NCBI GenBank assembly: GCA_016839765.1
Contig: JAEOTP010000046.1
Location: 1-14,148, forward strand
Source: Promethearchaeota archaeon
GTDB lineage: Archaea > Asgardarchaeota > Lokiarchaeia > Sigyniarchaeales > SOKP01
Length of the DNA stretch: 14,148 nucleotides
Reading direction: 5' to 3'
Part shown: piece after piece, positions 1 through 14,148 of the stretch
Layout: every line of letters begins with the position of its first letter
Position numbering within the stretch: position 1 is the stretch's first letter
Program-made: the position numbers and the translations under genes
Notes under the pieces: model-generated
What the model was told of the DNA's origin: nothing
Database searches by the model: none
The model's input: the letters and a program-made list of their open reading frames with translations, nothing else

Positions 1-131
1 GAATCCTTTAAATCTTGAAATATGGGATTGAGTTCTAAGTTCAATAGTGAAATTTTTCCCGATAAAACTTCTTTTTTTACATTTTCGATTTTTTGATTTA
101 TTTCTTTGGAATAATCTTTAAATTCAATCAT
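1..131 (-). CDS. N-terminal part of a probable kleisin/ScpA-like SMC partner (runs off the window edge; not in the ORF track)
   Basis: ATG at 131-129 overlaps the SMC stop (ATGA coupling). The frame is open to the edge: MIEFKDYSKEINQKIENVKKEVLSGKISLLNLELNPIFQDLKD. 'VLSGKISLLNLEL' loosely resembles the ScpA N-terminal 'LV..G.IDPWDIDI' segment. The CDS is well supported; the product call is weaker. Confidence 0.6.
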   Translation of the reverse strand, partial: MIEFKDYSKEINQKIENVKKEVLSGKISLLNLELNPIFQDLKD

Positions 132-3100
132 TTATTTCTTCTTTTTATTATTTTTGGATTAAATATAGTAGAAACTTCTTTCTTTCCAACCCTAGCTACG
201 CCTATTAGTTTGTCTGCTAAAAGAAACAAACTGCTTGAGGATTTTGGTAAGAACATAAGTAGCTGTATGGGATTCTGTTCGAGAGTCGCTTTTATCATTT
301 GATGAGAAGCCTCTGCATTTTTATCATCCAAAAACATACCAGCCTCATCAAACATACATAATGGTGATGACTTGATTTCTTGCAAAGATAGAATAAGACA
401 AATGGAAATCATAGAAATTTGTCCCCCACTAAGCGCCTTACAAGATTTTAATTGCTCTTTTGTAGTTGCAGCTTTGATATCTATCCCTAATTCTTCAAAA
501 TTACCAATTAAACTAAGCGAACAATAAGATTTAATATTAGCAGATTTGAATTTTTGGTTAATTCTTAACTCTAAATCATTTAATGTTGATTTAAACTTTT
601 GGTAATAAGTTTCCTCTAATTTACTTTCAGTCTTAATGGCAGCATTTATATCTTTTTGCAAACTGTCTTGATTTTTTGTAATTTCTTTCATACTTGATAA
701 GATCTGCTCTTTTTCAATTAAAATTGAGTCATCTACATCTAAATATTTCAATAAATCTTTATCTATTCTCAAAATATCTTCTTTAATCTCATTTATACTA
801 CGCATCTTAAAATCTTTTGATGCGAGTATAGAACCTATCTCAAAATTGATTCTTTCTAAATCACTTTCATTGGCCATTAATTCTTGCTCTAGGGCAGTAT
901 TTTTTAGAATTTCTTGTTCTAATTTTATTTTAACATCTAAATGCTCTTTATCAAGAAGTATTCTTTCTTTCTGGATTTCTGATTTATTTTTTTTTAACTT
1001 AGCGATATCTTCTTCTATTCCGTCAATTTTATCATCAACTAACTCTAATTTCTGGTAAATTTCAAAAGCATCCTTATCTGATTTTTGAAAAATTTGCTTT
1101 TTCAGTTCATAGTCTTGTTTTAAAGTATTTAGTTTCTCTTTATAATCATTTAATTTTTCATTAACTTCATGCCTCTGCTCTATGTTTCCGCTGAGTTTTA
1201 TTTCCCATTTTTTTAAATCTTCATTGTGAATATTTAACTCATCAGGTATTTCTTTAATTCTTTCACTCCATCTAAAAATCTCAGGCTCTCTCTGAGATTC
1301 TAAATATTGAATCTTCTTTTCTATATCAATTATGTTATTTTGAACTATAACAGTATTATTTTCAAGATTATGTATAACTTCATAGAGTCTATTCTTTTTT
1401 GTTGTTAATCTTTGTTTTTGATTAAAATTATATAAAAGATCATTAAATGCTTCTTTCTTCTTATAAAGCTCCTTTTGGATTGTATCAATTTTAGATTGTT
1501 CAACTCTTAATTCAGATATGCGCTCATTTAAGGAATTAATTTCTGACTCTAAATTGCTCAATTGTTCTTTTAGTGTACCCGTACTGAGAAATCCTTTTAA
1601 ACGCTTTTGATAAGGTGTTTCATAAACATATTTATATGAAATTAACTGTTCTCCTTTTAAAGTCACACACTTGCCTTTAAAATTATAATTTTTATAGATT
1701 TGGATACCTGAATGGTAATCTTCAACAACTAAACAGTTTTTTACTTTAGAATAAATAACTTTTTTAATATCAATATCATCATTAACAACTTTTATTAATT
1801 CTGCTAAATAACCTATAACTTTTTCGGCAGAAAATTCCAGTAAAGAGCGAATACTTAGATTTTTAGTTATGTAGATATTACAATAAGCATTGTATTTATT
1901 CTTTAATCGATTCAAAAGACTTAATGTATCCCAATCACTTACTATAAAGCTATATAGCAGCCTTTCTCCTAGAACTGATTCGATTGCATAACTTAGTTTA
2001 TCATCATATTTCAAAAAGTCGATAATTGGTCCCTTTACCTTCTTATCTAATTCCCTTTTTCCTATCTCTTCTTTTAAAATATTAATACTAGGGGGTAAAA
2101 CAACCCTACGTTCTCTTAAGGAAATTTGTAAATTTTTAAATTTGCTTATTAAATTTGTTCGTTCAAATTGTGATTTGTTTAACTCATTCCCTTGTTCAAA
2201 TAAATCTTTAGAATTTTTTCTAAGCTCATTATCAATATGCATGAGTAAATCTGTTGTTGGATTCTCAAGAAACCATTTATTTTTTTCCAATTTATGTTCA
2301 ATATCTTTAAAACTTTGAAAAATCTCATTAATTTCAGAATTTATATCTTTTATTTTATTTTTGTTTTCTTCGATTTTGGTTAAGCATTTTTGTTTTTTAT
2401 GAATCAATTGATTGTACTCTTTTAAAAAATCTTCATTTTGTTTGATCTTTTTTGCTATTATATTCTGTTCTTTTATTAAATCATCTATTTTTAATTTTAG
2501 GGCTTTTTTCTCCTTTTGAATTATGCTAATCTCGTTGTCTAAAGTTTTCTTTTGGCTCTGAACATTTCCTAGTCTCTTTTCTAATGTAATTATCTTTTGA
2601 TTTAAAATATCTAATTCTTTTTTTGCTTGTATTTTCTCTTGTTCCCAGGTCCTAATTTTTTCAATTAATTTTTTTTTTCTATAAATTAATTTCCCTAACT
2701 CTTTTGAAAAATCATTGATCTTTATTTCAATATTATTTATTTTCGAATCCTTTTCTAGAAGTATCTTTTCATAATCTTCTGTATCTTTTTTAATCTTAGC
2801 AATTACTATATGAAGGTTTTTAAATTTTTCTTTTAAAGCTAGTATTCTTTCTTCTAATTCATTCTTATTGGCATATAACAATTCATCTTCATGAACTTTC
2901 TTTAGCTCAAGTAAGTTATGTTTTTGCTTTAATCGTTTAAGTTTAGGTTGTAGAAGATTTAAACTGATATTTAAGGTATTTCTTCTACTTACTAATGATT
3001 GAAAATCTCGATTTAAATGATAAATCTTTCCCTTTTGTTGTAAAATTTCATCTCTCAATCCTTTTAATCCAATTCCTTCTTCTAAGAAGATACAAAGTTC

Positions 3101-3565
3101 AATTGGTTTTAAATTTTTAATGGCGTCGATCTTTCCTTGACTCACAAAAGCAAATTGATTATCTGGATTAATTTTTAGATCTGAAATTAGCTTTTGAATC
3201 TCAATGGCATGCGTTCGCTTGAAACCTTTATTAGTTCCTCTTTCAATCTCAAAAAAAGGTGATTGTCCTCTTATCACTAGTCTTCTTATTTTAATTCTAT
3301 CATTATTATTTTGAATATGAAGCTCAACCATTGCATGATCTTGCCCATTTCTGATAAAATCAGACCATTTTTTATATCGTTCATCTCTTTCATTACTTCC
3401 TAACGCAAATTTGATTGCCTGAAATATTGAGGTTTTTCCTGACCAATTAGGGCCAATAATTATGATGAATTTGGCATTATCAAAGTCAACCTCGTCTCTT
3501 TGAAAACTTAAGAAATTTTCAAGAATTACTTTCTTAAGAGATATATTATTAGTCTCAGTAGTGAT
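128..3565 (-). CDS. smc: SMC-family ATPase (chromosome segregation protein, SMC5/6-like motifs), about 1145 aa
   Basis: The frame stays open upstream of the ORF-track ATG (3331) to a TGA at 3586-3584 and adds ITTETNNISLKKVILENFLSFQRDEVDFDNAKFIIIIGPNWSGKTSIFQAIKFALG (Walker A). Also present: Q-loop FVSQGKID, two long coiled coils, hinge (GPIIDFL...AIESVLG...VTLKGE), signature LSGGQ and Walker B/D-loop LCMFDEAGMFLD. Start placed at ATC 3565 (or 3568) behind a strong RBS. Confidence 0.93.
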   Translation of the reverse strand: MTTETNNISLKKVILENFLSFQRDEVDFDNAKFIIIIGPNWSGKTSIFQAIKFALGSNERDERYKKWSDFIRNGQDHAMVELHIQNNNDRIKIRRLVIRGQSPFFEIERGTNKGFKRTHAIEIQKLISDLKINPDNQFAFVSQGKIDAIKNLKPIELCIFLEEGIGLKGLRDEILQQKGKIYHLNRDFQSLVSRRNTLNISLNLLQPKLKRLKQKHNLLELKKVHEDELLYANKNELEERILALKEKFKNLHIVIAKIKKDTEDYEKILLEKDSKINNIEIKINDFSKELGKLIYRKKKLIEKIRTWEQEKIQAKKELDILNQKIITLEKRLGNVQSQKKTLDNEISIIQKEKKALKLKIDDLIKEQNIIAKKIKQNEDFLKEYNQLIHKKQKCLTKIEENKNKIKDINSEINEIFQSFKDIEHKLEKNKWFLENPTTDLLMHIDNELRKNSKDLFEQGNELNKSQFERTNLISKFKNLQISLRERRVVLPPSINILKEEIGKRELDKKVKGPIIDFLKYDDKLSYAIESVLGERLLYSFIVSDWDTLSLLNRLKNKYNAYCNIYITKNLSIRSLLEFSAEKVIGYLAELIKVVNDDIDIKKVIYSKVKNCLVVEDYHSGIQIYKNYNFKGKCVTLKGEQLISYKYVYETPYQKRLKGFLSTGTLKEQLSNLESEINSLNERISELRVEQSKIDTIQKELYKKKEAFNDLLYNFNQKQRLTTKKNRLYEVIHNLENNTVIVQNNIIDIEKKIQYLESQREPEIFRWSERIKEIPDELNIHNEDLKKWEIKLSGNIEQRHEVNEKLNDYKEKLNTLKQDYELKKQIFQKSDKDAFEIYQKLELVDDKIDGIEEDIAKLKKNKSEIQKERILLDKEHLDVKIKLEQEILKNTALEQELMANESDLERINFEIGSILASKDFKMRSINEIKEDILRIDKDLLKYLDVDDSILIEKEQILSSMKEITKNQDSLQKDINAAIKTESKLEETYYQKFKSTLNDLELRINQKFKSANIKSYCSLSLIGNFEELGIDIKAATTKEQLKSCKALSGGQISMISICLILSLQEIKSSPLCMFDEAGMFLDDKNAEASHQMIKATLEQNPIQLLMFLPKSSSSLFLLADKLIGVARVGKKEVSTIFNPKIIKRRNK

Positions 3566-3569
3566 GATT

Positions 3570-3581
3570 TCACCCCCTCCT
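3570..3581 (-). promoter_or_regulatory. Shine-Dalgarno sequence for smc
   Basis: Minus strand reads AGGAGGGGGTGA immediately before A-ATC-ATC-ACT. Confidence 0.75.
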
Positions 3582-3586
3582 TTTCA

Positions 3587-4846
3587 TTATTTACCAAAAG
3601 CTTGTTTGATATGATCCATCCTTTTTTTCGCTTTTTCTAAATTGATTTGTGCTCTACTGGGAGAATCATTTAAAATAAATGGATATTTTGCTAACAGCTT
3701 TCTTTCATTTTCCTCAAGAATTTCCTTTTTATTTAATTTATCCAGAATGATAACAAGTTCTGTATAATTCTTTGAAGCCGCATTTTCATATAATTGATTC
3801 AGCATAAATTCGGAAATAGGTTGATTTTGGATGTGTTCTTGTATAGATTGAAGTTCATTAAAATTAATCTTTTTATAAGACTGCGTTTTTTGAATTTGGT
3901 TTATTTTGGAAGCAAACTTATAATTTTCATTATATAGATCTTGAATTTCTTTAGTTTTAGCTAATATAGATGGTATAAATTCACCTGATTCGATTAAATT
4001 AATTATAACAGCAGTTATTTCATTCGAAGTTTCATTCAATTCAGAATTAAGAAAATGCTTGAAAACCGCTGTTTTTAATAAATGTTTTATTTCTTGAATT
4101 TCCCAATTCTGCGTATATTTAACAATTTGATTAATATCAAATACTATTTTTTGATTCTTTTCAGAAAAATTTTTCAGTACTATTTCCCTTTCACTATTAC
4201 TTAATAAAGGGATTTTAATGAAAAGATCAAAAATCTGAAAGATATCTTTTGAGTTTTTTTCTATTTCATTAAGATTTTTATTTATCCATATTAAAATGAT
4301 TCCATTTTCTAGGAAAGTAAATTCATAATTTTTAAGGGTATTAATAAAGAGTTTCAATAAATTCTTTTCATTAAGTAAAGTTTCTGTTAATTCTACTTGA
4401 TCAATTAAAAACAATTTGTTTGGTTTATTTTTTTCATTAACTTCATCGTAACCGTTTTTATTTTCATTTAGATTATTGACTTTACAAGTCAAATCCTCTA
4501 TAATTTGCTTTAGAATAATATTAAAATTTTTAAAGAATTCTTTAGGTTCTTTTGAAATTTCTAAATAGTTTAATTCTACAAAGTCTAAATAATAATTCTT
4601 TGAAATTAATTTTAAGAAATCTAAGATATCTGTACCAGAATCAATATTGATTAAAAGTAAGCCTTTAGGTATAAGGTATTGTTGAATTGTTGAGTATTCA
4701 TTGTTTGTTAACATTCTCTTTATATAGTTAATTATATCGTTATATTTATCTCTATAAAATATGTCTTCTCTCTTGATATCAATTTCCGATGGCGAAATTA
4801 CTCGGTAATATTGATTATATCTTAAATTTGTTTCTGGTTCCTTCAT
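3587..4846 (-). CDS. Degenerate (probably inactive) CDC48/p97-like AAA+ domain protein with C-terminal helical extension
   Basis: Follows the classic AAA layout: IPKGLLLINIDSGTDI (eroded Walker A), LFLIDQ (Walker B with E to Q), IILIWINKNLNEIE (SRH position), FDLFIKIPLLSNSEREIVLK and DINQIVKYTQNWEIQEIKHLLKTAV (lid). Confidence 0.7.
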   Translation of the reverse strand: MKEPETNLRYNQYYRVISPSEIDIKREDIFYRDKYNDIINYIKRMLTNNEYSTIQQYLIPKGLLLINIDSGTDILDFLKLISKNYYLDFVELNYLEISKEPKEFFKNFNIILKQIIEDLTCKVNNLNENKNGYDEVNEKNKPNKLFLIDQVELTETLLNEKNLLKLFINTLKNYEFTFLENGIILIWINKNLNEIEKNSKDIFQIFDLFIKIPLLSNSEREIVLKNFSEKNQKIVFDINQIVKYTQNWEIQEIKHLLKTAVFKHFLNSELNETSNEITAVIINLIESGEFIPSILAKTKEIQDLYNENYKFASKINQIQKTQSYKKINFNELQSIQEHIQNQPISEFMLNQLYENAASKNYTELVIILDKLNKKEILEENERKLLAKYPFILNDSPSRAQINLEKAKKRMDHIKQAFGK

Positions 4847-4906
4847 TGGGAAATCAAATCCTATCTTTTATCCTATTTTTAAACATTATCTACATGGGAA
4901 TTTATA

Positions 4907-4925
4907 CATATATATTTAGCGGTAG
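4907..4925 (-). promoter_or_regulatory. Putative BRE/TATA promoter of the AAA-smc-kleisin operon
   Basis: Minus strand CTACCGCTAAATATATATG about 60 nt upstream of the ATG at 4846. Confidence 0.45.
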
Positions 4926-5118
4926 CCACAGTTTTGAATAATTAAACAACCGACAAAAATCGTAAAGTTTATAAAATCATAATTTTAGGTAAACCTGTTT
5001 AATTAAATGCATCAGAAATTTATATGTAATTCTTATTTCAAGTACCTATTTAAATAAGTCTAATCTTCTAATACTCTTAAGAATTCTTTAACTCGTATGC
5101 TGATATTTAAAGCAATAA

Positions 5119-5128
5119 TAAAAAAAAT
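5119..5128 (-). terminator. Oligo-T terminator candidate after the DUF2769 gene
   Basis: A-run on the plus strand (T-run on minus) just downstream of the stop at 5141. Confidence 0.4.
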
Positions 5129-5140
5129 TAGTTAAGTATT

Positions 5141-5401
5141 TTACTTCCTACCCTCGATTCCATGCATACAAAACCATCCGCCTTCTAGATCAAATTTTGA
5201 AAAAAGGTCACACTTAAAACAATTACAACCCTTATCTTCTACTTGATCCATTGGCTTTGTAGTTTTTCCTCTGGAACAAAAAAGAGCATGTGGTTCTAAT
5301 TCGTTTAATTTGTTTGGTTTAAAAGTAGGGCAAGGACCACAGAACTTTTTACAGATATCCATATTTTCGGGGGTATTTGGAACTGGTTGAGGCATTTTCA
5401 T
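5141..5401 (-). CDS. DUF2769-like small Cys-rich (metal/Fe-S-binding) protein
   Basis: Pattern VPNTPEN..C...CGPCPTF...LFCSRGK...GCNCFKC...WFC..G with 9 Cys in 86 aa; GGAG RBS upstream. Confidence 0.75.
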   Translation of the reverse strand: MKMPQPVPNTPENMDICKKFCGPCPTFKPNKLNELEPHALFCSRGKTTKPMDQVEDKGCNCFKCDLFSKFDLEGGWFCMHGIEGRK

Positions 5402-5587
5402 CTAACTCCGTTCATACAATAAGTTTTTATATTAATTTTTTCGAAATTCTTTATTAAACAATAATAAAATTTTCGATTACGATATACTAAACTCTACAAA
5501 CTTTTAAAATTAATAGTTATAGATTATAGATTTTGAATGAAGATGATCATCTAGTAAAAAATAAGGTTTTAAAGTATAAAATTGAAA

Positions 5588-5992
5588 TTATGTAATACTA
5601 AATTCATGATTTAGATTATTTAATTGCTCCTTAAATTCATCTTTTATGAGACTATAATAAGTAAACTTCCCCTTTTTCCAACCCCTTATTAAATTAGCTT
5701 TCTCTAATTCTCGTAAATGGTGAGATATCGAAGATTGGGATTTATCTAAGATTGCCTCCAATTCACATACGCAACGATCTTTCTCTTTTAACGCGTTTAT
5801 TATAGTAATTCTTTCTTTATTTCCCAAAGCATTTAAAAAAGTAAAAATTAAATCTAATTTCTCATCCAATCTTAATTGCGTTCCTAATTGTTGTAAATTT
5901 TCAAAATATTTGTCACTATCAAAACACTCATCACAGCTACAAAGCATTTGTTTGATTTCAGTCTTGCGATCTATTTTTATAAAAATCACCAA
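5588..5992 (-). CDS. arsR: ArsR/SmtB-family metalloregulatory repressor
   Basis: ALGNKERITII...DRCVCELEAILDKSQSSISHHLRELEKANLI...KKGKFTYYSL, a winged HTH with the alpha3 CVC As(III) site, plus an extra N-terminal CSCDEC. Divergent from the acr3/arsC operon. The start is uncertain (TTG 5992, GTG 5989 or ATA 5980). Confidence 0.93.
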   Translation of the reverse strand: MVIFIKIDRKTEIKQMLCSCDECFDSDKYFENLQQLGTQLRLDEKLDLIFTFLNALGNKERITIINALKEKDRCVCELEAILDKSQSSISHHLRELEKANLIRGWKKGKFTYYSLIKDEFKEQLNNLNHEFSIT

Positions 5993-6050
5993 TTATTATC
6001 AATAAAAAATCTCTTTATTATTTTAGAAGTTATTAAATTATAAAAATTTT

Positions 6051-6098
6051 ATTCATATCGAATCATTTAGATTCACATCGAAACATTTTTATTTGAAA
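6051..6098. promoter_or_regulatory. Tandem ArsR operator candidates overlapping a BRE/TATA-like element
   Basis: Direct repeat with 20-bp period: ATTCATATCGAATCATTT (6051-6068) and ATTCACATCGAAACATTT (6071-6088). Each copy holds a dyad core ATnnAAnnnnTTnnAT (6057-6072, 6077-6092). It lies between the divergent arsR and the operon. Confidence 0.65.
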
Positions 6099-6141
6099 TA
6101 TTCTATTAATATCTTAAGCTCTAACCATATAGAATTCACAA

Positions 6142-6894
6142 ATGAATAAAATGGAAAACAATAAAAAACTTAAGATTGGATTAATTTCTGACGGTAAGTA
6201 CGGAGATAGAGCATATGAAAATATAAAAAAGAAATTTGAAACTGACTGGATACTCCTCCCAGAGATACCACCAAATATTATGTTAGATGATGAGCTTGGT
6301 TTTGAAATTCCTGAGTGTGACCTTTACATTTCATATATTCGGCATCCAGATATAATGCTAAAATTAGCAGAGCTTCAAAAACCATTGATTTTGGGCATAC
6401 TTCCGGGAATTGGGTTATACTTACAAACCAGAGAAATAAATCCTAAAGTTATTTATGCACCTACAATTTGTTCATTGGAAAATAATACAGGGATTCCTGA
6501 AATTGACCTATTTACTAGTTATTTCGGCCGACCTATTTATCAAGTTAAGATAAATGAGGATAGGGTTATTAATGACATTGAAGTACGTCGTTCTTCACTA
6601 TGTGGGTCTTCTGAAGCTGGAGCGAAATTCCTACTAAATAAAACTTTTAATAAAGAAAATCTTCAATATTTTGCTTTAAGTGTTTGTTATGAATGTCGTG
6701 CACCCCGTTTTGGGCATACTTGTGATAAGGAAGTAGCGGGAATTATTCATTTGGTTTCAATTTTTGAGAGTATATCCACAGAAATTTCAAACAAATTTGA
6801 TAAAAATTTAAAATCCTTTATCAAAGATATTGGAAAGGAATATAAAAGAAGATCTAAAAATTCAGAGTTATTACAAAAAGAGGTAATAATTTAA
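6142..6894 (+). CDS. DUF166-family protein
   Basis: Motifs DGKYGDRA, CDLYISY..HPD, P.ICSL, FGRP, V.RSSLCGSS match the archaeal DUF166 family as I recall it; additional CYEC...C near the C-terminus. Confidence 0.75.
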   Translation: MNKMENNKKLKIGLISDGKYGDRAYENIKKKFETDWILLPEIPPNIMLDDELGFEIPECDLYISYIRHPDIMLKLAELQKPLILGILPGIGLYLQTREINPKVIYAPTICSLENNTGIPEIDLFTSYFGRPIYQVKINEDRVINDIEVRRSSLCGSSEAGAKFLLNKTFNKENLQYFALSVCYECRAPRFGHTCDKEVAGIIHLVSIFESISTEISNKFDKNLKSFIKDIGKEYKRRSKNSELLQKEVII

Positions 6895-6897
6895 ATT

Positions 6898-7977
6898 ATG
6901 CAAGAAAAAGAATTAAATAAAGCTGGAAAGGAAATTATAGATAGTATTGAGGTTAAAGAAGAAAAGGGTAAAAAAATTAGCTTTTTTGAAAAATTTCTTC
7001 CTCTTTGGGTGGCTATATGTATCTTTATAGGAATTTTGTTATCACAAATTTTTCCGGGGATAAGTAAAACAATAGAGTCTTTAAAAATTGGAGAAATTTC
7101 TATACCAATTGGAATTTGTTTATTCCTAATGATGTATCCTGCGATGTTGAATCTACAAGCTTCTGAATTAAAAAAATTGGGTAAGAATCCTAAACCAATC
7201 ATCTTAACACTAGTCTCTAATTGGCTGATTGCGCCTTTTGTAGGTTTAGCGATGATTAGACTCTTTTTACCTGGAAATGAACAATTATCAGTTGCTATTA
7301 TTTTATTGTCAAGTTCACCATGTACTGCAATGGTTCTTGTGTGGGGCTGGATGGCACGAGGTAATCAAGAACAAAATGTAATAAATACCAGTTTAAATAC
7401 AATGACGATCATATTTGGGTATGCTCCTTTAGTCGCATTGTTAACAGGGATTCAAAACATACCAATTGACTGGGTTCTCTTATTAATATCGATATTCATT
7501 TTTATAGGACTTCCTTTAGTATTGGGAATAGTAAGTAAAAGAATATTAATCTCTTCTAAAGGAGAAAATTGGTTTAATAACACTTATCGACCAATCGTAG
7601 GAAAAATTTCGATTATAGCTTTATTAACGACATTAATAGTACTTTTTTCATTGAATGGAGATGTTCTAATTCACAATCCAGATTTACTAGTATTAGTTTC
7701 TATTCCACTTTTAGTAGGATTTCTAATTGTTGTTGGTTATAACATTTTAATTACTAAACTTTTCAAACTGAAATATAAAGAGGCTGTTATAACTGTAATT
7801 ATTGGATCTTCAAGTCACTTTGAAATTGCAATTGCTACTGCTATTGCTATGTATGGAATTGGTTCAGTTGCTGCTTTAGGTACAACTATGGGTTTATTTT
7901 GGGAGGTTCCTGTAATGCTTTCAATAGTATATTTAGGTAAATATCTAAAAAAACGTGGATTTTGGAAATCTGAATAA
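6898..7977 (+). CDS. acr3: Acr3-family arsenite efflux transporter
   Basis: About 10 hydrophobic helices with FFEKFLPLWV, LMMYPAM, NWLIAPF, PCTAMVLVW (essential Cys), SSHFEIAIA and EVPVML; GAGGT RBS upstream. Confidence 0.96.
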   Translation: MQEKELNKAGKEIIDSIEVKEEKGKKISFFEKFLPLWVAICIFIGILLSQIFPGISKTIESLKIGEISIPIGICLFLMMYPAMLNLQASELKKLGKNPKPIILTLVSNWLIAPFVGLAMIRLFLPGNEQLSVAIILLSSSPCTAMVLVWGWMARGNQEQNVINTSLNTMTIIFGYAPLVALLTGIQNIPIDWVLLLISIFIFIGLPLVLGIVSKRILISSKGENWFNNTYRPIVGKISIIALLTTLIVLFSLNGDVLIHNPDLLVLVSIPLLVGFLIVVGYNILITKLFKLKYKEAVITVIIGSSSHFEIAIATAIAMYGIGSVAALGTTMGLFWEVPVMLSIVYLGKYLKKRGFWKSE

Positions 7978-8028
7978 TTTGTAGGTTTTTTTAAATTTTA
8001 TAAATCAATAAATATGAGTGAGAAATAA

Positions 8029-9693
8029 ATGGCTGTCGTCTACATGCGAAAGTTGGAGCAAGAACCAAAAAGTTATGACTCAAATTTTACTACTCTTACA
8101 AAGGGAGTAAATCTCGAAATTCAAGATTGGGTTCTTGATCACATCAATACTTCAGAATCAATTTTAGAAATCGGATGTGGTACCGGTATACTAGCTGCCA
8201 AAATGGCATTAAAAGGGAATGATGTTATTGCTATTGATAAAAATTTTCAAATGATTAATTATGCAATGAAAAATTACCCTCAAAAAGAAAATTTACATTT
8301 ACTATTTCAAATAGGTTCATTTTCTAACCTTCAAGCTGAACATCATTCGAAAGATATATTAGTGAGCACATTCATGTTATCAGAATTACGTCCATTTGAG
8401 CAGCAAATTTTTCTTCGGAATGCATGGAAAGCATTAAAACCAGAAGGACGATTAATTATAGCCGCTGAATTTATCCCTTCGGGATTTTGGAAATTAGTTT
8501 TTAAGATTAAGAGATGGCGGTATAAAAAAAAGCTTAGAAGACTTCGATTAAAAAGTACTTTCCTTTTGAAATGGTTTTTTAATTATCTAGAGCCGATAGG
8601 ATTTAAAATCAATGCTCAAAAAAAATGGAAACATGGCTCTATTCAAGTTATGGAACTAAAAAAGATAAATTACAACCAAACTGAGGAATCTGGTTATTAT
8701 CGTCCTATACCAAAAAAATTTAAGGGACTTCGTTCTCAATTTAGGATTTATCGATGCATTTTTACTGGACAAGTTGATCATGTTCCTATTGAACCAGGCA
8801 TTTACCAAGCTGGCAATCCTGATAAAAATTCTCCGATTATTGTTACAGCCAATTATGAGTATAGCTACATTAAAGTGATGAGAGATTTGAAAGATATTAG
8901 TGCGTGGGTATTATGTGTAGATTCTAATGGAATTAATGTGTGGTGTGCTGCTCGTGGTAATAATTTTGGGAATGCACAACTACTCGAAGCGATAGAAGCG
9001 ACTGGCATTCAAAATTATACAAGTAAAAAAACTTTATTACTCCCCCAACTCTCTGCTGGGGGGGTAGCTATTCCAGATTTACCAATAAATTCAGAAAAAT
9101 TCCCATTTAAGGTAAAATATGGTCCAGTTTGGTCGAAACATATACCAAATTACTTAAAAGATCAACCTTCCAAAAAATCAGAAAAAATGAGGCTTGCCAG
9201 ATTTACAATTTCTCATCGTATCCGCGCTGGAATAACGCATACCACATTTCTATTCCGTAAAATATTCATGTTGCCCATTTTGGCTTTACTAGTGTTATTT
9301 TTAGGCCTATACATCTTTACAGTTTTTGATAAATTATGGTGGATTGGTGAACTGTGTATCTGGATTTTATTTCCTAATATGATTATATTTTTGTTATTTC
9401 CACTTTCAAAATTTACTCAGAAATTTGTAAATAAAGGATTTTTCTTTGGATTTATTAATATAGTCATTTTAGGTGGATTAACGTGGTTAATACATAATTC
9501 AATTTTTTATACTCTGATTAATTTACCTTTTTTCATTTGGATCACATTTTTTTCAACGATGTCTTTTAGTGGTTATACAATGGCAACAAGCCCAAGAAAA
9601 ATTGAAAATGAATATCCCATTTTTAGCAAATTAAATAAAATTTTACTATTGATAAGTTTGGTTTCCTTACCAATTGGAATTATATTTTATTAA
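8029..9693 (+). CDS. hgcA: Fusion protein: N-terminal class I SAM-dependent methyltransferase plus HgcA-like corrinoid-binding domain and C-terminal membrane domain
   Basis: Residues ~1-215: ILEIGCGTG, VIAIDKN, ALKPEGRLII. Residues ~250-400: PGIY..G.P..NSPIIVTANY, GINVWCAARG (cap helix, Cys306, nt 8935-8958), LLLPQLSAGGV, VKYGPV, KMR.ARF. Residues ~405-554: about 5 TM helices with SGYTMATS...E. The symbol indicates homology, not proven Hg methylation. Confidence 0.88.
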   Translation: MAVVYMRKLEQEPKSYDSNFTTLTKGVNLEIQDWVLDHINTSESILEIGCGTGILAAKMALKGNDVIAIDKNFQMINYAMKNYPQKENLHLLFQIGSFSNLQAEHHSKDILVSTFMLSELRPFEQQIFLRNAWKALKPEGRLIIAAEFIPSGFWKLVFKIKRWRYKKKLRRLRLKSTFLLKWFFNYLEPIGFKINAQKKWKHGSIQVMELKKINYNQTEESGYYRPIPKKFKGLRSQFRIYRCIFTGQVDHVPIEPGIYQAGNPDKNSPIIVTANYEYSYIKVMRDLKDISAWVLCVDSNGINVWCAARGNNFGNAQLLEAIEATGIQNYTSKKTLLLPQLSAGGVAIPDLPINSEKFPFKVKYGPVWSKHIPNYLKDQPSKKSEKMRLARFTISHRIRAGITHTTFLFRKIFMLPILALLVLFLGLYIFTVFDKLWWIGELCIWILFPNMIIFLLFPLSKFTQKFVNKGFFFGFINIVILGGLTWLIHNSIFYTLINLPFFIWITFFSTMSFSGYTMATSPRKIENEYPIFSKLNKILLLISLVSLPIGIIFY

Positions 9694-9739
9694 AATAATA
9701 AAAAAAATTAAAAAGTATAAAAAGATAGAGGTTATAAAG

Positions 9740-10045
9740 ATGACAGAAATAGATTTTAAAACACTTAATTTTACCGAAATCGTAAAGAATATACGAATTT
9801 TTATTAATCGAGATGCGTGTAATGGATGTGGATTGTGTAGAGAGATATGTCCTTTTGGATTACCTCAACCTAGCAATAATGGAAAATATGAAATAACAAA
9901 CCCTGATCTCTGCACAGAATGTAGCGCTTGTAAAAGAAATTGTCCGACTCAAGCTATTATTATGCAAGAACAAGCGGGTTGTGGATGTTTGTGGAATGTT
10001 AGGAATAGAGTAAAGAACTCAAATCAATCGTGTAATTGTGGTTAA
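9740..10045 (+). CDS. hgcB: HgcB-like 2x[4Fe-4S] ferredoxin with Cys-rich tail
   Basis: CNGCGLCREICP and CTECSACKRNCP, then AGCGC and a terminal SCNCG; directly downstream of the hgcA-like gene. Start moved from TTG 9674 to ATG 9740, which has a GAGGT RBS at 9728-9732 and avoids overlap. Confidence 0.85.
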   Translation: MTEIDFKTLNFTEIVKNIRIFINRDACNGCGLCREICPFGLPQPSNNGKYEITNPDLCTECSACKRNCPTQAIIMQEQAGCGCLWNVRNRVKNSNQSCNCG

Positions 10046-10063
10046 AATATTTGGTTATTAATC

Positions 10064-10336
10064 ATGGAAGAAAATAACAAATTAAGAGTTGACATTTATG
10101 TTCCATTAGATACATGCTCCTGTGAATGGGATAAGTTTATGAATCGTGTTTTTACTGTTTTAACACCTTATATCAAATATATTACTTATGATACTAAAAA
10201 TCTTAATTCTGAGGAAGCAAGAAACCTAAATTTACATGGAAATACTATAGTTGTTGACAATAAGAAAAAATATACCGCTTCCTATTCATTAAAAACAGAT
10301 TTGCCCAATTTACTTAGAGAAAAAGGTTTGCTTTAA
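10064..10336 (+). CDS. Small thioredoxin-fold-like protein with CxC motif (possible metallochaperone or redox partner)
   Basis: Strand VDIYVP followed by DTCSC, a helix, then EEARNLNLHGNTIVVD resembling the thioredoxin/glutaredoxin C-terminal motif without the cis-Pro. Confidence 0.6.
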   Translation: MEENNKLRVDIYVPLDTCSCEWDKFMNRVFTVLTPYIKYITYDTKNLNSEEARNLNLHGNTIVVDNKKKYTASYSLKTDLPNLLREKGLL

Positions 10337-10366
10337 TCCTATTGATTAAATTAAGGTGGTTAAAAA

Positions 10367-10723
10367 ATTAAAAAAATAGAATTTGAAATTAGTATACCTG
10401 TAAAAGGGCTCCAACAGGGTAAAAAATATACACTTAATGTCGAAGATAATACTGTTTTCATAGAAACATTAGCACTGGTGGATAAAATCGAGATGGCAGA
10501 GACCAAGAACATGATTTTTCCCCTATATGAAGGTTATATTCATAGTTATCTTCAGCTTTTTGTAAATCTAGAAGAAGATTCAATATACGATGATGTTGGG
10601 GTGTATGCATATGCGCCTGATGAGCATGGAATTATGCAAAAGTTTAACCCTATTAGAGAAAATATTGAATTCAACTTATATCCTGATAGTGTGATTCAAT
10701 TACAACCAGATGTAGGATGTTGA
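10367..10723 (+). CDS. Beta-grasp (ubiquitin/MoaD-like) protein ending Gly-Cys; candidate selenoprotein
   Basis: The frame is open upstream of GTG 10478 to TAA 10361-10363. ATT 10367 follows RBS AAGGTGGT (10353-10360) and gives (M)KKIEFEISIPVKGLQQGKKYTLNVEDNTVFIETLALVDK...LYPDSVIQLQPDVGC, which parallels the MoaD/Urm1 'L.DGD.I...P...GG' ending. It ends TGT-TGA-TGA. Confidence 0.65.
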   Translation: MKKIEFEISIPVKGLQQGKKYTLNVEDNTVFIETLALVDKIEMAETKNMIFPLYEGYIHSYLQLFVNLEEDSIYDDVGVYAYAPDEHGIMQKFNPIRENIEFNLYPDSVIQLQPDVGC

Positions 10724-10826
10724 TGAGAAAAGGTGAAAGAAAGATTGGACATTGGAACCCTTAAAACAATAATACGGCAAAAATATGGTAAAAGTAATAA
10801 ATATTTTGCACACTATTTCCAAACTT

Positions 10827-10881
10827 AATTTTTTGGATGATATCTTTCAAGAAATTGTAGTGAAAGGTTGACAAAGGGATT
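10827..10881 (+). other. Eukaryote/Lokiarchaeota-type SECIS-like RNA hairpin
   Basis: Lower stem AATTTTTT (10827-10834) with AAGGGATT (10874-10881; three G-U pairs). Core ATGAT (10837-10841) with TGAC (10869-10872). Upper 8-bp stem ATCTTTCA (10842-10849) with TGAAAGGT (10861-10868). Loop AGAAATTGTAG has unpaired As. Confidence 0.55.
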
Positions 10882-10982
10882 GCCTCCTATATATCATATA
10901 AAAAACCTTAAAATTACTAAAAGACATACTAAAAAAAATTTAGCACATAATTCTCGAAATAATTTAAAAACAAGTGTTATCA

Positions 10983-11414
10983 ATGGAGAAACCAAAAGTA
11001 GTTTTTCTTTGTACTGGAAATTCGGCACGTAGTCAAATGGCAGAAGCATTTCTTAAAAAGCATGCAGGTGAGCATTTTGAAGTATATAGTGCTGGGTTCG
11101 AACCTCAAGGTATACATCCTTTTACTATAAAAGTAATGGAAGAATTAGGTTATGATTTAAAAGATCAATATTCTAAAGAATTAAAGGAATTCTTAGAAAA
11201 AGTTCACTTTGGAATTGTTATAACTGTATGTGAAAAAGCTGAAAAGACCTGCCCAATTATTCCTGGAGTAAGTACTAGGTTATTTTGGTCATTTGAAGAC
11301 CCTGCAGCATTTGAAGGAACAGAACAGGAAAAAATCAATAAATTTCGACAAGTCAGGGACCAAATTCATCAAAAAATTCAAGTATGGTTAAAAGAAAGAG
11401 GAATTTTAAAGTAA
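10983..11414 (+). CDS. arsC: Thioredoxin-coupled arsenate reductase (LMW-PTP fold)
   Basis: FLCTGNSARSQMAE P-loop, YSAG, ITVC......CP redox cysteines and W.FEDP. ATG 10983 is preferred over GTG 10974. Confidence 0.95.
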   Translation: MEKPKVVFLCTGNSARSQMAEAFLKKHAGEHFEVYSAGFEPQGIHPFTIKVMEELGYDLKDQYSKELKEFLEKVHFGIVITVCEKAEKTCPIIPGVSTRLFWSFEDPAAFEGTEQEKINKFRQVRDQIHQKIQVWLKERGILK

Positions 11415-11418
11415 ATCA

Positions 11419-11427
11419 TCTTTTTTT
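11419..11427 (+). terminator. Oligo-T terminator candidate for the ars operon
   Basis: TCTTTTTTT just after the arsC stop. Confidence 0.45.
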
Positions 11428-11526
11428 AAAATTCAAGTTAAAATTAATTTGTTTTAATTTATCTACTCCTTTATTTTAAAATCTGAAACTTAAAAAATAA
11501 TTATTTATTTAAATTTTCAACTAGCC

Positions 11527-12474
11527 ATGGATATTTTCACTCACTTTATAATCGGAATACTTGCCAGTATTTATGGCCTTAAATCTTTACCATTTAGCCT
11601 TGTAATTTATGCCGCCATAATGTCAGTAATTGCTGATTTTGATATATTTCTAGAACCACTACGTTTGATTAAAAAGTCAAATTTTTTATCCCATAAAGGG
11701 TTATCCCATTCATATTTTACTGCTTTGTTATTTTCGTTTTTTACAGCAATATTATTTACCTTTATTACCAATGAAAACTTCTTGATTGCTTGGATTATTG
11801 GATTTCTTTTTTATAGTCTACATGTTACACTGGATTTAATAACAGCATCAAAAATTCCGATATTCTATCCTTTTTCGAAGAAAAGATATCGATTTTTCAT
11901 AGATAGAGCTATCAATTTATTTTTAGCTCTAATCTCTGGACTTGTTGTTTTATCTTATTTTTTAATGTTCTTTTATTTACCAGAATTATTCTTTTCTAAT
12001 TTATATCATTATATTTTTGGATTTTATCTCGCATATTTCTCTTATCGGTTCATTTCTAAAATCTGGATTCAATTCAAATTACCAAAAAATTCTCTTTACA
12101 TCCCCGGTATTCTTCCTTTTGTTTATTTTATTTATGAAAATAGTTCCTTAGGAAACTCCAATTTATTTAAATTTACAAAAAAAATTCAATTTTCAAACAA
12201 AAATTCTCTTCTTTTACAATCTGAATTATCTAAGAGCTCCAATGATATAAAGTTCTATGAAAAGGCTATAAAAATTTCAAAAGATTATGTATTTTTTACT
12301 AAGTGGGAAGCAGTTATTCCAATAGTAGAAAAAGATGATGAATATTACACTATACTTTTAGTATTAACAGAAAGCTATTTTTCAGGGTCAGCCTACGCGC
12401 TCAAAATGGTATTTAATAGAAAATCAGATACAATTGAAAATATATCTGGCGGATTTAACTTGTTTAAATTATAA
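11527..12474 (+). CDS. Membrane-bound metal-dependent hydrolase (YdjM-like)
   Basis: MDIFTH, ADFD, HKGLSHS, SLHVTLD and FYPFS motifs with multiple TM segments. Confidence 0.85.
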   Translation: MDIFTHFIIGILASIYGLKSLPFSLVIYAAIMSVIADFDIFLEPLRLIKKSNFLSHKGLSHSYFTALLFSFFTAILFTFITNENFLIAWIIGFLFYSLHVTLDLITASKIPIFYPFSKKRYRFFIDRAINLFLALISGLVVLSYFLMFFYLPELFFSNLYHYIFGFYLAYFSYRFISKIWIQFKLPKNSLYIPGILPFVYFIYENSSLGNSNLFKFTKKIQFSNKNSLLLQSELSKSSNDIKFYEKAIKISKDYVFFTKWEAVIPIVEKDDEYYTILLVLTESYFSGSAYALKMVFNRKSDTIENISGGFNLFKL

Positions 12475-12672
12475 AACATTGCAGATATCTATTCTTTTTT
12501 ACAGTTAAAAGTTTCACGAGTAAAACTAAAAATAAGTTTCTTCTTTTAAGTTTTCAATGAAAGATTTTCTATTTATAATAAATATTTAAATATATGTTTA
12601 TCTGAAACACTAATTGTCAAATCTAATTTGAATAAAAAATTAAATTCTAAATTATATAGAAGTGATAAAAAT

Positions 12673-14091
12673 ATGGAACGTTCAACAAAAAGAATTCTTG
12701 CAATAGTCCTTGTAATAGCAATTGCAGGTGCTGGAATAGGAATTGGACTCTGGTTTGTTTTCGCGCCACAAGAATCTGTCTTTGAAACTCCTGGAGTTTC
12801 AGGTGTTTCTGATGATCGAATAATTAAAATTGGCTTACTTGGAGGTATAACTGAAATACAAGGAAAAGGAAATTATGAAGGTGCGTGGTTAGCAGCCCGT
12901 AATATCAATCAAGCTGGTGGTGTTGAAGTTAATGGTACAATTTATTATATAGGGCTTGTAACTGAAGATACGGATGAATCAAATCCTGTCCTTGATGTTA
13001 CTAAGGGAAATTCTGCGGCTGAAAAAATAATTGAAGTAGATGGTGCAGAATATATCATCGGTGGATTTAGAACAGAAGCTTTAAAAGCCTATATTGAAGT
13101 TGTTATGGATGCTAAAAAGTTATTTCTTGGAACTGGGGCATCAACAGATTATTTCTGCGGTAATGTTTACGGAGAAGCGTATTCTAGTTACACCAGATAT
13201 AAATATTGGTTTAGGGTTATGCCTATTAATTCAAGTGCATTAGGAGGATCGCAAATCCGTGAAATGGCTTATCTCAAGTCATATTTGACTGCTGTACTTG
13301 GCAAAAATGTTACCGAGGTGGCTATTTTACGAGAAGGTTTAGACTGGACCATTCCAATGGATAATGCACTTCAAACCTACCTTCCCCTATACGGATACAA
13401 TATAGTAGCTGATATTGATTATCCAATTACAGCTACAGCAACGGATTTTGCTACTTACTGGAATCAAATCCAGGCAGCAGGTGCCCAAATCGTAGTTCCA
13501 GTAATTTCTGCTCAAGGTGGACTTTATATGATGTCTCAATATAAAGCTCTCACACCCCAATGTCTTATTGTAGGTATCGATGTCCAATCACAGTTAGATA
13601 CATTTTGGGAAGATACTGGTGGTACCGACGTCATAGTTGGAGATTGTGCATATGAAGTGATAATGCAATCAGTTTATAATACAAGTAAAACAGCCTTAAC
13701 AGTAGCCTTCTGGAATGATTTTTTTGCTACATTTGATCATGAACCACTATACACCGCCGTAGGAGCCTATGACGCTGTAACTTTAATAGCTGATGGTATT
13801 AACGCAACTGGAAGATTTAAGGCTGAAACGCTAATAGGTTGGCTCGAAAGCTTTACAAAAGCTAGTCCGTTGACTGGAACGAGTGTTTCAACAGGTTCAG
13901 TGGCTTGGAATCCATCTCACGATATAGTATCTTCCATAGAAGCGGGTTGGCCATTCGGTTCTACTTTATACTGCCAATGGCAAACAGATGGTACAAAACA
14001 TGTTATTTCATCTGGAAATTTACTTTATCCAGACAGTATAGTAACAGGACCTCTAGCAATCCCTCCTTGGGGTATTAATGACCCCCCCTAA
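12673..14091 (+). CDS. ABC transporter substrate-binding protein, LivJ/LivK-like (type 1 periplasmic binding fold), N-terminal membrane anchor
   Basis: Hydrophobic anchor ILAIVLVIAIAGAGIGIGLWFVF, then IKIGLLG, LAARNINQAGGV, IIGGFRTE, YWFRV and AYDAV. ATG 12673 (after AGTGAT) is preferred over TTG 12628. Confidence 0.9.
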   Translation: MERSTKRILAIVLVIAIAGAGIGIGLWFVFAPQESVFETPGVSGVSDDRIIKIGLLGGITEIQGKGNYEGAWLAARNINQAGGVEVNGTIYYIGLVTEDTDESNPVLDVTKGNSAAEKIIEVDGAEYIIGGFRTEALKAYIEVVMDAKKLFLGTGASTDYFCGNVYGEAYSSYTRYKYWFRVMPINSSALGGSQIREMAYLKSYLTAVLGKNVTEVAILREGLDWTIPMDNALQTYLPLYGYNIVADIDYPITATATDFATYWNQIQAAGAQIVVPVISAQGGLYMMSQYKALTPQCLIVGIDVQSQLDTFWEDTGGTDVIVGDCAYEVIMQSVYNTSKTALTVAFWNDFFATFDHEPLYTAVGAYDAVTLIADGINATGRFKAETLIGWLESFTKASPLTGTSVSTGSVAWNPSHDIVSSIEAGWPFGSTLYCQWQTDGTKHVISSGNLLYPDSIVTGPLAIPPWGINDPP

Positions 14092-14126
14092 AAAAGAAAA
14101 CAACCGTATAATAAAATCAAATCAAA

Positions 14127-14146
14127 TTTTTTTTTTTCTTTTTTTT
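14127..14146 (+). terminator. Long oligo-T terminator
   Basis: Nearly pure T tract about 35 nt after the stop; also complementary to AAAAAAGAAAA at 14090-14100. Confidence 0.6.
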
Positions 14147-14148
14147 CA

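Follow-up and report, generated by a model that had tools for sequence, protein, structure and literature searches.

The main ArsR-controlled arsenic (soft-metalloid) operon of a Loki-type Asgard archaeon encodes, with what we consider an even chance of the whole explanation being right, a corrinoid-dependent system of the HgcAB superfamily that is bound to the membrane and transfers methyl groups to arsenic. The host is Promethearchaeota archaeon GCA_016839765.1 (genome completeness 95.9%), and the window is the whole stretch of DNA analysed, namely the 14,148 nt at positions 1-14,148 of the forward strand of contig JAEOTP010000046.1. Divergently from arsR, the plus strand carries in order the genes for a DUF166 protein, Acr3, a fusion of a CpaM-like methyltransferase (MTase) with an HgcA-like protein, an HgcB-like ferredoxin, a CxC protein, a small selenoprotein and ArsC, separated from DUF166 to arsC by 3, 51, 46, 18, 141 and 145 nt. 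An earlier sequence-only reading had described these genes as co-directional with mostly short gaps and their products as rich in clustered Cys, and both descriptions stand: all genes lie where it placed them, and Cys clusters are present in ArsR (CVC and an N-terminal CSC..C stretch), in the HgcB-like protein (GCGC and CNC) and in the CxC protein (CSC). The genome has a single Acr3 match, making this its only Acr3 operon, and a literature search found no published description of such an operon.

When considered against NCBIfam, the fusion protein (554 aa; 8029..9693, plus strand) remains below the cut-offs of three related families, with 138.8 bits for CpaM (NF043040, cut-off 180), 167.2 for HgcA (NF040863, cut-off 275) and 173.4 for HgcAB-like proteins (NF043039, cut-off 285). 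Its N-terminal part (approximately aa 1-215; 8029..8673, plus strand) is a CpaM-like class I SAM-MTase domain that covers positions 2-215 of the 216 in NF043040 (138.8-141.8 bits) and also shows weak TehB-type matches. The ArsM model (NF008823) gives only 34.6 bits (cut-off 263), and the sole conserved Cys of the domain is located in motif I; since it has no conserved arsenic-binding Cys, this domain is unlikely to act like ArsM. The remaining part (8746..9693, plus strand) comprises an HgcA-like corrinoid-binding domain, with the sub-cut-off matches to NF040863 and NF043039 and a match to PF03599 (56.3 bits), and five transmembrane (TM) helices at approximately aa 404-554 according to hydropathy. 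Its cap helix, NVWCAARG (Cys306), is invariant in 21 aligned sequences, and the domain takes its place in a sister clade holding ferredoxin-fused HgcAB-like proteins. The sub-cut-off scores, the cap helix and the sister-clade placement show that this is not a canonical HgcA, which corrects the sequence-only reading. The HgcB-like 2x[4Fe-4S] ferredoxin (ATG at 9740, end at 10045, plus strand) matches Fer4 families and, with 56.6 bits against a cut-off of 99, NF040864 (HgcB); its GCGC(L)W motif is invariant, its C-terminus (CNCG) is rich in Cys, and its gene adjoins the fusion in 20/20 fetched loci.

Several known systems resemble parts of this module. In common with HgcA and HgcB of P. mercurii ND132 (NF040863/NF040864), it has a corrinoid domain with a Cys cap helix, five C-terminal TM helices and, as its neighbour, a 2x[4Fe-4S] ferredoxin carrying additional Cys, and in some bacteria hgcAB is likewise accompanied by an ArsR-type regulator and ars neighbours. 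It differs in its scores (167 and 57 bits versus cut-offs of 275 and 99), in its cap helix (NVWCA(A/G)GK in canonical HgcA) and clade, in having an N-terminal class I SAM-MTase domain, which is absent from canonical HgcA, and in its Acr3/ArsC operon setting with a Sec-Sec protein. With the HgcAB-like fusions (NF043039) and CpaM (NF043040) it shares the HgcA-like clade and the CpaM-type MTase/corrinoid partnership, separate CpaM-like genes being found elsewhere directly upstream of ferredoxin-fused HgcAB-like genes. Nevertheless, it scores below both cut-offs (173 versus 285 and 139 versus 180), and the corrinoid protein is fused to the MTase, with the ferredoxin as a separate gene, whereas NF043039 proteins have the ferredoxin as fused partner and no ars genes in the two loci with readable flanks. 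The PF03599 fold is shared with CdhE/AcsC, the large subunit of the Wood-Ljungdahl corrinoid iron-sulfur protein, and among solved structures the corrinoid domain comes closest to 9fzy, 2h9a and 4c1n (E 1e-7 to 8e-9); unlike the fusion, however, CdhE/AcsC has neither a TM domain nor a Cys cobalt ligand, and its methyl source is methyl-H4folate/H4MPT. A CdhE-like gene is also present in this genome, at C17:64002. In its chemistry, the module may be likened to the methanogen MtaA/CoM route, in which corrinoid-bound methyl groups reach arsenic and other metalloids under anoxic conditions; there, however, the methylation is an incidental activity of the enzymes of methanogenesis and not the work of a dedicated, ArsR-linked membrane system.

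In canonical HgcAB, SAM, the established methyl donor, methylates Co(I), and the resulting Cys-ligated CH3-Co(III) hands its methyl group to a thiolate-bound metal (PMC11588087). A putative SAM/corrinoid methyl transfer fits both this published mechanism and the domain make-up of the fusion, although the role of the fused MTase domain is uncertain, because canonical HgcAB uses SAM without an extra MTase domain (PMC11588087). The HgcB-like ferredoxin would bring the cobalamin of the HgcA-like domain to the reduced Co(I) state, whereupon the CpaM-like domain would transfer a methyl group from SAM to the cobalt, giving CH3-Co(III) with Cys306 as lower ligand. The acceptor of this methyl group would be a soft metalloid bound to a thiolate or selenolate, the likeliest candidates being As(III) and methylated As(III) species. 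It would be presented by the Cys-rich tail of the HgcB-like protein and perhaps also by the thioredoxin-fold CxC protein and the C-U-U selenoprotein, and the product would leave by diffusion or volatilisation. That the fused domain methylates cobalt from SAM, which substrate is used and what the small proteins do are all inferred; arsenic methylation by the fusion module is plausible, our expectation being about evenly balanced, and the arrangement suggests a second B12-dependent arsenic methylation path.

The setting of the module points to metalloids. The regulator (5588..5992, minus strand) is an ArsR/SmtB protein (NF033788, 76.9 bits, cut-off 55; PF01022, 57.6 bits) whose CVC site, located in alpha-3, is invariant across 16 aligned homologues; against the arsenic explanation, this site together with the N-terminal Cys is also compatible with a CadC-like Cd/Pb/Zn site. 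Within the divergent promoter region (5993-6141), two tandem 20-nt boxes with ATCGA in direct repeat (6051..6090, no strand assigned) adjoin an A/T-rich TATA-like stretch, are kept in six aligned intergenic regions and constitute a candidate ArsR operator. The operon would be induced by arsenite; hgcAB of P. mercurii is ArsR-controlled and arsenic-induced (bioRxiv 10.1101/2022.10.17.512643). Downstream of arsR and on the same minus strand, a gene for a Cys-rich small DUF2769 protein (5141..5401; PF10967, 43.7 bits, cut-off 22.8) is possibly co-transcribed with it, and its homologues adjoin arsR in loci L045 and L048. The first operon gene (6142..6894, plus strand) encodes a DUF166 protein (PF02593, 105.3 bits) that has conserved Cys motifs, weakly matches the family of DfsP (seleno)proteins and has no relative in the PDB; the gene is present in 5-6 of the 20 fetched loci. 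It is followed by the arsenite efflux permease Acr3 (6898..7977, plus strand; TIGR00832, 283.4 bits, cut-off 282.8). At the 3' end, a thioredoxin-coupled (LMWP-type) arsenate reductase ArsC (10974..11414, plus strand; PF01451 (LMWPc), 74.6 bits; TIGR02691, 138.7 bits, cut-off 174.3) has the CX5R loop (CTGNSARS) and a C86/C93 pair. The proposed insertion of the module between acr3 and arsC did not survive comparison, as arsC is a variable 3' member found in 2/20 fetched loci (and in three more close loci), and the conserved core is acr3-fusion-hgcB-CxC-selenoprotein.

Linkage of the module to ArsR and Acr3 extends over many Asgard genera, which gives good grounds for a role in metalloid handling. 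Among the 20 fetched loci, ArsR is adjacent in 14 and Acr3 directly upstream in 11, the latter arrangement covering at least five genera and two families; 29 further close loci comprise 19 with Acr3 upstream, nine with ArsR alone and one with neither. ArsR-fusion-HgcB units persist through rearrangements (L042, L043, L058, L087), and even distant ARG-type fusions (30-37% identity) remain behind an ArsR-like gene in L058 and L087. Part of the within-family synteny nevertheless reflects shared ancestry, since SMC-like and 419-aa neighbours are conserved in family loci as well, and wider-clade relatives outside the Loki family sit in non-ars contexts (including L054, L056 and L057), which counts against the arsenic explanation.

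The relationship to ArsM is less straightforward. None is encoded in the window, as the sequence-only reading had noted, nor in the 95.9%-complete genome (best match 68.9 bits, cut-off 263). Independence from ArsM thus characterises this genome, but not the lineage, because relatives often possess both enzymes: ArsM exceeds the cut-off in 189 of the 400 Asgard genomes searched with the profile, and about 34 genomes of the same family carry it together with the fusion, whereas many other relatives have the fusion alone. In the closest relative (G263), ArsM lies elsewhere in the genome, while in G170 (acr3-ArsM-fusion-hgcB-CxC-selenoprotein) and G145 it directly adjoins the fusion in one operon; such coexistence argues against simple duplicate function. 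ArsM shares the class I SAM-MTase fold, and in two fusion-less genomes it occupies the same slot between acr3 and the CxC/selenoprotein genes (G168, ArsR-acr3 remnant-ArsM-CxC-selenoprotein; G174, acr3-ArsM-selenoprotein), so that the two small proteins accompany either enzyme. Unlike ArsM, the fusion would work via a cobalt-methyl intermediate requiring a ferredoxin.

It is unlikely, although worth weighing, that the module methylates another soft metal(loid), for example Hg(II), Sb(III), Bi, Se or Te, or accepts a broad range of them, and resides in an ars operon since Acr3 and sensors of the ArsR type react to these elements too. The retained HgcAB hallmarks (Cys cap helix, five TM helices, ferredoxin with Cys-rich tail), an ArsR with at least four Cys, as in CadC-like sites, the TehB-type matches and a Sec-Sec protein that would bind not only As but also Hg are all in keeping with this, and the shared operons of G170 and G145 suggest a job not identical to that of ArsM. 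However, the fusion lies outside the canonical Hg-methylating clade and below the HgcA cut-off, the one tested member of its sister clade, the fused HgcAB-like protein of P. furiosus, reportedly showed no Hg methylation (PMC10083202), no mer genes occur in the window, and the fixed partners Acr3, ArsC and ArsM are all arsenic/antimony-specific.

The module might also cooperate with ArsM-type chemistry instead of replacing ArsM, for instance by adding later methyl groups to MAs(III)/DMAs(III) on the way to volatile trimethylarsine in an anoxic, reducing environment, or by re-methylating protein-bound arsenicals, with ArsM-less genomes using methylarsenicals taken up from the environment. The adjacency and coexistence of the two enzymes, as well as their common small partners, agree with this decidedly unlikely scenario, but the fusion occurs without ArsM in this genome and many relatives, and the methylarsenite pump ArsP was not found here. 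Distinctly improbable, too, is a corrinoid/ferredoxin machine unrelated to metalloid methylation, serving, for example, reductive chemistry such as halomethane dehalogenation, a proposed role of HgcAB, or methylating a protein or a component of the membrane, and placed among ars genes out of lineage-specific regulatory convenience. The non-ars contexts of wider-clade relatives, the flavin reductase, glutaredoxin and FTR neighbours of some loci, and a 2026 preprint in which HgcAB dechlorinates CCl4 (10.64898/2026.04.26.720869) would favour it; yet ArsR and/or Acr3 linkage is kept in 28 of the 29 close loci, and in a second family, despite rearrangements, and the fused SAM-MTase domain points to methyl transfer rather than to reduction alone.

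Regarding the small proteins, the CxC protein (90 aa; 10064..10336, plus strand) matches no Pfam or NCBIfam family and is predicted to adopt a thioredoxin fold. Its AF2 model (pLDDT 87.7) has the topology b-a-b-a-b-b-a, in which helix 1 begins with the CxC motif, its best Foldseek matches are thioredoxins and glutaredoxins (E ~4e-3, TM 0.55-0.65), and its atlas features lie near PF13192; it is also found with ArsM in L076. The “beta-grasp” ORF of the sequence-only reading (10478-10723) turned out to be truncated, corresponding to the first 81 codons of a gene for a 116-aa selenoprotein (10478..10828, plus strand) with a conserved G-C-U-U motif, in which TGA-TGA (Sec-Sec) at 10721-10726 precedes TAA at 10826-10828. 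The AF2 model has a pLDDT of 53 and does not confirm the “beta-grasp” fold, and the selenoprotein has no Pfam or NCBIfam match. Sec read-through of the TGA-TGA gene is shown at the sequence level: the reading frame past TGA-TGA is conserved in 12/12 homologues, and the genome encodes tRNA-Sec, SelD and SepSecS. A SECIS-like element follows (10837..10890, plus strand), built from AUGA, a stem of 8 bp, a loop rich in A and (U)GAC, with a second small hairpin behind it. It has no match in Rfam; across 13 aligned copies, all eight stem pairs are kept, two of them with compensatory changes, and conservation extends to the flanking AUGA and GAC. Another SECIS-like element is located behind a different gene at C33:17284.

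The window is the complete 14,148-bp contig C20 of a 3.32-Mb genome (95.9% complete, G+C ~28%), and profile searches recovered at their window positions all the genes named in the sequence-only reading. A divergent ArsR/SmtB regulator (5588-5992, -; 76.9 bits, cut-off 55) precedes a series of plus-strand genes: DUF166 (6142-6894), which has no PDB relative by sequence; Acr3 (6898-7977; TIGR00832, 283.4 bits, cut-off 282.8); a 554-aa fusion of a SAM-methyltransferase (MTase) and an HgcA-like protein (8029-9693); a two-cluster, HgcB-like ferredoxin (from an ATG at 9740 to 10045); a 90-aa protein with a CxC motif (10064-10336); a small gene whose true extent is 10478-10828; and an ArsC of the LMWP/thioredoxin type (10974-11414). 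The intergenic gaps, in operon order, are 3, 51, 46, 18, 141 and 145 nt. The features of an ars operon, namely a CVC-type ArsR, Acr3 and an arsenate reductase with catalytic Cys, are all present: the alpha-3 CVC site of ArsR is invariant among aligned homologues, and ArsC, with 138.7 bits against an equivalog cut-off of 174.3 for TIGR02691, passes Pfam LMWPc and has both the CX5R loop and the C86/C93 pair. Two conserved ATCGA boxes in the divergent promoter region may be the ArsR operator, and a scan for sigma-70 promoters and terminators gave no excess over shuffled controls, as expected for an A/T-rich archaeon. The genome has one Acr3 copy, that of the window, and a genome search found no ArsP; arsM, already noted as lacking in the window by the sequence-only reading, is also absent above cut-off from the rest of the genome (best match to the ArsM model NF008823, 68.9 against 263 bits). 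Therefore, the window holds the main arsenic locus of this organism.

Several neighbours accompany the operon. The gene for an 86-aa Cys-rich DUF2769 protein shares the strand of arsR and lies 186 nt downstream of it (5141-5401, -); its homologues adjoin arsR in two further loci (L045 and L048), and it may belong to the ars regulon. A gene for a 315-aa YdjM-family membrane protein comes next after the operon (11527-12474), as it does in G170, a further genome, and in the majority of the loci of the genus. An SMC-like 1067-aa protein and a 419-aa protein without a Pfam family (128-4846, -) are likewise conserved neighbours in the genus and in G170, and part of the local synteny is therefore due to shared ancestry rather than selection.

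MAGs labelled Promethearchaeota, Lokiarchaeota or another Asgard group supply the nearest homologues of the fusion protein. Residues 1-215 of the fusion match positions 2-215 of the 216 in the CpaM model NF043040 with 138.8-141.8 bits (cut-off 180; second-best MTase of the genome, 75.5 bits), and the association with an HgcA-like corrinoid protein that is asked of CpaM is provided by the fusion itself. Residues ~240-400 form an HgcA/CdhD-type corrinoid domain, and residues 404-554 carry five hydrophobic transmembrane helices. The earlier label of hgcA is sound as regards the Co-ligating Cys and the five helices, both common to HgcA, but not as regards family: the score is below the curated HgcA cut-off (NF040863, 167.2 against 275 bits), and both the cap-helix motif and the clade differ. 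Among 21 aligned family members with identities as low as 30%, the Co-ligating Cys never varies and the cap helix always reads NVWC(A/G)ARG, as opposed to the canonical N(V/I)WCA(A/G)GK, which is NVWCAAGK in the canonical representatives. With the HgcAB-like fusion proteins (NF043039, 173.4 bits, cut-off 285) the protein shares its clade, but here the ferredoxin is a separate gene and the MTase is fused instead. Unlike ArsM, the MTase domain lacks a conserved As(III)-binding Cys; no Cys outside motif I is conserved in the 21 sequences, which makes ArsM-style binding of As(III) by this domain appear unlikely. The ArsM model gives the fusion 34.6 bits against a cut-off of 263, whereas a real ArsM in another locus (L044) reaches 347 bits.

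An exhaustive profile-free search collected 948 relatives; a homologue search from the HgcA-like part by itself had again given the fusions and no named HgcA. In a quick, unrooted LG+G4 tree of 76 representatives, a branch with an SH-aLRT of 100 separates 52 canonical NVWCAAGK sequences from 24 MTase-fused and ferredoxin-fused ones; the window fusion is among the 24, in the MTase-fused NVWCAARG subclade and outside the canonical HgcA clade. This placement agrees with that of Lin et al., in whose analysis Asgard sequences fall in the “fused” subtree (PMC10083202). The ferredoxin-fused relatives have a separate CpaM-like gene immediately upstream, and thus the whole clade has one parts list of MTase, corrinoid protein and ferredoxin, variously joined. 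The HgcB-like ferredoxin of the window scores 56.6 bits with the HgcB model (NF040864, cut-off 99), and its alignment shows conservation of both CX2CX2CX3CP cluster motifs, GCGC(L)W and the C-terminal CxC/CC.

Most genomes of the window's family have a full-length fusion, as do genomes from several further Asgard families. Among 20 loci fetched from 20 genomes with 8-kb flanks, the HgcB-like gene adjoins the fusion in all 20, an ArsR homologue does so in 14, and Acr3 lies directly upstream in 11, a set drawn from at least five genera and two families. The 20 loci include the CxC protein 8 times, the small protein 9 times, DUF166 5-6 times and ArsC only twice. Another 29 close loci with short flanks have Acr3 upstream (19), ArsR alone (9) or neither (1). 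The synteny proposed as a check is conserved, with linkage to ArsR and/or Acr3 kept in 28 of the 29 close loci and across many Asgard genera. The description of a module inserted between acr3 and arsC is not supported, ArsC being a variable member at the 3' end. Some loci are minimal ArsR-fusion-ferredoxin units (L042, L043), and distant NVWCAARG members lie behind an ArsR-like gene (L058, L087). Other members are found in contexts unrelated to arsenic (L054, L056, L057, L085, L086, L088), and the arsenic link is thus a trait of this subclade, not of the whole superfamily. FMN_red genes beside the fusion in L042 and L046 were considered as ArsH and ruled out by NCBIfam.

Two loci depart from the common arrangement. 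In genome G241 (L048:4270-7940), ~3.5 kb lie between acr3 and the fusion, with an 852-aa ORF that has no Pfam family and a 202-aa ORF, both on the opposite strand. Each end of the segment carries a copy of the final ~23 codons of acr3, and this has the look of a mobile-element insertion with target duplication. In genome G166 (L052:10300-14800), the fusion lies beside four proteins with a DGC domain (PF08859), of which one is a GcvH fusion, in a cluster that also includes DUF166, ferredoxin, ArsR and the CxC protein. An organoarsenical operon of P. mercurii has likewise been reported to include a DGC-domain protein (bioRxiv 10.1101/2022.10.17.512643).

Of 400 Asgard genomes, 189 have an ArsM that scores above cut-off; in the window's family, 49 of 134 do. 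ArsM and the fusion do not exclude each other, since ~34 of the 49 ArsM-positive family genomes, counted by hand, carry both. The two meet in one operon: in G170, a bona fide ArsM (347 bits) stands between acr3 and the fusion, and G145 has ArsM-DUF166-fusion-ferredoxin. The fusion is missing from two nearly complete genomes of the genus of G170, their operons being ArsR-acr3 remnant-ArsM-CxC-small protein (G168) and acr3-ArsM-small protein (G174). Therefore, ArsM and the corrinoid module occupy one slot, singly or together, and the CxC and small proteins accompany either alike. This shared slot is the best computational evidence that the module may act in or near arsenic methylation. The proposal of an ArsM-independent route suits the genome of the window, which has no ArsM, but not many fusion-bearing relatives that do; these include the closest one, G263, whose operon is 90% identical and whose ArsM is on a different contig. 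In L030, what looked like a remnant of ArsM ahead of the fusion was a spurious match to a Cys-rich DUF166 stretch.

Purified canonical HgcAB takes a methyl group from SAM onto Co(I), giving a Cys-ligated methyl-Co(III) that methylates thiolate-bound Hg, with HgcB as the electron supply (PMC11588087), and in P. mercurii hgcAB is controlled by ArsR and induced by arsenic (bioRxiv 10.1101/2022.10.17.512643). By analogy, the fused CpaM-like domain would load the cobalt with methyl from SAM, and the methyl would pass to a soft metalloid bound by thiolate or selenolate, most probably As(III) or methylated As(III), presented by the Cys-rich tail of the ferredoxin and perhaps also by the CxC and Sec-Sec proteins; arsenic would presumably be the inducer. 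What the analysis establishes is the set of parts, their motifs and their linkage; the substrate, the induction and the part played by each small protein are inferred. We hold with moderate confidence that the module is a SAM-loaded corrinoid enzyme methylating As(III) or its methylated forms. That the target is another soft element, Hg included, seems unlikely: Hg is the substrate of the canonical enzyme, but the P. furiosus protein, the sole tested member of the fused subtree, showed no mercury methylation (PMC10083202).

Cooperation with ArsM on later methylation steps would fit the operons that hold both enzymes, but not the ArsM-free genome of the window, and it is distinctly improbable. 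Of equally low probability is a function unrelated to methylation of metalloids, such as the reductive dehalogenation proposed for HgcAB in a 2026 preprint (10.64898/2026.04.26.720869); superfamily members outside arsenic contexts would suit it, the ArsR and Acr3 linkage of this subclade would not. Methylation of As(III) or methylated As(III) by the corrinoid module is the reading preferred here.

An association of hgcAB with ars genes and ArsR control are already known in bacteria, as are SAM as the methyl donor, the CpaM and HgcAB-like families (NCBIfam) and the placement of Asgard sequences in the fused clade. We found no published description of MTase-HgcA-like fusions in Asgard ars operons or of their exchange with ArsM. 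The native function of HgcAB is a long-open question, and the arsenic link has so far come from ArsR regulation in one bacterium. The present subfamily combines ars-operon linkage across many Asgard genera, its own SAM-binding domain and a slot swap with ArsM, which together make it a concrete, testable candidate for anoxic, B12-dependent arsenic methylation. Only tentatively do we propose that Asgard archaea possess a second arsenic methylation system unrelated to ArsM, comprising a membrane SAM/cobalamin/ferredoxin enzyme from the sister clade of HgcAB and Sec/Cys-rich substrate carriers. If so, at least this half of the HgcAB superfamily would natively serve to methylate metalloids rather than mercury, and the system could account for sediment arsenic methylation by organisms scoring arsM-negative.

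The CxC protein matches no Pfam or NCBIfam family. Its AF2 model (pLDDT 87.7) has the topology b-a-b-a-b-b-a of a thioredoxin fold, with C18/C20 just before helix 20-39, at the CxxC position of thioredoxins, and Foldseek returns thioredoxins and glutaredoxins with modest scores. An ArsD-like identity was dropped, as ArsD is not among the top Foldseek matches and the fold is a generic thioredoxin one. In L044:10023-10150 and L045:10136-10330, the protein bears an N-terminal Cys-rich extension (SCC...SCCGS) similar to a Cys-rich region at the N-terminus of the ArsM encoded beside it (52% identity over 31 aa, E 6e-4).

The limits first given to the small “beta-grasp” ORF were wrong, as the frame continues for 33 codons past TGA-TGA (10721-10726). 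The frame beyond this site is kept in 12/12 homologues, which are 37-89% identical over the first 81 residues and have GCUU, ADUU or UGUU at the Sec site. Directly 3' of the true stop, within 10478-10890, lies a conserved element of AUGA, an 8-bp stem with two compensatory pairs, an A-rich loop and GAC, and the genome encodes tRNA-Sec, a Sec-containing SelD and SepSecS. The conserved frame, the SECIS-like element and the Sec machinery make 10478-10828 a predicted 116-aa Sec-Sec selenoprotein. An Rfam scan of window 5000-12000 returned no SECIS family and only a chance snoRNA match; the element matches the eukaryote-like SECIS type known from Asgard archaea (PMC13188914, PMC11227280). The protein has no Pfam or NCBIfam family, an Atlas feature search gave no usable match, and its AF2 model (pLDDT 53) is too poor to confirm or refute a beta-grasp fold. 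The Asgard selenoproteome survey relied on homology to known families and lists seven, and no small Sec-Sec protein is among the families named in the text consulted (PMC11227280); the operon thus also yields an apparently uncatalogued predicted selenoprotein.

Similar elements occur elsewhere. At position 17284 of contig C33 of the window's genome, an element built in the same way (AUGA, stem, A-rich loop, stem, UAAC) follows just past the stop of another gene and probably serves as SECIS for a selenoprotein of the hydrogenase or heterodisulfide-reductase type. The ArsM-type operons of G168 (L076:5877-5941, -) and G174 (L077:2657-2720, +) contain a second SECIS-like copy. In L077 this copy lies behind a small ORF that is rich in Cys/Sec and has several TGA codons in frame, which points to one more selenoprotein gene in these ars operons.

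Follow-up and report, generated by a model that had tools for sequence, protein, structure and literature searches.

Genomic organization of the locus

The window, a 14,148-nucleotide stretch of contig JAEOTP010000046.1 from a Promethearchaeota archaeon, carries an arsenic operon on the plus strand and a divergent regulator gene. The regulator (5588..5992, minus strand) belongs to the ArsR/SmtB family (NF033788, 76.9 bits against a cut-off of 55; PF01022) and contains a CVC site (RCVCELE). Two tandem copies of ATTCAYATCGAAWCATTT (6051..6088, plus strand) lie 70-90 nt upstream of the operon's first gene and form a candidate ArsR operator; the arsR intergenic region contains this direct repeat instead of an inverted repeat. 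A scan for sigma-70 promoters and terminators, a method not applicable to archaea, returned background-level signals only. The first operon gene (6142..6894, plus strand) encodes a DUF166 protein (PF02593, 105 bits), which is found in part of the related operons, and the second an ACR3 arsenite efflux transporter (6898..7977, plus strand; TIGR00832, 283.4 bits against a cut-off of 282.8). Further downstream (10974..11414, plus strand) lies the gene for a thioredoxin-type arsenate reductase ArsC of the LMW-PTPase fold (PF01451), which stays below the TIGR02691 cut-off (138.7 versus 174.3 bits) but possesses the catalytic cysteine pattern, a CX5R loop and a Cys pair seven residues apart. The clustering of a CVC-bearing ArsR, an ACR3 pump and an arsenate reductase identifies an ars operon. 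This ArsR-ACR3-ArsC operon, overlooked in the preliminary description of the DNA, is the strongest clue to the substrate of the proteins discussed below.

Between the transporter and reductase genes lie a large fusion gene, a ferredoxin gene and two smaller genes. The HgcB-like 2x[4Fe-4S] ferredoxin (9740..10045, plus strand; 101 aa) likely starts at ATG 9740 rather than TTG 9674, since its relatives begin at an equivalent MTE... sequence. It contains the cluster motifs CNGCGLCREIC and CTECSACKRNC followed by a Cys-rich tail, and scores 56.6 bits against the HgcB model NF040864 (cut-off 99). In place of the HgcB motif C(M/I)ECGAC it reads CTECSAC, while the ferredoxins of distant fusions contain CIECGAC in the alignment. 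Within the two CX2CX2CX3C motifs and the tail, the eight cluster cysteines, the GCGC segment and the terminal Cys are invariant or nearly so (n = 23), with an invariant GCGC behind the clusters and CNCG supplying a Cys pair at the C-terminus. A ferredoxin gene follows the fusion in 20/20 orthologous and 19/20 distant loci (39/40 in all), in agreement with the earlier recognition of an HgcB-like partner.

The next gene (10064..10336, plus strand) encodes a small conserved CxC protein (CSCEW) that has a thioredoxin-fold lead in an atlas search (Thioredoxin_3, 0.90), making it a candidate thiol carrier. None of the small ORFs of the operon matched a Pfam or NCBIfam family. The second small gene (10367..10828, plus strand) encodes a candidate tandem-selenocysteine (UU) protein of ~153 aa, with an in-frame TGA-TGA at 10721-10726, a TAA at 10826, a conserved 33-aa tail and ATT as the probable start codon. 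The product is modelled as a single domain (pLDDT 89.8), for which Foldseek gave weak beta-grasp matches only (E ~0.01) and the atlas no usable lead. A SECIS-like 3' element (10837..10898, plus strand), with the pattern AUGA-NN-helix-loop-helix-UUGA and a second covarying hairpin, occurs in 20 distinct relatives, and the host genome has tRNA-Sec and SelD; an Rfam scan of 10300-11000 found no SECIS family. This candidate adds to the reported ties between selenoproteins and organometallic chemistry.

The fusion gene and its conservation

The fusion gene (8029..9693, plus strand) encodes 554 aa without an internal stop. The earlier reading of an uninterrupted chain with SAM-binding, Cys-capped corrinoid and membrane domains was borne out by translation, by Pfam and NCBIfam matches (class I methyltransferase/CpaM at aa 3-211, HgcAB_like/HgcA_corrinoid/CdhD at aa 252-544), by homologues and by a confident AlphaFold2 model (pLDDT 90.4, pTM 0.87). 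The class I SAM methyltransferase domain (aa 1-221; 8029..8691, plus strand) is supported by NF043040, conserved residues and Foldseek matches to SAM methyltransferases, and contains motif I, ILEIGCGTG (aa 45-53; 8161-8187). The corrinoid-binding domain (aa 252-393; 8782..9207, plus strand) matches NF043039, NF040863, PF03599 (56.3 bits) and, by sequence, the CFeSP large subunit; in the fold comparison the HgcA model 9a0b_A ranks first. Its cap-helix motif NVWCAARG (aa 303-310; 8935-8958) includes Cys306 (codon 8944-8946). The membrane domain (aa 394-553; 9208..9690, plus strand) has five helices predicted from hydropathy and the AlphaFold2 secondary structure (394-430, 437-460, 466-489, 492-516 and 529-553), the approximate number in HgcA.

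A total of 526 homologues of the fusion were recovered, the best 120 of the 526, from NCBI, JGI, ENA and Logan assemblies, all being ~550 aa long, and full-length orthologues occur in 33/40 sampled genomes of the same Asgard family; the fusion carriers returned by the scan of genome contigs were all MAGs. Across 48 fusions, with identity down to 26%, residues G49, G51, G53, D70, E119 and E147 of the methyltransferase domain and Cys306 are invariant. The fusion gene is thus real and widely conserved. An assembly or gene-calling artefact, including the chimera that the preliminary description had named as a possible refutation, is ruled out for practical purposes by full-length copies that number in the hundreds and come independently from different assemblies and sources, and by the confident single-chain model.

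Placement in a non-canonical sister clade of HgcAB

The methyltransferase domain is closest to the NCBIfam family CpaM (NF043040, 'corrinoid protein-associated methyltransferase'). It scores 138.8-141.8 bits over profile positions 2-215/216, below the cut-off of 180, exceeds the next methyltransferase family (49.7 bits) by ~90 bits, and has intact class I SAM-binding motifs (ILEIGCGTG and D70). A distant fusion, P0137, exceeds the CpaM cut-off with 211.5 bits. The corrinoid part scores 173.4 bits against NF043039 (HgcAB-like; cut-off 285), with the match confined to profile positions 14-248, and 167.2 bits against the HgcA model NF040863 (cut-off 275). The ferredoxin that is fused C-terminally in HgcAB-like proteins is a separate gene here, while the CpaM partnership of that family is present as an N-terminal fusion, as in L024 and L107-L122. 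Against NF003195 (CFeSP large subunit/CdhE), the fusion reaches 72.2 bits against a cut-off of 306, through its C-terminal corrinoid domain only. The model search proposed earlier therefore places the pair below the cut-offs of HgcA, HgcB and CdhE. The corrinoid domain does not group with CdhE, so a CdhE paralogue, an alternative foreseen in the preliminary description, is rejected; the host genome encodes its own CdhE elsewhere (C17).

The cap helix of HgcA, N(V/I)WCA(A/G)GK, is altered to NVWCAARG, which retains the Cys and replaces GK by RG, while GK occupies this position in 63/70 single-domain representatives. In the phylogenetic tree, 68 canonical HgcA sequences form one clade (SH-aLRT 94; first tree, 97), with the query and all 37 CpaM-associated HgcA-like sequences outside it. 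Judged from these alignments and trees, the fusion belongs to a non-canonical sister clade of HgcAB and not to canonical HgcA, consistent with the earlier suggestion of a divergent clade and in line with a different substrate.

Partnership with CpaM and proposed methyl loading

CpaM always accompanies the sister group, in three arrangements: fused to the HgcA-like protein (~15 cluster representatives), adjoining an HgcA-like gene with a separate ferredoxin, or adjoining an HgcA-ferredoxin fusion. In one bacterial locus, a stand-alone CpaM (275 bits, above 180) abuts a true HgcAB_like protein (389 bits, above 285), and in Asgard genomes a CpaM-like gene lies directly upstream of 15/15 non-canonical HgcA-like genes. 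No CpaM neighbour was present at the three informative canonical hgcA loci checked (3/3). Because CpaM always travels with the HgcA-like proteins of the sister clade, the loading of a methyl group from SAM onto Co(I) is supported. The association of CpaM with HgcAB-like proteins is already named in NCBIfam, and the partnership as such is not newly recorded, although both entries are 'hypothetical equivalog' families named by context only. A literature search found no paper on either family.

When the chain was split, modelling docked the methyltransferase domain onto the corrinoid domain, the pair covered by the complex scoring, with an ipSAE of 0.75 (best of three controls, 0.00), contact agreement of at least 94% between runs and partner pLDDT of at least 85. 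In calibration, this mark was reached by 58/80 solved complexes and 2/110 mismatched pairs, counts that apply here only roughly, as the modelling used its own alignments and a riding SAM. In the model, D298 and N300, flanking the cap helix, take part in the contacts, as do methyltransferase residues 121-130, beside the invariant LSE119 motif.

We know of no SAM-binding site in HgcAB. The fused domain had been read earlier as a Rosetta-stone clue to the methyl-loading partner of HgcA-type enzymes. This holds for the non-canonical HgcAB-like sister clade, in which CpaM is a consistent companion, the SAM motifs are invariant and docking is modelled. It does not extend to canonical HgcA, whose three checked loci lack CpaM and which, as purified HgcAB, uses SAM by itself (PMC11588087). 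SAM was first shown to be the HgcAB donor in 2024, and the transfer from SAM to Co(I) to metal is demonstrated chemistry of the canonical system (PMC11588087).

Arsenic context of the orthologues

In relatives, the motif core TTCAYATCGAA is again found at -70/-92 relative to whichever gene comes first on the side divergent from arsR, be it DUF166, ACR3 or the fusion; L038, L039, L081 and L106 have it at -91/-92 of the fusion. Of 20 sampled orthologous loci, 15 have ars genes next to the fusion, in the arrangements ArsR-ACR3-fusion, ArsR-fusion, ArsM-DUF166-fusion and ACR3-ArsM-fusion, whereas the other five contain MarR-FMN reductase genes instead. In genus g2, the FMN reductase next to the fusion was considered as ArsH, an assignment rejected by NCBIfam. 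Among 20 distant fusions, an ArsR-like gene was present in three and ACR3 in none, and the CpaM plus HgcAB-like pairs are also mostly without ars genes. The ars context is limited to one related genome group and may go back to a single ancestral event, which counts against arsenic as the substrate. So does the apparent redundancy of a second arsenite methylase where ArsM shares the operon, as in L003. In favour of arsenic, the host genome itself has no ArsM above the cut-off. Canonical hgcAB, too, has been found with ars genes as neighbours and an ArsR-like regulator in control (PMC7438021; bioRxiv 10.1101/2022.10.17.512643), and because of this shared setting the ars context alone cannot name the substrate.

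Proposed mechanism and alternative explanations

From the observed domain architecture, clade placement, conserved partnerships and operon context, we infer the chemical steps and the substrate as follows. The gene pair would constitute a three-module corrinoid methyltransferase of the CpaM-associated HgcAB sister clade, with As(III)/Sb(III) as the likely substrate, a reading whose probability we put at roughly one half. The scores of its methyltransferase, corrinoid and ferredoxin parts, all below the NCBIfam cut-offs, count against it. The N-terminal CpaM-type domain would bind SAM and methylate the Co(I) of a cobamide, which the central Rossmann-like domain may hold, Cys306 acting as the lower ligand. 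A further point against the reading is that neither CobS nor CbiC turned up in the host genome, which is 96% complete, so the cobamide cofactor must be salvaged. The HgcB-like ferredoxin may provide the low-potential electrons by which Co(I) is formed or regenerated, and its GCGC segment and C-terminal Cys pair may pass on a thiophilic substrate. At the membrane-anchored active site, methyl-Co(III) would then pass its methyl group on to a soft metal(loid), with the two downstream products, the CxC protein and the candidate Sec-Sec protein, as probable thiol/selenol carriers. For the orthologue clade, As(III), possibly also Sb(III), is favoured because the genes share an ArsR-controlled operon with those for ACR3 and ArsC, joined in some relatives by ArsM. 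Judging from this operon, the protein probably methylates arsenic or a related metalloid and not mercury.

An unlikely but serious alternative keeps the same SAM-corrinoid-ferredoxin machinery and assigns it an acceptor other than arsenic, such as Hg(II), another soft metal or a small molecule, with the ars neighbourhood reflecting shared ArsR-type regulation or inherited synteny. The scarcity of ars genes around distant fusions and CpaM plus HgcAB-like pairs, their replacement by MarR-FMN reductase in a quarter of the orthologous loci and the coexistence of ArsM with the fusion in some operons speak for it, as does canonical hgcAB, which neighbours ars genes and is not known to methylate arsenic (PMC7438021). 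However, the ars linkage survives several rearrangements, and the arsR-side motif directly precedes the fusion in some genomes. Mercury in particular is disfavoured by the position of the fusion outside the canonical Hg-methylating clade and by a cap helix without GK. In addition, the fused HgcAB relative of Pyrococcus furiosus is described, as cited in PMC10083202, as showing no Hg methylation (Podar 2015).

It is quite improbable that the corrinoid serves other chemistry, for example the reductive dehalogenation of halomethanes that was recently suggested for HgcAB, with the methyltransferase domain acting only in reductive reactivation, as in methionine synthase. SAM-dependent reactivation of Co(II) is established textbook knowledge for MetH, but a dedicated SAM domain that is always present, fused in a fixed stoichiometry and invariant in its motifs suits catalytic loading better than occasional repair. 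Dechlorination of CCl4 by expressed HgcAB has been reported (preprint 10.64898/2026.04.26.720869), but the operon contains no halocarbon-related gene, and the thiol- and selenol-rich partner proteins suggest soft metal(loid)s.

An ArsM-type direct As(III) methylase, with the HgcA-like part as a mere anchor or accessory, is very improbable and was rejected: despite the arsenic operon context and weak similarity to ArsM-type models (34.6-44.6 bits), the domain scores 34.6 bits against NF008823 (cut-off 263), the sole Cys in aa 1-221 is that of motif I, and the As(III)-binding cysteines of ArsM are absent, while CpaM, the best family by far, is defined by corrinoid-protein association and Cys306 and the corrinoid fold are invariant.

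Beyond the proposed three-module methyltransferase, it is conceivable, if on balance doubtful, that the system is a self-charging SAM:cobamide:metalloid methyltransferase with a dedicated Sec-Sec carrier and the long-sought enzyme of anaerobic cobamide-dependent As (or Sb) methylation. If so, the HgcAB superfamily would have first evolved for metalloid handling, and canonical HgcAB would later have lost a separate SAM-loading subunit.

Significance and comparison with known systems

The finding bears on how HgcA-type corrinoid proteins obtain their methyl group and on what they evolved for. The fused SAM methyltransferase gives studies of the loading step a tangible target for mutation, and the ars operon, together with the ArsR-side motif before the fusion in some genomes, provides a testable substrate hypothesis. 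Asgard archaea are abundant in sediments, and the substrate question bears on anaerobic arsenic cycling there.

The CpaM (NF043040) plus HgcAB-like (NF043039) system has the same three modules, belongs to the same non-canonical clade and likewise has a cap helix without GK. The fusion is opposite, the HgcAB-like system joining the ferredoxin to the HgcA-like protein and the present locus joining the methyltransferase to it with the ferredoxin separate; the window's pair further differs in its ...AARG cap helix, in orthologues located in ars operons and in scores below both cut-offs. In canonical HgcA and HgcB (NF040863/NF040864; Parks 2013; Zheng 2024, PMC11588087), too, SAM is the proposed methyl source, the corrinoid domain has an N-V-W-C cap helix, the membrane part comprises five TM helices, and the neighbouring ferredoxin carries a Cys pair at its C-terminus. 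In contrast to them, the window's pair has RG for GK, CTECSAC for CIECGAC, and an extra 220-aa SAM methyltransferase domain that replaces the HgcA N-terminal extension.

The large subunit of CFeSP (AcsC/CdhE) has a homologous corrinoid domain (E 8e-9 to 1e-7 to PDB 9fzy, 2h9a and 4c1n), and its Co(I) is also loaded by a separate methyltransferase (MeTr). In CFeSP, however, the methyl group comes from methyl-H4folate or methyl-pterin via a TIM-barrel methyltransferase, and the protein has its own [4Fe-4S] domain and neither a Cys ligand nor a membrane domain. ArsM (NF008823) resembles the fusion in being SAM-dependent and encoded in ars operons and may be a functional analogue, but it works without a corrinoid and binds As(III) through conserved Cys; the two are distinct proteins, because a true ArsM (347 bits) adjoins the fusion in L003. 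The reactivation module of MetH with flavodoxin resembles the proposed system in that, as is well established, SAM methylates reduced cobalamin and a low-potential carrier gives the electron, but it uses an unrelated SAM-binding fold and performs a repair step, whereas SAM would be the catalytic methyl source in the system proposed here.

The fusion gene and its ferredoxin partner

The fusion gene is located on contig C20 (14.1 kb), which the window covers in full and which belongs to a Loki-type Asgard genome of 3.3 Mb with 96% completeness. Its ORF (8029–9693, + strand) stays open for 554 codons and carries both the class I methyltransferase motif I, ILEIGCGTG (aa 45–53), and the cap-helix motif NVWCAARG (aa 303–310), which includes Cys306. 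In NCBIfam, aa 3–211 matched CpaM, the "corrinoid protein-associated methyltransferase" (NF043040), with 138.8 bits (below the cut-off of 180; the second-best methyltransferase family reached 49.7 bits), and aa 252–544 scored below the cut-offs of HgcAB_like (173.4 bits, cut-off 285) and HgcA_corrinoid (167.2 bits, cut-off 275). Pfam returned CdhD and generic Methyltransf families, and the closest solved proteins by sequence are CFeSP large subunits. The AlphaFold2 model from a 48-sequence alignment (pLDDT 90.4, pTM 0.87) comprises a Rossmann methyltransferase, another alpha/beta domain, and, at the C-terminus, five long helices; structurally, it resembles the deposited HgcA model 9a0b_A most closely and SAM methyltransferases next. 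The open frame, both motifs, the profile matches, and the predicted domains bear out the uninterrupted methyltransferase–corrinoid–membrane fusion of the preliminary description.

The gene 3' of the fusion contains two CX2CX2CX3C motifs and has HgcB as its best NCBIfam family (56.6 bits, below the cut-off of 99), so the earlier reading as an HgcB-like ferredoxin stands with a small correction of the start, which is most likely ATG 9740, giving a 101-aa product. The ferredoxin follows the fusion in all 20 orthologous loci from other genomes, and its alignment revealed an invariant GCGC motif and a terminal Cys pair.

A search returned 526 fusion homologues, the best 120 of which are all ~550 aa long, share 64–92% identity, and derive from Asgard MAGs. 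The recurrence of ~550-aa copies in NCBI, JGI, ENA, and Logan assemblies rules out an assembly chimera, which had been considered as a ground for rejecting the fusion. Among 201 sampled Asgard genomes, 76 have a fusion match; full-length orthologues (≥56% identity) are found mainly in the family to which the window belongs (33/40 genomes), and other families contain full-length fusions at 29–35% identity. Among 1.8 billion cluster representatives, ~15 fusion-length clusters were found, with identity down to 26–30%. Residues G49, G51, G53, D70, E119, E147, N303, V304, C306, and A308 are invariant over 48 fusion proteins. Some Asgard genomes holding an orthologue also encode a second, distant (~30% identity) full-length paralogue (G008, contig C11, 17981–19480; G083, C53, 18946–20454; G171, C23, 30966–32480; G168, C10, 233–1738). 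These four matches contain one to three in-frame TAA/TAG codons, which could reflect pseudogenes, short introns, or alignment bridging.

Association with CpaM and the proposed methyl-loading step

One bacterial contig encodes CpaM as a stand-alone protein (275 bits, cut-off 180), immediately next to a true HgcAB_like protein (389 bits, cut-off 285). The neighborhoods of 16 further Asgard HgcA-like loci, 15 non-canonical and one canonical, were also checked. A CpaM-like gene lies directly upstream on the same strand in all 15 non-canonical loci, where the ferredoxin is fused to the HgcA-like gene or next in line. The single canonical locus, with a GK cap, has no CpaM neighbor; in two other informative canonical loci, a MarR or ArsR-family gene lies upstream and no methyltransferase is present. 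Three layouts of the same modules are thus seen, MT|A-B, MT|A|B, and MT-A|B; they are classical Rosetta-stone evidence that the methyltransferase acts on or with the corrinoid protein, though in the sister clade only. The proposed Rosetta-stone clue to a methyl-loading partner therefore holds for CpaM-associated proteins but does not extend to canonical HgcA, whose checked loci have no CpaM.

The methyltransferase domain was also modeled as a chain of its own, together with SAM, the ferredoxin, and the HgcA-like part; it docked with an ipSAE of 0.75, and the highest value among three controls was 0.00. Contacts agree between runs to at least 94%, with a partner pLDDT of ≥85. The mark used was reached by 58 of 80 solved complexes and two of 110 mismatched pairs in calibration, counts only roughly valid here, since the modeling relied on custom alignments and included a riding ligand. 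Methyltransferase residues 121–130, directly after the invariant LSE119 motif, contact residues 255–258, D298, N300, and 320–330, which flank the cap helix. This is consistent with a SAM site oriented toward the corrinoid pocket, in a predicted complex that holds no cobamide and does not establish the geometry.

It is reported that purified canonical HgcAB takes methyl from SAM via Cys-ligated methyl-Co(III) after low-potential reduction (Zheng 2024, PMC11588087). By analogy, we infer the same cycle, modified at two points: the SAM-to-Co(I) step would be performed by the fused CpaM domain, and the ferredoxin would supply electrons, its GCGC motif and terminal Cys pair being candidates for substrate delivery. 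CobS and CbiC were not found in the 96%-complete genome, though CdhE and the fusion's corrinoid protein are encoded; the organism probably salvages cobamides.

The arsenic operon and the putative substrate

A divergent arsR faces an operon of DUF166, ACR3, fusion, ferredoxin, CxC protein, candidate Sec-Sec protein, and arsC genes, all in the same orientation and separated by 3–145 nt. ACR3 and ArsR, the latter with a CVC site, score above their cut-offs; ArsC is below its cut-off and has the catalytic Cys pattern. The genome contains no ArsM above cut-off and no other HgcA-like gene apart from CdhE. Across 20 orthologous loci from other genomes, ACR3 is upstream of the fusion in 11 and some ars gene adjoins it in 15, with arrangements including ArsR-[DUF166]-ACR3-fusion, ArsR-fusion, ArsM-DUF166-fusion, and ACR3-ArsM-fusion, the last with a true ArsM (347 bits). 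Between arsR and the operon, a tandem 18-nt direct repeat, ATTCAYATCGAAWCATTT (6051–6088), contains the motif TTCAYATCGAA twice. In the window and relatives, this motif is located 70–92 nt upstream of whichever gene is first opposite arsR, including four loci where the fusion itself is first (−91/−92); base composition predicts ~0.03 chance matches per locus. The ars linkage and the arsR-side motif make control by arsenite or antimonite likely and point to As(III) or Sb(III) as the best guess for the fusion's substrate.

Several observations leave this assignment less than certain. Five orthologous loci, all from one genus, encode MarR and an NADPH-dependent FMN reductase upstream of the fusion and ferredoxin instead of ars genes (L042, 6626–10333; also L045, L046, L048, and L049). 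Distant fusions mostly lack ars genes (ArsR-like gene in 3/20), canonical hgcAB itself is often beside ars genes under an ArsR-like regulator (PMC7438021; bioRxiv 10.1101/2022.10.17.512643), and the related genomes counted are non-independent samples. An SMC and a 419-aa protein matching no family lie upstream (128–4846, − strand); many relatives keep both genes in synteny with arsR and the operon, demonstrating that the gene context is in large part inherited synteny.

The FMN reductase was rejected as ArsH by NCBIfam and may be an alternative electron donor. The DUF166 protein (6142–6894), first in the operon, has several Cys motifs and matched the DUF166 (seleno)protein DfsP model weakly (45.9 bits vs. 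200). Some relatives carry a true ArsM in the fusion's operon (locus L003, 5079–5960, 347 bits vs. cut-off 263), and locus L051 has an ArsM-like match (~5339–6118, fusion oriented to +). ArsM and the fusion thus coexist in one operon, and redundancy between them is unlikely.

Candidate selenocysteine protein and CxC protein

The small conserved CxC protein (10064–10336, CSCEW) matched no Pfam or NCBIfam family; atlas features provide a thioredoxin-fold lead, and relatives in loci L003 and L005 have an extra N-terminal CC-rich extension. The following ORF (10367–10828), a candidate tandem-selenocysteine protein, continues past 10723: all 31 related loci found (>20 distinct sequences) strictly conserve an in-frame TGA-TGA (10721–10726 in the window) and have a conserved tail of ~33 aa behind it. 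ATT probably serves as the start codon of the ORF, since orthologues have ATG at the aligned position. Two subfamilies, ..DVGC-UU-EKVK.. and ..VHAD-UU-ADxM.., were distinguished, and both occur in tandem at locus L084 (9503–9955 and 10093–10551). With Sec read in, the product is predicted to form a single domain (pLDDT 89.8) and has weak beta-grasp matches only. A conserved SECIS-like AUGA...UUGA helix with a covarying second hairpin lies 3' (10837–10898), and the genome encodes tRNA-Sec and a SelD with an in-frame TGA. CU and CC motifs of HgcA, HgcB, and other proteins have been connected with organometallic chemistry (Haft & Gwadz, preprint 10.1101/2022.07.06.499078), a pattern that the candidate Sec-Sec protein would suit.

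Relationship to canonical HgcA and known systems

The cap helix reads NVWCAAGKGT in canonical HgcA representatives, NVWCAARG in the orthologue clade, and ...GGH-type variants in distant fusions and HgcA-ferredoxin fusions. Maximum-likelihood trees with the CdhE of this genome as root grouped the canonical sequences in one clade (67 tips, SH-aLRT 97; in a later tree, 68 tips, SH-aLRT 94, branch length 1.09), and none of 37 CpaM-fused or CpaM-adjacent sequences fell inside it. The divergence from canonical HgcA suspected in the preliminary description is thus evident in the trees and in a cap helix lacking GK. Our trees agree with Lin et al. (2023, PMC10083202), in whose analysis Asgard sequences grouped with the fused-HgcAB clade; the first 327 columns of that alignment were cut off, and the methyltransferase domain would have been lost with them. 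A literature search found no paper on the CpaM/HgcAB-like pair, the fusion, or its arsenic operon. The nearest known system is the CpaM/HgcAB-like pair, named by NCBIfam from context. Since the window's proteins fall below the HgcA, HgcB, HgcAB_like, and CpaM cut-offs and the fusion is positioned outside canonical HgcA, the fusion and its ferredoxin are filed as a putative system that would work like HgcAB with a dedicated SAM loader, and not as a member of HgcA.

Follow-up and report, generated by a model that had tools for sequence, protein, structure and literature searches.

A gene with two adjacent in-frame TGA codons in an ars cluster

The window analysed here is a stretch of 14,148 nucleotides (contig JAEOTP010000046.1, positions 1 to 14,148, of assembly GCA_016839765.1) from a genome that is 96% complete; its relatives carry the label Promethearchaeota, which corresponds to Lokiarchaeia. 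It contains a gene cluster in the order divergent arsR, DUF166, acr3, methyltransferase-corrinoid fusion, HgcB-like ferredoxin, CxC protein, the putative selenoprotein gene studied here, and arsC (Table 1). At 10715-10726 this gene reads GGA TGT TGA TGA, and the frame then continues for 33 sense codons to a TAA at 10826-10828, both as reported in a preliminary description of the sequence. That description had also singled it out as the only gene of the cluster to end in TGA, and TAA is the stop codon of each of the eight further genes examined (6142-14091).

The ATT at 10367 has an in-frame TAA two codons upstream and is preceded by a Shine-Dalgarno-like motif that keeps the same spacing in most homologs. 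Some homologs have ATG in the start column; most have ATT, ATC, ATA, GTC or TTA. Near-cognate starts (ATT, ATC, ATA, GTC, GTT, TTA or TTT) with strong Shine-Dalgarno motifs were observed in the window gene and most homologs, and the motif is absent from several ATG-start homologs. The use of near-cognate starts is possibly a wider trait of Lokiarchaeia.

Table 1. Positions of the gene, its parts and the neighbouring features in the window
Feature	Position	Strand	Basis
Host cluster	5588..11414	.	Annotation; co-occurrence counts
Upstream neighbour, 90-aa CxC protein	10064..10336	+	Thioredoxin/ArsD-like by motif only
Shine-Dalgarno-like motif AGGTGGT, 5' of near-cognate start	10354..10360	+	Sequence; homolog spacing
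Full putative CDS, 153 aa (residues 1-117 beta-grasp, Cys118-Sec119-Sec120, 121-153 helical tail)	10367..10828	+	ATT start, TAA stop
Predicted MoaD/SAMP/Urm1-like beta-grasp domain	10367..10717	+	Structural matches, profile alignment
Putative Cys-Sec-Sec (TGT TGA TGA)	10718..10726	+	TGATGA conservation, gap-free subfamily register, MoaD/SAMP profile alignment
Conserved helical tail, 33 aa, downstream of both UGAs	10727..10825	+	In-frame selection
Predicted lokiSECIS (AUGA/GA core; upper stem of 8 bp and a U.U; A-rich loop of 11 nt with terminal AG; short lower stem with 3-nt bulge)	10833..10874	+	MvhD-only covariance model, covariation, descriptor scan
AUGA	10837-10840	+	
Hairpin 5' arm	10841-10849	+	
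Loop, 11 nt, ends AG	10850-10860	+	
Hairpin 3' arm	10861-10869	+	
GAC	10870-10872	+	
Second small conserved hairpin, partly overlapping the SECIS lower stem	10874..10890	+	

The CxC protein belongs to a family with an invariant C-x-C-x-W motif that weakly matches TsoX and is otherwise unnamed; in a recurring cluster at four loci (L057, L062, L079 and L094) it is encoded on the opposite strand. Positions 8029-10045 encode the fusion, which joins a CpaM-like methyltransferase with an HgcA-like corrinoid protein (NVWCAARG), and then the HgcB-like ferredoxin, which has extra CGC/CNCG motifs. The methyltransferase, HgcA-like and HgcB-like matches all fell below the NCBIfam cut-offs, and the CpaM/HgcA-like module might methylate As rather than Hg. 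The DUF166 protein (6142-6894) weakly matches the bacterial (seleno)protein DfsP and has no in-frame TGA. A small Cys-rich DUF2769 protein is encoded downstream of arsR on the minus strand (5141-5401).

Coding conservation on both sides of the two TGA codons

A DNA-level collection of the family from genomes and metagenomes yielded 154 distinct full-length genes. All 154, including members with as little as ~25% identity, have TGA-TGA and the in-frame tail. A frameshifted near-copy of another locus was the one exception, and three other matches were N-terminal fragments. Among the matches listed for the full-length profile, 150 of 150 genome matches contain two or three TGA codons, and the first 69 database homologs either end at xGC or, under translation table 4, continue into the same tail. 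TGA was conserved throughout the homolog alignment. The second stop codon is TGA in every family gene and never TAA or TAG, and homologs ending GC followed by TAA/TAG, which had been proposed as evidence against a selenoprotein, were not seen. In the source genome 73% of stops are TAA, TGA-TGA terminates 2 of 1550 long ORFs, and a terminal TGA-TGA combined with at least 33 further open codons is found in only 2 of 3513 ORFs of at least 100 codons.

The tail gave a pN/pS of 0.26 in frame compared to 1.0-1.2 out of frame (101 genes), indicating purifying selection. The 30 codons after the UGAs (0.26) resembled those before them (0.28), both in frame, so that the conserved in-frame UGAs have coding conservation on both sides; stops are present in the other two frames of the tail region. 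A search for an all-Cys homolog found none, and none of the homologs has a Cys version of position 119 or 120.

Three subfamilies, G-C-U-U, U-G-U-U and D-U-U-A, align without gaps, and their members are often arranged in tandem within a locus. At position 118 the CUU members have Cys where the DUU members have UGA, and the gap-free register would make this a Cys/Sec pair. Position 120 is an Ala codon in the D-U-U-A paralogs and therefore lies inside a continuous chain. The ungapped subfamily alignment thus suggests both Cys/Sec and Sec/Ala swaps. Arrays of two to four paralogs (CUU, DUU, UGUU) per locus were found at L089, L092, L014 and L077, and some arrays apparently share one downstream SECIS. 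L014 (DATKTW010000027.1), labelled Nanopelagicaceae bacterium, has CUU and DUU genes with a lokiSECIS, which group within Lokiarchaeia clades, and is probably a mis-binned contig. At L008:6354-6400 a third in-frame TGA stands at a tail Gly codon, representing an error, a pseudogene or an extra Sec.

The preliminary description had offered two readings of the C-terminus. A terminal Gly-Cys-Sec, as in animal thioredoxin reductase, was rejected because the Sec is not penultimate: Cys-Sec-Sec is internal and 33 conserved residues follow. The other reading, Gly-Cys-Sec-Sec plus a tail, fits a tail that is conserved as protein and a second codon that is always TGA.

Two other explanations of the TGA codons were considered. 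UGA might be reassigned to Trp or Gly, or TGATG might be a stop-start overlap for an out-of-frame gene, with the downstream hairpin incidental. Gene callers using table 4 did produce GCWW versions of the protein. However, TGA functions as a stop in 190 of 1550 long ORFs, within which Trp is TGG, the overlapping ATG frame spans only 2-14 codons in most genes, and the SECIS travels with the gene. Reassignment and the overlap gene were both rejected on these counts and are extremely improbable.

Alternatively, the locus might make two products, a beta-grasp protein ending Gly-Cys or Gly-Cys-Sec and a separate 31-aa peptide re-initiated at GTG 10733. The third or fourth tail codon is indeed of start type in 122 of 140 home-family genes (GTG 91/104, ATG 21/24 and NTG 10/12), the 91 of 104 genes with GTG at the 10733 column compare with 10% of Val codons genome-wide, and the family tolerates near-cognate starts. 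Yet an NTG is found at that column in only 2 of 14 distant members, the second stop codon is invariably TGA, no gaps interrupt the spacing to the tail in any subfamily, DUU with its Ala at position 120 included, and synonymous variation is seen in the codons that separate the UGAs from the GTG. We consider two separate products very unlikely. The bias towards GTG, ATG and TTG at column 10733-10735 is common to the three home-family subfamilies; GTG 10733 is a possible secondary re-initiation site rather than the start of a separate gene, and re-initiation could be a minor or Se-starvation route alongside readthrough. The gene very probably reads its two adjacent UGA codons as two selenocysteines, producing a 153-residue ubiquitin-shaped protein.

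A predicted lokiSECIS next to the TAA

A hairpin with an AUGAU/UGAC core, an 8-bp upper stem and an A-rich loop was found where the preliminary description had placed it. AUGA precedes the stem and GA follows it (10837-10840 and 10870-10871), the 9-bp stem consists of a U.U and 8 pairs, and the 11-nt loop has an A-rich start and a terminal (A)G. The description had proposed scoring with a covariance model and a check for co-variation, and both were carried out. Among 67 homologs, 98% of upper-stem cells were paired, a percentage inflated because these rows were chosen by a pattern favouring the upper stem, and compensatory changes occurred at all 8 pairs; AUGA was invariant but was selected on. 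The lower stem and the second hairpin were not used in row selection. The lower stem, which had been called weak, is 2-4 bp long. Its closing pair is formed in 67 of 67 rows (64 G-C, 3 A-U), so that 3 bulged nucleotides separate it from the tandem G.A, an arrangement like that of a kink-turn. In the second hairpin 84.8% of cells were paired, with compensatory changes at all 6 pairs. A similar small hairpin lies 3' of MvhD SECIS elements (L183-L211), and in the portions of the lokiSECIS literature examined no small hairpin 3' of the core is described.

A covariance model built from MvhD elements only gave the hairpin as its top match in the window at 27.1 bits (E 3.6e-4, a rough value), with the next match at 11.5 bits. 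When the same model was applied genome-wide, 150 of 13352 candidates were scored and the window site was not among these. An exhaustive genome scan with an MvhD-derived descriptor returned 8 matches compared to 0-3 in shuffles, namely five established selenoprotein genes (VhuU, HdrA and three MvhD), the window gene and two imperfect ones. The spacing of the hairpin is identical to that of 29 MvhD SECIS elements. Plain MFE folding of the region did not recover the SECIS structure and was not above shuffles (z -0.93), so the support for the hairpin is comparative rather than thermodynamic; the SECIS core alone folds at -5.0 kcal/mol. An Rfam search gave no match to a SECIS family. Judged from its sequence, the hairpin is a predicted type I lokiSECIS: it has the defining features set out in PMC4989117, it covaries, and it is detected by an independent model. 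By the definition in that source, its upper stem is of normal size, and the earlier caveat that the stem is short was dropped.

A matching hairpin was present in about 134 of 150 family genes, in nearly all of them 107-144 nt past the first UGA, and many of the hairpin-less genes are upstream members of tandem pairs. The UGAs of the window gene lie 116 and 113 nt upstream of the SECIS. Since VhuU in the same genome is decoded with its Sec UGA 57 nt from its SECIS, both should be far enough away. Distant UGAs upstream of lokiSECIS have been argued to be decoded (PMC4989117). In distant lineages the MvhD-trained model clearly detected 1 of 12 SECIS, and a loose pattern detected hairpins in 7 of 10 compared to a null of 0.7%; the SECIS of these lineages are divergent or unproven.

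Sec machinery and distribution of the family

The source genome contains the Sec machinery: tRNA-Sec, SecS and a Sec-type SelD with an in-frame TGA scored above cut-off, and a PSTK-like gene and a contig-truncated EFSec were the best matches below it. SecS was detected in 151 of 161 genomes of the class Lokiarchaeia. The family itself occurs in about 138 of the 161, including complete genomes probably from cultured strains, and in all seven families of the class. It was not found in the other Asgard classes searched, and outside Lokiarchaeia the profile matches in the genomes searched, many of them incomplete, were canonical MoaD/SAMP proteins or noise. The family is therefore near-core in Lokiarchaeia and more widely distributed than its ars linkage. 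In one genome (G139 C10, L222:2534-6461) secS and a gene of the family are separated by about 2 kb.

Collectively, TGA-TGA in 154 of 154 genes, selection on the tail, the SECIS and the Sec machinery support the earlier claim of a new selenoprotein. Of the observations named beforehand as speaking against it, none was made: the homologs do not switch to other stop endings, the hairpin is conserved and the machinery is present. There is little doubt in our view that the product is a 153-aa selenoprotein.

A predicted beta-grasp fold similar to MoaD and SAMP

The AlphaFold model, with U read as C, had a pLDDT of 91.9 and a pTM of 0.89, the tail helices reaching about 97. Its best structural matches were SAMP1, CysO, MoaD and the transcobalamin beta domain, with Z-scores of 5.8-6.9; the scores are moderate, the top matches are consistently beta-grasp, and the transcobalamin beta domain scores on a par with the carriers. 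Superposition on beta-grasp carriers gave an rmsd of 3.0-3.8 A over 80-88 residues. The family profile aligned with P=88% and E=2.9e-6 to a canonical MoaD/SAMP1 protein, setting Cys118 and Sec119 at the terminal Gly-Gly of MoaD/SAMP. The predicted fold is thus a MoaD/SAMP-like beta-grasp. The C-terminal Gly-Gly for E1 activation is absent, and therefore the protein is not a member of the MoaD/SAMP/Urm1 group, only derived from it or similar to it. Pfam and NCBIfam gave no match for the selenoprotein, the PDB sequence search returned nothing significant, and ESM Atlas features gave no match at 0.9 or above.

A possible selenium-dependent metalloid chelator

The best explanation overall, to which we assign a probability of roughly 0.8, is a Sec-Sec selenoprotein acting as a metalloid chelator or shuttle. 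The functional part, binding or shuttling of As(III) or another soft metal(loid), has about an even chance of being right and ranks above a redox arm and a Se carrier. It is favoured because linkage to exporters repeats in separate lineages and because two to three chalcogens are clustered. In the long loci acr3 occurs in 29 of 40, arsR in 28, the CxC protein in 30 and HgcAB-like genes in 22-23, counts that are not independent because the 40 loci are related. In other lineages the selenoprotein gene directly follows arsR (one family) or a CDF exporter (others). The family mostly adjoins arsR/acr3 or CDF exporters, and several distant members stand alone with no metal genes beside them.

A redox role would have Cys-Sec-Sec cycling between selenolate and a vicinal diselenide or selenenylsulfide and serving as electron donor for ArsC, the CxC protein or the corrinoid module. 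Oxidoreductases make up the majority of selenoproteins (PMC13188914), the GUGUU redox motif of algal PDI_e (PMC7539508) resembles the U-G-U-U subfamily, and the CxC protein, both of whose Cys are invariant, is a neighbour in 81 of 117 loci. We nevertheless regard this role as unlikely: the protein has neither a thioredoxin fold nor CxxU spacing, the motif register shifts between subfamilies, and arsC is present in only 6 of the 40 long loci. A carrier or store of Se or S, either MoaD-like with Se at the former Gly-Gly site or a buffer for Se that As and Hg would otherwise tie up, would suit the position of Cys118-Sec119, the near-core distribution and the copy near secS. It is quite unlikely given that the free C-terminal Gly for E1 activation is missing, that the common neighbours include no recognisable E1 or sulfurtransferase, and that the consistent linkage is to exporters.

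In the chelator model, expression would be metalloid-regulated and the Loki-type SECIS just past the TAA would direct Sec into both UGAs, giving a selenium-dependent, high-affinity chelator and shuttle. Its clustered thiol and selenols would trap As(III), Sb(III) or some other soft metal and keep it for, or hand it to, an exporter (Acr3 in this cluster, CDF in other lineages) or the corrinoid methylation module. As/Hg binding is plausible from the gene context; actual Sec insertion, control by ArsR, the ligand and the partners are what we infer. As(III) is bound by vicinal Cys pairs in ArsD and some ArsR proteins. Three consecutive residues may be geometrically unable to chelate a single As atom. 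C-U-U and U-G-U-U would provide three chalcogens and D-U-U two, so paralogs at the same locus may differ in the ligands they prefer. Heavy-metal chemistry has also been linked to bacterial CU-motif selenoproteins (10.1101/2022.07.06.499078).

The protein may have originated from a MoaD/SAMP-type carrier by conversion of the Gly-Gly/stop region to Cys-Sec-Sec, followed by extension. Such a recoded carrier would present as many as three Sec within four residues of a ubiquitin-like scaffold. Under Se shortage its two parts, a domain ending in Gly-Cys and a tail peptide made by re-initiation, may be produced separately. The complete scenario, in which a near-core family with obligate Sec-Sec was recoded from a MoaD/SAMP Gly-Gly/stop end into a Se-based trap for arsenic or metals with a Se-shortage split, is tentative.

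Comparison with known systems

The decoding system, lokiSECIS and Sec machinery, is already known, and the protein family is absent from the selenoprotein lists searched. It is not among the 7 Asgard (PMC11227280) or 11 archaeal selenoprotein families, and the 2026 list of 119 prokaryotic selenoprotein families (Table 1, PMC13188914) has no UU motif and no beta-grasp family. A literature search with most subscription journals outside its coverage found no paper on the family. Homology screens based on Sec/Cys pairs would overlook it, since the searches turned up no all-Cys version and its start is often non-AUG. If correct, our reading adds one of the most widespread selenoprotein families of Lokiarchaeia, and the catalogues searched list neither an earlier tandem Sec-Sec from a prokaryote nor an earlier selenoprotein with a beta-grasp fold, so it would be the first of both. 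It would offer a natural test of how consecutive UGAs are decoded by an SBP2-less, eukaryote-like SECIS, and would tie selenium use in Asgard archaea to arsenic/metal detoxification, beyond hydrogenase and Hdr redox chemistry.

The lokiSECIS selenoprotein genes of Lokiarchaeia named in PMC4989117 and PMC11227280 are VhuD/MvhD, HdrA, VhuU, PrxL and SelD. The window gene resembles them in SECIS geometry and in its position next to the true stop, and just as HdrA and VhuD share one SECIS, several tandem paralogs of the window family appear to do so. In contrast, the window protein is unrelated to theirs, has adjacent Sec-Sec and has no all-Cys homolog. The only Sec-Sec precedent found in the literature searched is algal PDI_e (GUGUU), which PMC7539508 presents as the first selenoprotein to contain consecutive Sec. 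Its adjacent UGA-UGA is likewise decoded with a 3' SECIS and one window-family subfamily shares its U-G-U-U, but it is eukaryotic with a thioredoxin fold, and no homology is indicated. In bacterial SaoL, SaoB, SaoC and HgcA (10.1101/2022.07.06.499078) a Cys-Sec likewise lies short of the true C-terminus, disguised as a stop codon, in a heavy-metal or organometallic context; these CU-motif proteins differ in having a single Sec per motif, a bacterial SECIS and different folds.

MoaD, SAMP1, Urm1 and CysO share the fold and the register of the last strand. Unlike them, the window protein has no terminal Gly-Gly and instead carries Cys-Sec-Sec, a 33-aa tail and a ~20-aa insert. The tail of animal thioredoxin reductase is Gly-Cys-Sec-Gly. 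The likeness lies in the sequence Gly-Cys-Sec; in the window protein the motif is internal, a second Sec and a folded tail follow it, and there is no flavoprotein body.
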